The notes under the pieces were generated by a model. It was given only the letters and a program-made list of their open reading frames with translations. It was not told where the DNA came from and made no database searches. From Candidatus Latescibacterota bacterium (lineage in GTDB: Bacteria > Latescibacterota > UBA2968 > UBA8231), in contig CBDFJF010000002.1 in the NCBI GenBank assembly GCA_965248265.1, positions 3,360,001 through 3,424,000 on the forward strand: a stretch of 64,000 nucleotides of DNA, written 5' to 3'. The position numbers were made by a program, and so were the translations under genes. Every line of letters starts with the position of its first letter. The first letter of the stretch is position 1. This document shows positions 1-64,000 of this stretch, one piece after another.

Positions 1-1
1 T

Positions 2-376
2 CCAGTTGAAGCGGCGGATTACTTCCAGAAGCAGGATGCGCTGGCAGGTTCGCTCAAAATGGCCAGCTCCTCAGGTCTGAAAACTTGCGTATTGGGGGAC
101 AGGGCAGCGGACCTGGACAGGTCAATGGCACTCCGGGTGCAGTTATGCGCCATACATCAACGGGTCAGCGAAAGAGACCTCATCCTCCTCGACACTCCAG
201 CCGCAGGGGGGAATGCGGATGACGTGACACTGCTGCTGGCTCTGCTCGCCCAGATCTGTGACCGCGGAGCAACCGTCGTGGTTGCCGAGACCCGCAGTGA
301 AATCGTTGCCGCCGCCCCCCGTGTCATCACCATGGGACCCGGACGCGGGGACGAAGGCGGGCGAGTGATTGCTTGA
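2..376 (+). CDS. C-terminal part of a degenerate UvrA-like ABC ATPase (5' end outside the window)
   Basis: The frame is open from base 2. It ends ...LILLDTPAAG...DRGATVVVAET...VITMGPGRGDEGGRVIA, which matches the UvrA C-terminus (LDEPTTG...GNTVLVIEH...IDLGPEGGDGGGEIVA), but the catalytic motifs are substituted. Confidence 0.7.
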   Translation, partial: PVEAADYFQKQDALAGSLKMASSSGLKTCVLGDRAADLDRSMALRVQLCAIHQRVSERDLILLDTPAAGGNADDVTLLLALLAQICDRGATVVVAETRSEIVAAAPRVITMGPGRGDEGGRVIA

Positions 377-401
377 CGCACCTCCCCCATATCTATATTC
401 T
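373..401 (+). promoter_or_regulatory. Putative sigma70 promoter of the CBS-korAB operon
   Basis: TTGACG-N17-TATTCT. Confidence 0.5.
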
Positions 402-464
402 TGGAACTAGCCCTAAGTCCTGATTTTTTCTGATATTTCAGACGGATTTCACCCCGAATTGGCG

Positions 465-935
465 ATGAGCTCAGACCTCGATTTTCAATACGAGAAAATT
501 TCTCGTCTTGATCTTACGACATACGCCACCGCACGAGCAGGTACCTCCATTTCCGAGACCCTCGCGCTCATGCGCGAGCGACGTGTAAGCGCCGTGCTCG
601 TGGAAGACGAGGCTCACCGCATAGTCGGGATTTTTACCGAGCGTGATGTATTGTTGAAAGTGGCGGGGGAGGCGGATGCGTTGGACCAGAGCGTCGATTC
701 GGTGATGACCGCCCAGCCGCAGACCTTGTCCCCCAACGATACCGTCGGTCACGCCCTGCAACTGATGAACGAAGGTCACTATCGAAATGTGCCCGTTCTC
801 GATGAGGATCAAGGTGTCGTCGGAAACCTCTCGCAACACGCGCTCATAACCTTTCTGACAGATCGCTATCCAAGGGAGATATACAATCTGCCACCTGAAC
901 CGGATATGATCCCGCAGACCCGCGAGGGGGCTTGA
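465..935 (+). CDS. CBS domain pair protein
   Basis: IVGIFTERDVL and YRNVPVLD CBS motifs. Confidence 0.9.
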   Translation: MSSDLDFQYEKISRLDLTTYATARAGTSISETLALMRERRVSAVLVEDEAHRIVGIFTERDVLLKVAGEADALDQSVDSVMTAQPQTLSPNDTVGHALQLMNEGHYRNVPVLDEDQGVVGNLSQHALITFLTDRYPREIYNLPPEPDMIPQTREGA

Positions 936-984
936 GCGTGTCGGGCCGCGTGGTGCCGAGTGAAGTGCAGCGGGGGAGCCCGAC

Positions 985-2874
985 ATGACCGATACCGCAG
1001 CATCGGGAGCTGAGCAGGCGAAGGAGGCTTCCGGACGGATCCGCGAGCAAACATCCGTCGTCATCCGTTTCTCCGGTGACTCCGGCGACGGCATGCAGTT
1101 GACCGGAGATCAGTTTACGAACACTTCCGCCATCTTCGGCAACGACGTCAGCACCTTCCCCGATTTTCCAGCAGAGATCAGAGCTCCCGCCGGTACCATT
1201 CCGGGGCTAAGCGGTTTCCAGGTACATTTTTCTTCCACTGAACTGTACACAGCGGGCGATGCACCTCAGGTGCTGGTGGCCATGAACCCAGCCTCTCTCA
1301 AGGCGAATCTCGAGGATCTCGTACCGGGCGGGGTCATCATCGTCAACGTCGACGCCTTCACGCGAAACAACCTGCGCAAGGCCGGTTACGATGAGACTCC
1401 GTTGGGTACCGACAGCTTGCAAGGTTACGAGGTTCATCAGGTTCCGCTGACTTCGATGACGCGTGCGGCGCTGGAGGATGTGGAGGGCCTCACCAACCAG
1501 CAGAAGGATCTGTGCAAAAATGCCTTCGCACTCGGACTGGCGTTCTGGATGTTCGACCGCCCACTCGAGACCACGATCAAGTTCTACGAAGAGAAGTTCG
1601 TCAAGCGCCCACAGGTCATCGACGCCAACACCAGGGCGTTGAAGGCCGGGTACAACTACGGCGAGACCTCCGAAACCATGCAGTCGCGGGTGCATGTGCC
1701 AAGTCGTCTTGCCGTGACGCCAGGTAAGTACCGCCGCTTGACGGGGAACGAGGCTCTGGTACTGGGCCTGGTAACGGCGGCACAAAAGGCCAACAAACCC
1801 TTATTCTATGGCAGCTACCCGATCACACCAGCCAGTCTGATTCTGGAGGGTCTGGCGGCTCTGAAGCATTTCGATGTGCGAACTTTTCAGGCGGAGGACG
1901 AGATCTCCGCGATCGGTTCAGTGATCGGGGCCTCGTTCGGTGGTGCTTTTTCCGCTACAGCCAGTAGCGGTCCAGGAATCGCGCTCAAGAGCGAAGGCAT
2001 CAATCTGGCAATCGTGCTCGAACTGCCGATGGTGATCATTAACGTTCAGCGAGGAGGGCCGAGCACTGGGTTGCCGACAAAGACGGAACAGGCCGATCTG
2101 CTGGAAGTTCTTTTTGGTCGCAACGGAGAAAGCCCCGTACCGGTGATTGCCCCAGCGACTTCAGCCGAATGTTTTGATATGGCCATCGAGGCCTTTCGGA
2201 TTGCCGTCCGTCACATGACACCAGTGTACCTGTTGTCAGACGGGTACCTAGCCAATAACTCGGAGCCTTGGTTGATACCCGATCCCGACGACATCGATCT
2301 GATCGAGGTGACACACCGCACTGATCCGGAGGGTTATCAACCCTACATGCGGGATGATGCAACGTTGGCCCGCCCGTGGGTGGTGCCGGGAACACCTGGC
2401 TTGGAGCACCGCATCGGTGGGCTCGGCAAGCGTGATCACACAGGCGAGGTTTCATACTCACCTCAGGATCACGAAGCGATCGTGCTGCGACGAGCGGAAA
2501 AGGTGGCCAGGGTGGCCGATTTCATTCCGGAAACTGAGGTTACGGGGCCGGCACAGGGTGACCTGCTGGTGCTGGGATGGGGTGGTACTTACGGAGCCAT
2601 TGCGGCAGCGACTGAGCAGGCTCAGCAGGAAGGGCTATCTGTTGCCACCGCCCACCTTCGCTACCTGAACCCCTTCCCTAAGGATTTGGGAAACATTCTC
2701 GGCAGGTATCGGCAGGTGCTCGTGCCTGAACTGAATCTCGGTCAGCTCTCGATGCTGATTCAGGCGCGATACCCAGTCCGGGTGATTCCGTTGAACAAGG
2801 TGCAAGGGCAGCCCTTCACGATTCGTGAGGTACTGGCAAAAATCCGCTCCATTCTGTCGCTGAACGGCAGTTGA
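985..2874 (+). CDS. korA: 2-oxoacid:acceptor (ferredoxin) oxidoreductase subunit alpha
   Basis: GDSGDGMQLTG, YPITPAS, QAEDEI and QRGGPSTGLPT motifs. Confidence 0.95.
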   Translation: MTDTAASGAEQAKEASGRIREQTSVVIRFSGDSGDGMQLTGDQFTNTSAIFGNDVSTFPDFPAEIRAPAGTIPGLSGFQVHFSSTELYTAGDAPQVLVAMNPASLKANLEDLVPGGVIIVNVDAFTRNNLRKAGYDETPLGTDSLQGYEVHQVPLTSMTRAALEDVEGLTNQQKDLCKNAFALGLAFWMFDRPLETTIKFYEEKFVKRPQVIDANTRALKAGYNYGETSETMQSRVHVPSRLAVTPGKYRRLTGNEALVLGLVTAAQKANKPLFYGSYPITPASLILEGLAALKHFDVRTFQAEDEISAIGSVIGASFGGAFSATASSGPGIALKSEGINLAIVLELPMVIINVQRGGPSTGLPTKTEQADLLEVLFGRNGESPVPVIAPATSAECFDMAIEAFRIAVRHMTPVYLLSDGYLANNSEPWLIPDPDDIDLIEVTHRTDPEGYQPYMRDDATLARPWVVPGTPGLEHRIGGLGKRDHTGEVSYSPQDHEAIVLRRAEKVARVADFIPETEVTGPAQGDLLVLGWGGTYGAIAAATEQAQQEGLSVATAHLRYLNPFPKDLGNILGRYRQVLVPELNLGQLSMLIQARYPVRVIPLNKVQGQPFTIREVLAKIRSILSLNGS

Positions 2875-2916
2875 CGACGAGATGATAAGGATGCATGACC
2901 GAGAAAGCAGGCAGCG

Positions 2917-3960
2917 ATGACGGACGCAGTCCTTGATACGGCAACAGCCGTGGACAACAAACTGACACGGAAGGATTTCGTTTCGGACCAGGAGGTCCGG
3001 TGGTGCCCCGGGTGCGGCGACTATGCGATTCTGGCACAGATGCAGAAGGTGCTACCAGAAGTAGGCGTGCCCAGAGAACAGATCGTCTTCGTATCAGGTA
3101 TCGGGTGCTCGAGCCGATTTCCTTATTACATGAACACCTATGGTCTGCACTCCATTCACGGCAGAGCACCGACACTGGCTTCGGGGTTGAAGGCAGCAAA
3201 CCCAGACCTGAGCGTCTGGGTCGTGACCGGAGACGGGGACGGGTTGTCGATTGGTGGCAACCACCTCATCCATTGCCTGCGTCGCAACGTCGATGTGAAG
3301 ATCATTCTGTTCAACAACCGGGTTTACGGACTCACCAAAGGCCAGTACTCGCCCACGTCCCTTCCCGGACACCGCACCCAGTCCACTCCGATGGGATCGA
3401 TCGATTACCCCTTGAACGCTCTGTCGGTGGCGATCGGTGCAGAGGCGACGTTCGTCGCGCGAACGCAGGATACGAACACGAAGCATCTCAGCGAGGTCTT
3501 GCGTCGCGCTGCCGCTCACCGTGGCACGGCATTCGTCGAGGTCTACCAGAATTGTGTCGTCTACAACCCCACCGCCTGGCAACACACGACGGATCCCGGG
3601 CTGCGCGATGACAACATCGTGTTTCTGGAGGAAGGGGAGCCTTTGGTGTTCGGCAAGGACATGGACAAGGGGATCCGCATGAATGGCCAGGAGCCGGAGG
3701 TGGTCGCGTTGGGGAACGGGGTGAGCGAGGCCGAGTTGATCGTGCATCGCGAGGGCGTGCAGAACACGGCCTACGCCTATATGTTGAGCAGGATGGAGGA
3801 TCCAGGGATGCCGCTGCCCTTCGGCATACTGCGTTGCGTCGAGAAGCCGTCCTACAATCAGATGTTGAGTGCCCAGATCGAGACCGCCGTGCGGGAGTCT
3901 GGTATGGGCGACCTGTCCGATTTGTATAGCGCGGCAGATACGTGGACCGTGGAGACGTGA
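2917..3960 (+). CDS. korB: 2-oxoacid:ferredoxin oxidoreductase subunit beta
   Basis: WCPGCGD, SGIGCSS, TPP-binding GDGD...NN and YGLTKGQ motifs. Confidence 0.95.
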   Translation: MTDAVLDTATAVDNKLTRKDFVSDQEVRWCPGCGDYAILAQMQKVLPEVGVPREQIVFVSGIGCSSRFPYYMNTYGLHSIHGRAPTLASGLKAANPDLSVWVVTGDGDGLSIGGNHLIHCLRRNVDVKIILFNNRVYGLTKGQYSPTSLPGHRTQSTPMGSIDYPLNALSVAIGAEATFVARTQDTNTKHLSEVLRRAAAHRGTAFVEVYQNCVVYNPTAWQHTTDPGLRDDNIVFLEEGEPLVFGKDMDKGIRMNGQEPEVVALGNGVSEAELIVHREGVQNTAYAYMLSRMEDPGMPLPFGILRCVEKPSYNQMLSAQIETAVRESGMGDLSDLYSAADTWTVET

Positions 3961-3965
3961 AGGCG

Positions 3966-4535
3966 ATGATGGGATCGGTGGATTCTTCGTCTACGACTCC
4001 AGCCCAATCTCACGGGTTGATCTGTTCGGCCTGTGGTCACGACAACATTCCGGGCGCAGATGTGTGCGAGGAGTGCGGTCAGGCGCTTACGGATGCACCT
4101 GTCGAAGAAAGCGCGGCCACACAGGAGAGCGGTCTGTTCGATCGTCCGCTTCTCGAACTGAACCCGAGACGCCCCGAATGTGTGGAGAGGCAGACTTCCC
4201 TTGCAGAGGTGATCGCGCGGCTGAAGGGTCGCAACGTAGGGTGCGTTCTGGTTACTGGTAATGGCGGCGAACTCATAGGTATTTTCACCGAAAGAGATGT
4301 CCTCTATCGGGTGGTGGGCTTGATCGAGAACCCGGAAAGCATACCGGTGGAGAGCATGATGACCCCGGATCCGACCGCACTAAAGGCATCCGATCCCATC
4401 AGCCGTGCCCTCCACATGATGGGACTACACGGTTTTCGCCACGTGCCCATAGTCGATGACGATGCCAGGCCGGTCGGCTTTATCGCCTTGCGTGATATCG
4501 TCAGCTTGATGGAGGAGAGCTTTGTTGATCCCTGA
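3966..4535 (+). CDS. Zinc-ribbon plus CBS domain protein
   Basis: CSACGHDN...CEECG, followed by the CBS motifs LIGIFTERDVL and FRHVPIVD. Confidence 0.9.
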   Translation: MMGSVDSSSTTPAQSHGLICSACGHDNIPGADVCEECGQALTDAPVEESAATQESGLFDRPLLELNPRRPECVERQTSLAEVIARLKGRNVGCVLVTGNGGELIGIFTERDVLYRVVGLIENPESIPVESMMTPDPTALKASDPISRALHMMGLHGFRHVPIVDDDARPVGFIALRDIVSLMEESFVDP

Positions 4536-4635
4536 GGGCTGATGGAGAACGCCAACCGGCGTTGGTCGAATCGGCTTTTCGAAGCGAGGACTGCATTGTC
4601 AGGCCCTCGCTTTTTCACTTGGAGGACGACGTCCC

Positions 4636-5124
4636 ATGCCTTCGAATGCAAGACTCTTGGTCGCTCTGGCTGCGTGCACGGCCACACTCACACTCTCCAA
4701 CCTGCGGGCGACTGGTGAAATTCTCAACGCCGACCTCAATGCGATTCGCTCGGTTTCCGAGGCTGACTGGCTACAACTCAAGCTGGAGCTGCTCGGCCTG
4801 CGGCTCAGCTATCCCGCGTACCGGATTCAACTCAGGTTGAACGAGGACAACGTCATCTCTTTCAATTTCTGGATCAGTGCGCCGCTGGCGGAGCATCTGG
4901 AGGAGGCGGGCAGAGGCGAAACCGAACGCATACTTGCCTACCATGCTGAAGGCATTGGCAGCCAGGTATCGACTCTGGTTCGTGAGGACTTTCCGGAAAT
5001 GTGGCCGAACTTCGAGTTGAGATCAGATCTGAGCGGAGTTTTTCTGGTGCCTGGTGATGAATTCGATTCGCTGCCGGAGGAGATAGCCGTGTGGCAGCGA
5101 GACGAACTGCGCTGGATGCGCTAG
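4636..5124 (+). CDS. Hypothetical exported protein
   Basis: GGAGG SD, signal-peptide-like N-terminus, 162 aa. Confidence 0.7.
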   Translation: MPSNARLLVALAACTATLTLSNLRATGEILNADLNAIRSVSEADWLQLKLELLGLRLSYPAYRIQLRLNEDNVISFNFWISAPLAEHLEEAGRGETERILAYHAEGIGSQVSTLVREDFPEMWPNFELRSDLSGVFLVPGDEFDSLPEEIAVWQRDELRWMR

Positions 5125-5126
5125 TG

Positions 5127-5181
5127 ACGATCCTGCGGATCGTTTCGACGAATCCTACAGATTAACGATCCTTTGGATCGT
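5127..5181. repeat. Two copies of the palindrome ACGATCC-N3-GGATCGT between convergent genes
   Basis: acgatcc-tgc-ggatcgt at 5127-5143 and acgatcc-ttt-ggatcgt at 5165-5181. Confidence 0.7.
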
Positions 5182-5204
5182 CCGACGCCACTCTTCGGGT
5201 CGTT

Positions 5205-5435
5205 CTATTCGGGGTCGTTTCGGAATGTAGTGCCCTGCATCGATTCCCTCAGTGGAATGGTCTTGTCTATGACGGGTTCCTCCGTCGTAACTACCCATCC
5301 CTGGACCTCTCGTCCAAAAACAACCACCTGCTTCGGAACGACCTCGACCACGTTGGTGGCGGCGCGCGTGTGTCGCTCACGGTCGACGCAGAAAAAGGTA
5401 TGTCGCCGGGTTACCCCTTGCTCGATGAAATTCAC
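5205..5435 (-). CDS. Small hypothetical protein (76 aa)
   Basis: Begins 15 nt after the hemE stop on the same strand and fills the gap. Confidence 0.5.
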   Translation of the reverse strand: MNFIEQGVTRRHTFFCVDRERHTRAATNVVEVVPKQVVVFGREVQGWVVTTEEPVIDKTIPLRESMQGTTFRNDPE

Positions 5436-5450
5436 TGCTTTTGCCCCGCT

Positions 5451-6515
5451 TCAGTTAGAAGACTCGAATGCGTGAACGGTGTCGATCAACCGCTTCACCT
5501 GGTCGTATGGTGTTTCCGGATGCACGCCATGGCCGAGATTGAACACATGAGGCCGGCCGGCCGTCACCGTTAGCAGTTCCGTGGCGACGGATTCGACGTG
5601 CTCTGGTGACCCGAAGAGCGCGCAAGGATTCAGGTTACCCTGCAATGCGTGCGGCTTCTTGCCTTCCAGTAGACGAAAAGCGTTGGCGATGTCCGTGCGC
5701 CAGTCCACGCTGAGCGCCTCCACCGCCAATTCGCCGATTTCATCGAGCAGGTGAGTCGCTCCCAACCCGAAATATATACGCGGTACCCCAGACGACTCCA
5801 GCGCCGCGAATACGCGGTCGAGGTACGGCCGGCAGATACCGACGAATTCGTCCGTGGACAGGACTCCGACGCAGGTATCGAACAGCTGAACTACCTGAAC
5901 CCCTGCCCGCACCTGCATCTGCAGGTAGGCGATGGTGATGTCGGTGAGTCTCGACATCAGCGCATGGGCGCAGTCTGCATCGTGGTGAAGCATGCGGCGG
6001 AAAAGTGAGTACTCCTTGGCGCTGCCACCCTCCACGAGGTAGGTGGCAAGGGTAAACGGGGCGCCTGCGAAACCGATGAGCGGTACAGATGGGGGAAGGG
6101 CGCGCCCGATTTCCCCGATCGCTTGAACCACGTGAGACAATTCTTGTTCGGGATCGTATTCGCGCATGCCTGTGACATCGTTTCGCGTGCGTAGCGGTGA
6201 ACCGATGGTCGGCCCCGGGGCGAAGACGATGTCACACCCCATCGGCATCACTGGAGTAAAGATGTCGGCGAAGAGGATGGCTGCGTCGACCTCCAGCATG
6301 TCTACGGGCATCAAGGTGATCTGTGTGACCAGCTCAGGATCATCGAACAGAGCTTGAATCGAGCCAGTCTTTTCCTTGAGTTGTCTGTACGGTTCCAGGA
6401 TGCGGCCGGCCTGCCGCATCAACCAGATTGGTCGGATCGACGGGACGCCGCCGGAGAGTGCCTGCAGCAGTGGGGGAACCGGTGTGGTGGTGGAAGGGGT
6501 TACCAATTCGGGCAC
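5451..6515 (-). CDS. hemE: Uroporphyrinogen decarboxylase
   Basis: PIWLMRQAGR, AAILFADI, LIGFAGAPFTLATY, QGNL and FNLGHG motifs. Confidence 0.97.
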   Translation of the reverse strand: MPELVTPSTTTPVPPLLQALSGGVPSIRPIWLMRQAGRILEPYRQLKEKTGSIQALFDDPELVTQITLMPVDMLEVDAAILFADIFTPVMPMGCDIVFAPGPTIGSPLRTRNDVTGMREYDPEQELSHVVQAIGEIGRALPPSVPLIGFAGAPFTLATYLVEGGSAKEYSLFRRMLHHDADCAHALMSRLTDITIAYLQMQVRAGVQVVQLFDTCVGVLSTDEFVGICRPYLDRVFAALESSGVPRIYFGLGATHLLDEIGELAVEALSVDWRTDIANAFRLLEGKKPHALQGNLNPCALFGSPEHVESVATELLTVTAGRPHVFNLGHGVHPETPYDQVKRLIDTVHAFESSN

Positions 6516-7981
6516 ACGCCCAACGAGCTGTGGCGCGTGGTTCGGCCCAGGTCGCGGACCCTCACTCCCTCCTCGGCGTAGTAGACACAGATATAGTCGT
6601 TCCGGGCAGGGCTGGTTGAGGTCCAGTCCAGGGTCTGGCGCTGCGGAGTCACATTGAGTGCCATGCGGCAGACCAGCAGATCATACACGGCCTCCACAAG
6701 AGTACGGCGCCGGATCATGTGCGAGGGGATTCCGAGACTCGTCGCCAGGTATCGCAGGTACTGGTTCTGCTCCATGAAATTCTTGCCGATACTCTCGCGC
6801 GGAGATTCCTGTGAGATCAAAGCCCACCCCGGCTCCGGAGTCTCCGAAGTCATGAACGCACTTCCCCGGTACCTGCCCAGCTCCTGGATCTGGCCGAAGA
6901 GGGCGGGAAACGCCTTGGCCAGCGTCAATACGGTGCATGGCTGGTTAACCCCCTTGTGGACGAAGCGGGGGATCCGTGGAATCAAGGTGAACTGTTTCTC
7001 GGCGAGCTTACTGTTGCGCAGACTGGCTACGACCTTGTCGCTCAGCTTGGCTCGCAGGCGCTGTTGCAGTTGGATCAGGTCATCCTTCTGCAGCGACAAG
7101 TCCAGTGCCGCCTGAACATCTTCGAGGCTGATCTTGTGCGCGAAGATGTCGATCTCATTTTCCTGCGGCTCCGGCGGTCTTCCTCTGGCAGGTCGGCTGC
7201 CATCTGCTGCCGCCTCTCCCTGGCGGGGGAGGCCTCCGTGAGCAGAATCCTGGTTGCCGTCAGGTACCGATTGAATGCCGGGGGTGGAATCAGCAAACAG
7301 GTCGTCGCTTGACCCTCCCATCGGGGATGCCTCGGCCTCATTGAATCCCTCGAATGAGGCCGCAGGTCCGGCCTCCTCCGCCTCATCGTCGTCGAATACC
7401 TCGAACAGGGCAGCAGACTCGGTTTCAGTAGCGCCGGTCGATGCGCCTGCGTCTGCTTCCTCCTCATCGACCAGACCGGAAAAGGCGAACGAACTGGAAT
7501 CTGGAGTCTCGTGGCCATTGTCGGAGACCGTATCCGCCTGGCCCAGTTCAAAGAGCGCAGGGTCCGGCGCGGTTGCCACGTCGATTTCCTCCTCCTCCTC
7601 CACTTCTTCCTCTTCAAACAGACTGTCGGCCATTTCAGGAAAGGCGTCGCCATCAGCTCCGGCATCCACCGAGAGCACCACGTCTTCCTCGGGCGCTTCT
7701 TCGATCTCTTCCACCGGGTCGGGCAGCAGGGAAGCGAACTTGTGCAGAATCTCATCGATGCGGCTGCCGACTCGACCGTTGACGTCGAATTTGGTTTTGG
7801 CCTGCTGCAGCGCGCTCAGAGCAGTGGTCAGATCATCCTCAGACAAGCCCTCTCCCAGTTCCTCCAGCGGATCCAGCAGGTCAGACGTCCATTGGGTCAC
7901 CAGAAGGCGATCCTCCGTTCGCTCGATGTAACTCTCGAGCGAACGGATCTCGTTCTTTAGTTGTTGAGAGATATCGTCCAA
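6500..7981 (-). CDS. Hypothetical protein: helical N-terminus, long acidic linker, C-terminal domain paralogous to the neighbouring gene
   Basis: 493-aa ORF with an Asp/Glu-rich middle region; its C-terminal domain aligns by eye with 8115-9362. Confidence 0.85.
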   Translation of the reverse strand: MDDISQQLKNEIRSLESYIERTEDRLLVTQWTSDLLDPLEELGEGLSEDDLTTALSALQQAKTKFDVNGRVGSRIDEILHKFASLLPDPVEEIEEAPEEDVVLSVDAGADGDAFPEMADSLFEEEEVEEEEEIDVATAPDPALFELGQADTVSDNGHETPDSSSFAFSGLVDEEEADAGASTGATETESAALFEVFDDDEAEEAGPAASFEGFNEAEASPMGGSSDDLFADSTPGIQSVPDGNQDSAHGGLPRQGEAAADGSRPARGRPPEPQENEIDIFAHKISLEDVQAALDLSLQKDDLIQLQQRLRAKLSDKVVASLRNSKLAEKQFTLIPRIPRFVHKGVNQPCTVLTLAKAFPALFGQIQELGRYRGSAFMTSETPEPGWALISQESPRESIGKNFMEQNQYLRYLATSLGIPSHMIRRRTLVEAVYDLLVCRMALNVTPQRQTLDWTSTSPARNDYICVYYAEEGVRVRDLGRTTRHSSLGVCPNW

Positions 7982-8114
7982 AACAGACTCAGCCAGTTGG
8001 GCGCCTTGAATGCGAGGCCGCGCGAATGCTCAAACACGTCATAAAATACAGTGCCATAAGTAGTTGTACTGATTAAACCTACTGAATCGAAGCTGGATTT
8101 TCAACCAGGTGCGT

Positions 8115-9362
8115 TCAGGAGGATTCGAACACAACCGACACCAGCACTCCCGGCCACCGTGCCTTTCCCGGTCGCCAATGAGGTACACCGTGTTTTCCGG
8201 AAATGCGGATAATACCATCCTTGATATAGACGTAGACCTGCTTCTTCGATCGGTCTCCGTCGTTGTGGTAGGTCGTGCGGGTGATGCTGTTGCAGCTGTC
8301 GAAGAATTCGTCCTGTTCGAGGGCGTGCTTGAGAATGACCCGGTCGTAGACGTCTTCAAGAGCCGACTTCTGTTTGAGGAATCCCGGTGGCAGTTCGTTG
8401 GCGCGGGCGTACATCATCAGTCGCATACCGGGTTTCTTGAAGGTGCAGTTGAGGTATTGGCGATCCACCAGGCACCAGTGCGACCTGGCGATCGGATCCC
8501 GGAATAGGGGAAGGCGCGCGTACCACAGCGTCTTCTCTGAACTCGTCATGAAGGAGCTGGAAAAACGGTGCTTGAGCGCTTCGATCGTGCAGGCCTCGGC
8601 TTCGTTTCCATCCGAGCCGGGAAGAAGCGCACAGCGGTAGAGCAGGGCGTAATCCTTGAATGCCTTGCGCAGAGCACGAACGCGATTGGCGCGCACATGG
8701 GGACGTAACTGGGGACGCTCGAACAACAGTTTCCACAAGCTTTCGAGTTTCTCCGAGGCCTCGGAGAGCTGCCCGTCGTCGAGAGGATGTCCCAAAGCTT
8801 GTCCCAGGCGGTTCGTGTCGACGAAGCGCGATCCCAGTATGAGTCGCATGCGCTCGGCGACTGGCAGGTCGATGAGTTTGGCTTGCGTTCCACCTGTCGA
8901 GATGGGCTCGGCGACATCCTCCTCTTCGTCGTCGTCCTCCTCGTCGCTGACGTAAAGCTTGCGGTCCTTCTTGACGGCGGCGATCTCACCTTGAAGCTGG
9001 TTTATCAGTCCAGGGTCCACATCGGAGATCGAACCGCTCAGGTCCTCGACTTCGGCCAAATCCTGAGCCAACTCCTGCTGCAAGCCCTGAATCTGCTCGC
9101 GTCGGTCGATTATTCGGTCAACGGGGTTGAGTAACCGACGCAGGGATACCAGACGATCGATGTAGGGTTTGGTGGAATGCGCGATGTGGTGGCTGAGTTC
9201 GAGGTCCTGTACCGGATTGTGCTTGCCTTCCACGAGCTCAGTAATCCGGTGGGCGAGATCAACGATCTTCGCCCTCACGCCGGCTGGCGGCGATGCCCCT
9301 GTTGTCGGCGAGGATATATCGTCGTCGGTGATGGGGCCATTGTCGTTTTCAGAATCAGCCAT
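8115..9362 (-). CDS. Hypothetical protein: coiled-coil N-terminus, acidic patch, paralogous C-terminal domain
   Basis: Long ORF; likely start MADSEND at 9362. Confidence 0.85.
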   Translation of the reverse strand: MADSENDNGPITDDDISSPTTGASPPAGVRAKIVDLAHRITELVEGKHNPVQDLELSHHIAHSTKPYIDRLVSLRRLLNPVDRIIDRREQIQGLQQELAQDLAEVEDLSGSISDVDPGLINQLQGEIAAVKKDRKLYVSDEEDDDEEEDVAEPISTGGTQAKLIDLPVAERMRLILGSRFVDTNRLGQALGHPLDDGQLSEASEKLESLWKLLFERPQLRPHVRANRVRALRKAFKDYALLYRCALLPGSDGNEAEACTIEALKHRFSSSFMTSSEKTLWYARLPLFRDPIARSHWCLVDRQYLNCTFKKPGMRLMMYARANELPPGFLKQKSALEDVYDRVILKHALEQDEFFDSCNSITRTTYHNDGDRSKKQVYVYIKDGIIRISGKHGVPHWRPGKARWPGVLVSVVFESS

Positions 9363-9445
9363 GTGTCTCTCAGTCCGCGGACCGCGATCAATCAGGATGG
9401 AGACACCCACCTCACCAGGGCCGAAGGCCTTGCCCAATGCCGCGG

Positions 9446-12253
9446 TTAGTTTCCGGGCTCTACCATCCACTCCGGCAACGTGATACGGAAGCGGTAGATG
9501 TCGGTTTCCGGCTTCAAGGAGATAACCGGATCCGTGATGCCGCTCGCGATCACCTCTTCCTCTTCATCGGAACGAGAGGCCAAAATCCTTAATGGCGGCA
9601 TGCGGCGACCGGGCCAGAGGAGGGCTGGCTCAATCTCGATCTCTTCCGTGCACTCCACTGGGTAGACGTCAATGCGCCAATTTTTCTCCCGCAGGAGGAC
9701 GGCTCCCTGCAGTTTGAGGGCACCTACCGCTCGGGTGTGATCGCGCGTGTCGCAGTACAGATATTGGTCTGTGCGCGCGTAATCGATGCGACCGTCGCCG
9801 TCATCGGCTGAGAACACGAGAAAGTCGTCCGGGTCGTAGGCGAGAAACGATGCGGGAGGCAATCGATAGGTAGTGCCGGCGTGCTCGACCGACCAATCCT
9901 GCTCCCAACTGCCATTGACATGGATGTTGAGCCCGTTGGTGTATTCGACTTGAACCTGGCTGTCTTCATACGCTCCTGACACCAGTGCTTCAGTCGGTTC
10001 GATCAAGTTACCGCCGTGGTGGTAGAGGATCGACTTTACTTCGACGCCGAGGTATTGTGTCTGCAGTTTCTGCAGCAGATAGTAGGTTTTCACCAGGGCA
10101 GGAAGACCCCACTCCTTCTGGTCGGGCAAGCACGCGGCGTGACCGTAGGCGACGGTCGTAGCCAGGTAGCGGTCGAACCAGGCACTGCGACTGTGCATCT
10201 CCTCGGCAGGGATCTGAGAGCCAAAGAATTGGGAGGGGGTACCGACTCCGGCGTCAATCTCGAATGGGTGCAGGAAACGCAGAGCGAAATCAACGAGTAA
10301 GGGTTGCTTATGCGGGCTTGGGCCTGCCATGCGGGCCAGGTATCCAGAGAGCAAACCGCGATACAGCCAATGTGTGCCGCCGTCACCCACCACCCCCTCT
10401 GGGCTGGACTGTGCAATCTGGGTCATCATGGACTGTTCGGCGAACAGGGTATCGCGATATCGAGCGGGGCGTTCCAGGCGGTCGTCGAAATCAACTCTCT
10501 CCCAGGGAGGCGCTGCCCCGTGGGTGCCGACGTACGGAACACTCCGCGGGTATCTCGACCGCAGCATCTGACCATAGTCTGAGGCGGTTTTCACGGCCTC
10601 GGTTGGTTTCAGCAGATAACGCCCCGGGCCCGTTTTGGTCCAGGATCCGTTCGAGTCGATGCCGACGAGGTCGGGATCCCAGGAGGGGTCCAGCGGCGCG
10701 ACATCGGTAAGGGCGGAGTACACCGAATAACTGTACCCGAGGTCATCGACCGCCTCCAGGTACTCGTCCAGGGCATCGCTGCCACCCTTCATGGTGGCCC
10801 CCTGGAGGCCCAGCGCGCTGTGGGCGTCCCCGTCATGCCAAAGCTCGGCAGGATGATTCACCAGCACCGAGTCCATGCCGAGTTGTTTGCACATCAACAG
10901 TCGCTCGTAGGCCTCGACGTAGGCTTCCTCTTGCGGTTGCAGCGCGGGGAGGTTGTACCAGACGAGTTCGCGCAGTCCTTCCCACGTTGGCATCGAGGTC
11001 GGCGTCGGAAGAGTCGGAAGGACCTCGTCGAACTGCCGGGACACGGTCAGGATCCATCGCTCCTTGAAGGCGGCTCGCTTGCCGTCAGTGGCAGGCTCGT
11101 ATCGACATCCCCCATTGAGCTTCAGTTGCGGGGTCTCTTCGTCGGAAAGCCCGCGCAGGACTGATGCAGAAGACTCGTACCAATCCAAAAAACTCGACAC
11201 GAATACGCCTGATGTGCACAACAGAGCTGGCTGTCCTTCTCCGAAGTTGAAGTACGGGATTCGGATGAGGCGTGGATGCACAGCTCCGGAGACATACCCC
11301 AGATCGACGCCGGCGGCTTTGCCGTTGCCCCCTTCGAGTTCCACGATCAGTGTCTTGCCCTGGATGCGCAGACGGTACAGGAAGTCGGCGAGCTCCTCCT
11401 CGTATTTCCACTGCCAGCGAGCCTCCACACACTCTCCGACCTGCTCGCAAGAGACCAGGTGACGTTCCACCGTGTCGTCGTCTGCCGTCCAGATTTGACC
11501 GCCCATTTCAATCGAGATCCCGCCATGTTCGGCTAGCTTGATCGGCTCCGCGTTGTTGACTTCGACTTCTATGTCGGACAGGTTGCCGTCGATAGGGGTG
11601 TACACGTAGCGGACCACGGCGGATAACGAGCGGGCCTCGAAAAAGAACGAGATCCCGTCATGATCGATGCTGTTGGTAAGCTCCTCCTCGACCTTGGGCA
11701 GCATGGATTGTGGCTCGGTATACAGCGATGGTGCCGCTGGGACCGGCTCTAACGAGGATAGAGAGGTACCGGTCTGAAAACCGACGCCACCAATCCGAAT
11801 TTCCTGGTCCTCTCGGCAGAGAATGCCGCGGAGCGTGAGTCCGGCCAGCTCGCCTTTGCGAAGAGTCTCTCCAGCCTGTAGTAGGTGCCAGCCGGTGAAA
11901 TCCAGCGAGCCGAGAACATGCTCTTCCCCATCTGAGGAAAGCAATATCAGGTCGGGCAGATGCTGAGGATCAAAAGGGGTGCCTACGTAAATCCATACCA
12001 GGGTGGCGCTGGTATCGGTGGGTAGACGAATGGGCTCCAGCGGTCGCAAGACCACATCGCCAGCGCCGGACACCGTCAAGTTCAACGCTGGAGGCTGATC
12101 GTCGGTGTCCTCGTATTCAGCCGGGGGGAATACGGTTCCGGTGGTTCCGTCTCTGAAGTCGACTTCCCAGGTGTCCAGAGTATCGACGACGCAAGATTGG
12201 GGAAATCGAGTGGCGAGATTACCGTCGACTTGCTCATCCATTTGGATGGCCAT
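9446..12253 (-). CDS. Large glycoside-hydrolase-like (TIM-barrel, GH129/DUF5696-like) protein
   Basis: About 935 aa with WHDG, LKP, PPWERVDFD and HWLYRGL blocks resembling unclassified GH-like proteins; the start is inferred from the upstream promoter. Confidence 0.6.
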   Translation of the reverse strand: MAIQMDEQVDGNLATRFPQSCVVDTLDTWEVDFRDGTTGTVFPPAEYEDTDDQPPALNLTVSGAGDVVLRPLEPIRLPTDTSATLVWIYVGTPFDPQHLPDLILLSSDGEEHVLGSLDFTGWHLLQAGETLRKGELAGLTLRGILCREDQEIRIGGVGFQTGTSLSSLEPVPAAPSLYTEPQSMLPKVEEELTNSIDHDGISFFFEARSLSAVVRYVYTPIDGNLSDIEVEVNNAEPIKLAEHGGISIEMGGQIWTADDDTVERHLVSCEQVGECVEARWQWKYEEELADFLYRLRIQGKTLIVELEGGNGKAAGVDLGYVSGAVHPRLIRIPYFNFGEGQPALLCTSGVFVSSFLDWYESSASVLRGLSDEETPQLKLNGGCRYEPATDGKRAAFKERWILTVSRQFDEVLPTLPTPTSMPTWEGLRELVWYNLPALQPQEEAYVEAYERLLMCKQLGMDSVLVNHPAELWHDGDAHSALGLQGATMKGGSDALDEYLEAVDDLGYSYSVYSALTDVAPLDPSWDPDLVGIDSNGSWTKTGPGRYLLKPTEAVKTASDYGQMLRSRYPRSVPYVGTHGAAPPWERVDFDDRLERPARYRDTLFAEQSMMTQIAQSSPEGVVGDGGTHWLYRGLLSGYLARMAGPSPHKQPLLVDFALRFLHPFEIDAGVGTPSQFFGSQIPAEEMHSRSAWFDRYLATTVAYGHAACLPDQKEWGLPALVKTYYLLQKLQTQYLGVEVKSILYHHGGNLIEPTEALVSGAYEDSQVQVEYTNGLNIHVNGSWEQDWSVEHAGTTYRLPPASFLAYDPDDFLVFSADDGDGRIDYARTDQYLYCDTRDHTRAVGALKLQGAVLLREKNWRIDVYPVECTEEIEIEPALLWPGRRMPPLRILASRSDEEEEVIASGITDPVISLKPETDIYRFRITLPEWMVEPGN

Positions 12254-12297
12254 GAATCCTTGTTTCCCCTTTGCGAATGAGTCCTGGCAAACTGGCC

Positions 12298-12326
12298 AAG
12301 ATAGTGGAACTGACAATGAGTGTCAA
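12298..12326 (-). promoter_or_regulatory. Sigma70 promoter of the GH-like operon with an overlapping TGACA-N5-TGTCA palindrome
   Basis: Minus strand TTGACA-N17-TATCTT; inverted repeat at 12311-12325. Confidence 0.6.
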
Positions 12327-12394
12327 GGTGGTAGCGACTCCGTTGACAGCCTCTGCACACGAGGCATCTTCTTGTGGGGCAAGGAGGTTGGTTC

Positions 12395-13624
12395 ATGAAC
12401 AGGGAGTTCGACACGCTCGTCATCGGCGGCGGCGCGGCGGGGTTGATGGCCGCCCTGAGCGCTGCAGAGGCGGGCCAGTCCGTGATCTTGCTCGAGGCCA
12501 ATGAGCAGCTCGGTAGGAAAATCCTGATCTCGGGAAACGGCCGCTGCAATATCACCAACGTCGATGGCGACGAGCTGTCACACTTTCACGGTGCCAACCC
12601 ACGCTTCGTCGGCACCGTGCTGGAGCAGCTACCGGTGAAGGAGACGCTCGCCTTGTTCGATGATCTCGGCATTGCCACCAAGCAGGAAAAACGTGGGCGA
12701 CTGTTCCCGGTGTCCGATCAGGCGCGCTCCGTCGTCGATGTTCTCGAGGATCGGGTACTGCATCGCGGTGGACGGATTGCGATTGGGGCGCGAGTTGAGA
12801 CGCTGGATCGCAGTGATGCTTATGAGGTGCGGTGCGCTGATGGCCGGCGCTGGCGCGGTGCCAGAGTTATCATGGCCAGTGGTGGTGTCAGTGTTCCCAA
12901 GATGGGAGCGGACGACAGCGGTATGCAGCTGGTTGAGGGCATGGGGCACACTCGCACGCCTCTCTATCCCGGTCTGGTTGCCCTCAACAGCGATAATCTT
13001 CAAGTGCAGCGCATGCACGGTCTCAAGGTGTGGGCTCAGGTCTCGGCGCCGCTGTCATCCGGGCGCCTCATCGTCGACACGGATGATCTGCTCTTCGCGA
13101 AGTACGGTGTTTCCGGTTTCACCATTCTGAATCTGAGCGCAACGCTGGTTGATGAACTGTGCAAGGGCCCGGTGGAGCTCTCGATAAATCTGATGCCGGG
13201 GTGCCGTGCGGAGGAGGTCTCTGAGTTGTTGAAGAACAGATGGGAGAGGAATCCACATCGGTCGCTCGAGTTGAGTTTCGCCGGTTTGTTGACCACCAAG
13301 CTGACACGACCTCTTCTGGCTGGCAATGGTTTTGAGCGGGAAACGAGTGTGCAGGCCATATCCAAGGCCCAACGCTGGCAGCTGGCGCAGCTACTGACCG
13401 ATTGGCGTGTCGTCGTCACCGGTCCGCGACCGTTCGAGTACGCCGAAGTCACGATTGGAGGTATTCACAGCGCTGAGATAGACCCGCACAGCCTCGAATC
13501 CTACGTCGCTCCCGGCTTGTATCTCACCGGGGAGATGATCGACGTACACGGAGACCTGGGTGGCTATAATTTTCAGTGGGCCTGGTCGAGCGGTTGGGTC
13601 GCCGGTCGAGGATTTAGCAACTAA
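12395..13624 (+). CDS. HI0933/YhiN (BaiN-like) flavoprotein oxidoreductase
   Basis: GGGAAG, GRKILISGNGRCNITN, VTIGGI and GEMIDVHGDLGGYNFQWAWSSG motifs. Confidence 0.95.
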   Translation: MNREFDTLVIGGGAAGLMAALSAAEAGQSVILLEANEQLGRKILISGNGRCNITNVDGDELSHFHGANPRFVGTVLEQLPVKETLALFDDLGIATKQEKRGRLFPVSDQARSVVDVLEDRVLHRGGRIAIGARVETLDRSDAYEVRCADGRRWRGARVIMASGGVSVPKMGADDSGMQLVEGMGHTRTPLYPGLVALNSDNLQVQRMHGLKVWAQVSAPLSSGRLIVDTDDLLFAKYGVSGFTILNLSATLVDELCKGPVELSINLMPGCRAEEVSELLKNRWERNPHRSLELSFAGLLTTKLTRPLLAGNGFERETSVQAISKAQRWQLAQLLTDWRVVVTGPRPFEYAEVTIGGIHSAEIDPHSLESYVAPGLYLTGEMIDVHGDLGGYNFQWAWSSGWVAGRGFSN

Positions 13625-13643
13625 CTACCGGAGGTCGCTTTCG

Positions 13644-13672
13644 TTGACACTCCCGGAACACCCGGTTACAAT
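13644..13672 (+). promoter_or_regulatory. Sigma70 promoter, near-leaderless transcript for the mocA-like gene
   Basis: TTGACA-N17-TACAAT ending 9 nt before ATG 13682, with no SD. Confidence 0.7.
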
Positions 13673-13681
13673 GAATTCCGC

Positions 13682-14287
13682 ATGACGCAGACGCCCGATA
13701 TCGCCGCCGTGATTCTGGCGGCTGGAATGTCGACTCGAATGGGGGGAAGGCTGAAGCAGCTTCTGCCTTTCGGAACCGATGAACGGCCCATGATCGACGT
13801 GGTCGTCAGCCGCGTTGTGGCCCAAGTCGATCGCGTCATCGTCGTTCTCGGCCACCGGGCCGATGATATCGCACCGCTGCTGAAGGATTACAGCGCGGAG
13901 TTGGTGGTCAATGAACGATACAAGCAGGGCATGATCACCTCCGTCCAATGTGGGATCAGGGCCGCGGGCGAGGCCCGTGGCTACCTCATTTGCCTGGGCG
14001 ATCAACCCGGGTTGGGCGAACAGACCCTGGGACTCGTGTTGGAACGCGCCAAGCACATGCGCAAAGGGATCGCGATTCCCGTTTGCGATGGACATCGGGG
14101 TCATCCCATTTACTTATCTAAACACTACCGCACCGAGATCCTGGGTTTACCGCACAGCGTCGGCCTGAACCAGGTGACCGGGGCGCATCCCGATGAGACG
14201 GAACAGATTCAAGTGCCGGACGAAAGCATTCTGATCGATGTCGATACGCCACAGGAATACGACGAAACGCGGTATCGCTGGGATTAA
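13682..14287 (+). CDS. mocA: Molybdenum cofactor cytidylyltransferase (MocA/MobA-like NTP transferase)
   Basis: ILAAGMSTRMG, LGDQP, GHRGHP and DVDTPQEY motifs. Confidence 0.85.
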   Translation: MTQTPDIAAVILAAGMSTRMGGRLKQLLPFGTDERPMIDVVVSRVVAQVDRVIVVLGHRADDIAPLLKDYSAELVVNERYKQGMITSVQCGIRAAGEARGYLICLGDQPGLGEQTLGLVLERAKHMRKGIAIPVCDGHRGHPIYLSKHYRTEILGLPHSVGLNQVTGAHPDETEQIQVPDESILIDVDTPQEYDETRYRWD

Positions 14288-14329
14288 TCGACCTTCAGGA
14301 TCCACTACGGAGATAAGCGACAGCATATC

Positions 14330-15478
14330 ATGGAAGACGTAATCAAGGAAGCCGCCGCCATCGAAGGCCGTCACGCGTTGGCCTCACTCGTTGACAGCAG
14401 CGGCTCGATCCCGATGAGCGAGAGAGCGAAGATGCTCGTCGCCGAAGATGGCCAGGTAGTAGGCACCATCGGTGGGGGGTGCCTCGAGGCCGAGATCATC
14501 AACTGCGGCAGGGAAGTGCTGGAGAGTGGTGGTCAGCCGCATGTCACCGAATACACGATGACGGAGGAGCAAGCGGGAGAGAGCGGACTCAATTGCGGTG
14601 GATCGGTCCGTATCTACACCGAGCAGATTGATGACCGTTCAGGGCGCAGAGTGTTCTCCAAGATCATGCAGGCCAAAGCAGAAAGAGTGCCCTGTGTCCT
14701 GGCGACGATCCTTGCCCAACTCGAACCTGGGGACAGCAGCCGGGCTCGAGTCCTCTTTTACGGCGACGGTGCGAGTGTCGGGTCCTTCGGTAACTCGCAA
14801 TTGAATGAAATTGTCCGCGCGCAAGTTGAGGCCGTGTTGATTGAGGAAGAGGCCACCGTCGTACGCCTGGACCCCGGCGAACTTGATGTGGACACGGCGG
14901 CCGGCATTGGCTTAGCTCCCGCGCGTGATGAAGCTGCTGGTGTAGAGGTGTTCCTGGAGCCGTTCGTGCCTCCTCCGGTGCTGTACATCTTCGGCGGCGG
15001 CCATGTGGGAGCTCAGATCGCCCGGTTGGCAAAGAATGTCGGCTTCTACGTCATCGTCGTCGATGACCGTCCCGCTTTCGCCAACAACCAGCGACATCCC
15101 GATGCGGATGAATGTCTGGTGGCCGAAGACATCCCGGCGCTCTTCCACACCCTGCCACTGGACGATCAATCCTACATCGTCGCCGCATCCAGAGGGCATC
15201 AACTGGACGAGGTCGTCGTTCGCGAGGCGGTCCAGCGACCGGCTCGATACATCGGAATGCTGGGTAGCGAACGCAAGAAAGTCATCATGTGGAAACGGAT
15301 CGAGACCGAAGTCGGGGGTCGCGAGCGCCTGGATCAGGTGCATGCCCCGATCGGCTTCAACATCGGGGCTGACAATCCCGAGGAGATCGCCGTCAGCGTG
15401 CTGGCAGAACTGATCGACGTTCGCCGTGGTGACAAGAAGGAGTGGAAGACGAAGAAGAAGCGGGCGTCGTCATCATGA
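14330..15478 (+). CDS. xdhC: XdhC/CoxI family molybdoenzyme maturation factor
   Basis: GTIGGGCLE, CGG, FGGGHV, YIGMLGS and APIG...IGADNPEEIAVS motifs. Confidence 0.93.
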   Translation: MEDVIKEAAAIEGRHALASLVDSSGSIPMSERAKMLVAEDGQVVGTIGGGCLEAEIINCGREVLESGGQPHVTEYTMTEEQAGESGLNCGGSVRIYTEQIDDRSGRRVFSKIMQAKAERVPCVLATILAQLEPGDSSRARVLFYGDGASVGSFGNSQLNEIVRAQVEAVLIEEEATVVRLDPGELDVDTAAGIGLAPARDEAAGVEVFLEPFVPPPVLYIFGGGHVGAQIARLAKNVGFYVIVVDDRPAFANNQRHPDADECLVAEDIPALFHTLPLDDQSYIVAASRGHQLDEVVVREAVQRPARYIGMLGSERKKVIMWKRIETEVGGRERLDQVHAPIGFNIGADNPEEIAVSVLAELIDVRRGDKKEWKTKKKRASSS

Positions 15479-16518
15479 GCGCTTCGCCTACCGGGTCCGC
15501 TGCCGGACTTCGTTACGGTGTTGCGGCCTGCCAGGTCGATCAGGCCAATCCCAAAGAGCGCGCGGAGATTACAGGCAACACGGCACGTATGTTGGAGATG
15601 ATCGACATGGCCGTGGAGGGCTACGCTCCCTTTCACGAGATCAAGCTCCTGGTTTTCCCCGAGTTCGGCCACGCGGCACCGATTTACTCGACAGCCAAGG
15701 GGTTGCTGGCCAAGTTGACGCTGCCGATCCCCAACGAGCACACGGCCAAGTATGAGACCAAGGCCAGGGAACACGGTGTCTACATCCAGACCGCCAGTTT
15801 CCTGGAAGAGGACCCTCGCTGGCCCGGGAACGTCTTCAACACAACCTGCCTGATCGGACCCGAGGGGATCCTGTTCAAGTACCGGAAGGTAAATCCATGG
15901 ATCCCCTGGGAAGTCCACACCAGTCCCCATGATCTGGATGGGTACGACGACGAACTCTTCCCGGTAGCCAGAACCCCGATAGGAAATATCGGCGCCGCGA
16001 TATGCTACGACTGGCTCTTTCCAGAGTCTCTGCGTCAGTTGACCGCCAACGGAGCGGAGATCCTGGTCCGAGTCTCCGCCTACATGGATCCTTGGGGAGC
16101 AACCCCGCCGATGGATTGGTGGACGATGGTAAATCGTTGTCGGGCAATGGAAAACACTGCCTATGTGGTAGGTGCCAATCAGGGCGCATCACTGGCTAAT
16201 TACGCCCCATTCTCGTGGCCGGGAGGCAGCATGATCGTCGACTACGAGGGCCGTATCCTGGCCCAGGCAGACCCAGGTCCCGGCGAGAAAATAGTCGTCA
16301 CCACCATCGATGTCGGTGGTCTCCGGCACGAGCGTCGACAACGACTTGGGCACCTGGCTCTGGCTCATCTGAGGACCGAGGCTTATCCGTTGTACAGGCA
16401 GCCGTTTTTTCCTCAGGGCCGGTACAGCGAGCCCTCGAACCACACGTATGACCACAATGTTGAGGCGATTGCTGACGTCAAGGAACGTCTCTCGCTTGAG
16501 CAACCCGATTCTGATTAA
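15475..16518 (+). CDS. Nitrilase/amidase superfamily carbon-nitrogen hydrolase
   Basis: E-K-C triad in FPEF, YRKV and ICYD; ATGA overlap with xdhC. Confidence 0.9.
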   Translation: MSASPTGSAAGLRYGVAACQVDQANPKERAEITGNTARMLEMIDMAVEGYAPFHEIKLLVFPEFGHAAPIYSTAKGLLAKLTLPIPNEHTAKYETKAREHGVYIQTASFLEEDPRWPGNVFNTTCLIGPEGILFKYRKVNPWIPWEVHTSPHDLDGYDDELFPVARTPIGNIGAAICYDWLFPESLRQLTANGAEILVRVSAYMDPWGATPPMDWWTMVNRCRAMENTAYVVGANQGASLANYAPFSWPGGSMIVDYEGRILAQADPGPGEKIVVTTIDVGGLRHERRQRLGHLALAHLRTEAYPLYRQPFFPQGRYSEPSNHTYDHNVEAIADVKERLSLEQPDSD

Positions 16519-16543
16519 ACGGTTTTGCGATTCTGTGGTCTAA
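16516..16543 (+). promoter_or_regulatory. Possible ECF autoregulatory promoter
   Basis: TAAAC-N17-GTCTAA upstream of the ECF sigma gene, resembling AAC/GTC ECF promoter cores. Confidence 0.35.
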
Positions 16544-16616
16544 AGGGGTAAGCGACGCAGAATGTCGCTCAGCGACACAGATCGTCGCGTGACGACTACC
16601 GAACCACAGGATTTCG

Positions 16617-17219
16617 ATGGAGACTGCGATCGCAGCCCCGACGCGACACAACGAGCAGACGGACGCTGAACTGGTAGAGCTCTTCAAGTCCGGATTCGAG
16701 GAAGCCTTCGACGCCATCGTGGTCCGCTATCAGGATCGCATCTACCAGTTCGCCTGCCGGCTGGTCGCAGATCCGGAGGAAGCCAGTGATGTTGCGCAGG
16801 ATGCATTCGTGCGGGCCTACGACAAACTGCGGGGATTCCGCAGCGACTCCGGCCTGTACACCTGGCTCTATAAAATCACCTTGAATATTGGTCTTAATGT
16901 GTTGCGCAAGAGAAAGTTACGTACCTTCATAAGACTCTCTGAACCGTCGGCCCCCCAGCTCTCTATCAGTGCAAGCCAGGAGGAGGACCTGACCAAGGCC
17001 GAGTTGCGGAATCAGATCGAGGAGGCCATCGCGGATCTGCCACCGAAGCAGCGGGCTATTTTCGTGCTGCGTCAATACGATGAGCTGTCTCATCGAGAGA
17101 TCGCCGGCGTCGTGGGGTCCTCCGAGGGGGCGGTTCGGGCAGGTTATTTTCACGCAGTCCGCAAGCTGCAATCGTCATTGGAGGATCTCGCTTTGGAAAG
17201 GGTAGGGTCAAAGAAATGA
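16617..17219 (+). CDS. ECF RNA polymerase sigma factor
   Basis: Region 2 (DVAQDAFVRAY, YTWLYKI) and region 4 (LPPKQRAIFVLR, SHREIA). Confidence 0.95.
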   Translation: METAIAAPTRHNEQTDAELVELFKSGFEEAFDAIVVRYQDRIYQFACRLVADPEEASDVAQDAFVRAYDKLRGFRSDSGLYTWLYKITLNIGLNVLRKRKLRTFIRLSEPSAPQLSISASQEEDLTKAELRNQIEEAIADLPPKQRAIFVLRQYDELSHREIAGVVGSSEGAVRAGYFHAVRKLQSSLEDLALERVGSKK

Positions 17220-17788
17220 AATCCACCAGATCGAACTGTGACCGTGAGGCCTTGATCAGTTGGCTGGACGAGTCATTGACTCAGGAGGCGAGTTCGCGAC
17301 TGCGCGATCACCTGACAACGTGCGATGCCTGCAAGACTGAGCTGGAGTCGCTGGAGTCAACACTGGAGTTGGCGCGAAGTGCCTGCCAGCCGCTGGAAAT
17401 GGGACCCTTCGAAGCCCGCGCCTTCGTGCACAAAGTCAGGGGCAGGATCGCGGCCAGACAGCATGGGGTATGGAGGAAGCTGTTTTCTCCGGCACTGGGT
17501 GGTGGCTTTGTCAGCGGCGCCGTTGTCGGTGCGCTGGCTCTGTTCGTCGCTCTCGGGCCTGTGTCCGAGCCGGGTTTTGGTAACCAGGCACCGGCCGGGG
17601 TGGTGCTCGAACAAGCTGCTGAATCCGCAGTTGACGATGTGGATGAGGTAGACGGGGCGGAGGAGGAGGAGCTGGCGGGAGCGATCGATGATTACCTGCT
17701 GGATACCGCTTCTGAACAGGAGTTGTTCTCCGAGATGGAGTCGCTGATCGGCGAAGAGGATCTGCTGGCACTGCTGGAGGAATACTGA
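17216..17788 (+). CDS. Zinc-finger (HxxxCxxC) anti-sigma factor
   Basis: HLTTCDAC motif and one TM helix; overlaps the sigma stop codon. Confidence 0.9.
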   Translation: MKSTRSNCDREALISWLDESLTQEASSRLRDHLTTCDACKTELESLESTLELARSACQPLEMGPFEARAFVHKVRGRIAARQHGVWRKLFSPALGGGFVSGAVVGALALFVALGPVSEPGFGNQAPAGVVLEQAAESAVDDVDEVDGAEEEELAGAIDDYLLDTASEQELFSEMESLIGEEDLLALLEEY

Positions 17789-17794
17789 GAGGAG

Positions 17795-18304
17795 TTGATT
17801 GTGCGTACGACGATACTTACATCCATTTGCATTATCCTCATCGCGGTAGCCGCAGGCGGCCAGGGCATGTCAGCGGAACGCGTCGAGATGCTCAAGCTGT
17901 GGCGGATCATTGACGAGCTCGAAATCGAGGAGCAACAGGCGGCTGAATTGTTTCCTTACTGGAGCAAGAATCAGCGTGACAAACGCGGTCTTGGTGATGA
18001 GCGGCGGAAGGCCACGCGCGCACTGCACCAGTTACTACAATCCGAGGGTACTGAAGACGGCGAACTTGAAAAGCAGATCGGGATGATTCAGGCGATCGAC
18101 AAGCAAATGTTCGAGCTGAACAAGGCGTTTCGTGACGGACTGAAGAAGCGCCTGAATGCGCGGCAACGCGCTCGTCTGATGGTTTTCGAGGAACGCTTCA
18201 GGGGTGACCTCCGCGACATGGTCAGAGGTTTTCGCCGCATGCACCACGGTCGTGAGGGTACACGGCGAGGAGGTGGCGGTGGCTGGGGAGAGCTTGACGA
18301 ATAA
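17795..18304 (+). CDS. Spy/CpxP-like periplasmic helical protein
   Basis: Signal peptide and an LNARQRARL motif; typical third gene of ECF operons. Confidence 0.75.
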   Translation: MIVRTTILTSICIILIAVAAGGQGMSAERVEMLKLWRIIDELEIEEQQAAELFPYWSKNQRDKRGLGDERRKATRALHQLLQSEGTEDGELEKQIGMIQAIDKQMFELNKAFRDGLKKRLNARQRARLMVFEERFRGDLRDMVRGFRRMHHGREGTRRGGGGGWGELDE

Positions 18305-18321
18305 GATCTGGATATGATGGC

Positions 18322-19032
18322 TTGAAGCGTTATTCCGACGAACAGATAAGAAAGACCCTTTGCAAGTACGAGACACAGGAGACCTGTGTTGAGTTGTCAC
18401 AGGCAGAGAGCAGGCAGGCGAGAATACTTGGGACCGAGGACGCCTACGCCCTCCTTGATCGACTGATAGAGCAGGAGCGATCTCAGCCCCTGCGACGGCC
18501 CCGATTTCCCTACTGGGCTGAGATATGGCCCGCATCACTGGGCTTGTCACGCTACTTCATCGAGAATGAAACTCCGGAACCCAGACACATAGTCAAGGAG
18601 CTGGGCTGTGGTCTGGGTCTGGTCGGTATCGCGCTTGCCCAGCTTGGGCGACGGGTGGAGGCAACCGATTTCGTCGAGGATGCACTGGTTTTTGCTTCCC
18701 ATAACGCACTCGAGAATGGGATTTCGACCCTCCACCGGGTGTCCTATTTGGATTGGAGCCATCCTGTAGGTCGCGAAACTGACTGTATGGTCGGGGCGGA
18801 TATCGCCTACGAGACGCGCAATCACCCTTATCTGATGAGGGTCATACGCAAGCTGCTGCTTCCCGGTGGCTACCTCTACCTGGGTGACCCAAGACGTCCC
18901 GCAGCAAAGCCCCTGATTGCCGTTCTTCGTGAACAGGGCTTCTCCCATGACCTCACCACGCTTCCCGTCACCTGGAAAGCGCTCGATCACGAGGTCGACA
19001 TTCACATCCTGCAAAAGCCGGAACGCCGCTAG
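18322..19032 (+). CDS. Class I SAM methyltransferase (Methyltransf_16, protein-lysine-type)
   Basis: PYWAEIWPAS, ELGCGLGL, LDW and GADIAYE motifs. Confidence 0.85.
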   Translation: MKRYSDEQIRKTLCKYETQETCVELSQAESRQARILGTEDAYALLDRLIEQERSQPLRRPRFPYWAEIWPASLGLSRYFIENETPEPRHIVKELGCGLGLVGIALAQLGRRVEATDFVEDALVFASHNALENGISTLHRVSYLDWSHPVGRETDCMVGADIAYETRNHPYLMRVIRKLLLPGGYLYLGDPRRPAAKPLIAVLREQGFSHDLTTLPVTWKALDHEVDIHILQKPERR

Positions 19033-20189
19033 TGCTCTGTTAAGAAATCGAGCTTGTACTTTGTCGTAAGTCGTGGTATCATGGATACATATGGTGAATC
19101 CGTCAGGAGGGTGATGCTATGTGTCTCCATGCTCGTTCGCCGAACGCGGCGGAGTCTAAGGAACTGGGACGGTGGCTGAAACGGCCTCGCAACGCCGTGC
19201 AGATGCGCCGTGGGCAGTTGATCTCGTTCAGCGCCCAGGGCATGCGCGTCCAGGAGATCTCGGATACACTGCATCTGCATGAGGAGTACGTTCGCCAGTT
19301 GATCCGCCAGTACAACGAAGGGGGATTGACGGTTTTGCGCACTCGGGCACGTCCGGGGCGTCCTTCGAAGTTGACGCCGGAGGACGAATCCGTGGTGGTG
19401 GAAATTGCCACGATGCCCCCCCGTGCATTCGGCCAGCCGTTCAACCAGTGGTCGTTGCGCAAGCTGACCGACTGCCTGGTGGGACGGCAGATGATTCCCG
19501 AGGTTTCGCATGTGACCATCGGAAAAATCCTGGATCAACATAAGGTTACCTATCAACGGACGCGCACCTGGAAAGAATCAAAGGACCCGGAGTTTGTCTC
19601 TAAAAAAAACGCATCAACCGACTCTACAAGCGGGCGCCGAAAGACACGGTCGTAGTCTGTTTCGACGAACTGGGACCAGTCCAGATCAAGCCGCATGCCG
19701 GTGCTTCCTGGGCCCCACACAAGCGCCCGGTCCGGCATCGGGCAACCTATAGCCGCCACGGCGGCGTCAGCTATTTCTTCGGAGCCTATAACGTCCATGA
19801 GGACATCCTGTGGATGCATCACAAACCCAAGAAACACGCGTCGGTCGTACTCGATTTCCTCAAGACCATTCGGCTCCGCTATCGCACGGCGGAGCGGATC
19901 TATGTCGTCATGGATAATCTGTCGACGCACAAGACACCGCCGATCCTGCAGTGGTGCCAACGAAACCAAGTCTCTCCAGTCTTCACCGCCACCAACGCGT
20001 CATGGATGAATCGGCTCGAATGTCACCTCACCGCAGCCCATTATTTCGTCATTAAAAACAGCGATCCCAACGATCATCGAGAAGTCGGCCAGCGCATGCA
20101 GGAGTACCTGAGGTGGCGAAACAAGAACACCGACAACGCCAAGCTGGCCAAAGTCCAAAACTCAATGCCCACTCTTTAACAGAGCACTA
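19030..20189 (+). mobile_element. IS630-family insertion sequence
   Basis: Perfect terminal inverted repeats (CTA)GTGCTCTGTTAA ... TTAACAGAGCAC(TAG); TA duplication at 19030-31 and 20188-89 within a CTAG target. Confidence 0.95.
19119..20179 (+). CDS. IS630 transposase, two ORFs joined by a -1 programmed frameshift
   Basis: OrfA is the HTH part (19119-19655). An A8 slippery run lies at 19602-19609. The -1 frame reads KKRINRLY..VCFDELG..MDNLSTHK..WMNRLE (DDE motif). Confidence 0.92.
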
Positions 20190-20194
20190 GCGGG

Positions 20195-21136
20195 TCAGCC
20201 CAGAAGGGTGTTCAGGTGCGTCGCGGCGGCGGCGGCTGTCGCCTGATGGTCGTACCCGCCCTCCAGGACAGAAACCAGGCGTCCCTGACAGTGCTCCCGC
20301 GCAAGCTGCACGACGATCTCCGTCATTCGTTCGAAGCCCTGCTCACTCAAGCGGATGCTGCTGAGTGGATCCCGTGCATGGGCATCGAATCCGGCTGATA
20401 TCAGGATGAACTCCGGACCGAAGGCCTCGATAGCCGGCCGTAGTTCACGGACAAAAACCTGCTCGTAATCGGCATCGCCGTACCCGGAAGGTACCGGGAC
20501 ATTCAGTGTCTGCCCCTGTCCAGTCCCGATGCCTCGCTCCTCCCGCAATCCGGTGCCGGGGTAGAGGGGGTGTTCGTGGACGCTGAAGAAGAACACGCTC
20601 GGGTCCTCCTCGAAGCAGTGCTGTGTCCCGTTGCCGTGGTGGACATCCCAGTCGATGATGGCGACGCGTTCCAACCCGTGTCGCTGCTGCAGATGACGGG
20701 CTGCGATGGCCACGTGGTTGAAGTAGCAAAACCCCATGCACTGTTCGTACTCGGCGTGATGTCCAGGCGGACGGTGGACGCAGAACGCGTGGGCAACCCG
20801 GCCAGTCATGACTTCGTCAACCGCCAGTAGCGTCCCTCCTGTGGCGTGTATGGCAGCCTCGAAGGTCCTCGGTGAGACCATGGTATCCGCGGTGATGGCG
20901 ATGGGCTGGCCAGCACCCGACCATGACTTGACCGAAGCCACGTGCTGGGGACTGTGCACGGTGGTGAGGTCACGTTCTTGTGCTGCCTTAGGAGTCAAGG
21001 CCACGAGTCCGTCGTGGCTGGGTCCTGATTCGACCGCGTTGAGAATGGAAACCAGACGCTCGGGGCATTCGGGGTGCGACGGACCGGAATCATGTTCGAG
21101 AGAAACTGGATGATAAATAAGGGCGGTCTTACCCAT
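20195..21136 (-). CDS. Histone deacetylase family protein
   Basis: [39 protein letters not shown] and LEGGY motifs. Confidence 0.95.
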
Positions 21137-21593
21137 ACGAGTTGATTTCGGCTATGGCCCGTTTTCCCAGGATTCTGATGTCCTCGGCGATCTCGTCGGT
21201 CTCCAAGTCACCAGCTCGAAACCAACGGTAGTCGGTTGCTTCTGCCTCGGCGATGCGAACTCCGGAGTGGGGCGACTTGCAGCGCGCAAAGTAGACGAGG
21301 TCGATGTGTTGATGTTTGGGCGATATGTCCTCGAGAAGGATGCAGTGCGGTTGATGAAGTACGCGGACATCTCCCCACATACCCGAATGTCCTTCCAGGT
21401 CGACCTCGAGACCGGTTTCCTCTCGAACCTCACGTGCAGCGGCATCATCGGGCAGCTCGTGCGGATCGATATGTCCCCCGGGAGGCAGCCAGGCCTGCAT
21501 TTTCTTGTGCCACAACAGCAGGGTCCTGTCGCCGTCGACGACGAAGGTCGTTGCCGTGAAGTCGCGGGTAAGTTCGTCGGCAGGGGTGTCCAT
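21129..21593 (-). CDS. NUDIX hydrolase
   Basis: [23 protein letters not shown] Nudix box. Confidence 0.93.
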
Positions 21594-21822
21594 AATTCGT
21601 TGTGGCAGAATGTGTTGAGGTTAGCTATTCGAAGGGGTTATCATTTCAGCTGGGTTTTCAAGTCGGAAATCTCACCATATTCAGAAAGCTAGTCCAAATC
21701 TATCGACGGATTCTGCCGATAGAGTGGATGGAGTGCGCAGGGTACGGCGTGTGAAGAACATGCGAAACCGTGCACTGCACAGTGTATGCAGAAGGCTGTA
21801 TCCTCCAAGCTGTCCATAATCC

Positions 21823-21852
21823 TTGACAGTGCCAGCTTCCCAAGACTATACT
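21823..21852 (+). promoter_or_regulatory. Sigma70 promoter of the MinD/FlhG-like gene
   Basis: TTGACA-N18-TATACT. Confidence 0.65.
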
Positions 21853-21915
21853 AAGTCCTTGCATAACAGCAAGGTAGGGTTAGTTGGACGAGGCCGGCCA
21901 CGGCGGGAAACGGAA

Positions 21916-22953
21916 ATGACTGCGCAGCCCAAATTTCAGAACACGTCTGTTTCTGACGTCATCGTCCTCGACAGCCAAGCTCCGGAGACCATCATCTGGC
22001 CTGTTGCAGGTGGGAAAGGCGGGACCGGAAAGTCGACCCTCACCGCCAACATCGGCGTCGGTCTTTCCATGTTGGGATACAAAGTTATCCTGGTGGATGG
22101 TGATTTGGGCGGGGCCGACTTGCACTTGTTTTTCGACCAGATCGCACCCGCCCGCAGCCTCAGCAGTTTTCTCTCGAAAGAGGTCGCCTCGCTGAACGAA
22201 GTCCTGCTGCCGACTCCCAATGAAAACCTGCGTATTGCCTGTGGTGGTAATGAGTTGGTGGGGATGGCCAACCTCTCTTACTCCGCCAAAGCCAAGCTGA
22301 TGCGCCACATTCGCACCCTGGACGCAGATTATGTGCTGATCGATCTCGGCGCTGGATCTTCCTACAACACCCTCGATTTCTTCACGCTATCAGAGAACGG
22401 TATCATCGTCTCGACGCCTGAACCCCATGCACGGGTGGATGCGTACGGATTCATCAAGAACAGCGTCTACCGGAAGCTGCGCCGGCATTTCAACAAGAAT
22501 GAAGAGATCACGAATGAGATCACCGCCTTCGCTCGCAAGGACGGCCGCAAATCCGGGCGGGTCTCTGATCTCATCAAGCGGTTGGCCGCCGTCGATGCCC
22601 TGTCAGCGACGGAGGCGTACGACCTGTTGCAGGCCTACCGTCCCAAGTTGATCATGAACCGGGTGCGCAACCGCAGGCACATTGAGGAAGCGCACCGATT
22701 CGTCAGCCTGGTTGAAGACTATCTGTCTATCCGCCTGGAGTACGTCGGGTATGTGCGCAACGACGACAAGATTCTTGATGCGTGTGAACGTCGCAAGCCG
22801 ATCCTGTTGCACGCGCCGAAGGCCTCGTCCTCGACTGACCTCTACAATGTGCTGATGAGCGGTTTGCATGTACCCGACCGTTTGCACCGGCTAACTGCCC
22901 GCCAGGCTCGCAAGCTGTCGCAGGTGGCCAAGGCCGAAGCCAAGTTCTGGTAG
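21916..22953 (+). CDS. MinD/FlhG-like P-loop ATPase
   Basis: Deviant Walker A GGKGGTGKS, VDGDLGGADL, DLGAG and DAYGFIK. Confidence 0.9.
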   Translation: MTAQPKFQNTSVSDVIVLDSQAPETIIWPVAGGKGGTGKSTLTANIGVGLSMLGYKVILVDGDLGGADLHLFFDQIAPARSLSSFLSKEVASLNEVLLPTPNENLRIACGGNELVGMANLSYSAKAKLMRHIRTLDADYVLIDLGAGSSYNTLDFFTLSENGIIVSTPEPHARVDAYGFIKNSVYRKLRRHFNKNEEITNEITAFARKDGRKSGRVSDLIKRLAAVDALSATEAYDLLQAYRPKLIMNRVRNRRHIEEAHRFVSLVEDYLSIRLEYVGYVRNDDKILDACERRKPILLHAPKASSSTDLYNVLMSGLHVPDRLHRLTARQARKLSQVAKAEAKFW

Positions 22954-23059
22954 GTGGCTGTCTCCAGCTGATGAGCAATTTCGTCCCCAACCCGCCCACG
23001 AATGCTGGGATGGGGGATGGGCGGGATGAATCTCTCTCCTCCTCTCTGCGCAATACTCG

Positions 23060-24139
23060 ATGAATAGCACCTCTTGGACCAAGGGCTCGCTACTCGAGCG
23101 CCTGGCGGTAAAACGCCTCGCCGGGGCCGGCGACGGCCCGTCGAAGGTTTTCGACGTATTTGGCGAATTGCACCGGGTCCGTAAGATCTTGATTCTTCCC
23201 AGCGACAGGGTAGGGGGACTGTTCCTTGGCGCGCCTGTGTACAAAGCGGTGCGCCAAAAGTATGAGAGTTCCTCCATAAGTCTGTTCTCCGATCAGCGCA
23301 TGGCCGGGGTTGCACGCTACATACCTTTCGTGGACGAAGTCATCTCCGGCGATTTGAGGCAACCGACCTGGCGCAACGCTTTTTCCGGGACCGTGGATCG
23401 GCTGAGGCGCGAGCAATTTGACCTGGCGCTGTGCCTTGGGACCGACTGCAGCTTTCGTCTGGCCCAGGTGTGTGGAGCGAGTGGTGCCCGCCTGCGGGTT
23501 GGGTTCAAACGAGATGACAACACGGCACAGCCCTTCAACATCGAACTTGTGCGCACGTCGTCCGACACCTACGAAGTGGATCAGTACGCGGGTCTGCTTC
23601 GATTGCTGGGTATACCTGGCGGCGATGAGGTGCGCTGGACGATTTCTGCGGAGAAAGCGCAGCAGGTCCGGGACCGCTATCTGGATGGGGAATTTGCCGG
23701 CCGCCAGGTCGTCGCGGTTGATCTTGGGAAGGGTGAGCGGCATGGCATGTCCAGTCGGCAGATGGAAGACGTGGTCGGCAGGGTTATCGAGCGTCGCGGA
23801 CGCGCCGTCGTTTTCTTTTCGCTCGCGGAGAAAAAGCAGGTCAACTATCTTAAAAGGACGTACGGGAATCGGATACTTGCCTTCGACCAACAGGATCTAG
23901 CTGCTGTCGCGGCTCTTCTCGAAGGATGCCGAGCTCTGATCTCGTGCAACACCGATCTGCTTCACCTGGCGATCTCCTTGCACATCCCTGCCGTCGGGAT
24001 CATTGATGACAATCCACGACGCTGGATATCCACCCGAAACCCGCTGGTAAAAGTAGTCGCCACCAGGGACATGCGGGCATTGCGGATTGCCGAGGTTGTT
24101 GAAGCACTCGAGGCCGCCCTCAAAGAAGAGTCTGCGTGA
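23060..24139 (+). CDS. Glycosyltransferase family 9 (heptosyltransferase-like), divergent
   Basis: KILIL, FDLAL, RLRVGF and LHLAISLHIPAVG motifs. Confidence 0.8.
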   Translation: MNSTSWTKGSLLERLAVKRLAGAGDGPSKVFDVFGELHRVRKILILPSDRVGGLFLGAPVYKAVRQKYESSSISLFSDQRMAGVARYIPFVDEVISGDLRQPTWRNAFSGTVDRLRREQFDLALCLGTDCSFRLAQVCGASGARLRVGFKRDDNTAQPFNIELVRTSSDTYEVDQYAGLLRLLGIPGGDEVRWTISAEKAQQVRDRYLDGEFAGRQVVAVDLGKGERHGMSSRQMEDVVGRVIERRGRAVVFFSLAEKKQVNYLKRTYGNRILAFDQQDLAAVAALLEGCRALISCNTDLLHLAISLHIPAVGIIDDNPRRWISTRNPLVKVVATRDMRALRIAEVVEALEAALKEESA

Positions 24140-24164
24140 GAGAGATGAGACAGGAGTTATCTGC

Positions 24165-24356
24165 ATGCAAGAGATGATAGAACCCGATCGCACGATCATG
24201 ATCGTTTCGATCATCGGTCTGGTGATAATCTGGGGAAGTGTGGCCTATCGAAAGTTCGCTCAAAAGGGAGGCACTCCAGCCCTGAAGAGCGCCAAGTCTG
24301 GCACACCATCCGACGATTCCACGGGCGCTCCAGCAGAAGGGTTGCCCGGGAAATAG
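24165..24356 (+). CDS. Small single-pass membrane protein (63 aa)
   Basis: AGGAG SD and the hydrophobic segment IMIVSIIGLVIIWGSVAY. Confidence 0.6.
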   Translation: MQEMIEPDRTIMIVSIIGLVIIWGSVAYRKFAQKGGTPALKSAKSGTPSDDSTGAPAEGLPGK

Positions 24357-24450
24357 CAAAGCGCCAAGAGCACCGTGTGGCGCAAGAATCGATGACCAGC
24401 TTCGGGGGGAAGGCACTGTGCCCGAAGTGAAGAGAGAGGATTGTTAGAGA

Positions 24451-25719
24451 ATGGCGACTGAAGTGGTGATGCCCAAGCTCGGACTGACCATGGAACAGGG
24501 TACGATAGGTTCCTGGTTGGCCGCGGAGGGGGACCAGGTAAAAAAGGGAGAGCCGTTGATCGAAGTGGTCACGGACAAGGTTACGATGGAGGTGGAGGCA
24601 CAAGTCTCGGGCGTTTTGCGAAAGATCGTCGTGGAAGCAGGAACCGAAGTACCGGTCGCCACGCTGGTAGGGGTTATCGGTAGTCCCGATGAGGATATCA
24701 CCGACTTGCTGAACGCCGGCTCTGGAGCGGCGCCCGCACCCGAGCCGACCATTGCAGCGCCACCTGCTCCTCCTCCTGCGCCCGGTCCGGCAGCTCCGGC
24801 ACCCGTAACGGTGACACCGGCTGCTGTTGTTGCTGCTGCTGCGGATGGGCGTCCACATCGGGCCTCGCCAAAGGCGCGCAGGATAGCGGCTGAGCGTGGC
24901 ATTGACCTGGCGATGATTGCCGGCACCGGTCCCGGAGGCAGGATCGTCAGTGCGGATGTCCTGACCGGTGGTTTGGCCCCGGTCGCCGCACCGTCAGCAG
25001 CCACCGTGAGTGCACCAGTTATCACGGCACCGGTTCCGGCAGGCGCCGGAATTGAAGTAGAGTTGACTCGTCCGCAGCAGGTGGCTGCCGAACGTCTGAC
25101 CGCGAGCTATCAGCAGGTCCCGCACATCCATGTGTGGATGGAAATTTCGGCAGTCTGGATGCAACAGTTTCGCCAGGGCTACGCGCTCGAGGGCAAAAAG
25201 GTCTCGTTCAACGACTTGATCGTGAAAGCGAGCGCTAGAGTCTTGAGCGAATTCCCGCGTTTCAACAGTCACTTCGTCAACGGCAAGATTCACCAGTTGA
25301 GCCAGGTCGATATCGGTATCGCCACTGACACGCCTTCCGGGCTCATGGTACCGGTCCTGCGCGACGTGGCCCAGAAATCCGTCGAGGGAATCGCCGTTGA
25401 TTCGGCGACCTTGGTGGACCGCACTCGCAGGGGAGCGCTGGGGCCCGATGAGATGGTGGGTGGAGGTTTCACGATTTCGAATCTGGGCATGTTTGGCGTT
25501 TCCAGATTCACCGCCATCATCAATCCTCCGCAGGTAGCCATCCTCGCCGTCGGCGCTATCGAAAATAGGGTCGTAGCGCTCGACAACGGTGCCCTTGCGA
25601 GCCGTCCCTGCATGTCAGTTGACCTGGCTGGCGATCATCGAGCAGTTGACGGTGCTTCCTGCGCTCGTTTCCTGCAACGGCTCAAGGAAGTGCTGGAGAC
25701 GCCAGGGTTGCTGGCCTGA
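24451..25719 (+). CDS. Dihydrolipoamide acyltransferase (E2 component)
   Basis: Lipoyl TDKVTME, Ala/Pro linker, E3-binding GTGPGGRI and catalytic DHRAVDG. Confidence 0.95.
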   Translation: MATEVVMPKLGLTMEQGTIGSWLAAEGDQVKKGEPLIEVVTDKVTMEVEAQVSGVLRKIVVEAGTEVPVATLVGVIGSPDEDITDLLNAGSGAAPAPEPTIAAPPAPPPAPGPAAPAPVTVTPAAVVAAAADGRPHRASPKARRIAAERGIDLAMIAGTGPGGRIVSADVLTGGLAPVAAPSAATVSAPVITAPVPAGAGIEVELTRPQQVAAERLTASYQQVPHIHVWMEISAVWMQQFRQGYALEGKKVSFNDLIVKASARVLSEFPRFNSHFVNGKIHQLSQVDIGIATDTPSGLMVPVLRDVAQKSVEGIAVDSATLVDRTRRGALGPDEMVGGGFTISNLGMFGVSRFTAIINPPQVAILAVGAIENRVVALDNGALASRPCMSVDLAGDHRAVDGASCARFLQRLKEVLETPGLLA

Positions 25720-25762
25720 GCACAGCGCGACCGCAGTGCGACCATAGAATCGATACGGGCTG

Positions 25763-26551
25763 ATGGCACCTGCACCCGACGTCCGTCGCGAAGACGCCAT
25801 CAAGAAGATCGTTCTCGAGGCCTACGAAGATCCCGATATTGTTTCCCGATACATTCACGTCGGTCTGTGGCCGGCGGAAGAGAATCTATTCCTCGATTTC
25901 GTGGCCGAAGAGGCTACCGTCCTCGACCTGGGGTGTGGCGCAGGGCGAACTACGATTCCGCTGGCCGAGATGGGGTTGAAAGTGGTCGGCGTCGATCTGA
26001 GCGATGCGATGGTCGAAGCCGCGCGCGAACAGGCCACCGAGGCCGGACTGGAGGTCGAGTTCTCCGTCATGGATGCCATGGCCCTCGATTTTCCCGATGC
26101 TCATTTTGACGCTGCCCTGTTTTCCTACAACGGAATCGAGCTGATTCCGGGCAGTTCGGGTAAACGGCGCGTCTTTGAGCAGATTCATCGCGTTCTCAAG
26201 CCCCGGGGTCGGTTCATCTTCTGTTCCCATTCGCCGTTCGCATTTAACCGCTTCGCCCCAATGAGACTCAAGGCCTTACTGCGTTTTCTGGCAGGCAGGG
26301 TTCTGGGTGTCCCGGTCCGGGAACGCGAGATCGGCGAGCGCTTCGTAGACGATGAGTGGGAAGAGGCCAGGTACCTGCAGGTGTTGCCTCCATCCGTCCT
26401 CATCCGGCTGTTGCGCGAATCCGGCTTTGAATTGGTCTACTTCAACACGCGTGGACGCATCGAATCGACGCGCAACTGGGGCTGGAGAGGGCTTTTCGAG
26501 GATGGCGAGCGGTTTTATGTGGCAGAGAAGAGTGTGGAGACCAGGCCGTAA
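25763..26551 (+). CDS. Class I SAM-dependent methyltransferase
   Basis: VLDLGCGAGR, FDAA and RVLKPRG motifs. Confidence 0.92.
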   Translation: MAPAPDVRREDAIKKIVLEAYEDPDIVSRYIHVGLWPAEENLFLDFVAEEATVLDLGCGAGRTTIPLAEMGLKVVGVDLSDAMVEAAREQATEAGLEVEFSVMDAMALDFPDAHFDAALFSYNGIELIPGSSGKRRVFEQIHRVLKPRGRFIFCSHSPFAFNRFAPMRLKALLRFLAGRVLGVPVREREIGERFVDDEWEEARYLQVLPPSVLIRLLRESGFELVYFNTRGRIESTRNWGWRGLFEDGERFYVAEKSVETRP

Positions 26552-26589
26552 TGCCGATAGGATAACAACGGCAAACGGGTACACATTTA

Positions 26590-26766
26590 ATGAGCTGCGA
26601 ATCGAACCAATCGACAGAGCCAGACCACAGCGATCTTGCGCGCACCTTTCTCGAGTGCGGCTATGTGGCGACAGCCAAACCTCCATGCGGGGCTCTCATC
26701 GCAGATCTCCTGGGTGCTCTGGAGGCGTCGGCAATGCTTCCACAAGAGCAGAGCAAGGAGCTGTAG
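26590..26766 (+). CDS. Possible 58-aa hypothetical protein
   Basis: Hand-translated MSCESNQSTEPDHSDLARTFLECG...EQSKEL*, filling an otherwise empty gap; no clear SD. Confidence 0.3.
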   Translation: MSCESNQSTEPDHSDLARTFLECGYVATAKPPCGALIADLLGALEASAMLPQEQSKEL

Positions 26767-26828
26767 CGTTGTAGACTAGACAAGCAGGATAGCCGGCGAT
26801 TGTAGGGCTATTGGAGTCCTTCCAGTTC

Positions 26829-26857
26829 TTGACCCACCCTTGGCGCCGCATTATCTT
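26829..26857 (+). promoter_or_regulatory. Sigma70 promoter of ftsH
   Basis: TTGACC-N17-TATCTT. Confidence 0.55.
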
Positions 26858-27009
26858 CCCTAACGGTGGCCCTAACTGATTTGCCTTCAGTTCGTTAAAG
26901 CATTCGCGCCGGCATTCGACCGGAGCGCGTACTCCAATCCAATTGTACAAATCCAACGACTGGTTGCAGGCCCGCCAGCGTTCCCCGCCATCGCAAGAGA
27001 GCATTCGAC

Positions 27010-28863
27010 TTGAAACTCGATCGCAAAGCCCAACTCTCGATCGCCTACGCCGTTCTTACGGTCCTGATGCTGTTGCTGATGCAGCAGTATTTCGAAAGCC
27101 AGATCGAGAGTCTTTCCTATAGTGATTTCCGTCGGATGGTCACTGAGGGACAGGTCAGCGAGTGCTACATAGGAACCGATCTGATAAGCGGCACCTACCT
27201 CGATAACGATGGAGAAGAGCGCTCGTTCACAGTTACTCCCATTGACGATGCCGGGCTCGTCGACCTGCTGCTGGAGCATGGAGTCGAGGTCTCCGGAAAG
27301 CCGGCCAACCCCTGGTTCAACTCTTTGCTGTCGTGGGTCCCCATACTACTGATTTTTGGCGTGTTCTGGATGTTTATGGCGCGGCGTCTGGGTGGGGGGT
27401 CCGGCGGACTCATGTCTATAGGCAAGAGCAAAGCCAAGGTGTACATGGAAAAGGGCACCGGGATCACCTTCGATGACGTCGCCGGTATCGACGAGGCGAA
27501 GGAGGAACTGCAGGAGGTTGTTGAATTCCTCAAGACTCCAGAGCGCTTCCAAGCACTCGGTGGTCGTATTCCTCGCGGTGTCCTGCTGGTGGGCCCACCG
27601 GGAACCGGCAAGACGCTGCTGGCCAAAGCAGTAGCCGGAGAGGCAGAGGTGCCGTTCTTTTCGATCAGTGGTTCGGATTTCGTTGAGATGTTCGTCGGAG
27701 TGGGGGCAGCCAGGGTTCGCGATCTGTTCGACCAGGCCAAGAAGCACGCACCGGCCATCGTTTTTATCGACGAACTCGATGCCCTTGGCAAGGCACGCGG
27801 CGGTGGTTATCCCGGCGGCCACGATGAACGTGAGCAAACCCTCAACCAGTTGCTGACGGAGCTCGATGGGTTCGAGACCAATGACGGCGTGATTCTGATG
27901 GCGGCGACGAATCGTCCCGAGATTCTCGATCCTGCTCTGCTGCGGCCGGGTCGCTTCGATCGTCGAGTGGGCGTCGAGCGCCCGGACGTCAAAGGGCGTG
28001 AAGCGATCCTGAAGATCCACGCCAAAACGGTAAAGCTTGGAGATGATGTTGATCTGCCGAAGCTGGCCATGCGAACGCCCGGTCTGGCAGGCGCTGATCT
28101 TGCCAATGTCGTGAACGAAGCGGCATTACTGGCAGCGAGGCGCAACAAAAAGGTCATAACCATGCCGGAGTTCGAGGAAGCGATCGAACGCAGCGTCGCC
28201 GGGTTGGAGCGCAAGAGCCGGGTCATCACGGAGAAGGAGCGCCGGGTGACCGCTTACCATGAAGCCGGCCATGCGGTAGTCGGTGAGCTCAGCCTTCATG
28301 CCAATCCGATCCAGAAAATCTCGATCGTGTCCCGGGGCTCAGCCCTGGGGTACGTCCTCAACATGCCCACCGAGGATCGGTATACTCAGAGCAAAGAAGA
28401 GCTGCTCGCCACGATCACGATGGCTCTTGGGGGCCGGGCAGCTGAGGAAGTCTTTTTCGGGGAGGCCTGGACGGGCGTGACCACTGATTTGCAAACGGTT
28501 ACTGCCATCGCAGAGGCGATGGTCAAAGAGTACGGGATGAGTGATGACCTCGGACTGGTGGCCCACGCCGAGGACCGGCGCAATCCCTTCCTCAACATGG
28601 TACCGGGCGAACGCGCCTACAGCGAGGAGACCGCTCGCAAGATCGATGCTGAGGTTGCCCGCATCGTCGACGATTGCTACGGCAAAGCCACACAGATCCT
28701 GCGCGACCATCGCCAAGCAGTCGACCGGGTGGTCGAGCTATTGCTGGAGAGTGAAGTAATGGATGGGGATGAGCTGCGGGCGATTCTAAATGGCAAGGAA
28801 TCCAAGGCCAACGGCAAAGAGCCCGAAGCAATCTCCACACCTGATCCCAAGGCTGCATCGTAG
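27010..28863 (+). CDS. ftsH: ATP-dependent zinc metalloprotease FtsH
   Basis: Two TM helices, [17 protein letters not shown] and HEAGH. Confidence 0.98.
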
Positions 28864-28908
28864 GTTTGGGAAGCCCAGTCTCTGGGCTTGAACCGCTCTC
28901 AACAGAGT

Positions 28909-29364
28909 CTAAGCCTGAGCGATGACCTCCAGTTCGACCGCGGCAGCCAGCGGTAATTCGCTGACACCAACGGCCAAACGCGCGTGCACGCCTCGATCAC
29001 CCAACACCTCCTTCATCAGGTCGGAAGCTCCGTTGACGACCTTGGCTTGATCCGTAAAACCGGCTGCCGAGCACACAAACCCGCTCATACGCACGATCTG
29101 CTTGATCTGATCGAGCGAACCGATCTCAGCCTCTATTACGCTGAGTGCATTGAGGGCGCACAACTGGCTGGCAGCATACCCTTCGTCAACTGACAGATCA
29201 GCTCCGATCTTCCCGGTGTAGGCGATCACGCCGTCTCGAAGCGGCAATTGTCCCGCGACAAAGATGAGGCCTTCAACACGCACCGCGCGGGTGTATGCAC
29301 CAGCCGGTTGAGGGGGTTCAGGCATGCTCAATCCGAGTTCGCTCAGTCTATCGCGTGCAGACAT
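28909..29364 (-). CDS. RidA/YjgF family protein
   Basis: [20 protein letters not shown] and AAVELE motifs. Confidence 0.92.
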
Positions 29365-29468
29365 GGTATCTATTCCCGGGGAGTTGAGTTTGAGCCAGAA
29401 GATCGAGAAGCGGCGGCCAATATACTCGAGTCCGAGGTCGATGAGCAAATCACAGATAGGCCTGGTGC

Positions 29469-30716
29469 GTGAGCGAATCGACTAACACTTCAACCGGTCT
29501 CGGCTCATTGCTGCGCATCGCTGACTTTCGTCGTTTGTGGATCTGCGATGGGCTCATGTTCCAGGGGCTGTGGATGGAGGGGCTGGTCGTCGGCTGGCTC
29601 GTACTGGACATGACCGATTCTCCCTTCTGGGTCGCCATGGTCGACTTCTGCCGTGCCATACCGGTCCCCTTCGCGGGGTTGTTCGGACCGGTGTTGACGG
29701 ACCGTTTTCAGCGCCGGAGAGTCATTCTTGCCCTGCAGACGCTCAACGCACTGGCGCTGATGGCAATTGCCGTGCTGTATTGGAGCGATGCACTCGAATA
29801 CTGGCATCTGGCGGCGGCAGCAGCCGTCGGCGGTATCGTCTGGGGACTGGACTGGCCTAACCGGAGGGCCTTCATCCCGGATCTGGTTGGCAAGAGCCGG
29901 GTCGTCGACGGCATGCTCCTCGGCAACGGCGTGCAAGCTTTCGCGCGGGTCTCGGGTCCGCTGCTGGGCGGGGTGGCGCTGGCCGTCCTGGGAGTCGGCG
30001 GTGCCCTGGTGATTCTGGTATCGATGGCCATGCTCTCAGCGCTGCTCCTGATGGGAATCAAGTCCGATGCCAGATCTCCAGATGTTCCTCCCGGCATAGC
30101 ACGTTCTCTCAGCCGCGTCGTCGACGGGCTTCGCTATGTGCGTGGCCAACGCGTCATTCTCGGAATCATGGCAGTGACTGTCATCATGAATGTGTGGGCC
30201 TTCCCCTATCAGTCACTGCTACCAGTGTTCGCGCGAGACGTCCTCGGCAGCGGACCGGTAGGGCTGGGACTGTTGGCCTGCTCGAGCGGCCTTGGGTCGT
30301 TCCTCGGACTGCTCCTGGTGACTCGCTTCCGTCACGATCCTCGCCGGGTGCGAATTTTCACCGGTGGATCTCTCCTGTGCTGTGTCGGCCTCGTGGGTTT
30401 CGCCGGCTGCGAGCACTTTGCCCTCGCCGTACTCATGTTGCTGGTTGTCGGGCTCGGTCAAGCCGGCTTCAGTAGCATGCAGAGCACGATCCTATTAATG
30501 GAGGCGCCCGACCACATCCGCAATCGAGTCATGGGTACTCTGGTATGTGCTATCGGTATGGGCCCCTTTGGTAAAATCCAGGCGGGCAGTATAGCTACCC
30601 TCGCAGGAGCTCCGGTAGCCGTCGCGTCGATGTCCAGTTTTGCCATGATAGCGATGTCGATGGCCATCATAGTGTTGCCCGGCTTTGTGCGGCCCAGGTC
30701 CGTTTCCTCGCGTTGA
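29469..30716 (+). CDS. MFS transporter
   Basis: Multiple TM segments and an LTDRFQRRR MFS motif A. Confidence 0.9.
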   Translation: MSESTNTSTGLGSLLRIADFRRLWICDGLMFQGLWMEGLVVGWLVLDMTDSPFWVAMVDFCRAIPVPFAGLFGPVLTDRFQRRRVILALQTLNALALMAIAVLYWSDALEYWHLAAAAAVGGIVWGLDWPNRRAFIPDLVGKSRVVDGMLLGNGVQAFARVSGPLLGGVALAVLGVGGALVILVSMAMLSALLLMGIKSDARSPDVPPGIARSLSRVVDGLRYVRGQRVILGIMAVTVIMNVWAFPYQSLLPVFARDVLGSGPVGLGLLACSSGLGSFLGLLLVTRFRHDPRRVRIFTGGSLLCCVGLVGFAGCEHFALAVLMLLVVGLGQAGFSSMQSTILLMEAPDHIRNRVMGTLVCAIGMGPFGKIQAGSIATLAGAPVAVASMSSFAMIAMSMAIIVLPGFVRPRSVSSR

Positions 30717-30783
30717 AGAATTGACGACCGTGGACGGCACGGCCCTCCACTCACAAGTGTCTCGATCCGCGAAAGGCATTCTC

Positions 30784-31539
30784 ATGGCATCAACAATAGG
30801 CGCTCAGTTGTTCACGCTCCGGGATTCACTGAAGACACCGGATGAGATTCGCGTGACGCTCAAGGAATTGGCGCAACTGGGGTATGAGGCCGTGCAGGTT
30901 TCGGCTCTGGGGCCGATCGATCCGCTCGAGCTCCGTACCATCTGCGACGGCGAGGGGTTGCGGATCGTGGCTACCCACATTCGCTATGACGACATCCGTG
31001 AGTCGCCGCAAAAAGTCATCGATGAGCATGGAATATGGGACTGCACTCATGTCGGAATCGGCAGCATGCCCGCTGATTATCGTGGGGACATGGCTCGCTT
31101 TGCCGCCGAGGCGTCACGCACGGCGCGTCCGCTCATCGACGCCGGACTGACCTTCAACTACCATAACCACAGCTTTGAGATGGAGCGCTTCGGCAACAGG
31201 CCGGGTTTGCAGATTCTCGCCGAGGAGAGTGATCCGGAGGTGTTCTCCTTCGAGGTCGATGTCTATTGGATCCAGCATGGTGGAGGCAATCCCGCCTCCT
31301 GGCTGCGGAGGCTGAAGGATCGTATGTACGTCGTCCACCTCAAGGACATGGCCATGAACGGCAGCGAGCAGCTATTCGCCGAAGTAGGGGAGGGGAATCT
31401 CGAGTGGCCTGAGATTCTCCAGGCTTGCAAAGAGGCGAATATCGAATGGTATTTGATCGAGCAGGATATCTGTCAGCGAGGGCCCATGGAGAGTCTTGGC
31501 ATCAGTTTGAAGAATCTAGGTGCCATGGGTATGCACTGA
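30784..31539 (+). CDS. Sugar phosphate isomerase/epimerase (AP endonuclease 2 TIM barrel)
   Basis: YHNHSFE, EVDVYW, HLKD, EVGEG and EQD motifs. Confidence 0.92.
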   Translation: MASTIGAQLFTLRDSLKTPDEIRVTLKELAQLGYEAVQVSALGPIDPLELRTICDGEGLRIVATHIRYDDIRESPQKVIDEHGIWDCTHVGIGSMPADYRGDMARFAAEASRTARPLIDAGLTFNYHNHSFEMERFGNRPGLQILAEESDPEVFSFEVDVYWIQHGGGNPASWLRRLKDRMYVVHLKDMAMNGSEQLFAEVGEGNLEWPEILQACKEANIEWYLIEQDICQRGPMESLGISLKNLGAMGMH

Positions 31540-31551
31540 TCTGCGGTGGCG

Positions 31552-32319
31552 TCAGACGGCCTTGAGTTGGCCGACGAGACCGCAGTTTTGGATGATCTCG
31601 TCCTCGTTCATCATGCCCATCACGATGGAGTGGACACCAGACTGACCCAGTACGTAGCGCACGGCTGTTTCGGGGTTACCGGTGAGTTCGCTGCCACCCC
31701 CAACTACCTTCATGCCGTACACGCCCATGCCGGCCGCTACCATGCGCCCGATCACTGGAATCACCTCAGCTGGTTGCGCGCACATGCTGTGACCGGCATG
31801 ATTCAGGCGTACCAGGTTGACGTCGACCCATGACGTTTGGGAAGCAGTCTGCAAGGCACCGAAATCATGGCATGAACAACCAACAGCTCGAACGATTTCG
31901 CGTGACTTGAAATCGCTGAGGACGTCCATGACTCCGGACATCTCCTGCGGCCAGTCGGAATCAGTGAGACAGTGCAGCAGGATGATATCGATGTAGTCGG
32001 TGTCGAGCTCGCGTAGAAAACGCTCGACGTCAGCTCGTACCCCATCCGCGTCGCGAGTGGTGGTTTTGGTCGCTATCGTCACCGACTCTCGTTCCACTTC
32101 GCGTAGCGCCAGGGCAACATGGGGGTGCGTGCCGTACTGGTCGGCCGTGTCCCAGAATGTCACACCGTGGTCATACGCGAAGCGCAGCAGGTAGGCCAGG
32201 CGCTCATGGCCCAGATCACCCTGGTTGGATCGATGGTTCCAGCCCTGTGTTCCGGTTCCAAAGCAGAGGGGCGATACCCGCAACCCTGTCAGTCCGAGAT
32301 CAACCGTTTCCATCGTCAC
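31552..32319 (-). CDS. Aldo/keto reductase
   Basis: WDTADQYG, IATK and TDYIDIILLH motifs. Confidence 0.92.
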   Translation of the reverse strand: MTMETVDLGLTGLRVSPLCFGTGTQGWNHRSNQGDLGHERLAYLLRFAYDHGVTFWDTADQYGTHPHVALALREVERESVTIATKTTTRDADGVRADVERFLRELDTDYIDIILLHCLTDSDWPQEMSGVMDVLSDFKSREIVRAVGCSCHDFGALQTASQTSWVDVNLVRLNHAGHSMCAQPAEVIPVIGRMVAAGMGVYGMKVVGGGSELTGNPETAVRYVLGQSGVHSIVMGMMNEDEIIQNCGLVGQLKAV

Positions 32320-33505
32320 CTTCCTTCGGGTCAGCAGCCCGCGGGACGTTCATGGTCTCTCGCAACCTGGCGGCATGTTGTGGCTGGCCTCGATCCAGGG
32401 CCGTCTTGAGATGTTGGGTGGCCGACTTCAAGAGCGCGTCGATGCCGTCATGGTTGGTCGCGAATGCGACCAACAGCTTGACAAGTCCCAGAGCGTCGTC
32501 CAGGTGGATGCGCTCCGGCCGCAACCCCTTCTTGCCGTTGTTGTGATAATTCTCCAGTGGCAGGGCGAGCGCACCGGTGCGGAAACCGGCCTGCATCAGC
32601 ATGCTGGCCTCACAGGCACCGCCATCCATCAACTTGCGTTGGAAGCGGAAGTCCCTGTCGAGACTCGCTGCCACATAACTCATTCCCGCCGTCACTTCCG
32701 GATCGAAGATCGACAATCGATCGCCAACGCGTATGATCGGCCCGTCGCCGGGCACGGCTCCTGCCGGAGCGGCGTTCGAGCACTCGATGTTCACGTAGAC
32801 ATTTTCCCTGTCCAGGTCACCGACGGCCGCGGCCATGCCGCCGAAGCCGATCTCCTCGGCTCGCGTCAGGAGTAAGCCGGCGCGGACCGGTTCGTTCGCC
32901 CTGCTCAGGCAGAGCAGGTAGTGCAGTCCGCATGCCACGCCCGCCAGGTCGTCACACGCGCGACCCCTGATCCGGCGTTTGCGCTTTTCGAACGCGACCA
33001 GATTCCACATGGCAAAGCTGCCAGACTGTATCGTATCGCCATCTGAGCGGGCTACCCGTACGCTGAAACCGGATTCAGCAGGGGACGACCCGCTGTCAGC
33101 AGCGCTTTCATCGATGACGGCCGTGATCCTGCCCCCGACCGGTGGTTGTGACGGGGAGTGGTGAGTGCTGTAGATGGCGACCTTCGCCTCTTTCGCGAAC
33201 CGCATCGGAACACCACCCTTTTTAAAAAACAGGAAATCGCGCTCAGAGAGGCGTTCCTGAAACACCAATCCAGGGTGATCCATGTGCGCGGTGGCAACCA
33301 GGTGGGGTCCGCCTCGCCTGGTTGCGGTGCCTTCATGCACCAACAGGAGATTACCTACGGAATCTTCGTGCAGACTCAGAGTCGGCAGTTGAGCCGCGAA
33401 ATCCTTGACAAACCGCGATACCAGATCCTCGCAGAACGGGGCAGTCGGCAGGCTCATCACCTTCTGAGCCAGTTGCAGAAACTCGTCTTCTTGTAGCGTG
33501 ATCAC
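32300..33505 (-). CDS. M20/M28/M42-type metallopeptidase
   Basis: AHMDH, ACDDLAG, AEEIG and YHN metal ligands. Confidence 0.85.
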   Translation of the reverse strand: MITLQEDEFLQLAQKVMSLPTAPFCEDLVSRFVKDFAAQLPTLSLHEDSVGNLLLVHEGTATRRGGPHLVATAHMDHPGLVFQERLSERDFLFFKKGGVPMRFAKEAKVAIYSTHHSPSQPPVGGRITAVIDESAADSGSSPAESGFSVRVARSDGDTIQSGSFAMWNLVAFEKRKRRIRGRACDDLAGVACGLHYLLCLSRANEPVRAGLLLTRAEEIGFGGMAAAVGDLDRENVYVNIECSNAAPAGAVPGDGPIIRVGDRLSIFDPEVTAGMSYVAASLDRDFRFQRKLMDGGACEASMLMQAGFRTGALALPLENYHNNGKKGLRPERIHLDDALGLVKLLVAFATNHDGIDALLKSATQHLKTALDRGQPQHAARLRETMNVPRAADPKEGDDGNG

Positions 33506-33682
33506 GTCAGAGGCCTTGGGTTGGAAGGTGGTCGGGAACGATCAATGCAATAGCATCGTCAGTCAAGGGGAATGGCCGCCTCACTTCTGGACGGACTCTG
33601 GAGGTCCGGCTATATTGATGGGTGCGGATTGGGTAATCTCTCCTCGTAAATCGTGCCGCCGGACGGTGCTCGCAAGAGCCCC

Positions 33683-34093
33683 ATGACCGGTCTGGCGAAT
33701 GGTTGGCTCGCTCTCGTGGCAGGTATTCTCAATCGATTATTCGAGGTCGCGCGTGTTCGCCTGCAGGATGCATATGCTTCTGAGAGGCCGGGCTCGGTGC
33801 CGTTGACGGGCGACCCGGAAGATGAGGCCACCCAGCACCATGACCAGGTATTCGCCCAGGAAGAGAATCCGCTGGCCCAGTACTACGCCAACCTCGAGAT
33901 CCCGCAAGGCTCGGATTTAAACACGGCGCGCCGAGCCTGGAAGCGAATGATGAAGCGCTACCATCCGGATTTACACTCTGGTGATCCGGAGAGGGTCAAG
34001 CTCGCCAATGAGCTGTCAGCCAAGTTGACCGAAGCCTACCGCGCGCTGGAGGCAAACCTCAGTGGCGGCGAGGCGGGCACGGGTTCGTTTTAG
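33683..34093 (+). CDS. J-domain (DnaJ-like) protein
   Basis: YYANLEI...KRYHPD...LTEAY. Confidence 0.88.
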   Translation: MTGLANGWLALVAGILNRLFEVARVRLQDAYASERPGSVPLTGDPEDEATQHHDQVFAQEENPLAQYYANLEIPQGSDLNTARRAWKRMMKRYHPDLHSGDPERVKLANELSAKLTEAYRALEANLSGGEAGTGSF

Positions 34094-34104
34094 GAGAAAA
34101 GCAG

Positions 34105-34503
34105 ATGTCAGATAGTTTCGAAAAGGTCAAGGAGTTCGTCCTCGAACTCGGGTTCCGCATCGACGAGGAGATTGCCGAGGAGGAGATCGTCATCGTCAAT
34201 GATGAGGACAGGGGGATCCGCAACCTGGTCATCGATTGTGAGGATTCCGTCCTGGTCATCGAGCAGTTGATCCTGAAATTCGAGGGGAAACCTGGAGCCG
34301 GAGTGTTTGAGCGCATTCTGCAGATGAATCGGGAGCTGGTTTTCGGGGCTTTCGTCCTCAACGAGACGAGTGACACCTTGCTCTACCGCAATACCCTGGC
34401 TCTCGACAATCTGGATCTGAACGAGCTGGAAAGCACGTTGAACGCCCTCAGTCTCGGTCTGGCTGAGAACGGACAGGAATTGCTCGCGTTCTTGAATAAG
34501 TAA
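34105..34503 (+). CDS. CesT/Tir-chaperone-like (YbjN-like) protein
   Basis: Acidic 132-aa protein with LQMNRELVFGAF and LDNLDLNELE, directly upstream of pspA. Confidence 0.8.
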   Translation: MSDSFEKVKEFVLELGFRIDEEIAEEEIVIVNDEDRGIRNLVIDCEDSVLVIEQLILKFEGKPGAGVFERILQMNRELVFGAFVLNETSDTLLYRNTLALDNLDLNELESTLNALSLGLAENGQELLAFLNK

Positions 34504-34518
34504 AAGGAGAAGACCAAA

Positions 34519-35235
34519 GTGGCTGGAATATTCCAACGTCTGTTCAAATCGGGTGAAGCTGAAGCACATGCACTGATCGACAAGCTCGAAGATCCCATCA
34601 AGATGAGTGATCAGGCAATCAGAGACCTGAAAAAGGATCTCCAGGAGAGCTTGAAAAGCCTCGGAGAGGTGAAGGCGCTGGCCATTCGCATGGGCAAAGA
34701 CGCCGACGAGGGCAAACGGCTGGCAGTGGACTACGAACGCAAGGCCATGCTGTTATTGCAGCAGGGTCAGGATGGCAAGCTGGATGCATCAGAGGTGGAG
34801 AGGCTGGCGCGGGAGGCCCTGGTGCGAAAAGAGGATGCCTCGACCAAGGCGGTGGAGTCGTCGAAACAGCACCAGGCTCAGCAGCAGATGGTGGCAACCA
34901 TTCAGAACAACGTCAACGAATTGAAGTCGAAGATCTCGTCCTACGAGAACGACCTCGTGACCTTGAAGGCACGCGCAAAGACTGCCAACGCCACGCGCAA
35001 GATCAACGAGCGTCTCTCGAATGTGGATTCCAATGGGACGGTCGCCCTTCTCGAACGCATGAAGGAGAAGGTGGAAGAAGAAGAAGCGCTGGCCGAAGCC
35101 TACGGCGACATGGCTGACGCCTCCACGTCCGTGGATGACGAGATCGATCGCGCCCTGGCCGGCGGCAGCACGGCCAAGGCGGACGACTCATTGGCCCAGC
35201 TAAAGGCCAAAATGGGGTTGGATCAGGGTAGTTGA
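34519..35235 (+). CDS. pspA: PspA/IM30 (ESCRT-III-like) family protein
   Basis: Amphipathic [16 protein letters not shown], a coiled coil, LERMKEKV and LAQLKAKMG. Confidence 0.93.
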
Positions 35236-35353
35236 TTCACCAACATCCCCGCGCTATGCCATCGGCTTCTGGCGTCGCCGGACGATCTGACACTCCTAGC
35301 ACTCCACCTGTTTTCTCGTGCAGACGATTGCTGATTCAGCATTGGCCTGACAC

Positions 35354-37033
35354 ATGCCATCACTGAGTCGCCGCCGGTTCCTGCAATTGACCGCGGCCGG
35401 CGGCCTGTGGCCACTGGCCTGCGAACGCCCCTCGCATGTAACTCGCCGATCCTTCGACATACCGGGTACCTTTGCCGATGCCAACCTGGCCGAGCGCGGC
35501 CATCTGCTGCGCCGGGAGAGCATGAGGCATTGGTTCTCTATTCCGGCGGCAGCGGGCCGGGTCTGGGATGTCGTCGTTGTGGGCGGGGGCATCTCCGGAC
35601 TCACGGCCTGCTGGAAGTTGCGAAGGATGGGCATCGAGCGTGTCCTGCTGCTAGAGTTGGCTTCTCAACTCGGAGGGACTTCCTCGTCCGGATCGACGGA
35701 TGGCCATGCCTTCCCCTGGGGAGCGCACTACATAAACATTCCTCCACCCGAAGCGGATTGTATCCATGAGATTCTCACGGATACAGAAGTCATCAGCGGC
35801 TACGACGCGGCGGGTCGACCGCTCGTCGATCGGGAGCACATCCTGCGGTGGCCGCGAGAGCGGCTGTACCAGGAAACGTGGACCGAAGGACTGGAGCCCT
35901 TTCTCGGAGCGCCGAAGTCGGAGGTCGAGGTCTATCAGCAGTTCGAGGACCAGATGCTGCAGTGGACCCTGTATCGAGGGAGGGATGGACGCAAGGCGTT
36001 CGCCATGCCACTGGACTACAGCACCACCGACGCCGCCGTACGAGAACTCGATTCGATCTCCATGCTCGAATACCTCCGGGCCCAGGGATGGAGCTCTCAG
36101 CGGCTGGACTGGCTAGTGGATTACGCCTGTCGTGACGATTATGGCAGTCGAATCACAGAAGTCTCGGCCTGGGCAGCCATCCACTACTATGCTTGCCGGC
36201 GCTATGATGCGCGTGTTGCTGATGAGTACCCATCAGATACACTCACCTGGCCCGAAGGAAACGCCTTTCTGGCCAGACGACTGGCCCGCGACCTCGACCC
36301 GGATGGCTGTCGCCTCGACACTGCCGTGGTAGCGATACGCAATGATGCTGGAGGATGTGAGCTGGCCTGCGTGCGATGGCCAGGTCTTGAAGCTGAGCGC
36401 GTTCGAGCGAGGAGCGTCGTCTATGCCGGGAAACTGCACGGCCTTCCCTACGTCCTCAGGGACCTCCCGGACGTTCAGCGGCGCTCCCTCACCAACATGG
36501 GCTACAGCCCCTGGTTGGTGGCCGCCATTCACGTCACATCCCTGCCGGGGGAGGAATCGGGAACGACCGTGGCCTGGGACAACATTCTCTACGACAGTGC
36601 TTCGCTGGGGTACATCGTAGCAGGCCATCAGCGGGCACCCCGCAATGGAGCCGGCGAGGTCCTCGTGTACTATCTGCCGATGAGTGAGAGCGAGGGCCGT
36701 CAGCTGTTGTTGACGCGCTCCCATGCGGAGTGGGTCAACCTCATCATGAGCGATCTCTCGCGGGCACATCCCCAGTTGGAAGATTCGGTCGAGCGCATCG
36801 ATCTGTACCGGTGGGGACACGGCATGGTCCGTCCTGTTCCCGGATCGATATTCGGTCCGGATGCCGACCAGCGCCGTACCCCGGTCGGGGCTGTTGCCCT
36901 GGCCTCTTGCGACGTGACCGGGCTGCCGCTATTCGAGGAAGCTTGCTACAGCGGCGTCAGGGCGGCTGAATGGTGCGCCCGCCGTCTGGGTGCTTCATTC
37001 GAAACCTCCTTGAAAGGTCTGCAGCGTGCCTGA
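35354..37033 (+). CDS. Tat-exported FAD-dependent amine-oxidase-like protein
   Basis: SRRRFLQ Tat motif, GGGISGL, WGAHY, YACRDDYG, RWGHGM and LFEEA. Confidence 0.88.
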   Translation: MPSLSRRRFLQLTAAGGLWPLACERPSHVTRRSFDIPGTFADANLAERGHLLRRESMRHWFSIPAAAGRVWDVVVVGGGISGLTACWKLRRMGIERVLLLELASQLGGTSSSGSTDGHAFPWGAHYINIPPPEADCIHEILTDTEVISGYDAAGRPLVDREHILRWPRERLYQETWTEGLEPFLGAPKSEVEVYQQFEDQMLQWTLYRGRDGRKAFAMPLDYSTTDAAVRELDSISMLEYLRAQGWSSQRLDWLVDYACRDDYGSRITEVSAWAAIHYYACRRYDARVADEYPSDTLTWPEGNAFLARRLARDLDPDGCRLDTAVVAIRNDAGGCELACVRWPGLEAERVRARSVVYAGKLHGLPYVLRDLPDVQRRSLTNMGYSPWLVAAIHVTSLPGEESGTTVAWDNILYDSASLGYIVAGHQRAPRNGAGEVLVYYLPMSESEGRQLLLTRSHAEWVNLIMSDLSRAHPQLEDSVERIDLYRWGHGMVRPVPGSIFGPDADQRRTPVGAVALASCDVTGLPLFEEACYSGVRAAEWCARRLGASFETSLKGLQRA

Positions 37034-38588
37034 CGCCGAAGGCCAGGAGGTCCGTGAGCCAGGGGTGGGTGGAGATATTTCTCGCCTGGGCTTGGCGATG
37101 TTGTTGGCTGCTATCTTTGCCGCAGCCGCCTGCGCCATTGTCTACGAGCTGCTGATCGGTGCGGTCTCCTCGTATTTCCTCGGTGACAGCGTCGAGCAGT
37201 TTTCGCTGACGATAGGATGTTTTCTGTTTGCCATGGGCCTTGGATCGTGGGCTTCCAGACTCATCCATGGCAATCTGATCGAGCGTTTTGTCGGTCTCGA
37301 AATCGCGCTTGGATTGGTCGGGGGATTGACGGTACCCGCCCTGTATCTGGCGTATGCCTACACCGACCACTACCGGTTCGTCCAGATTGCCGTCATCCTC
37401 ATCATCGGTAGTCTGATCGGACTGGAACTACCGCTGTTGACGCGCATCTTGCGCGGGTGCGGCAGCCTGCGGACGATTCTGGCGAATGTGCTGTCGCTGG
37501 ATTACTTCGGATCCCTGGTCGCGGCCCTTCTCTTCCCGTACCTGCTGCTGCCGCTTCTGGGGGCCTTCCACACGTCGCTGGCTACCGGGGCGCTCAACGC
37601 CATCATCGGCTTGGTGCTGCTGATCGCCGTTCGCACGCTGGTGCAACCCGTGGCCGGACTGGTTCTGGGCATCGGTGGGGCCGTCATCATAGCCGTGCTT
37701 GGTTTGCTGCTGCTGAACGCGGACGCCCTGCAGGAGCGTTGGGAGGCGTCCCTGTACACGGAAACCGTCGTCCACAGCGAGCAGACCCGCTACCAGAAAG
37801 TCGTGCTCACCCAATGGCAGGACGAATTGCGGTTATACCTGGACGGCCACCTGCAATTCTCATCTGCTGATGAATACCGCTACCACGAGTCCCTGGTCCA
37901 ACCGGCCATGGCGTTGACGCGATCGCGCGAGCGTGTGCTGGTAATTGGTGGTGGGGACGGACTTGCGGTCAGAGAGGTCCTGAAACATTCGGATGTGCTC
38001 GCAGTCGAGGTCGTCGATATCGATCCAGCAGTGACTCGCCTGGCGCGCCGCGATTTGCGCCTGACGGCGATCAACGAAAACGCGCTCAACTATCCCAAAG
38101 TACGTATCTTTAACCAAGATGCGTTCGCGTTCCTGCAGCGTTCACATGTGCCCTACGGCGTGATCATCATGGATCTGCCCGATCCCCGTTTCGAGGCGTT
38201 GGCCAAGCTGTATTCGGTGGAGGGCTACCGACTTTGCCGCAGGCATCTGGCGGTGGGAGGGGTTGTGGTCACTCAGGCGACGAGTCCGTATTATGCCCGC
38301 AGGACGTACTGGACCATCGCAGCTACCCTGGAGGCGGCGGGTTTCGAGGTTTTTCCGTACCATGCTTATGTTCCGTCATTCGGCGAATGGGGTTTTCACC
38401 TGGCCGCGCTGCGGAAGATCGATCCGGTCCGGATAAGAGTTCCAGTTGCGGGTCGTTTTTTCGAGGAGTCCATGTTCAAGCACATGCTTCTCTTTCCAGA
38501 TGATATGCGGCGGGTCGATGTCGAGGCGAACCGCATCGACAGACCGCACATTGCGCGCCATTATCGCGAGGATTGGAGCGCCTGGTAA
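37026..38588 (+). CDS. speE: Membrane-anchored polyamine aminopropyltransferase (spermidine synthase-like)
   Basis: N-terminal TM bundle, then LQFSSADEYRYHE, GGGDG and DLPDP. Confidence 0.92.
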   Translation: MPDAEGQEVREPGVGGDISRLGLAMLLAAIFAAAACAIVYELLIGAVSSYFLGDSVEQFSLTIGCFLFAMGLGSWASRLIHGNLIERFVGLEIALGLVGGLTVPALYLAYAYTDHYRFVQIAVILIIGSLIGLELPLLTRILRGCGSLRTILANVLSLDYFGSLVAALLFPYLLLPLLGAFHTSLATGALNAIIGLVLLIAVRTLVQPVAGLVLGIGGAVIIAVLGLLLLNADALQERWEASLYTETVVHSEQTRYQKVVLTQWQDELRLYLDGHLQFSSADEYRYHESLVQPAMALTRSRERVLVIGGGDGLAVREVLKHSDVLAVEVVDIDPAVTRLARRDLRLTAINENALNYPKVRIFNQDAFAFLQRSHVPYGVIIMDLPDPRFEALAKLYSVEGYRLCRRHLAVGGVVVTQATSPYYARRTYWTIAATLEAAGFEVFPYHAYVPSFGEWGFHLAALRKIDPVRIRVPVAGRFFEESMFKHMLLFPDDMRRVDVEANRIDRPHIARHYREDWSAW

Positions 38589-38601
38589 AGGCACAATTGG
38601 T

Positions 38602-39171
38602 ATGGGATTAGGCAAGTGGTTGAAGCGGGGGAGGGGCGATCAGGATGACGAGGTCGTCGGCGAGTACACTCTGGTTATGATGAAGCCCGGTTTTCTCGTG
38701 GACTTCGATCTCAAGACCTGGCAGGTGATCGCAAAGAAGGAGTACGACTACGAGGGCGACCGGGCCATGGAATGGGAACTGCGTGCTGAAGGTGAAGTCC
38801 GCTTTCTGGAACGCTCGGAGGATGACGGCCGGGTCGAGCTGACTCTCACGCGTAGTGTATCCATCCGTGACTTCGATGAGGATGTGATGGGCACGATCCT
38901 GGATGAGGATGACCCGCCCGAGGTCGTCCATCTGTCCGGGGGTGAGTACACGGCGATCGAATCGAGTACGGGCACCCAGAGGGATGGGGAGAAGGAAACC
39001 GAGGACGCGGATACCGACAACGGCCGCGACTTCGTCAGTTGGACCTATGAATCGGAAGACGGTCATGTAGTGTTCGTTCTGCGTTGGGGCGATCGCGATT
39101 TTTCTGCCTACGAGGGTGAGTATGTTGAAGAGTACCAGTTCACGGATATTCTCCCGGCCACATTGTCTTAG
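38602..39171 (+). CDS. DUF4178-like protein
   Basis: Acidic beta-rich protein with the W-x-V...EW pattern, in the PspA/DUF350 context. Confidence 0.75.
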   Translation: MGLGKWLKRGRGDQDDEVVGEYTLVMMKPGFLVDFDLKTWQVIAKKEYDYEGDRAMEWELRAEGEVRFLERSEDDGRVELTLTRSVSIRDFDEDVMGTILDEDDPPEVVHLSGGEYTAIESSTGTQRDGEKETEDADTDNGRDFVSWTYESEDGHVVFVLRWGDRDFSAYEGEYVEEYQFTDILPATLS

Positions 39172-39209
39172 GTGGCCGCAGCCACACTGTCCTAAGTGGC
39201 AGCAGCCAC
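39157..39209. repeat. 24-bp tandem repeat (two copies plus a partial), each copy a GCCAC...GTGGC hairpin
   Basis: gccacattgtcttaggtggccgca / gccacactgtcctaagtggcagca / gccac. Confidence 0.6.
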
Positions 39210-39268
39210 GCCGCACTGAGTCGATCTCATCGTGTCGTGCGCGCAGGGCCATTCTGCTCGCATCATCG

Positions 39269-39949
39269 ATGCTGCTGCTGATGGGGATCCTGGGGTGCGG
39301 TCGTGCGCCGGATCCAGTGCGGGATTTGAGCCGGGACCTCGGTCGATATCCAGAGTACTCCCTCATCATCGACGATCTGAACGTGGAGGACGGGTTCTTC
39401 CCCGATTACTTCATGCGCTTCCGCCTGTTGACGGCCTCGGGGCAGCGCGTGGCAGGGGTGGACACACTAATTTATGAGACTCGAACGACGGAGTGGCAGG
39501 AGGTCAGCGAGGAGGTTTTTGCACGGTATCAACACTACCTGGGCATGGTCGTTGCAGCCAAGGGCGCTGATGGAAAGCGCACTGGCTTGCAGCAGGCGCA
39601 TCCGCCCGGATATCAATACGTCGGAAACTCTAACTACGGCTACTGGGGTGGGGGTGGTTTCTGGGCCTTTTACGGGCAGTACGCCTTCATGAGCAGCATG
39701 CTCGGCGGCCATCAGATCGGACGCCAAGATTACGGAAACTACCGTCGTTCCGGCGACGGGGGACGAGCTTATTTCGGTCCAAACAAGAACGGACGTCCAG
39801 CCTTTGGCACTCGTGGCAGCGTTACGCAGAAGACTAAACCACAATTCTATCAGCGTTACCGGCAGCGGATGAGTTCTTCCGGCAGGGGATTCGGGAGCAG
39901 GGGGACGACGAGCACCAGTCGCTCAGGCTCGCGACGGTTTGGAAAATAG
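39269..39949 (+). CDS. Lipoprotein with a Gly/Arg/Ser-rich C-terminal tail
   Basis: Lipobox ILGC, PPGYQYVGN and FWAFYGQY; start uncertain. Confidence 0.8.
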   Translation: MLLLMGILGCGRAPDPVRDLSRDLGRYPEYSLIIDDLNVEDGFFPDYFMRFRLLTASGQRVAGVDTLIYETRTTEWQEVSEEVFARYQHYLGMVVAAKGADGKRTGLQQAHPPGYQYVGNSNYGYWGGGGFWAFYGQYAFMSSMLGGHQIGRQDYGNYRRSGDGGRAYFGPNKNGRPAFGTRGSVTQKTKPQFYQRYRQRMSSSGRGFGSRGTTSTSRSGSRRFGK

Positions 39950-39983
39950 GATCGCACGATCGTGAACTGGATAATCGGAGGCG

Positions 39984-40838
39984 ATGTCAATGAATGAAGA
40001 GTTGTGGATGGCGATGGCGCGCTCGGCAGTCTACCTGCTGGAGGCCTTCGTGCTTCTCTGGATTGCCAAGGTTGCCTACACCGGTGTATACCGTAAGGCA
40101 CAGCTCAAGGTGGAGTTGTTCGACAAAGCGAATGTTGCCCTTGCCATCTCTACAGTCGGTTACATGCTGGGCATCGTCATCGCTCTGGGCGGCATACTGA
40201 GCAGCCCGTCGACGGGATGGCAAAGCGATCTCACCGGGATTGCCCTGTACGGCGTTGCCACGATCGTGCTGATGCTGATCGCGAGTTTTCTGTGTGAGAA
40301 AATACTGCTGCCCCAATTCAACAACACCAAGGAAGTGGTCGAGGATCACAACCTGGGGACGGCCTTTGTGGAGGCCGGCATGCACATCGCCAACGGTCTC
40401 ATCCTGCTGTCGATCGTGCAGGGCAGCGGTCCGTGGTGGGTCGGCCTCGTGTTCTGGGCGTTGGCACAGATCGTGTTGTTGATCGTCGGCTTGCTCTACG
40501 AGTTCACGACGGCACACAAGATCCACGAGGAACTCGAGCGTGACAACGCGGCCGTCGGCCTTGCCTTCGGTGGCGTGCTCGTCGGCATGGGCAACATAGT
40601 CAGCCTGGCCGTGGCCGGTGATTTTACGAGTTGGTCAGAGAGTTTGACCCTATTCGTCGCGGACGCCGTATTCGGCCTTGTCGTCCTCTACATGATCAAG
40701 AGGTTGACCGACGCACTGCTTGCCCCGGGAGTCAAGTTGAGCCAGGAGCAGACCGCCCAACCGCCCAACACTGGTGCGGGTCTGCTCGAAGCCTTCGGCT
40801 ACGTGGGCGGCTCGATGCTCGTGGTTTGGGTCTTCTAG
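39984..40838 (+). CDS. DUF350 (YjfL-like) membrane protein with a duplicated domain
   Basis: Repeated E...NVALAI / NAAVGL motifs and multiple TM helices. Confidence 0.85.
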   Translation: MSMNEELWMAMARSAVYLLEAFVLLWIAKVAYTGVYRKAQLKVELFDKANVALAISTVGYMLGIVIALGGILSSPSTGWQSDLTGIALYGVATIVLMLIASFLCEKILLPQFNNTKEVVEDHNLGTAFVEAGMHIANGLILLSIVQGSGPWWVGLVFWALAQIVLLIVGLLYEFTTAHKIHEELERDNAAVGLAFGGVLVGMGNIVSLAVAGDFTSWSESLTLFVADAVFGLVVLYMIKRLTDALLAPGVKLSQEQTAQPPNTGAGLLEAFGYVGGSMLVVWVF

Positions 40839-40841
40839 GTC

Positions 40842-41858
40842 GTGATCGTTTGGCTGCCACTGATTCGCGTATGGCGCCGGCTGAAAGGATACTCGCTCCT
40901 GTGGATAGCGCTGCTATCCGTGAGCTTGATTCTGATCGGTGGGCTGCTGTTCAGTCTCGTGGAGGAGGGGCGCTCGATCGGGGACGGCATCTGGTGGGCC
41001 GTGGTGACGACGACGACGGTCGGGTACGGCGATATGTACCCGGAAACCGAGTTTGGCAGAGCCGTCGGCGTCGTGCTCATGGTCCTCGGGATCGGTGTTC
41101 TGGGTGGATTCACCGCCGAATTAGCCACCACCATCATAGCGCGCCGCTCGCGCCGTGACAGGGGCCTCAAAGCCGTGAATGCCAACGATCACATCTTGAT
41201 CTGTGGTTGGAATGACACCGGCGAAGACCTGGTCAGGAATCTGCTGGCAGATCGTCGGGAGCCGTCCCTCGTCCTCCTGGCCAACATGGATCATTCCCCT
41301 CTGGACGACGAGCGTCTGATGTTCGTGCAGGGCCCGGTGACTGAGCATTGTCTGACGATGGCCGGAGCAGATCGAGCCGAGTCGGCGGTGGTTCTGGGAA
41401 GTCAGCAGATTGAGGATCTTCAGGGACGTGACGCCAAGTCGCTTATGAATTCTCTGACGATCAAGCAACACAACCCGGACATCTACGTATGTACCCAGCT
41501 GTTCGATTCTTCCAGCCTGACCAATGCCGAGCTCTCCAGAGCTGACGAGATCGTCGTCGTCGGTGCCCTCGCCGGTGGCCTGTTGAGCCGGGCTGCTCTG
41601 GACCACGGTAGCTCCCGGGCGATTTCCAGTCTGGTGCGGACTGAGGAACAGTGTGAGATCTACCGGGTGTCTGTGCCCACTTCATGGGTCGGCCGCCGCT
41701 TCGGCGCGTTGCTGGAAGAAGCCAAGACCCAGGCGAATATTCTACTGGTGGGGGTCGAATCCGCCGCTGGTGATCTGGTGCTGAATCCTCCGGGGGATAG
41801 TGTGCTGGGAGAGCGGGACATGGTTGCCGTTATCGCCAACCAGCGCCCCCACCTGTAG
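40842..41858 (+). CDS. Potassium channel (Ion_trans_2 plus RCK/TrkA domains)
   Basis: TTVGYGD selectivity filter and HILICGW. Confidence 0.93.
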
Positions 41859-41895
41859 AACCACTCTCAATCAACAACCCAGAGCCCCGGACAGC

Positions 41896-42249
41896 TCAGC
41901 CAGTCCCGACCTCTCTGTCGATCCACTGGAGATACGGTTCGCTGCCATGCGCTACGGGGACGGCGATGATCGCCGGGACCTCGTAGGAGTGCAGCGTCAC
42001 TATTCTCGCCTCGACCTTCTCATACAGATCATCCCGTGTCTTGAGGACACACTGCCATTCGGTGGCCTTCTCTATGCGCCCCTGCCACCAGTAGACGCTG
42101 TCCATGGGACCGATTACCTGTGCGCAGGCGGCCAGGCGCTCGCGCACCAACGTGTCGGCTATGGTCGTTGCCAATTCGGCGCTGTCCGTCATCGTGGTTA
42201 TCCGAACGATCTGGATGGAGCCGTCCAAGATGGAGTCCTTTTCATTCAC
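41896..42249 (-). CDS. cutA: Divalent-cation tolerance protein CutA
   Basis: LAACAQ, SVYWWQG, LKT, HSYEVP and YLQWI motifs. Confidence 0.92.
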   Translation of the reverse strand: MNEKDSILDGSIQIVRITTMTDSAELATTIADTLVRERLAACAQVIGPMDSVYWWQGRIEKATEWQCVLKTRDDLYEKVEARIVTLHSYEVPAIIAVPVAHGSEPYLQWIDREVGTG

Positions 42250-43255
42250 CTGTGCGGCGCCGGCGAAGCAGCAACAGGGCCGGTACGGAGAGGCCGATGT
42301 ACAGAAGATTCGCGAGCGCGTGCACGGCGGTGGCGCAGGCCAGGGCGGCGGCGGCAGGCACGGCGAACAATAGCAACAGGGACTGGCTGAAGAGGAAATG
42401 GTATGGTCCCGTACCACCCGGAACCGGCGCCACTATCCCGAGCGAAGAGATCGCCATGATGACGAGGGCTTCGGACGCCCCAAGGTTGTAATCGGTGTGA
42501 AAACCGAAGGCGATAAAGCCCTCGTATATGATGAGAATGTAGCCGGCGTTGAGCAGCACCGAACTGAGGAAAATCTCGACATAGGCGGACGGGGTATGGA
42601 GTGCTTCCAGGCCGTGCGCGAACTTGCTGAGCGCATCGACGACGGCACTGGAGATGCGCGGAGTGAGAGGTTGCAGAATCCGCTGAACAACCTTCAGCGC
42701 GCGATCCCGGTAGATGGACACCAGTGTAAGTAAAGTCAGGACTGCGACGCAGGCGGCGAGAGCCACCAAAACCGCAGGTCCCATCCAGGGCCCCATCCAG
42801 GGGAATGCCAGCTCCATGCGAGTACGCAACAACAGCATCGAGATGCCGACGAACAGGATGAGCCAAACCATGTCGATGATGCGCTCGACGACGACGGTGG
42901 CGGCGGTAGACCCCATGCTTATCGTGTGGCGCCACCTGAGGCTCAACACGCGCAGCGCTTCGCCCGATCTCGGTAGAAAGAAGTTGGCGCCATAACACAG
43001 GGCCAGTGCCTGCGACGCCTCCAGGACCGTCACGGATGTCGTGAACGGGCGCATCAGCACAAGCCAGCGCCAAGCTCTGAGGACGATGGTAATCAGGGTG
43101 GTGAGGACGATGATACCGAGCCACACCGGCGAAACCTGTTGCATGGCCGCCCACAAGGTGTCTGCATCGATATCCCGGAAGGCCCAGTACAGGAACAGCG
43201 CCATCAGGCCGAAGCTGATGGCGTAGCGCAAGGCCTGTTGGATGCGTGAATTCAA
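42242..43255 (-). CDS. UPF0104 / lysylphosphatidylglycerol synthase TM (flippase-like) protein
   Basis: RAWRW, NFFLPRSGE, ERIID and PGGTG motifs. Confidence 0.88.
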   Translation of the reverse strand: MNSRIQQALRYAISFGLMALFLYWAFRDIDADTLWAAMQQVSPVWLGIIVLTTLITIVLRAWRWLVLMRPFTTSVTVLEASQALALCYGANFFLPRSGEALRVLSLRWRHTISMGSTAATVVVERIIDMVWLILFVGISMLLLRTRMELAFPWMGPWMGPAVLVALAACVAVLTLLTLVSIYRDRALKVVQRILQPLTPRISSAVVDALSKFAHGLEALHTPSAYVEIFLSSVLLNAGYILIIYEGFIAFGFHTDYNLGASEALVIMAISSLGIVAPVPGGTGPYHFLFSQSLLLLFAVPAAAALACATAVHALANLLYIGLSVPALLLLRRRRTGE

Positions 43256-43291
43256 ATGAGGCAGATGCCAGACGGGACGACTAAGGGGTAC

Positions 43292-43678
43292 TCAGGCGTA
43301 GACCTCATCCGGGTCGAAGACGCGTTCCTCGGCTTCCGACCATGTCTGGGTGCTCTCGTCCCAGGTGCGGTAGTAGCAGGAGTAATATCCGGCGTGACAG
43401 GCGGCGACTTTTTGCTCCACGCGGATCTCGAGGGAGTTGCCATCGCAATTGGCGCGAACTTCGGTAACCTTTTGGATGTGCCCGGAAGTCACACCCTTTT
43501 GCATGACCTCGCCCTTGGAGCGCCGGTAGACGTAGACGACGCCTTCAGCGACCGTGCGCTCCAGGGCTTCGCGATTGAGATAGCAGAGCACCAGTATCCG
43601 GGTGCTGTGAGCATCTGTGACCACAGCCGGGATCAAGCCATCGGCGTTAAATTGAACTCGATCAGCGATCGACATCAC
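43292..43678 (-). CDS. hisI: Phosphoribosyl-AMP cyclohydrolase
   Basis: GLIPAV, KGVTSGHIQ, NCDGNS and ACHAGYYSCY motifs. Confidence 0.93.
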   Translation of the reverse strand: MMSIADRVQFNADGLIPAVVTDAHSTRILVLCYLNREALERTVAEGVVYVYRRSKGEVMQKGVTSGHIQKVTEVRANCDGNSLEIRVEQKVAACHAGYYSCYYRTWDESTQTWSEAEERVFDPDEVYA

Positions 43679-44290
43679 TCACCCTATTTTTTTTCGCTGT
43701 TCCAACATTTCGATGATGGTGGCCGCCGCTTCCTCGGGTGTGCAAGATCCCGTTTGGATCTCGAGTTCGGGATTGAGCGGCTCCTCGTATGGATCCGAGA
43801 TGCCGGTAAAATTGGGGATCTCTCCGGCACGTGCTTTCTTGTACAGCCCCTTCGGATCGCGCTCTTCGCACATCTCCAAAGGAGTATTGATGAAAACCTC
43901 CAGAAATTCGCCTTCGCTCAGCAAGGCACGGACCTCGTCGCGGTCACCTCGATAGGGACTGACGAAGCTCGATAGCGTGATCACGCCGCTGTCGGCGAAC
44001 AACCTACCAACTTCCCCGATGCGCCGGATGTTCTCGGCGCGATCCTCTTCGGAAAAGCCCAGATTCTTGTTGAGGCCATGACGGATGTTGTCGCCATCCA
44101 GGACATAGGCAAGATGCCCGCGTTCGACCAGAGCGTGCTCGACGGTGAAGGCGATCGTGCTCTTGCCCGAACTCGGCAATCCGGTCAGCCAGACCAGCAC
44201 GCCTTTCTGGTTGAGCAGGGCTTCGCGCTGGTCGCGCTGAACGTGACCTTCATGCCATACAATGTTGGTGGCCTTAACTTGCGTTGACAA
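43679..44290 (-). CDS. cysC: Adenylyl-sulfate kinase
   Basis: GLPSSGKST, LDGDNIRHGL, RDPKGLY and FTGISDPYE motifs. Confidence 0.96.
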   Translation of the reverse strand: MSTQVKATNIVWHEGHVQRDQREALLNQKGVLVWLTGLPSSGKSTIAFTVEHALVERGHLAYVLDGDNIRHGLNKNLGFSEEDRAENIRRIGEVGRLFADSGVITLSSFVSPYRGDRDEVRALLSEGEFLEVFINTPLEMCEERDPKGLYKKARAGEIPNFTGISDPYEEPLNPELEIQTGSCTPEEAAATIIEMLEQRKKIG

Positions 44291-44429
44291 CAGGGATCTC
44301 CTCTCGATGACACGGTCCCATGCTGCTGCATCGTCATCGGTTTCCGCAGTTGCGTTTTTGTTCGGAGGTGGCTGATGACGGCATGGACCGGAGTGTGACA
44401 AACCGGGCGGTGGTCCTGAATCGTATTAG

Positions 44430-44442
44430 AATCAATAAGTTA
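44430..44442. promoter_or_regulatory. IHF-consensus site overlapping the putative cysC promoter
   Basis: AATCAATAAGTTA matches WATCAANNNNTTR; minus strand reads TTGACA...TAACTT. Confidence 0.45.
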
Positions 44443-44477
44443 CGCAGGGCACGTGAACTGTCAAGGAACAGGGCAGG

Positions 44478-45218
44478 TCACGTCTCCAACTGGTCGTCGA
44501 GGTTGGCGACCACGGTGCCCGGATTTTCCCCGCTGCAGATTTTTATGATGGCGGACGGCTCGGCAAAGTCGAACAAATGGATGGGGATGTCGTGATCCCG
44601 AGCCAGAATAACAGACGGATGATCAACCACAGTCAGTTTTTGGCTGATGATGGTGTCGTAGTTCATGGTTTTGTACAACCTCGCATCCGCATCCGTGTTC
44701 GGATCGGCGGTGAAGATACCCCGCGTGGCGTTCTTGGCGGAGAGGATGGCCTCAGAGCGTGTTTCGATGGCGCGTTGCGAGGCCGCGTAATCCGTCGTCA
44801 CATAGGGGTTACCCGTGCCGCCTGCGAATATGACGATGTGACGCTTCTCCAGATGGTGTATTGCTCGCAAGCGTATGAAGGGTTCTGCGACCCGGTCGAC
44901 CGGGATCGCGCTCATCACCCGAACCTCGACCGGCGTCGTCGCCTTGGCCGCGAGGACCCCACGCAACATGAGGCTGTTCACGATGGTTCCCAACATCCCG
45001 ATGTTGTCGGCCTCGGCTCGTTCGATACCCCACTGTGCGCCCAGATTGCCGCGAAAAATGTTACCCGCACCGATCACGATGGAGACCTCGACGCCCTCGG
45101 CGTGCAGTTTTAACACTTCTTCAGCGATGTGCTCGAGAGCACTCGGATCGAAGCCGAAATCCTGGTCTCCGGAGACCGCCTGGCCGCTTAGTTTTAGCAG
45201 GACTCGTTTATAGCGCAT
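44478..45218 (-). CDS. pyrH: UMP kinase (probably a second paralog)
   Basis: YKRVLLKLSG, GNIFRG, GMLGT, GTGNPYVTTD and ADP motifs. Confidence 0.88.
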   Translation of the reverse strand: MRYKRVLLKLSGQAVSGDQDFGFDPSALEHIAEEVLKLHAEGVEVSIVIGAGNIFRGNLGAQWGIERAEADNIGMLGTIVNSLMLRGVLAAKATTPVEVRVMSAIPVDRVAEPFIRLRAIHHLEKRHIVIFAGGTGNPYVTTDYAASQRAIETRSEAILSAKNATRGIFTADPNTDADARLYKTMNYDTIISQKLTVVDHPSVILARDHDIPIHLFDFAEPSAIIKICSGENPGTVVANLDDQLET

Positions 45219-45232
45219 ACAGTTCGGCACTC

Positions 45233-46672
45233 CTACAGAAGCCGGCTCTTCTCGACTTCACGAGCTTCCGGGTGCCGACGCACTATTTCATCGACGCGCT
45301 GCACGAAGGCATCCACCTGCTGACGCGCGAGGCCGGTGAATGCCCGTGAGTCGGCGAGGATAACACCGATCTCTTCCTCCGTGAATGGTACTCTCTCGTC
45401 GCCTCCAAGACGCCTGGCGAGATCGTTGTCGATTCGGCCCTGCTCGCGCATCTCGAGAGCAACGGCGACGGTGTGCTCCTTGATGGCCTCGTGAATGTTT
45501 TCCCGGCCAGCTCCGCGTTGTACCGCCTCCATCATCAATGTGGTAGTGGCGAGAAAGGGCAGATAACGTTGCACTTCGTTGTCGATGACGGATTCATAAA
45601 CGCCCATGTCGTCGATGATATGCCATGCCGTCTCAATCAAGCCATCGAAGGCCATGAAGCTGTCAGGCAAGGCGACGCGCCGCACGACGGAACAGGACAC
45701 ATCCCCCTCGAACCACTGGTCCCCGGCCAGTCCCTGCAGCATGTGCAGGTACCCACCAAGGACGACCTGCAAACCATTGATGCGTTCGCAGCTGCGGGTA
45801 TTCATCTTGTGCGGCATGGCCGATGATCCGACCTGACCTGGGGCGAAGCCCTCGGTGACCAGCTCGTCGCCGGCCATGAGGCGGAGGGTACGTGCCAGGT
45901 TGGCGACGCCACTGCCGAGTTGGAACATACAGCTGACGACCTCGAAATCCAGACTACGTGGATAAATCTGACCTACGGTGCCCAACTGGTGTTCGAAACC
46001 CAGATGGCGCTGGACGCTATTCTGTAACGCTTCAAGGCGGGTCTCATCGCCCCCGCAAAGAGTCAGCTGATCTACCGCCGTGCCGACGGCGCCCTTGAGT
46101 CCGCGCAACGGATAGCTGGATATCAGCGCTTCCAGCCGGCGTAGGGCAACCAGCATTTCCTCGCCGAACATGGCCAGGCGTCTGCCCATCGTCGTCGGCT
46201 GAGCCGCCACGTTGTGGGTGCGTGCGACGACGACGAGATCTCGCCACTGTTGGGACCGTTGGCTGAGGCGCCACAGTACGGTGACGTACTTCGGCAACAG
46301 GAGTCTCAATGAGCGCAGTATCTGAAACTGTTCGACATTGTCCGTCAGATCGCGACTCGTCATGCCCTTGTGGATTTCCTCGTGGCCAGCGAGGGCACAG
46401 AACTCTTCGATGCGGGCTTTGACGTCGTGCCGGGTGAGGGTCTCACGCTGGTTGATGGAATCCAGGTCAACGTGTTCGATGACCTGTTCGTACGCCGTGA
46501 TCACCTCGGAGGAAACATCCAATCCCAACTCGCGCTGTGCCTTCAGTACTGCAACCCACAGCTCTCGCTCCAGCACGATCCGGCCGCGTTCAGACCACAG
46601 TGCCTTCAACTGCGGGCTTGCATAGCGCTGCGCCAGCACGTTGGGGATGGTTTCAGCCTTGTTTTCAGCCAT
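45233..46672 (-). CDS. purB: Adenylosuccinate lyase
   Basis: RHDV, HKGMTSRD and GSSAMPHKMN signature. Confidence 0.96.
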   Translation of the reverse strand: MAENKAETIPNVLAQRYASPQLKALWSERGRIVLERELWVAVLKAQRELGLDVSSEVITAYEQVIEHVDLDSINQRETLTRHDVKARIEEFCALAGHEEIHKGMTSRDLTDNVEQFQILRSLRLLLPKYVTVLWRLSQRSQQWRDLVVVARTHNVAAQPTTMGRRLAMFGEEMLVALRRLEALISSYPLRGLKGAVGTAVDQLTLCGGDETRLEALQNSVQRHLGFEHQLGTVGQIYPRSLDFEVVSCMFQLGSGVANLARTLRLMAGDELVTEGFAPGQVGSSAMPHKMNTRSCERINGLQVVLGGYLHMLQGLAGDQWFEGDVSCSVVRRVALPDSFMAFDGLIETAWHIIDDMGVYESVIDNEVQRYLPFLATTTLMMEAVQRGAGRENIHEAIKEHTVAVALEMREQGRIDNDLARRLGGDERVPFTEEEIGVILADSRAFTGLARQQVDAFVQRVDEIVRRHPEAREVEKSRLL

Positions 46673-46865
46673 GATCAGGCAGGACCCTCGTGGACTGGGA
46701 CAGTTGTATCAAGGGGTATCGTCGGGCGACAGCTAATGAGAGGGGTAAACGGGGGGAGGAAGATCGAGTAGCGTGCTACTGCCAAGCGCGGAACCCTCTT
46801 GTCTTGGACGTGTGGGTGTGTCTGATACCTAAATCATAGGGATTGGCCTGAATAGCCGCCAGCGA

Positions 46866-48272
46866 TCAGATGTGCCCGATCCAACGCCAGTAGAGGACGT
46901 TGAGGGGAAAAAGGAAGATCAGTGAGAGCGTTGAAATGATCATCATGACCGCGCACAACTGGCGCATGGTGAATCGCTTGTAGGAGAGTGCGACCATGAA
47001 GGGGGCCGCCTGGTATGGCAAGAAAACGAGCGCCGTCGCCATGCCTACGCTGAGTGCCGCCGGCAACTGCGCCACTCCATGGACTTGCGCGAAATCCAGC
47101 ATCACCGGTGTGATCACCCCTGCCACAGCGCCGATATCCATCAGGAAATCGAGAGGTACGACCAGCCAGGTAATGGCCATGTGCTTGAACAACCAGCCGT
47201 GCTGACTGAACTCGACGGTGTTGCCCTCGACCCAGCTCATGAACCAATCGCTGAAGCCTGCTTCCTGCAAGGCCTCTCCCATGGAGAACAGGGCTGCCAA
47301 ATAGAAGAAGAAGGGGAAGTTCACCTCGCGGAGGTGCTCGATCTGCAGGACTCCCCAGCGCGGGACCATGGCCAACAGCACCAGGACGAGTCCGATGTAG
47401 GCTGGGGCGAGTCCGTGGAAGACATCCGTCGCCCACAGCGCAACACCAGCGAGCAGGAGTACCAGAGTACGGCGTTGGCTAGAACTCAACTGGGTATCAG
47501 CCGGCGTCGATGTGGCCTCCTGCTTCTCCACTGAACTCAATCGCATTCGCCGCCCGAATAGAAACCAGATCACGCCGAAGCAGACGATCGTTCGCACCAG
47601 GCCGATAACCGGAAACATCCACTGCAGCCATTCGCCCCAGTAGACGATGCGGCCAGCAGCCTCCAGCTGGCCGGCAACGACCATGTTGGGTACCGAGCCT
47701 GTAAGTACTCCGCATCCTCCGTAATAGGTACTGCACAGCAGAGACAGCGTGATCGCGACGTCGTTCAAGCGTGAGTCTGTATCTGTATTCGATAAGGGGG
47801 ACACCCGGTCGGCGATGGCGAGGCCGATCGGCATCAGGAAGAGCACCCGCACCACGCCGGAAGGTACCAGGAAAGCGAACGTCAGACCGACCATATGCAG
47901 GGCGACGATGATCCGCAGGGGGTCGGGGCCCGTGTGCCGCAGAATGCGAGCGGCCATGCGCTCACCAAGACCCGATCGGGTCAACGCCACGCTCAAGCTC
48001 ATACCCGCGAACACGAGCCAGATGGTCTGTCGTGCGAACGGCTTGAAACTCTCCTGGAAGGTCAGCAGGTCGAGTGCGGGAAACAGAAGGAGGATCGCCA
48101 GCGAACTGTACTCGATCGCTACCGGCTGTGTCGTCCACACGACCGCGGCGAACACGGCCAGGCAGACGGCGCGCTGGGCCAGCGGGTCGAGCCCCGCTAC
48201 AGGAGAAAGGACCCCGGCGAGCAAGAGGCTGCCGGTGATCAGAGTGGGAAACCAGCGGCTCTGGATACTCAC
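46866..48272 (-). CDS. SLC13/DASS anion permease
   Basis: Highly hydrophobic, with VPSGVVR, TGSVPN and LPYQ motifs. Confidence 0.88.
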   Translation of the reverse strand: MSIQSRWFPTLITGSLLLAGVLSPVAGLDPLAQRAVCLAVFAAVVWTTQPVAIEYSSLAILLLFPALDLLTFQESFKPFARQTIWLVFAGMSLSVALTRSGLGERMAARILRHTGPDPLRIIVALHMVGLTFAFLVPSGVVRVLFLMPIGLAIADRVSPLSNTDTDSRLNDVAITLSLLCSTYYGGCGVLTGSVPNMVVAGQLEAAGRIVYWGEWLQWMFPVIGLVRTIVCFGVIWFLFGRRMRLSSVEKQEATSTPADTQLSSSQRRTLVLLLAGVALWATDVFHGLAPAYIGLVLVLLAMVPRWGVLQIEHLREVNFPFFFYLAALFSMGEALQEAGFSDWFMSWVEGNTVEFSQHGWLFKHMAITWLVVPLDFLMDIGAVAGVITPVMLDFAQVHGVAQLPAALSVGMATALVFLPYQAAPFMVALSYKRFTMRQLCAVMMIISTLSLIFLFPLNVLYWRWIGHI

Positions 48273-49300
48273 TGGGCCAGTCGGTCTGCCAGGTGGCCGA
48301 CGGCGATCGCGAAGTGATTAGAGCGATTCCAACGCAGCAGCGAATGAAAGTTGTCGTAGACGACGAAAGCCCGTCCGCCGCTACCGTCGGGCTGCAGTAG
48401 CATCGACCACAGGTTTCTCGTCGGCAGGTTGCGTCCGTCCGCTCGACGGACTCCCAGTGCCTGCCAGCGATTGAGTCGGAGACGGACTTCGTCTCCGAGC
48501 AGCCGGCGATCGAAATCAATCGGCAGGCTCACCTCGCGTCCCCAGGTTTGATCGTCATGCCAGTCGAAGAGAGAAGTGAGTTTGGCGATCGATGCCAGCA
48601 CATCGGCCGGGTTACTCCAAATATCCCGCACCCCATCGTTGTCCTGATCAACGGCGTGGCGGAGGAAGTTGGACGGCATGAACTGGCATTGGCCCATGGC
48701 CCCTGCCCACGAGCCGTACATGCGTTCCGCACTGGCTTCACCACGATCCACCAACTTCAATGCGGCAATCAGTTCACGTCGAAAGTAGTCGCGCCGCCTG
48801 CCCGCGTGTGCCAGCGTTGTCAGGCTGCCGATGGTCGGGAAACCACCAGTGTTGGCTCCGAAATCGCTTTCGAGTCCCCACAAGGCCACGATGAATCGCG
48901 GCTGTATGCCGTGAACCTGTGCGATGTCAGCCAACAACTCAGCATGCCGGGCAAGCAGCCGTTTCCCCTTTTGCACTCGGGCGGGGGAGACGACGTTGGC
49001 CAGATAGGTCTCAACGGACATCGTCCGCTCAGGTTGGTGACTCTGTAGTTTGAGTACTTTCGGCATCAACTGCACGCCGTCCAGAGCCTGTGAGAGCGCT
49101 TCCTCGGAGACCCCCTCGGCAGCAGCATCTCGTTTCAGCTCTGCCAGCCAACGCATGAATGATGCATCCGGGTCGGCTTCTTTGGCGACCACGTCGAAAG
49201 GAGTGGTGATGTAGATGATGAGTGCGACAAAGAAAACCGCCCTGGACAACCTTCCATGACCAACGCTGCGTCGAATCCTCCCGGCTTGGTAGCTCCCCAC
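48269..49300 (-). CDS. Lytic murein transglycosylase (MltB/SLT_2 family)
   Basis: ALWGLESDFG, GSWAGAMGQCQFMPS and RWNRS motifs; start uncertain. Confidence 0.92.
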   Translation of the reverse strand: MGSYQAGRIRRSVGHGRLSRAVFFVALIIYITTPFDVVAKEADPDASFMRWLAELKRDAAAEGVSEEALSQALDGVQLMPKVLKLQSHQPERTMSVETYLANVVSPARVQKGKRLLARHAELLADIAQVHGIQPRFIVALWGLESDFGANTGGFPTIGSLTTLAHAGRRRDYFRRELIAALKLVDRGEASAERMYGSWAGAMGQCQFMPSNFLRHAVDQDNDGVRDIWSNPADVLASIAKLTSLFDWHDDQTWGREVSLPIDFDRRLLGDEVRLRLNRWQALGVRRADGRNLPTRNLWSMLLQPDGSGGRAFVVYDNFHSLLRWNRSNHFAIAVGHLADRLAQ

Positions 49301-49302
49301 GC

Positions 49303-50580
49303 TCAGTTCACCATGAACAGACTGATTTGAGGTACATACGTAATGACCATAAGGGCACCCAACAACAGCAACAGGAACGGTACCGAGGCCCGGTACAGAG
49401 ACAGGATAGGTCGTTCGAACCGCGCACTGGCGATAAACAGGTTGAGGCCCACGGGCGGCGTCGAGTAGCCGATTTCCAGATTCGTCAGAAAGATGATTCC
49501 CAAGTGAACGGGATGTACGCCGTAGAATTCTGCGATCGGGAGTATCAGGGGGACGACGAGGATGAGGGCGGAGAACATGTCGATCATGCAACCGACGGCA
49601 AGCAGAAACACGTTGAGGAGTATCAGGAAAACAAGACGATCGCTGATATGCAGTTGAATGTAACCGAGCAGTTGATTGGGAATCTGTGCGTCGATCATGT
49701 AGCTGGTGTAGGCCATGGCGGCGGCCAGGATCACGAATATCGAGCCCACCAGCACCATGGTTCGACGGATGACCCCCGGTAGATCTCGCCAGCTGATCTC
49801 CTTGTGTATCGCCATCTCGACGATCAAAACATAGAGAACGCTCAGCGCCGCTGCTTCACTGACCGCAATCGTTCCGGAATAAATTCCGGCAATGACGACG
49901 ACGGGCAGAAGCAGCTCCCAAACGCCCTCTCTAATAGCCGCCCATGCAGGCACATTGTCCGCAATTCCCTCAGGGGAATCGCCGGCAGGCAAGGCAACGT
50001 CCTGTCGCTGGCGCCGCCCGATCACGAAGCAGTAGGCCGACAGGATGGCCACCAGCAGCAGCCCGGGGGCGATGCCGGCAACGAACAGCTGATCGATCGG
50101 AGTCTCCGAGACAATGCCGTACAGGATCAGCGGGATGGACGGTGGGAACAGCAGTCCCAGGCTGCCGGAGGTCGTCAGTAGTCCCAGTGAGAACCTCTCG
50201 GGATAGCCGGCTCGTTGCAGGGCCACAAACAGCAGTCCGCCGGCGACAACGATCGTCATGCCGGAGGCCCCGGTGAAGGCCGTCAGCAGGGCACACACGG
50301 CCACAGCGACGATCCCCAGTCCTCCCGGAAGCCATCCCAGCAAGGCGTTCGACAGACGCACCAACCGCCGGGCCGCACCGCTTTCCGCCAATAGAAAACC
50401 GGCCAGAGCGAATAGGGGAATGGCTGAAAGAGCCGGGTTGTCTGCCAGCCGGTACATTTCGATGAAGACGACCGTCGGGTCGATGCCTTCACCGACGAAG
50501 CTGATGAGAGCAAGAGCCGCAATGATGATGAAGAGCGGGGAGCCGAGTAGAGCGAGGGCGAGGGCGGCTACCGTGGTCAC
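49303..50580 (-). CDS. dctM: TRAP transporter large permease DctM
   Basis: AIPLF, FPPSIPLILYG and STPPVGLNLF motifs; GTGA overlap with dctQ. Confidence 0.93.
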   Translation of the reverse strand: MTTVAALALALLGSPLFIIIAALALISFVGEGIDPTVVFIEMYRLADNPALSAIPLFALAGFLLAESGAARRLVRLSNALLGWLPGGLGIVAVAVCALLTAFTGASGMTIVVAGGLLFVALQRAGYPERFSLGLLTTSGSLGLLFPPSIPLILYGIVSETPIDQLFVAGIAPGLLLVAILSAYCFVIGRRQRQDVALPAGDSPEGIADNVPAWAAIREGVWELLLPVVVIAGIYSGTIAVSEAAALSVLYVLIVEMAIHKEISWRDLPGVIRRTMVLVGSIFVILAAAMAYTSYMIDAQIPNQLLGYIQLHISDRLVFLILLNVFLLAVGCMIDMFSALILVVPLILPIAEFYGVHPVHLGIIFLTNLEIGYSTPPVGLNLFIASARFERPILSLYRASVPFLLLLLGALMVITYVPQISLFMVN

Positions 50581-51149
50581 GGTATCGGCGATATCCGCAA
50601 CGATGATGAACACCGGAGCGATGACCAGCATCGTCTGAGAAACCGCCAGCTCATCACTCCAAAAGCCAGAGGAAAAATGACCTGGAAGATCCAATTGGGC
50701 AGGTCTAGGGCGCCCTGCATGCCGTAGGTGTACTCATCGTGGACGAAATCGACAGCAATCACCGCCAGTAGTCCACATACTGCCGCATTGAACAGATAGA
50801 TAGAGGCATCGACGTAGCGCCTCTTACCGCCGGGTAGCAGTCGCAGGATGGTGTCGATGCGGAGGTGTCGATTCTCGCGAGCTGCGACAAGGGCTCCCAT
50901 GAAGGCCGTCCACAACACCAGCATGCGCACGACGGGATCCGCCCACAGCAAGGTGATGGAAAACAGGTTGCGCAGCAAAATTTGGGCGATGGCGACCACC
51001 ACGAGGATGATGGTGAGTAGAACCAGGAAGGCGTCCTCCGTGCGCTCTACGCGAGAGCCGTCGAGGACCGGCCCAGGTTGAGGCGTCGTCGGCCGGGGCC
51101 TGGCTGACTGAGCAGACTCGTCACTCTCGTCTGTTGAAGTTCCGATCAT
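50577..51149 (-). CDS. dctQ: TRAP transporter small permease DctQ
   Basis: Four TM helices, QILLRN and HLRID. Confidence 0.9.
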   Translation of the reverse strand: MIGTSTDESDESAQSARPRPTTPQPGPVLDGSRVERTEDAFLVLLTIILVVVAIAQILLRNLFSITLLWADPVVRMLVLWTAFMGALVAARENRHLRIDTILRLLPGGKRRYVDASIYLFNAAVCGLLAVIAVDFVHDEYTYGMQGALDLPNWIFQVIFPLAFGVMSWRFLRRCWSSLRCSSSLRISPIP

Positions 51150-52192
51150 GGAGTCCGGCGGCCTTCCCGCAACGTGGCAAGATGATCCTGGACCAGGTCG
51201 GCAGCTGTTTTGGAGAATGCATGGTCGACCAATTCCGGCATAGATTCATCCACGAGCGCCTGGAAACCCCGGATTTCTTTTTCGGGTGGAACGACGCGGA
51301 CCAGTCCCTGTTGCTCCAGTACCTGCAGCGCTTCCCGGTTCTGAAGACGGCTGCTGGCCATCTGCGCGCGCATGTGTTTCCAGGATATGGAGCGCAGCAG
51401 ATCGCCATGCTCCGGAGACAGCCTGTTGAACACGCGCTTGTCCACAAGGAAGGCACCCAGGGCATAGTTGATTGGCAGATCGGTGAAATGGGTGACCTTG
51501 GTGAACCACTGCAGAACGATGGCGGCAGCTGGTGAGGCATAGACGACCTCGACCAGGTTCATCTGCAGTCCCAGCAGGACGTCCGGGATAGACAACGGCA
51601 CTGAAGTCACGCCTGCTTTCTTGAAGAGGACGCCCGTGATCGGCTCTCCCTGTAGCCGCCAGACCTTCACGTTCTTTATGTCCTCAGCGCCTGTGATCGG
51701 TTGCTTCGAGAGTAGATGGATGAATCCGACATCGGCCCAACCCAGCAGGACATAGCCATTGCGGTCGTAACCGTCCACATAGTAGTCGTGCATCTGCTCC
51801 AGGACGTAGTCGACCTCGTCATAGTTCGAAAAAAGAAAAGGGGTCTCCAGGGCCAGTACGTCGGGGAAGAGGTTGCTGACTCCGATGCCGCCGAACCCGG
51901 CTCCGTGCAACTGTCCTACCCTCATCTTGCGAATCATTACTTCCTCTTCGCCTTGGACCCCTCCGGGGTAGATGCGAAGTCCGATCGCGTCCTCCGTCGA
52001 CGCTCTGACTTCGGCGTCGATGGATCTCAAGGCCTTCACCCAACTGCTCCCATCCGGGGCCAGAGTGGCCACCTTGACCAGCTGGGTGGGAAAGACCTCG
52101 AATGAAGAGGATACGACAAGCGTGAGAGCCATCGTCAACGAGCGCAGCGCGCACATGGTTGTTGCGTGCCTAAAAGAATACATCGGTTTCAT
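51146..52192 (-). CDS. dctP: TRAP substrate-binding protein DctP (TatP-type)
   Basis: KVATLAPDGSSW, YPGGVQG and KMRVGQL motifs. Confidence 0.92.
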   Translation of the reverse strand: MKPMYSFRHATTMCALRSLTMALTLVVSSSFEVFPTQLVKVATLAPDGSSWVKALRSIDAEVRASTEDAIGLRIYPGGVQGEEEVMIRKMRVGQLHGAGFGGIGVSNLFPDVLALETPFLFSNYDEVDYVLEQMHDYYVDGYDRNGYVLLGWADVGFIHLLSKQPITGAEDIKNVKVWRLQGEPITGVLFKKAGVTSVPLSIPDVLLGLQMNLVEVVYASPAAAIVLQWFTKVTHFTDLPINYALGAFLVDKRVFNRLSPEHGDLLRSISWKHMRAQMASSRLQNREALQVLEQQGLVRVVPPEKEIRGFQALVDESMPELVDHAFSKTAADLVQDHLATLREGRRTP

Positions 52193-53060
52193 CCAACAGC
52201 GTCAGTGCCAGGCCGTGGGCGGCAGTATTCTGCAACGTCAACTCGGGAACGGCGTCAACGGGTACATCCAGTGCTTGGTGTAGTAGTGATTCGTAAAGTT
52301 CGCGGTCATAAACTTGCCTGGCGTAGTACCGAGCCATCTGCACGAACACGATCGCTGACTTACCATCACTCAGTTCCACCGCTCGTTCGAAGTGCTCGCG
52401 GGAGCGTTCGGGTTTACCCCCTAGCATGGGAGGCAGTGCCGCATAATAAATACCGAGAAACAAATGCGGGCTGCCCAACAGGATGGTCTCGTCGCGTTCG
52501 AGCACCCACTCCATCAGCAGGATAACCCGTGGCAGGTCGGCAAGTGCGGTCATCGACTCCGTATGAACGCTGATCCAGGCTCCCCACCCGCTGGCGGCCC
52601 AGAATACGAACTCGACGTCCTCAGAGCGCAGCGCCGACGTGATCTGGGTGAACTGACTATACGGAGCGGCCAACAGGGGAGCGACGGCTCGCCTCTTCTG
52701 GACCAGCGCTCTCAGGCCGTAGTCCTTGCCGCGTCGGTACATCAGGCGAGCCCGTTCGGGCGTGTTCGACTCGATCAAGGCTCCGTATGAGGTATAGGCT
52801 TGAGAGGCCTCGATCAGCAAATCGGCGTCGTTCGGGTTGCCTTCCAGCAGGCCGTCCATCAGCAGCAGATACGTGGGGGCAGCCTGGGTTACGAGTTCTG
52901 CGTCCTCATGTTTGTTGGTGGCAGATGTCAGATCCTCCATCAATGAGCCCATCGCGGCATTGCGCAGCAAACCACATCCCGCAACCGATATGAGTAGGAC
53001 CGAAACAACCGCTGCGCCAAGGTGTGCACGGCTCGGGTGGCAGGAAATTGGAGAGGTCAT
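52170..53060 (-). CDS. TRAP TatT component (TPR-like lipoprotein)
   Basis: Lipobox VAGC and PPMLGG.PERSREHFERA motif, directly upstream of dctP. Confidence 0.88.
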   Translation of the reverse strand: MTSPISCHPSRAHLGAAVVSVLLISVAGCGLLRNAAMGSLMEDLTSATNKHEDAELVTQAAPTYLLLMDGLLEGNPNDADLLIEASQAYTSYGALIESNTPERARLMYRRGKDYGLRALVQKRRAVAPLLAAPYSQFTQITSALRSEDVEFVFWAASGWGAWISVHTESMTALADLPRVILLMEWVLERDETILLGSPHLFLGIYYAALPPMLGGKPERSREHFERAVELSDGKSAIVFVQMARYYARQVYDRELYESLLHQALDVPVDAVPELTLQNTAAHGLALTLLDETDVFF

Positions 53061-53081
53061 CAGCACAAGTGAATAGGTGTG

Positions 53082-53840
53082 CTACCTGGCGCACCAACCC
53101 CCGTCAACGACGAGGATGTGTCCGCTGACATAATCGGAAGCACTCGAAGCCAGAAAAATGGTCGCTCCTTTGAGATCCTCAGGTTCACCCCATCGTCCGG
53201 CAGGGATGCGCTCGAGGATCGCCTGGGAGCGGTCTTCATCCGCACGTAGCGCCGAGGTGTTGCGGGTAACCATGTAACCGGGGGCGATGGCGTTGACGTT
53301 GATGTTGTGGGCCGCCCATTCGTTGGCCATCGCCTTCGTGAGTTGTCCCACTGCACCTTTACTGGCAGCGTACCCGGGAACCAGAATGCCGCCGGAGAAC
53401 GTCAACACTGATGCCGTGGTAATGATCTTGCCTCTGCCTTGGGACAACATGTGCCTGCCCGCCAGCTGACTCCCGAACCAGACCGCATCGAGGTTGACGT
53501 TGAGGACGCGATCCCAGTCCTCGTCTGGGTGCTCGGCGATGGGGGCGCGGTGAATGATGCCGGCATTGTTGACGAGTATATCCAGTCTACTCTGCCAGGC
53601 GTGGGCCTCGTCTACGGCCGTACGCAGTTGCTCGCGATCGCCGACATCGCATTCGAGAGCCAGAAACCGACGTCCGGAGGATTCAACCTCGTTGCCGACC
53701 TCAGCGAGGTTTTCGCGGTCTCGGCTGATACCGGCGACATCCGCTCCGGCTTCCGCCAGGCCTGCCGCCATGGCCCTACCCAGGCCAAAACTGGCACCTG
53801 TAACCAACGCGATCTGTCCGTCCAGGTTGAAACGCCGCAC
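53082..53840 (-). CDS. SDR oxidoreductase, 2-deoxy-D-gluconate 3-dehydrogenase (KduD)-like
   Basis: TGASFGLG, NNAG, YAASKG, NEWA and RIPAGRWG motifs. Confidence 0.85.
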   Translation of the reverse strand: MRRFNLDGQIALVTGASFGLGRAMAAGLAEAGADVAGISRDRENLAEVGNEVESSGRRFLALECDVGDREQLRTAVDEAHAWQSRLDILVNNAGIIHRAPIAEHPDEDWDRVLNVNLDAVWFGSQLAGRHMLSQGRGKIITTASVLTFSGGILVPGYAASKGAVGQLTKAMANEWAAHNINVNAIAPGYMVTRNTSALRADEDRSQAILERIPAGRWGEPEDLKGATIFLASSASDYVSGHILVVDGGWCAR

Positions 53841-53862
53841 TGTATCGTCCTCTTGGTCCGGT

Positions 53863-54954
53863 TCAGGGTGGATCTTGGTTTGCTGTCAGTTCGGCAGTGC
53901 TATCTCGCAAACATGCTCGAGGTGATTCGGTTTGCGAGCACGACCGGCTGATTTCGACCAACCGGCGCAGATCGTTTTCACATGCGCCATACAGGGCATC
54001 GAAGTCATCCAGATCGTGGTATCGCCTGTAGGAAAGCAGGCGTGCATTGTTCACGCTCCAGTCGAGAAATCCGTCATACCGTGAAGGTGACTGGAGAAGC
54101 GTCTCGCGAACAGAGCGGTAGTCTGACTTGGCTCTGTTGAACACAGAGACCCTTTCGCTCAGGATCTGTTCCCGATCGCGACCCGAATTGTATAGACTTT
54201 CAAGTTCGGTTACCAGTTCATGCACGAAGTCTCGGAACGCCTGCGCATCCAGACGGCGTCGGTGCGCGTCGCCGATTTGCTGGCTGGAAGCACCATACTG
54301 TTCAGCAAGAAAGCCAAGGCTGCCCATCCTGCCGACGAAGGTTGCCAGACTCTCGTTGAAATCCGTGTGGCCGGCCGCGAAAACCGTGCCGTGGGTCAAC
54401 TCATGCAACAGTAGAGATGCGAGCGCGTCGTCTGAGTATTCAAGCATGTTGCCGAGCACGGGGTCGGAGAAGAATCCAAGAGTGCTGTAGGCTGACACCT
54501 GGCCCAACCATACGTCCAATCCCGCAGATTCCAGTGCGGAGCGCTCCGCGTGTGCCTGATCGAGATTGAAGAATCCCATGTACGGGACAGCGCCGACGAT
54601 CGGAAAGCTCCACAGATGGGGTTCGAATCGGTCCGGAGGAGAGGCGCTCAGATTCCAAGAAACAGGTCGTCCACCCGTATCATAGAAGCTGGTGTACTGA
54701 TCGCCAACGACAAGCCCGATCTGTTGCCGGCCATAGTCGCGGACGGCAGCTACGAAACCAAGTCTGGCCTTGCTGTGAGGATCAAAGTCGGGATCGTGCA
54801 GCAATTCTGAAATGGGCCTCGAGTTGACAATCAGCCGCAGTTGCCCGCGAGCCAGATGCAGATAATAGCCGAGGCTCGGGCCTATGGTCAGGAGAAGGAT
54901 GGCTCCCAACAGCGCCGCGGGCAGCAGGTATTTGACTGCGGCGCGGGCAACCAT
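53863..54954 (-). CDS. Putative zinc aminopeptidase (DUF2265-like)
   Basis: WSFPIVG.VPY.GFF, AYSTLG.FSDP, HELTH, FNESLA and NNARL motifs. Confidence 0.88.
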   Translation of the reverse strand: MVARAAVKYLLPAALLGAILLLTIGPSLGYYLHLARGQLRLIVNSRPISELLHDPDFDPHSKARLGFVAAVRDYGRQQIGLVVGDQYTSFYDTGGRPVSWNLSASPPDRFEPHLWSFPIVGAVPYMGFFNLDQAHAERSALESAGLDVWLGQVSAYSTLGFFSDPVLGNMLEYSDDALASLLLHELTHGTVFAAGHTDFNESLATFVGRMGSLGFLAEQYGASSQQIGDAHRRRLDAQAFRDFVHELVTELESLYNSGRDREQILSERVSVFNRAKSDYRSVRETLLQSPSRYDGFLDWSVNNARLLSYRRYHDLDDFDALYGACENDLRRLVEISRSCSQTESPRACLRDSTAELTANQDPP

Positions 54955-54968
54955 CTAGCTTGCTCAGC

Positions 54969-55517
54969 TCAACTTCCAGCGGTGGCTTGCACTGCTTTAT
55001 GGATTTTCGCCATCTCGCCGTTGAGCCCGACGATGACCTCATTGGCCTCTTGGTATTTATTCTGGGCATCGTCGTAATGATGGCGAAAATCGCCCCCGTC
55101 CTGCTCAAGTTCCCAGCCGTCGATGGTGGCCTCGTAGGCCGCAAGGCGCAAGGAGATGAGTTTCTTGATGTCTCGGTGAAAGGGAGCCAGCAGCGACGGC
55201 GGCTCGAGGGCTTCGAGTTCTGCCAGGAGCTGGTTCAACAGTTCCCGAGCGTCGCTGGCCGCAGGCGCCAGATTCTCCCCGGTACCCTTGCCCGAGGATC
55301 CCAGGACCTTGTCAACTGTCGCCTGAATGGTCCCAATCCTGTGGATGAACGGGTCTATGTTGCTCAGGTATCGGTTGATCTCTTCGGTCGATCCATACGC
55401 CGTTTCGGGTTTATGATCAGCCTGTGATTGTGACTCATCTGCGTCATCACTGCAGGTGGTGAAGATGATTGTTGCCAGCAGGCTTGTCGCGATAAGGATT
55501 GCTCTTCGAAGTGCCAT
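54969..55517 (-). CDS. Hypothetical helical lipoprotein
   Basis: Signal peptide ending TTC-SDD. Confidence 0.7.
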   Translation of the reverse strand: MALRRAILIATSLLATIIFTTCSDDADESQSQADHKPETAYGSTEEINRYLSNIDPFIHRIGTIQATVDKVLGSSGKGTGENLAPAASDARELLNQLLAELEALEPPSLLAPFHRDIKKLISLRLAAYEATIDGWELEQDGGDFRHHYDDAQNKYQEANEVIVGLNGEMAKIHKAVQATAGS

Positions 55518-55676
55518 CTTGTTCAGTCCCTCACTGGTGTATGGGAAGTGCTCAAAGACTGCCGTTGAACCGTTGGCAAATCAGAAATGCCGGTGGGGCA
55601 ATGGGTCCACGAATAGGGAATTGGTCGCTGCAGATGACCGATTTTTCTCGGACCGGGATGGTCCGAGGGGATCTGA

Positions 55677-56174
55677 CTACTTACTTGAGGGAGGCGCTAC
55701 GATGTTTTCCCCATCGTAAACCAGATTGCCTTCGACATCGAGGATCTTGCCGTCGGAAGTGAACTCGTATTTCATCGATTGCCCCAACGTCAGGTGGCGT
55801 TGTACCTCCTCGAGGTCGCCGTACTTCTCTATCAGCTTTTCTATCGGTCCCTCGAACGAAGTGGCTCGCCATTTGGGCCGGTTCTTATCGCGCTCGGTGC
55901 GCTCTTCCGTTGTCATGATCGGAAGACGTTCGGCTGCGGGCGAGAACTTGCCGCCCATAGCCTGCCGCCGCCGGTACTGTTCGTGCCGCTTTTCAGATTC
56001 GGTCAGCATTTCCTCGGGAACACTGCTGAGTCCGTCCCCGTCCTTGGGCCTCTCATCGGCCTGCATGCGCGCTCGAGCCTCTTCTGCCTCACGTTCCAGC
56101 CGACTCTCGCGTTCCTCATCGAGACTGAAGTCCGTGCCAATCTTTCTCAGAACCGAGCGGGCCGAGCGATTCAT
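55677..56174 (-). CDS. Hypothetical charged protein
   Basis: 165-aa ORF with a GGAG SD and natural protein-like composition. Confidence 0.6.
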   Translation of the reverse strand: MNRSARSVLRKIGTDFSLDEERESRLEREAEEARARMQADERPKDGDGLSSVPEEMLTESEKRHEQYRRRQAMGGKFSPAAERLPIMTTEERTERDKNRPKWRATSFEGPIEKLIEKYGDLEEVQRHLTLGQSMKYEFTSDGKILDVEGNLVYDGENIVAPPSSK

Positions 56175-56425
56175 CCGCTTGTCACTCCGTCTAATGGGTC
56201 GTGCCAGAACAACTATATCATACGTAATATAGTCTGCAGGACTCATTTGGCCAAGATTGACAGAGTGCGCACAGGCCCAAGTTACGGAGCTCCATCCTTC
56301 CAGCGCGCGCCGCGGTCTCGACGGCCTCGTCATCGGCGCTGCAGGCGGGCGCGGTGGCAGAGAGTACCCGGTGTGGTTATCTTGGCTGCAGACACCATCT
56401 CCTCAACGACAAGTGAGGCAACCCG

Positions 56426-56566
56426 ATGGATGAAGGTCAAGAAGAGTCCAAATCCAGCCGAGAAACCGTCGAGGAACGCGTAGAGCGCATCCGCTTGCTA
56501 CTCCAGGATCGAGGTGAGGATATGGCAAAATTGGTGCGCACGTGGTTACACAAAGAAGACGAGTGA
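56426..56566 (+). CDS. 46-aa microprotein resembling the FliF C-terminal FliG-binding helix
   Basis: Hand-translated MDEGQEESKSSRETVEERVERIRLLLQDRGEDMAKLVRTWLHKEDE*; GAGG SD; in-frame TGA at 56414-16. Confidence 0.65.
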   Translation: MDEGQEESKSSRETVEERVERIRLLLQDRGEDMAKLVRTWLHKEDE

Positions 56567-56589
56567 TAGCGGTTAATCGGAGCGGGTGA

Positions 56590-57609
56590 ATGGGATTTCT
56601 TTCGCGGTTTTTATCCAACGACATAGGGATCGATCTCGGTACGGCCAACACGTTGATCTACGTAAAAGGGGAAGGCATCGTCTTGAACGAGCCTTCCATC
56701 GTCGCCCGTCATATCATGACGAAAAAGACGATAGCGGTCGGCGCCGAAGCCAAGGAGATGATGGGCCGTGAGAACTCGGAGATCGAGACCATACGTCCCC
56801 TCAAGGATGGTGTAATCGCCGACTTCGAAGTGACTGAGGAGATGATCAGGCACTTCATCCGAAAGGTTCAGCGCAACAAGCTATTCGTTCGCCCCCGGAT
56901 TGTCGTCTCCGTGCCTTCGGGCAGCACGGAGGTCGAAAAGCGGGCGGTCAGAAACTCCTGCGAACGCGTCGGGGCTCGCGACGTTTTCCTCGTGAGCGAG
57001 CCGATGGCAGCTGCCATCGGTATCGGGCTCCCGGTTGAGCAGGCCGTCGGTTCCATGGTCATCGATGTGGGTGGTGGGACGACGGAGATTGCCGTCATAG
57101 CACTGTCGGGCGTTGTGGCTCCCGAATCGATTCGCGTGGCTGGGGACGAAATGGACCGGGCCATCACGGAGTGGATGCGCAAGAAGTACAACCTCCTGAT
57201 CGGTCCTCGCAACGCCGAACAACTGAAGTTTCAGATCGGTTCAGCCATGCCACTCGATCCCGAAGAGGAGGCCCCGGTGCGGGGCAGGGATCTCGTCGCT
57301 GCGATTCCGAAGACCCTGATGGTCGACTCCCGTGAGATTAGAGAAGCCCTTAGCGAGCCGGTGGAGCAGATCGTCGCCGGCGTTCGCCGAGCCCTGGAGC
57401 GCACGCCGCCTGAGTTGGCCGCTGACATTCTGGATCGCGGCATGGTTCTCAGCGGTGGTGGTGGCAAACTTCGAGGTCTGCGCGAACGCTTGATAGAGGC
57501 TACTAGCCTTCCAACCTTTCTCGATACCGAGGATCCATTGTCCGCGGTTGTACGCGGCAACGCCCGGGTCCTGGATGAGTTCGAGCGTTATCAGAAAGTC
57601 CTCTACTGA
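56590..57609 (+). CDS. mreB: Rod shape-determining protein MreB
   Basis: DLGTANT, PLKDGVIADF, DVGGGTTE and PPELAADI motifs. Confidence 0.97.
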   Translation: MGFLSRFLSNDIGIDLGTANTLIYVKGEGIVLNEPSIVARHIMTKKTIAVGAEAKEMMGRENSEIETIRPLKDGVIADFEVTEEMIRHFIRKVQRNKLFVRPRIVVSVPSGSTEVEKRAVRNSCERVGARDVFLVSEPMAAAIGIGLPVEQAVGSMVIDVGGGTTEIAVIALSGVVAPESIRVAGDEMDRAITEWMRKKYNLLIGPRNAEQLKFQIGSAMPLDPEEEAPVRGRDLVAAIPKTLMVDSREIREALSEPVEQIVAGVRRALERTPPELAADILDRGMVLSGGGGKLRGLRERLIEATSLPTFLDTEDPLSAVVRGNARVLDEFERYQKVLY

Positions 57610-57700
57610 CGGGCACTACGCCTGGTTCCGCGACAGCATGAACTGTCATCAGACGCTTCTTCGCGTTCCCGATCGGCCGTTCTCGGTGTCATACTGAATC

Positions 57701-58474
57701 GTGTTACAACCCAGCCGACAGTACATCCTCTTCGCCATCGCGCTGGTGGCCTCGCTCACGCTCATGGGCCTTCCGGGAGCGAAAAAAGAGCTGGTCGCCG
57801 AATACTTGCGCTCCGGTCTTTGGTCGTCGGGTCAACTGCTGTTCTCCCGGGTGATCAGCCATGCCACGAACGCGGAGAAAACCCGCTTTTTACTCACCCA
57901 GAACGTCAAGCTCGCCCTCGAAAACATGCAGCTACGGGAGGCAGCGGAGGAAAACAAGCGACTGCGTGAGTTGTTGGTGTTCAAGCAACGCGAACAGTCC
58001 TGGGTGCCCGTACCTGCAGAGGTCATTGCGCGTGATCCCGATCAGCTGTACGACACCATAACCATCGATGCCGGGATGGACCGGCAACTGCGCAAGGAGA
58101 TGCCGGTCGTCACAGCGCAGGGCCTGGTTGGCCATCTGCTGGAGGTGGAGGAACACAGTTCGGTAGTCCGTCTCATCACCTCAACGGGTTCGGGGGTGAG
58201 CGCGGTTGTGCAGAATGGGAGGGCTCTGGGGATCGTGTACTGGGTGCCGGGTGGTCACTTCTTGTTGCGCTATGTGGATGCCAGCAGTCAAATCGCAGAG
58301 GGGGATCGTGTCGTTACCTCAGGCATGGGAGGTCGCTATCCCCGGGATATCACGATCGGCTACGTCACAGAGATTAGGGAGCCCGAGAGAGACCCCCTCT
58401 TCAAGGAAGTATTCCTTGAATCGAAGGTTGATTTCCGGGACCTCGAAGAGGTTTTCGTGATCGGCTCCTCGTGA
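57701..58474 (+). CDS. mreC: Rod shape-determining protein MreC
   Basis: ENKRLRELL, GLVG and VVTSGMGG motifs. Confidence 0.93.
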   Translation: MLQPSRQYILFAIALVASLTLMGLPGAKKELVAEYLRSGLWSSGQLLFSRVISHATNAEKTRFLLTQNVKLALENMQLREAAEENKRLRELLVFKQREQSWVPVPAEVIARDPDQLYDTITIDAGMDRQLRKEMPVVTAQGLVGHLLEVEEHSSVVRLITSTGSGVSAVVQNGRALGIVYWVPGGHFLLRYVDASSQIAEGDRVVTSGMGGRYPRDITIGYVTEIREPERDPLFKEVFLESKVDFRDLEEVFVIGSS

Positions 58475-58549
58475 ATGACACCCGCCCAAACCCTTCCAGC
58501 CGCGTGATTTTTCGCCTGTTTAGCGGCTCCTGGGACGTACCCAGGCATC

Positions 58550-58578
58550 TTGACAATCGGAGCCCGGTTGGTTATTAT
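58550..58578 (+). promoter_or_regulatory. Sigma70 promoter of the HU operon
   Basis: TTGACA-N17-TATTAT. Confidence 0.7.
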
Positions 58579-58698
58579 CCGTAATTGATTTTCAGATTAG
58601 GGGCCATCCAAAAGTGCCTGGTAGGCAACGAGTTATGCTGCAGGCACTGGCCGCATGCCAACATTGGACTGCAGTTCTATATCAAGGGAGGACCGGCC

Positions 58699-59037
58699 TT
58701 GACAAAGGCTGATATCGTACGGCAGGTCGCACAGACAACCGGCTTGACAAAAACCGACACATCGGCAGTGGTCGATGGCTTCATCGCCTCTGTTATCGAT
58801 GCGCTGCAGGATGGTGAGCATATCGAGATTCGCGGATTCGGCACGTTCAAAGCAGTCAGCCGGGCACCGCGTACAGGCCGCAATCCAAGGACAGGTTCGG
58901 AAGTCAAAATTTCGCGACGACGTGCCCCCGTGTTCAAACCTTCGAAAGAGTTGAGGGCGCGCGTCGAAGACAGCAATGGAGCCCCACCGACTGGAGCGAA
59001 AAAAGATGCCTTGTGGGAAGAAGAGAAAGCGGCATAA
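58699..59037 (+). CDS. hup: HU/IHF family DNA-binding protein
   Basis: TKADIV, IRGFGTF, GRNPRTG and PVFKPSKELR motifs; GGAGG SD before a TTG start. Confidence 0.93.
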   Translation: MTKADIVRQVAQTTGLTKTDTSAVVDGFIASVIDALQDGEHIEIRGFGTFKAVSRAPRTGRNPRTGSEVKISRRRAPVFKPSKELRARVEDSNGAPPTGAKKDALWEEEKAA

Positions 59038-59101
59038 GATCAACACGCACAAACGCAAGAAGCGTTTGCGCAAAAATCGTCACAAGAAGCGTTCCATCTA
59101 A
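59006..59101 (+). CDS. bS22/mS38 (AURKAIP1/COX24-domain) small ribosomal protein, 31 aa
   Basis: MPCGKKRKRHKINTHKRKKRLRKNRHKKRSI*; GGAG SD; overlaps the HU 3' end by 32 nt. Confidence 0.85.
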   Translation: MPCGKKRKRHKINTHKRKKRLRKNRHKKRSI

Positions 59102-59109
59102 ATGCATGC

Positions 59110-59160
59110 ACACCAACCCCCCCGTACGAGTTCGTGGGTGGGTTGGTGTATGGTCGTTTT
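59110..59160 (+). terminator. Stem-loop after the HU/bS22 genes
   Basis: ACACCAACCC (59110-19) pairs with GGGTTGGTGT (59140-49); weak U tract. Confidence 0.45.
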
Positions 59161-59237
59161 GAGCTATTAGCTCAGCTGGATAGAGCGCTAGCCTCCGGAG
59201 CTAGAGGTCACAGGTTCGAATCCTGTATAGCTCGCCA
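59161..59237 (+). tRNA. tRNA-Arg(CCG)
   Basis: Cloverleaf; anticodon arm CTAGC-CT-CCG-GA-GCTAG; GGTTCGAATCC; encoded CCA. Confidence 0.96.
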
Positions 59238-59250
59238 TCTGTCGACAGGT

Positions 59251-59327
<77 letters not shown>

Positions 59328-59436
59328 TCGTTTAGTGAGATTGGGCTAGGATTCGTCGACAAAGAGGATTCCTGGCCCATTCTTCGTTCACGTACACGTT
59401 CACGGACATGGTTGGTAGGCTGGAGGGTAGGTACGT

Positions 59437-59514
59437 CGGGGTGTAGCGCAGTCCGGTTAGCGCACCTGCTTCGGGAGCAGGGGGTCGGCGGTTCGAATCC
59501 GCCCACCCCGACCA
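59437..59514 (+). tRNA. tRNA-Pro(CGG)
   Basis: CCTGC-TT-CGG-GA-GCAGG; GGTTCGAATCC; CCA. Confidence 0.95.
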
Positions 59515-59604
59515 GCCAGCAATTAGAAGCAATCCAACTAACTCATTTCTCCTTTAGCTCCTCCGATTCCGCTACTCGCAGTTCCATCGTCTAGCAAGCC
59601 CACA

Positions 59605-60528
59605 ATGCGCCCCGTCGTTATCGCTGGACCCACTGCCGTTGGCAAGAGCAAGGTGGCTGTCAGTCTGGCCAGGGAATTGGGGGCTCAGATCATTTCTGTC
59701 GATTCTCGGCAGGTCTACCGATACATGGATATAGGCACTGCAAAGCCCGATCGCGAAGATCTGGAGGCCGTCCCTCACCATCTGATCGATTTCATTGCGC
59801 CCGATGAACAGTACAGTGCGGGGACTTTTGGTCGCGACGCCGCAAGTATAGTGGCTCGTCTTGCCGGCAACGGAACTCGGGCTCTGCTCGTCGGTGGCTC
59901 AGGGTTGTATCTGTCTGCGTTTGTGGATGGGTTCTTTGACGCGGGTGAAGGAGATTTTGCCGCCGTCAGGAGGAACCTCCGAGAACGTCTGAAGCACGAG
60001 GGGCTGGAGGTCCTGTATCGCGAACTGGGCCAGCTCGATCCACACACTCAGCTCTCACTCGAAGCGAACGACGAGCAACGCATACTCCGAGCCCTTGAAC
60101 TCGTGCCAGCGGGAGGGATGCAGCGATTGGCGAGGCACCAGGAACTGCACACGACACAGTGTCCACCGCTGATGATCTGTTTGGGGATGGATCGACAGCA
60201 GCTCTATGACAGAATCGACGACCGAGTCAACGCCATGGTCGAGGCGGGCTGGGTTGCAGAAGTAAAGGGCCTTGTCGAGCGAGGGTTCGATGAAGGGGCC
60301 GTGGGGATGAATTCTCTTGGATATGGCGAGATTCTGTCGGTTTTGAGAGGAACCAGCTCCCTGGATTTGGCGCTCGAGAGGATCAAGCGTCGCTCGAGGC
60401 AATACGCCAAGAGGCAGTTGACATGGTTCCGCAGGGATCGGCGCATGCGCTGGTTGGATATCGCTCAATTGGGCCATGATGGCGTCCTCGACCGGATCAT
60501 GAGACAAACGACTACGGCGGACGCCTGA
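59605..60528 (+). CDS. miaA: tRNA dimethylallyltransferase
   Basis: GPTAVGKS, DSRQVYRYMDIGTAKP, GGSGLY and YAKRQLTWFR motifs. Confidence 0.97.
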   Translation: MRPVVIAGPTAVGKSKVAVSLARELGAQIISVDSRQVYRYMDIGTAKPDREDLEAVPHHLIDFIAPDEQYSAGTFGRDAASIVARLAGNGTRALLVGGSGLYLSAFVDGFFDAGEGDFAAVRRNLRERLKHEGLEVLYRELGQLDPHTQLSLEANDEQRILRALELVPAGGMQRLARHQELHTTQCPPLMICLGMDRQQLYDRIDDRVNAMVEAGWVAEVKGLVERGFDEGAVGMNSLGYGEILSVLRGTSSLDLALERIKRRSRQYAKRQLTWFRRDRRMRWLDIAQLGHDGVLDRIMRQTTTADA

Positions 60529-60544
60529 GGGCGCGTTGTTCGCA

Positions 60545-60573
60545 TTGACTCAACGGGTTAGCCCATTTATGTT
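60545..60573 (+). promoter_or_regulatory. Sigma70 promoter of the tRNA-Gly locus
   Basis: TTGACT-N17-TATGTT. Confidence 0.6.
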
Positions 60574-60608
60574 AACGATCTTATTAGCTCTTTCAACGTC
60601 TTTTCGGA

Positions 60609-60647
60609 GCGGGAGTAGTTCAGGGGTAGAACGCAAGCTTCCCAAGC
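60609..60647 (+). pseudogene. 5' half of tRNA-Gly(CCC), truncated; probable att site
   Basis: GCGGGAGTAGTTCAGGGGTAGAACGCAAGCTTCCCAAGC, after which the sequence diverges; no T-arm follows. Confidence 0.85.
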
Positions 60648-61198
60648 CGCACGTTTTGTCGCGCTAACTCTCTGAACCTCAGTAAGTTAACGCCACCCTG
60701 CCGGATCCCGCCTCCCAAATTGCTCCCGGAAATTTAATCTATAAAGGATTGTCCCACCTGTGGGACAAGTTTAAACAATTTGCGCTGTGTGCCCCACAAA
60801 CGAGAACCAGCCGGTTTTTTCGTTGAAATTCGCCCCTCGCTGACGTATCTTGCCCCACAAGTTAGCTTGCAGCCATAGGTCTCGGGCTACCATAGCCCGT
60901 AGTCAATAAGCCCTAAGCCATTGTGTCACATGGGCTTGTCCGGTATCAACTGTGGGGCGTCCTCCAAATCCCTCCCTGCAGGAGGGGGTGCCGCATCTGG
61001 GACGCATGCAATTATGTAAAGATGTATGCGTCCATGTGCGCTAGTCATCTCCCCCACCAACACCACCAGCAACAACCGACACGCCACCAGGACAACGCCT
61101 ATGCCGTTTACCCAGCCTCAAGCACTCTCATCGTCCTCGCATTGGTTGCGCACCCAGGCATACCCACAACACCCATTGCCACTATTTTCAGATACTTG

Positions 61199-61227
61199 TT
61201 GTCCATGACATATTGTCATCCTATATT
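61199..61227 (+). promoter_or_regulatory. Promoter with an internal palindromic operator
   Basis: TTGTCC-N17-TATATT; the spacer contains ATGACA-TAT-TGTCAT (61205-61219). Confidence 0.75.
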
Positions 61228-61286
61228 AAGTGACAGTCACGGGGCACACTGCCCCTGGCTACTCACTCACACTCGGAAGGTGAACC

Positions 61287-61451
61287 ATGGTAACCAAGCT
61301 CAAGATCAGTAGGCCCAAACAGGGAACCAGGCTCAAGAAGGTGGAATGTGAATCATGCGGGTACACGGCACGCGTTACCAAGGTCTGGCTGGAGATGTTG
61401 GGACCGCCACTGTGCCCATGCAATCGCAAGGCAATGACGGTAGTCGATTAG
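61287..61451 (+). CDS. 54-aa zinc-ribbon protein (like the C-terminus of phage SprT-like proteins)
   Basis: Hand-translated MVTKLKISRPKQGTRLKKVECESCGYTARVTKVWLEMLGPPLCPCNRKAMTVVD*; GGAAGG SD. Confidence 0.75.
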   Translation: MVTKLKISRPKQGTRLKKVECESCGYTARVTKVWLEMLGPPLCPCNRKAMTVVD

Positions 61452-61524
61452 CAAGCGTTCGTTAACACCAGGGGCTTGGTGCCCCTGGTGCACTCACTCA
61501 CTCACCAGAAGGAGCATCACAACC

Positions 61525-61767
61525 ATGACAACGCAAGCAAGGCAGCGACAATTCGAGAAAGAATGGGCAGCCCGTCCCTGGCATTCTGTAGCGTGCCACA
61601 CAGGCAGCGAAGCGGATGCGGCTCGCATTATAGCCCGTCAACGGGGGGTGTGCTTCCAGGCCGTGAATCTGGCTCACCAGGAGCACACCTTGATACTGGT
61701 TGACTGCCCGTCAACGGCACGTGTTGTACGTACCTGGATACGCAAGGAGCGCAAGCTGAACAGATAG
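61525..61767 (+). CDS. Small hypothetical protein (80 aa)
   Basis: AAGGAG SD and the repeated leader motif. Confidence 0.7.
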   Translation: MTTQARQRQFEKEWAARPWHSVACHTGSEADAARIIARQRGVCFQAVNLAHQEHTLILVDCPSTARVVRTWIRKERKLNR

Positions 61768-61857
61768 GCAACACCAGGGGCGAGGGTGTTGACGTTTGGC
61801 ACCCCCCCCTAAGTCCCCCCCCTCACTCACTCACTCACTCAAATCTGGAGGTCAGCA

Positions 61858-62367
61858 ATGAGCGCATACGTAGTAGAACGAGATCACATCCGCTATATGG
61901 TCGAGGCCGCTGTATCAGGCACGTACCACAGTGGCGGGTTACGCTGGGTCACGGGGTCACGGGTCGAGGGCACGGCACAGTGCCACACTCTTGACCAGGG
62001 TGACCTGGAGCACGCTGCGCGGATCGGGCAAATGCTATGGGATGAAAACGTCAAGAGCGTTTGCTATAGGTACGATGAACCCGCCGACTCAACCGACTTG
62101 CCCGGCCCGGTAGGCGAAACCTATACCTACGAGGTGCACCCGCTCACCAGCAGCACGGTAGACCCGCTGGCCGTGTTCCAGGTGCTCAGTTGCTACGAGT
62201 ACCAGACGTGCGAGCACCCTGGATGGAACGACAGCGAAGCCTATACAATCGTCCAGGCGATCAAAGACAAGATGATTCGGCGTATCAGCGATGATGCACC
62301 GGGTTGGGGCGACGTGCCCAAGCTGCAGCCGTTCACGGGCATATCGCTATCCTCACTCATCAGATAA
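61858..62367 (+). CDS. Phage/plasmid-type hypothetical protein (169 aa)
   Basis: GGAGG SD; conserved-looking GQMLWDENVKSV..RY and CYEYQTCEHPGW..SEA blocks. Confidence 0.85.
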   Translation: MSAYVVERDHIRYMVEAAVSGTYHSGGLRWVTGSRVEGTAQCHTLDQGDLEHAARIGQMLWDENVKSVCYRYDEPADSTDLPGPVGETYTYEVHPLTSSTVDPLAVFQVLSCYEYQTCEHPGWNDSEAYTIVQAIKDKMIRRISDDAPGWGDVPKLQPFTGISLSSLIR

Positions 62368-62379
62368 CTGGAGGGAATC

Positions 62380-62616
62380 ATGGGAGTTCGTTCAAGCGCA
62401 TGGACGGGCGAATCACTCCGTGCGTTTCGGGAATCATTCAAAAGCACGCGCAAGCCCAAGGGACGGGGGCGCTTTCGTCCTCACCTGTCGCGTGCTGAGT
62501 TCGCCAAGCGGCTGGAGATCACAGAGCGCACCCTGGCCCGTTGGGAAAACGGAGAAACCGCTATACCGGCAGTTGCTCAACAGCTGCTCACCGTGATGCG
62601 CTCGCGTCAACGGTAG
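62380..62616 (+). CDS. XRE-family HTH regulator (Aca-like position)
   Basis: LSRAEFAKRLEITERTLARWENGETAIP; GGAGG SD. Confidence 0.85.
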   Translation: MGVRSSAWTGESLRAFRESFKSTRKPKGRGRFRPHLSRAEFAKRLEITERTLARWENGETAIPAVAQQLLTVMRSRQR

Positions 62617-63058
62617 CCCGTCGGCGCTTCCTCTTACCCGTGCCCGGTGTCGTCCGCAAGCTGGCGGCGCTGGGCACGATGGCTTTGCGCATAAACTTGC
62701 GTACCTGTCGCATCCGCTTCGGATTGCCCAGCAACTCAGCGAAACGCTCAGCATCCAGGCCCAACGCGTCATGCCAGACCGTCTGTGTGGTCAAGAAGGT
62801 CGCCGGATCTGGCTGAGTCACTATGGGCACCAGGCGATCGAGGCCGTTACCAGCTCGGCACTTAATCCCTACCCGCTTCCACTCTCCAGACAATACTCGT
62901 CCATTGCGCCGCCTCACCTGAGCAGAGGCTATACGTACCCGGTCCGCCGCCGCTGAGTGCCACACAAACCAATGTGAAATAGCCGTGTTCAGCACCCCGC
63001 AGGCCAATCGCCTATACCCTGCCATGTCGTCCAAATCCCTATACCCCCGTGTTTGCAT
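62588..63058 (-). CDS. Phage-like hypothetical basic protein
   Basis: 156-aa ORF convergent with the HTH gene. Confidence 0.6.
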   Translation of the reverse strand: MQTRGYRDLDDMAGYRRLACGVLNTAISHWFVWHSAAADRVRIASAQVRRRNGRVLSGEWKRVGIKCRAGNGLDRLVPIVTQPDPATFLTTQTVWHDALGLDAERFAELLGNPKRMRQVRKFMRKAIVPSAASLRTTPGTGKRKRRRATVDASASR

Positions 63059-63174
63059 TTTAGTGTATATTCACCAGTAGGTCGGTGGGAGCACCGACCT
63101 ACACCACCCTCCAGGTGGTGAGTGAGTGCCCCCGTTGACCCCTGGTTGACGGGGGTCTACTCATACCTACCACA

Positions 63175-63212
63175 AAGGGCGGCCCCCATTCAGGGAACCG
63201 CCCTCTTCGTTT
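63175..63212. terminator. GC-rich hairpin, possibly a bidirectional terminator
   Basis: AGGGCGG...CCGCCCT flanked by AAA and by CTTCGTTTT. Confidence 0.5.
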
Positions 63213-63703
63213 TAGGAACCGCAGGCGCATGACTATATCGCGGGTGAGCCCTCCAATCGGCCCACGACACGCGTAGCGGTCAAGCCTGCGCTACAGGGCG
63301 CACGAACGCCCGCCCTTTGATATACCACCGGTCGGGTGGTGGCAACGCTCCCACGCTGCACCCTCTCGGGCTTCAGGACGGACAAAAGCTGCCCCATCCT
63401 CCAGGACGCTTACCGGCTGTACGCCACTCCTTTTACCATCGGTCGGGTAACGTTTAAACGATACCACATTCCGCAAGAAAAGTCCACAACTTTCTGCGCC
63501 CCAGCAGCTTACTCAATTTCTGGTTCATAGCAATGCGCTATGCTATGCCACTGTGCGCCATGAGTGGATTGTTGGTTCTGTGGTGGGGCAAAATCCAACT
63601 ATTTTGCCTGTATGCCCCACAAACTAAAATCCGGTCATTTTTCGCTTGCGGCGGGGTGTTTAAATGGCTTTCTTGCTATTCACTGGAGGGTGGTTTAAAC
63701 GGT

Positions 63704-64000
63704 ATGGCTAATGAGATACAGGTGGCTCGCGAGCTGCGCGAGTTGACTCAACGGCAGCTTGCGGAGCGCACCCAAGTGTCGAAATCAGGTATTTCGCGAC
63801 TCGAAGGTGGTGAGGTGGAGCGAGTCGCGGTGAAGGATGTACGGGCGGTGTGTGTTGAGCTGGATCTGGCGTTAGAGGCGGTCGTCCCCCACAACACGGA
63901 CCACCAAAACGATGTGCGAGCGCAGCGCTGGATAGGCCTGATAGCCAACCAGCTACTGCGGCGCACCTCGTGGCGGCAGCTGCCCGAGGCGCTGAGTCAG
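63704..64000 (+). CDS. XRE-family HTH transcriptional regulator (partial, runs off the window)
   Basis: Hand-translated MANEIQVARELRELTQRQLAERTQVSKSGISRLEGG...; GGAGG SD. Confidence 0.85.
   Translation, partial: MANEIQVARELRELTQRQLAERTQVSKSGISRLEGGEVERVAVKDVRAVCVELDLALEAVVPHNTDHQNDVRAQRWIGLIANQLLRRTSWRQLPEALSQ

What the first reader, a model, noticed from the sequence alone, without database searches (positions are those of the whole stretch)
61199..62616. Candidate anti-defence (acr-aca-like) operon at the island end
Seen: a near-consensus promoter (TTGTCC-N17-TATATT) whose spacer holds a perfect ATGACA-N3-TGTCAT inverted repeat. It is followed by three small unknown genes (54-aa zinc ribbon, 80 aa, 169 aa) and a terminal 78-aa XRE HTH gene. 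Known: anti-CRISPR operons typically have a strong promoter, small acr genes and a last aca HTH gene that autorepresses through promoter inverted repeats. Inference: the three ORFs are candidate new anti-CRISPR, anti-restriction or host-takeover proteins. Nothing here shows their activity.
Basis: partly seen in the sequence, partly recalled or inferred. Interest (0 to 1): 0.8.

Follow-up and report, generated by a model that had tools for sequence, protein, structure and literature searches.

The report
Self-regulated accessory operon at prophage end
A four-gene operon with its own promoter and a likely self-repressing regulator sits at one end of an integrated phage, and its largest gene belongs to a large, unnamed family typical of the early or first-entering regions of phages and plasmids, so it is a reasonable but unproven counter-defence candidate.

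Summary
The promoter TTGTCC-17-TATATT (61199-61227) carries a perfect ATGACA-TAT-TGTCAT palindrome in its spacer, followed by ORFs of 54, 80, 169 and 78 aa. The 78-aa protein is an XRE-type helix-turn-helix (HTH) protein.

The operon lies about 550 bp inside attL of a 42.75-kb prophage integrated in tRNA-Gly(CCC). Most of that prophage lies beyond the window.

- **169-aa protein:** it belongs to a large unnamed family (7,524 cluster representatives) with no Pfam, NCBIfam, PHROG or PADLOC match. Its confident model (pLDDT 89) has no PDB match. Homologs sit in plasmid leading-region-like gene arrays and phage early regions. Some are fused to ArdC-N, LPD29 or DUF3846.
- **54-aa protein:** it is the zinc ribbon of SprT-like proteins without the protease domain.
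- **80-aa protein:** it is an ORFan.
- **HTH protein:** it fits no known Aca family.
- **Host:** no Cas1 and no CRISPR array were found.

Verdict: this is an acr-aca-like, burst-then-shut-off architecture carrying an establishment or counter-defence-type cargo. An anti-CRISPR role in particular is unlikely, and no activity has been shown. Interest is moderate.

The parts
60606..60647 (+). attL. It is a 42-nt copy of the 5' part of tRNA-Gly(CCC). The 12-nt identical core AGCTTCCCAAGC lies at 60636-60647.
   Evidence: It aligns with window-equivalent 103361-103402 in the intact tRNA-Gly(CCC) at 103364-103438. Contigs of 4 runs from one sample break here.
60648..61198 (.). Non-coding prophage arm between attL and the operon promoter. 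It carries repeated TG[CT]CCCACAA / GTGGGACAA motifs and a 60-nt element (60760-60819) that recurs at 63583-63642.
   Evidence: It holds no ORF with homologs. Three of the 16 genome-wide plus-strand motif copies lie at 60790, 60851 and 63613. A role as integrase arm sites or operators is inferred.
61199..61227 (+). Sigma-70-type promoter TTGTCC-17-TATATT.
   Evidence: 9 of 12 matches.
61205..61219 (.). Perfect palindrome ATGACA-TAT-TGTCAT in the promoter spacer. It is the candidate operator of the 78-aa HTH protein.
   Evidence: There are 2 exact copies in 7.32 Mb against about 0.16 expected, and one in the prophage. Binding is not tested.
61230..61240 (.). Second palindrome GTGAC-A-GTCAC at the expected transcript start.
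   Evidence: Read. It forms part of the predicted 5' UTR stem.
61241..61286 (+). Leader module 1: a GC hairpin, an ACTCACTCAC run and a Shine-Dalgarno site before the 54-aa gene.
   Evidence: (D12).
61287..61451 (+). 54-aa basic zinc-ribbon protein. It is a stand-alone copy of the C-terminal ribbon of SprT-like zincins.
   Evidence: phrog_6361 matches at E 4.9e-9 to profile positions 156-199 of 203. tblastn hits 9 of 80 viral loci. In five of the six loci examined the ribbon is the C-terminus of 190-220-aa HExxH proteins; the one scanned (L080) matches Pfam SprT-like at 2.4e-6. No protease remnant lies upstream.
61468..61524 (+). Leader module 2: hairpin CCAGGGGC/GCCCCTGG, a (CACT)3 run and GAAGGAG.
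   Evidence: (z -2.98).
61525..61767 (+). 80-aa basic ORFan (pI 10.7).
   Evidence: Only the protein itself was found among 5.8 billion proteins. No relative was found in viral contigs. It has no family hit. The single-sequence model has pLDDT 56. Whether it is a real gene rests on the leader module and its place in the operon.
61776..61857 (+). Leader module 3: a GC stem, a C-run, a (CACT)5 run and GGAGG.
   Evidence: CACTCACTCACTCA occurs only at this locus in the genome.
61858..62367 (+). 169-aa acidic protein (pI 4.8). It is a member of a large unnamed family of mobile elements.
62380..62616 (+). 78-aa XRE-type HTH protein with a basic N-terminal 30 residues. It is the candidate autorepressor.
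   Evidence: Pfam HTH_3 is above its cut-off. phrog_2104 matches at 2.7e-6. The MqsA-type HTH model matches at 1.2e-6, below its cut-off. One homolog was found, at 71% identity.
62639..62678 (+). 16-bp GC-rich hairpin 23 nt after the HTH stop codon, with a weak U tail. It may be a terminator or an RNA-end stabiliser.
   Evidence: -39 kcal/mol for the 89-nt stretch, z -1.8.
62588..63058 (-). Convergent 156-aa ORF that overlaps the HTH gene's 3' end by 29 nt. Whether it is a real gene is uncertain.
   Evidence: It has no family hit and no relative in viral contigs. Its base composition is not decisive.
63077..63155 (-). Fourth copy of the hairpin-CACTCACTCAC-GGAGG module, on the minus strand, followed by a 10-bp hairpin. 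It lies upstream of the 156-aa ORF.
   Evidence: I2, I6; z -3.84, 0 of 200 shuffles fold as well. The GGAGG is followed by GTG GTG TAG, so no ORF starts there.
63176..63213 (+). Intrinsic-terminator-like hairpin with the tail CUCUUCGUUUU on the plus strand.
   Evidence: z -3.03, 0 of 200 shuffles fold as well. The scan did not list it.

Best explanation
This is an accessory operon of a temperate phage, placed just inside attL. In the circular phage it lies across attP from the integrase gene.

**Proposed mechanism**
1. When phage DNA enters a cell that holds no repressor, the sigma-70 promoter at 61199-61227 fires.
2. The four cistrons are translated. The first three each follow a hairpin-(CACT)n-Shine-Dalgarno leader.
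3. The last product, the 78-aa XRE HTH protein, accumulates and binds as a dimer to the ATGACA-TAT-TGTCAT palindrome between the -35 and -10 boxes. It may also bind the GTGAC-A-GTCAC site at +1.
4. This shuts the operon off, giving a burst-then-shut-off circuit.

**Proposed cargo**
- The main cargo is the acidic 169-aa protein. It belongs to a widespread unnamed family that mobile elements carry in regions expressed first after entry. It most likely helps establishment by neutralising a host barrier. Restriction or another DNA-directed defence is more likely than CRISPR-Cas.
- The 54-aa SprT-type zinc ribbon and the basic 80-aa ORFan are likely nucleic-acid-binding helpers.

**Shown:** the anatomy, the prophage context, the family membership and its gene company.
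**Inferred:** repression by the HTH protein, the timing of expression and any counter-defence activity.
For: **Anatomy**
- The promoter and palindromes are present.
- The four ORFs are co-directional, each preceded by a Shine-Dalgarno site, and the HTH gene comes last.

**Prophage context**
- Tyrosine integrase, Pfam E 1.1e-33.
- ERF recombinase.
- Terminase, portal and major head protein.
- attL/attR in tRNA-Gly(CCC).

**The 169-aa family**
- The profile search found 7,524 representatives at E <= 1e-3.
- 170 relatives were found in viral contigs.
- 74 plasmid records hold a homolog: 32 conjugative and 26 mobilizable.
- An IncP, MOBF conjugative Pseudomonas plasmid carries it in an array with DUF4942, a C5-methyltransferase, RecX and ssb.
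- An IncN-type plasmid carries it after ssb, an ArdK-family regulator and CcgAII.
- Mycobacterial plasmids carry it near MobF, DUF932 and DUF4192.
- In three linear actinobacterial plasmids it lies about 2 kb from a terminus.
- A 131-kb phage carries it 5.4 kb from the genome end, with DUF932 and DUF3846 nearby.
- Four of 10 longer members scanned are fused to other domains: ArdC-N (with a weak M78 match), LPD29, and DUF3846 twice.
- Among 210 immediate same-strand neighbours of homologs, the hits were SSB 4, ArdcN 1, MPTase-PolyVal 1, LPD29 1, DUF3846 1, DUF932 1, RadC 1 and MT-A70 1.
- The 54-aa ribbon, within or beside SprT-like genes, lies near family members in 9 of 80 viral loci.

**Literature**
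- Leading regions are anti-defence islands rich in uncharacterised families (PMC11541004, passages).
- Solo forms of polyvalent-protein domains are proposed to ease early invasion (PMC5512222, passage of section 29).
- An autoregulated repressor gives a transient burst of establishment genes in plasmid p576 (PMC6294495, abstract).
- Aca proteins repress acr promoters, and LPD29 genes occur in aca4 operons (PMC13551039, abstract and section 23).
Against: - No protein of the operon matches a known anti-defence family in Pfam, PHROGs or NCBIfam.
- The family's link to anti-defence is by neighbourhood and fusion only. Most neighbours are unknown: few of the 102 downstream and 108 upstream neighbours match any Pfam family (13 and 17 families in all, most in one or two members each).
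- Many neighbours are replication or recombination genes (SSB, DnaN, RecT, RusA, DNA polymerase). This fits a DNA-metabolism role equally well.
- The HTH protein fits no Aca family and has just one homolog.
- No homolog of the 169-aa protein has an HTH gene directly downstream (0 of 102). The regulatory design is therefore local and cannot be checked by comparison.
- The host shows no Cas1 and no CRISPR array (genome 92% complete).
- A position next to att is also typical of genes expressed from the prophage.
- A convergent ORF (62588-63058) and a terminator only at 63176-63213 leave the transcript's 3' end unclear.
Confidence: 0.4

Rival explanations
1. The operon is a prophage 'moron'. It would be expressed from the lysogen and benefit the host or exclude other phages (lysogenic conversion, superinfection exclusion or a new defence module). 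The HTH protein would be its local regulator.
For: - It lies at the very end of the prophage next to attL, with its own promoter and terminator-like hairpins.
- The cargo is of unknown function.
- The palindrome is unique within the prophage, so the operon is not wired to a multi-operator phage repressor.
Against: - No PADLOC defence model matches the three cargo proteins.
- The 169-aa family is found mainly in plasmid leading-type arrays and phage early regions, fused to ArdC-N, LPD29 or DUF3846. This points to the invader's side of the conflict.
Confidence: 0.18
2. The operon is an early DNA-metabolism or establishment helper that is not a defence inhibitor. The 169-aa protein would act with SSB, the sliding clamp or recombinases on incoming or replicating DNA, for example by modulating repair or the SOS response. 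The zinc ribbon would bind DNA.
For: - Neighbours of homologs include SSB (4 of 210 immediate neighbours), DnaN (2), RecT, RusA, DNA polymerase A, RecX and umuDC.
- In this prophage an ERF recombinase follows 2 kb downstream.
- Nearly invariant polar residues (E63, S67, R71, Y72, Y115, Q116, C118, E119) suggest a defined active or binding site.
Against: - There is no similarity to any known DNA-metabolism fold or family.
- The fusions found are with conflict-type domains rather than replication domains.
Confidence: 0.15
3. The small basic proteins next to attP (the 78-aa HTH, the 80-aa ORFan or the 54-aa zinc ribbon) form the phage's excision-directionality and switch module, in the manner of Cox or Apl. 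They would bind the att arm and repress a promoter at the same time.
For: - The operon is about 550 bp from the att core, and in the circular phage it faces int.
- No excisionase family was found in the 4 small ORFs beside int that were scanned.
- The proteins are strongly basic: pI 9.7, 10.7 and 11.9.
- A weak PHROG match exists to 'excisionase and transcriptional regulator' (phrog_9834, E 0.12).
- Repeated motifs fill the arm.
Against: - The PHROG match is not significant.
- The palindrome is not repeated in the arm.
- This reading leaves the conserved 169-aa cargo unexplained.
Confidence: 0.1
4. The 169-aa protein and the HTH protein form a toxin-antitoxin or abortive-infection pair with the toxin gene first, as in higBA or mqsRA.
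For: - The gene order fits and the gap between the two genes is only 12 nt.
- The HTH protein's nearest solved relatives are HigA-2 antitoxins (E 0.03-0.08).
- It also matches an MqsA-type HTH model (E 1.2e-6, below cut-off).
- It has a basic, probably disordered N-terminus.
Against: - None of 102 homologs has an HTH gene directly downstream.
- None of 108 has one directly upstream.
- The family is acidic and usually stands alone in arrays of small genes.
- No toxin family matches.
Confidence: 0.07
5. The pattern is chance. The promoter-like site and palindrome would be fortuitous, and some of the small ORFs (especially the 80-aa one) would not be genes.
For: - The promoter scores only 9 of 12, and five other such sites occur in 3.6 kb.
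- The 80-aa ORF has no homolog and its composition is not decisive.
Against: - The palindrome is rare: 2 copies in 7.3 Mb.
- It sits exactly in the spacer, 60 nt before the first of four co-directional ORFs, and follows a 550-bp gene-free arm.
- Three of the four ORFs have homologs.
- The same leader module precedes three cistrons.
Confidence: 0.05

Closest known systems
acr-aca operons of phages and other mobile elements (Aca1, Aca2 and related HTH repressors)
   Same: - There is a promoter at the head of a short operon of small genes, with an HTH gene last and an inverted repeat inside the promoter.
- The 5' UTR is structured. Aca1 and Aca2 also bind RNA motifs in the 5' UTR (PMC13551039, abstract).
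- Aca-regulated operons carry other anti-defence cargo, including LPD29 (PMC13551039, section 23). The 169-aa family is fused to LPD29 in one protein.
   Different: - The HTH protein is not a member of a known Aca family.
- No known acr gene is present.
- The host shows no CRISPR-Cas.
- Here the cargo is the conserved part and the regulator is the rare part, which is the reverse of the usual acr-aca pattern.
Repressor-controlled establishment genes of conjugative plasmids (Reg576 of p576; the ArdK/CUP regulon of IncN plasmids)
   Same: - An autoregulated repressor gives a transient burst of establishment or anti-restriction genes after entry (PMC6294495, abstract; PMC5027574, passage on ArdK-binding sites in the CUP operons).
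- A homolog of the 169-aa protein lies in an IncN-type array next to an ArdK-family regulator, CcgAII and ssb.
   Different: - This element is a phage, not a plasmid.
- It has one promoter with one palindrome, not several operators.
- The regulator is an XRE-type HTH protein, whereas Reg576 is ribbon-helix-helix.
- I did not check whether the IncN homolog is itself under CUP/ArdK control.
Anti-defence islands of plasmid leading regions
   Same: The 169-aa family occurs on 74 plasmid records, 58 of them conjugative or mobilizable. It sits in arrays with ssb, methyltransferases, DUF932, DUF3846 and relaxase genes. This is the kind of company described for leading regions (PMC11541004, passages).
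   Different: - No single-stranded-DNA promoter logic applies to a double-stranded DNA phage.
- The paper's tables of uncharacterised families are in extended data and supplements that I could not see, so I cannot say whether this family is already listed there.
Solo versions of polyvalent-protein domains (LPDs; Iyer et al. 2017)
   Same: The family is found both fused in multidomain proteins (with ArdC-N, LPD29 or DUF3846) and alone in phage and conjugative contexts. This matches the description of LPDs (PMC5512222, section 29 passage).
   Different: It matches none of the Pfam LPD models, nor any other Pfam model.
SprT-like zincin proteins of phages and plasmids (PF10263)
   Same: The 54-aa protein aligns with their C-terminal CxxC...CxC zinc ribbon at 42-51% identity over 37-45 residues.
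   Different: The HExxH protease domain is absent and no remnant lies upstream.

Membership tests
acr-aca operon | At least one gene is a known or homologous anti-CRISPR. | tested here: not met
   The 54-, 80- and 169-aa proteins have no significant family hits in Pfam or NCBIfam, and in PHROGs only an unknown-function family for the 54-aa protein. Dedicated anti-defence databases (dbAPIS, the anti-defence add-on of DefenseFinder) were not on hand.
acr-aca operon | The regulator belongs to a described Aca family. | tested here: not met
   Pfam Aca2_YdiL gives E 0.1 and 13.2 bits against a cut-off of 23.8. No Aca chain appears among PDB sequences at E <= 1; the best hit is HigA-2 at 0.032. Aca families without a Pfam model or a solved structure could not be compared.
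acr-aca operon | The HTH gene lies in the same operon, downstream of small genes, with an inverted repeat in the promoter. | tested here: met
   Searches show the sequence anatomy. Binding was not tested.
acr-aca operon | There is a CRISPR-Cas system to inhibit in the host. | tested here: not met
   No Cas1 was found (the control search found it in 7 of 14 genomes). My own k-mer scan found no CRISPR-like array. The genome is 92% complete, and the phage may have other hosts.
XRE / Cro-C1 HTH (PF01381) | The Pfam score is above the gathering cut-off. | tested here: met
   28.1 bits against a cut-off of 23, E 2.1e-6, residues 36-62.
Leading-region / establishment gene family of conjugative elements | Homologs recur in arrays with ssb, anti-restriction regulators, methyltransferases and a relaxase on conjugative or mobilizable plasmids. 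| tested here: met
   74 plasmid records hold a homolog, 58 of them conjugative or mobilizable. Of the 8 plasmid contexts read, 4 showed such markers within 7 kb. Three were near termini of linear plasmids. One showed nothing telling.
Leading-region / establishment gene family of conjugative elements | There is a demonstrated effect on establishment or defence evasion. | not testable with these tools
   This needs conjugation and plaque assays.
Polyvalent-protein-associated domain (LPD) | The domain occurs as one module of multidomain conflict proteins and also as a solo gene. | tested here: met
   Four of 10 longer members carry ArdcN (E 4.2e-12), LPD29 (8.7e-25) or DUF3846 (3e-7 and 1.1e-7). 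Six of 10 had no second Pfam domain.
Polyvalent-protein-associated domain (LPD) | The protein matches one of the named LPD models. | tested here: not met
   No Pfam family matches at E <= 1.
SprT-like zincin (PF10263), for the 54-aa protein | An HExxH metalloprotease domain is present. | tested here: not met
   Only the C-terminal ribbon aligns. No upstream remnant is found by tblastn.
Type II toxin-antitoxin pair (HigBA / MqsRA-like) | The toxin family is conservedly paired with an adjacent antitoxin gene. | tested here: not met
   None of 102 downstream and none of 108 upstream same-strand neighbours of homologs match an HTH family at E <= 1e-3.
Temperate phage integrated in a tRNA gene | The element has an integrase, virion and recombination genes, and flanking direct repeats formed by a partial tRNA copy. 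| tested here: met

The most novel reading that the evidence does not exclude
The 169-aa protein would represent a large family (thousands of clusters) with a new fold, used by phages, conjugative plasmids and linear plasmids across many phyla to disarm a DNA-directed host defence on entry. In this phage it would be driven by a new Aca-like XRE repressor. It would also be tuned at the RNA level by a repeated hairpin-(CACU)n-SD leader before each cistron, which could be a second target of the regulator, as for Aca2.
Probability: 0.25. Interest if true: 0.75.

Novelty: new member of a known kind. Interest (0 to 1): 0.5.

Why it matters
If the reading holds, the operon gives a simple test case for a very common but unnamed family of mobile-element proteins. 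That family shares neighbourhoods with ArdC, LPD29, DUF3846, DUF932 and ssb. Homologs sit on well-studied laboratory plasmids: an IncP, MOBF Pseudomonas plasmid and IncN-type plasmids, so function could be tested quickly. A positive result would add a new anti-defence or establishment family with a new fold. It would also extend the 'burst then self-repression' logic of acr-aca operons to another regulator type. If the reading fails, the locus is an ordinary accessory cassette at a prophage end.

Tried and rejected
**Fold and structure searches**
- The 169-aa model had no PDB match at E <= 0.001; the best was E 1.5.
- A profile of 134 family members against PDB sequences gave nothing below E 1.3.
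- BFVD returned only uncharacterised viral proteins, 2 of them at E <= 0.001.
- The ESM Atlas gave no usable hit for the 169-aa or the 80-aa protein.
- The single-sequence model of the 80-aa protein had pLDDT 56, too poor for a fold search.
- The 54-aa protein gave nothing against PDB sequences.

**Complex prediction**
- The 169-aa and HTH proteins gave 'no answer' (score 0.20 against a mark of 0.32). This is not evidence either way.

**Search for related operons**
- No relatives of the 80-aa or the 156-aa ORF were found in viral contigs.
- The HTH protein had 3 weak viral relatives at 38-44% identity. I did not examine them further.
- tblastn with the 54-aa, 80-aa, HTH and 156-aa proteins found nothing in 64 genome loci.
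- A DNA search of 60 related genomes gave only two matches of about 33 nt.
- A pattern search for the leader module in viral contigs gave 4 single-copy, chance-like matches.

**Expression and reads**
- No RNA holder was listed.
- The laid contigs (4 runs, one sample) break at attL, and the prophage contigs have higher mean depth than the chromosomal flank in some runs. Contig depth is not a copy number, so I draw nothing from it.

**Other points**
- I considered whether homologs sit near contig ends in viral contigs. From the table the share within 6 kb of an end did not clearly exceed chance, so I dropped the idea.
- Base composition did not settle whether the 80-aa and 156-aa ORFs are real genes.
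- Literature searches for four homolog accessions found 0 papers.
- Supplements were closed, so the lists of uncharacterised families in PMC11541004 and PMC13551039 could not be checked.


Full report
**1. The observation**

- TTGTCC lies at 61199-61204, followed by a 17-nt spacer and TATATT at 61222-61227.
- Inside the spacer is a perfect ATGACA-TAT-TGTCAT palindrome at 61205-61219.
- I also see a second palindrome, GTGAC-A-GTCAC, at 61230-61240. That is where transcription should start.

The consensus scan lists the promoter with 9 of 12 matches, so 'near-consensus' is generous. It is one of 6 promoter-like sites in 3.6 kb, against 1.6 +/- 1.5 in shuffles.

The palindrome is the stronger signal. 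It has 2 exact copies in the 7.32-Mb genome against about 0.16 expected from composition, and only this one lies in the prophage.

The four ORFs are as stated: 61287-61451 (54 aa), 61525-61767 (80 aa), 61858-62367 (169 aa) and 62380-62616 (78 aa). Each follows a GGAGG-like Shine-Dalgarno site.

**2. Where it sits**

The window is G000:C2:3360001-3424000. Reading on beyond the window shows a prophage.
- Recombination and other genes: an ERF recombinase and an SPFH protein.
- Virion genes: large terminase, portal and major head protein.
- A 424-aa tyrosine integrase at window-equivalent 102026-103300 on the minus strand, Pfam E 1.1e-33.

Next to the integrase lies an intact tRNA-Gly(CCC) at 103364-103438. 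A 42-nt copy of its 5' part lies at 60606-60647, just after miaA. The two copies share an identical 12-nt core, AGCTTCCCAAGC, over the anticodon loop.

The element is therefore a 42,755-bp prophage and the operon starts about 550 bp inside attL. In the circular phage, the operon and int face away from each other across attP.

**3. The 169-aa protein**

It has no match in Pfam, PHROGs, NCBIfam or PADLOC.

*Family size and conservation*
- A word-based search found 21 relatives at 32-47% identity, all unnamed.
- A profile of these found 7,524 cluster representatives at E <= 1e-3, and 945 at E <= 1e-30.
- Family members start with MSAYVV. Nearly invariant polar residues are E63, S67, R71, Y72, Y115, Q116, C118 and E119.
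- The family is acidic, with a median pI of 5.2.

*Structure*
- The AlphaFold model is confident (pLDDT 89.3, pTM 0.80). It has four long helices and a beta-hairpin.
- It has no PDB match (best E 1.5) and no match to PDB sequences by profile.
- In BFVD it matches only uncharacterised viral proteins.

*Distribution*
- 170 relatives were found in viral contigs from just two peptide patterns.
- 64 loci were found in genomes of many phyla.
- One cultured phage carries a homolog.
- 74 plasmid records carry one: 32 conjugative, 26 mobilizable and 16 non-mobilizable.

**4. The company the family keeps**

I read nine annotated contexts.

| Context | Neighbours or position |
|---|---|
| IncP, MOBF conjugative Pseudomonas plasmid | DUF4942, a C5-methyltransferase, RecX, ssb |
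| IncN-type plasmid | follows ssb, an ArdK-family regulator and CcgAII; a SprT-like gene lies nearby |
| Two mycobacterial plasmids | arrays with DUF932, DUF4192 and DUF3560, leading up to MobF relaxase |
| Three linear actinobacterial plasmids | about 2 kb from a terminus; two have Lsr2 and one has DUF3846 nearby |
| 131-kb Mesorhizobium phage | 5.4 kb from the genome end, with DUF932 and DUF3846 |
| One megaplasmid | nothing telling |

The IncN-type gene occurs on 93 plasmids, 90 of them conjugative. It is labelled 'hypothetical protein' on 27 of the 30 rows listed; the other 3 records have no annotation.

Of 10 longer family members scanned, 4 were fused to other domains:
- ArdC-N, with a weak M78 peptidase match.
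- LPD29.
- DUF3846, twice.

The other 6 had no second Pfam domain.

Among the immediate same-strand neighbours of 119 non-redundant homologs, most have no Pfam match.
- The 102 downstream neighbours gave SSB 1, ArdcN 1, MPTase-PolyVal 1 and integrase 2. No HTH family was found.
- The 108 upstream neighbours gave SSB 3, DnaN 2, and one each of DUF932, RadC, LPD29, MT-A70, DUF2958, DUF3846 and a type I specificity subunit. Again no HTH family was found.
- Representatives of 144 recurrent neighbour clusters in viral loci also included Mom, RecT, RusA and DNA polymerase A.

This is the gene set of leading or early-entry regions. It mixes anti-restriction genes with DNA-metabolism genes, so the link to counter-defence is real but indirect.

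**5. The other three proteins**

*The 54-aa protein (pI 9.7)*
- It matches the last 44 positions of phrog_6361 at E 4.9e-9.
- It aligns with the C-terminal CxxC...CxC ribbon of 190-220-aa phage proteins that carry an HExxH motif; the one scanned matches Pfam SprT-like.
- Such ribbons lie 1-1.5 kb upstream of a 169-aa homolog in 8 viral loci and directly downstream in one. That makes 9 of 80 loci.
- Here the protease domain is absent and no remnant lies upstream.

*The 80-aa protein (pI 10.7)*
- It is an ORFan. Only the protein itself was found among 5.8 billion proteins, and nothing was found in viral contigs.
- No usable model was obtained.

*The 78-aa protein*
- It is an XRE HTH protein: HTH_3 at 28.1 bits against a cut-off of 23.
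- It has a basic N-terminal 30 residues.
- Its best other matches are phrog_2104, an MqsA-type HTH model below cut-off, and HigA-2 antitoxins and the 434 repressor among solved structures (E 0.03-0.2).
- Aca2_YdiL scores E 0.1, below its cut-off.
- It has a single homolog, at 71% identity. I could not read that homolog's contig.

**6. Transcript anatomy**

The first three cistrons are each preceded by the same kind of leader. It consists of a GC hairpin (consensus CCAGGGGC...GCCCCTGG), a run of CACT repeats and a GGAGG-type site. The 14-mer CACTCACTCACTCA occurs nowhere else in the genome.

A fourth copy lies on the minus strand at 63077-63155. It sits in a very stable 111-nt structure (z -3.84), upstream of a convergent 156-aa ORF (62588-63058) of uncertain reality.

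After the HTH stop codon there is a 16-bp hairpin at 62639-62678. A better terminator-like hairpin with a U-rich tail lies at 63176-63213.

Structured 5' UTRs are now known to be second targets of Aca1 and Aca2 (PMC13551039, abstract). Whether these hairpins serve that purpose, RNA stability or translation is open.

**7. How it most likely works**

The best-supported reading is a burst-then-shut-off circuit.
1. The promoter is free when the DNA enters a cell.
2. The HTH protein is made last.
3. It then occupies the palindrome between the -35 and -10 boxes.

The same logic is documented for acr-aca operons (PMC6765145 and PMC9410906, search listings; PMC13551039, abstract and section 23). It is also documented for establishment genes of plasmids (Reg576: PMC6294495, abstract; ArdK/CUP: PMC5027574, passage).

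The cargo is an establishment-type protein family whose members travel with anti-restriction modules. An anti-CRISPR role in this host is unlikely. No Cas1 was found and no array was found by my own scan, in a genome that is 92% complete.

I put 0.40 on the whole chain: a real operon, autorepression, and a counter-defence or establishment cargo. The rivals are:
- a lysogen-expressed moron (0.18);
- a DNA-metabolism helper (0.15);
- an excision-directionality and switch module (0.10);
- a toxin-antitoxin pair (0.07), weakened by 0 of 102 and 0 of 108 HTH neighbours;
- chance (0.05).

**8. Novelty and limits**

The architecture is a new member of a known kind. The 169-aa family appears unnamed. 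It has no model in four libraries and no paper holds any of four homolog accessions. However, the lists of uncharacterised leading-region and Aca-regulated families sit in extended data and supplements that I could not open, so the family may already be catalogued there.

Nothing here shows activity. The operon's combination of genes is unique among everything searched, so comparative footprinting of the operator was impossible.

Noticed in passing
window 60606-60647 and L003:3361-3438 (window-equivalent 103361-103438): The prophage is integrated in tRNA-Gly(CCC) with its crossover core over the anticodon loop. The left partial copy differs from the intact gene at 5 of 42 positions, including a compensatory pair in the D-stem. 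One 5' half is therefore phage-borne and the other host-borne.
   Followed up: partly
window 60749-60866 and 63570-63642: A 60-nt element (70% identical) and the motif TG[CT]CCCACAA / GTGGGRCAA recur on both sides of the operon. Three of the 16 genome-wide plus-strand copies lie at 60790, 60851 and 63613. The right-hand copy lies upstream of a 262-aa HTH gene (start 63704). These may be integrase arm sites or operators of a phage-wide regulator, which would place the operon under a second control.
   Followed up: partly
window 63077-63155 (-) and 62588-63058 (-): A fourth hairpin-CACTCACTCAC-GGAGG module on the minus strand is followed by only a two-codon frame and a perfect 10-bp hairpin. The 111-nt stretch folds far better than shuffles (z -3.84). 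It could be a small RNA, or the long leader of the convergent 156-aa ORF that overlaps the HTH gene's 3' end.
   Followed up: partly
L003:2026-3300 (-) and window 60648-61198: The integrase gene starts only about 60 bp from the tRNA at attR and is transcribed away from it. In the circular phage its upstream region is therefore the 550-bp left arm, where minus-strand promoter-like sites lie at 60949-60920 and 60596-60569. Integration may separate int from its promoter. This is inference only.
   Followed up: no
L001:7691-7762: The prophage carries its own tRNA-Ser(TGA) among the early genes.
   Followed up: no
L001:14931-16007 (-): A minus-strand block in the prophage's early region encodes a LuxR/GerE-type regulator (127 aa) and a 230-aa protein with transposase-type HTH domains. 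No excisionase family was found in the 4 small ORFs beside int that were scanned.
   Followed up: partly
window 60603-60900, runs X1-X4: A 10.3-kb contig in two of the four runs joins other sequence to 60606-60900 with 5 differences. A related phage, or another junction form of this one, may be present in the same sample.
   Followed up: no
plasmid records NC_022599.1, NC_009806.1, NZ_CP088079.1: In three linear actinobacterial plasmids the 169-aa homolog lies about 2 kb from a terminus, heading an array of small unknown genes.
   Followed up: partly
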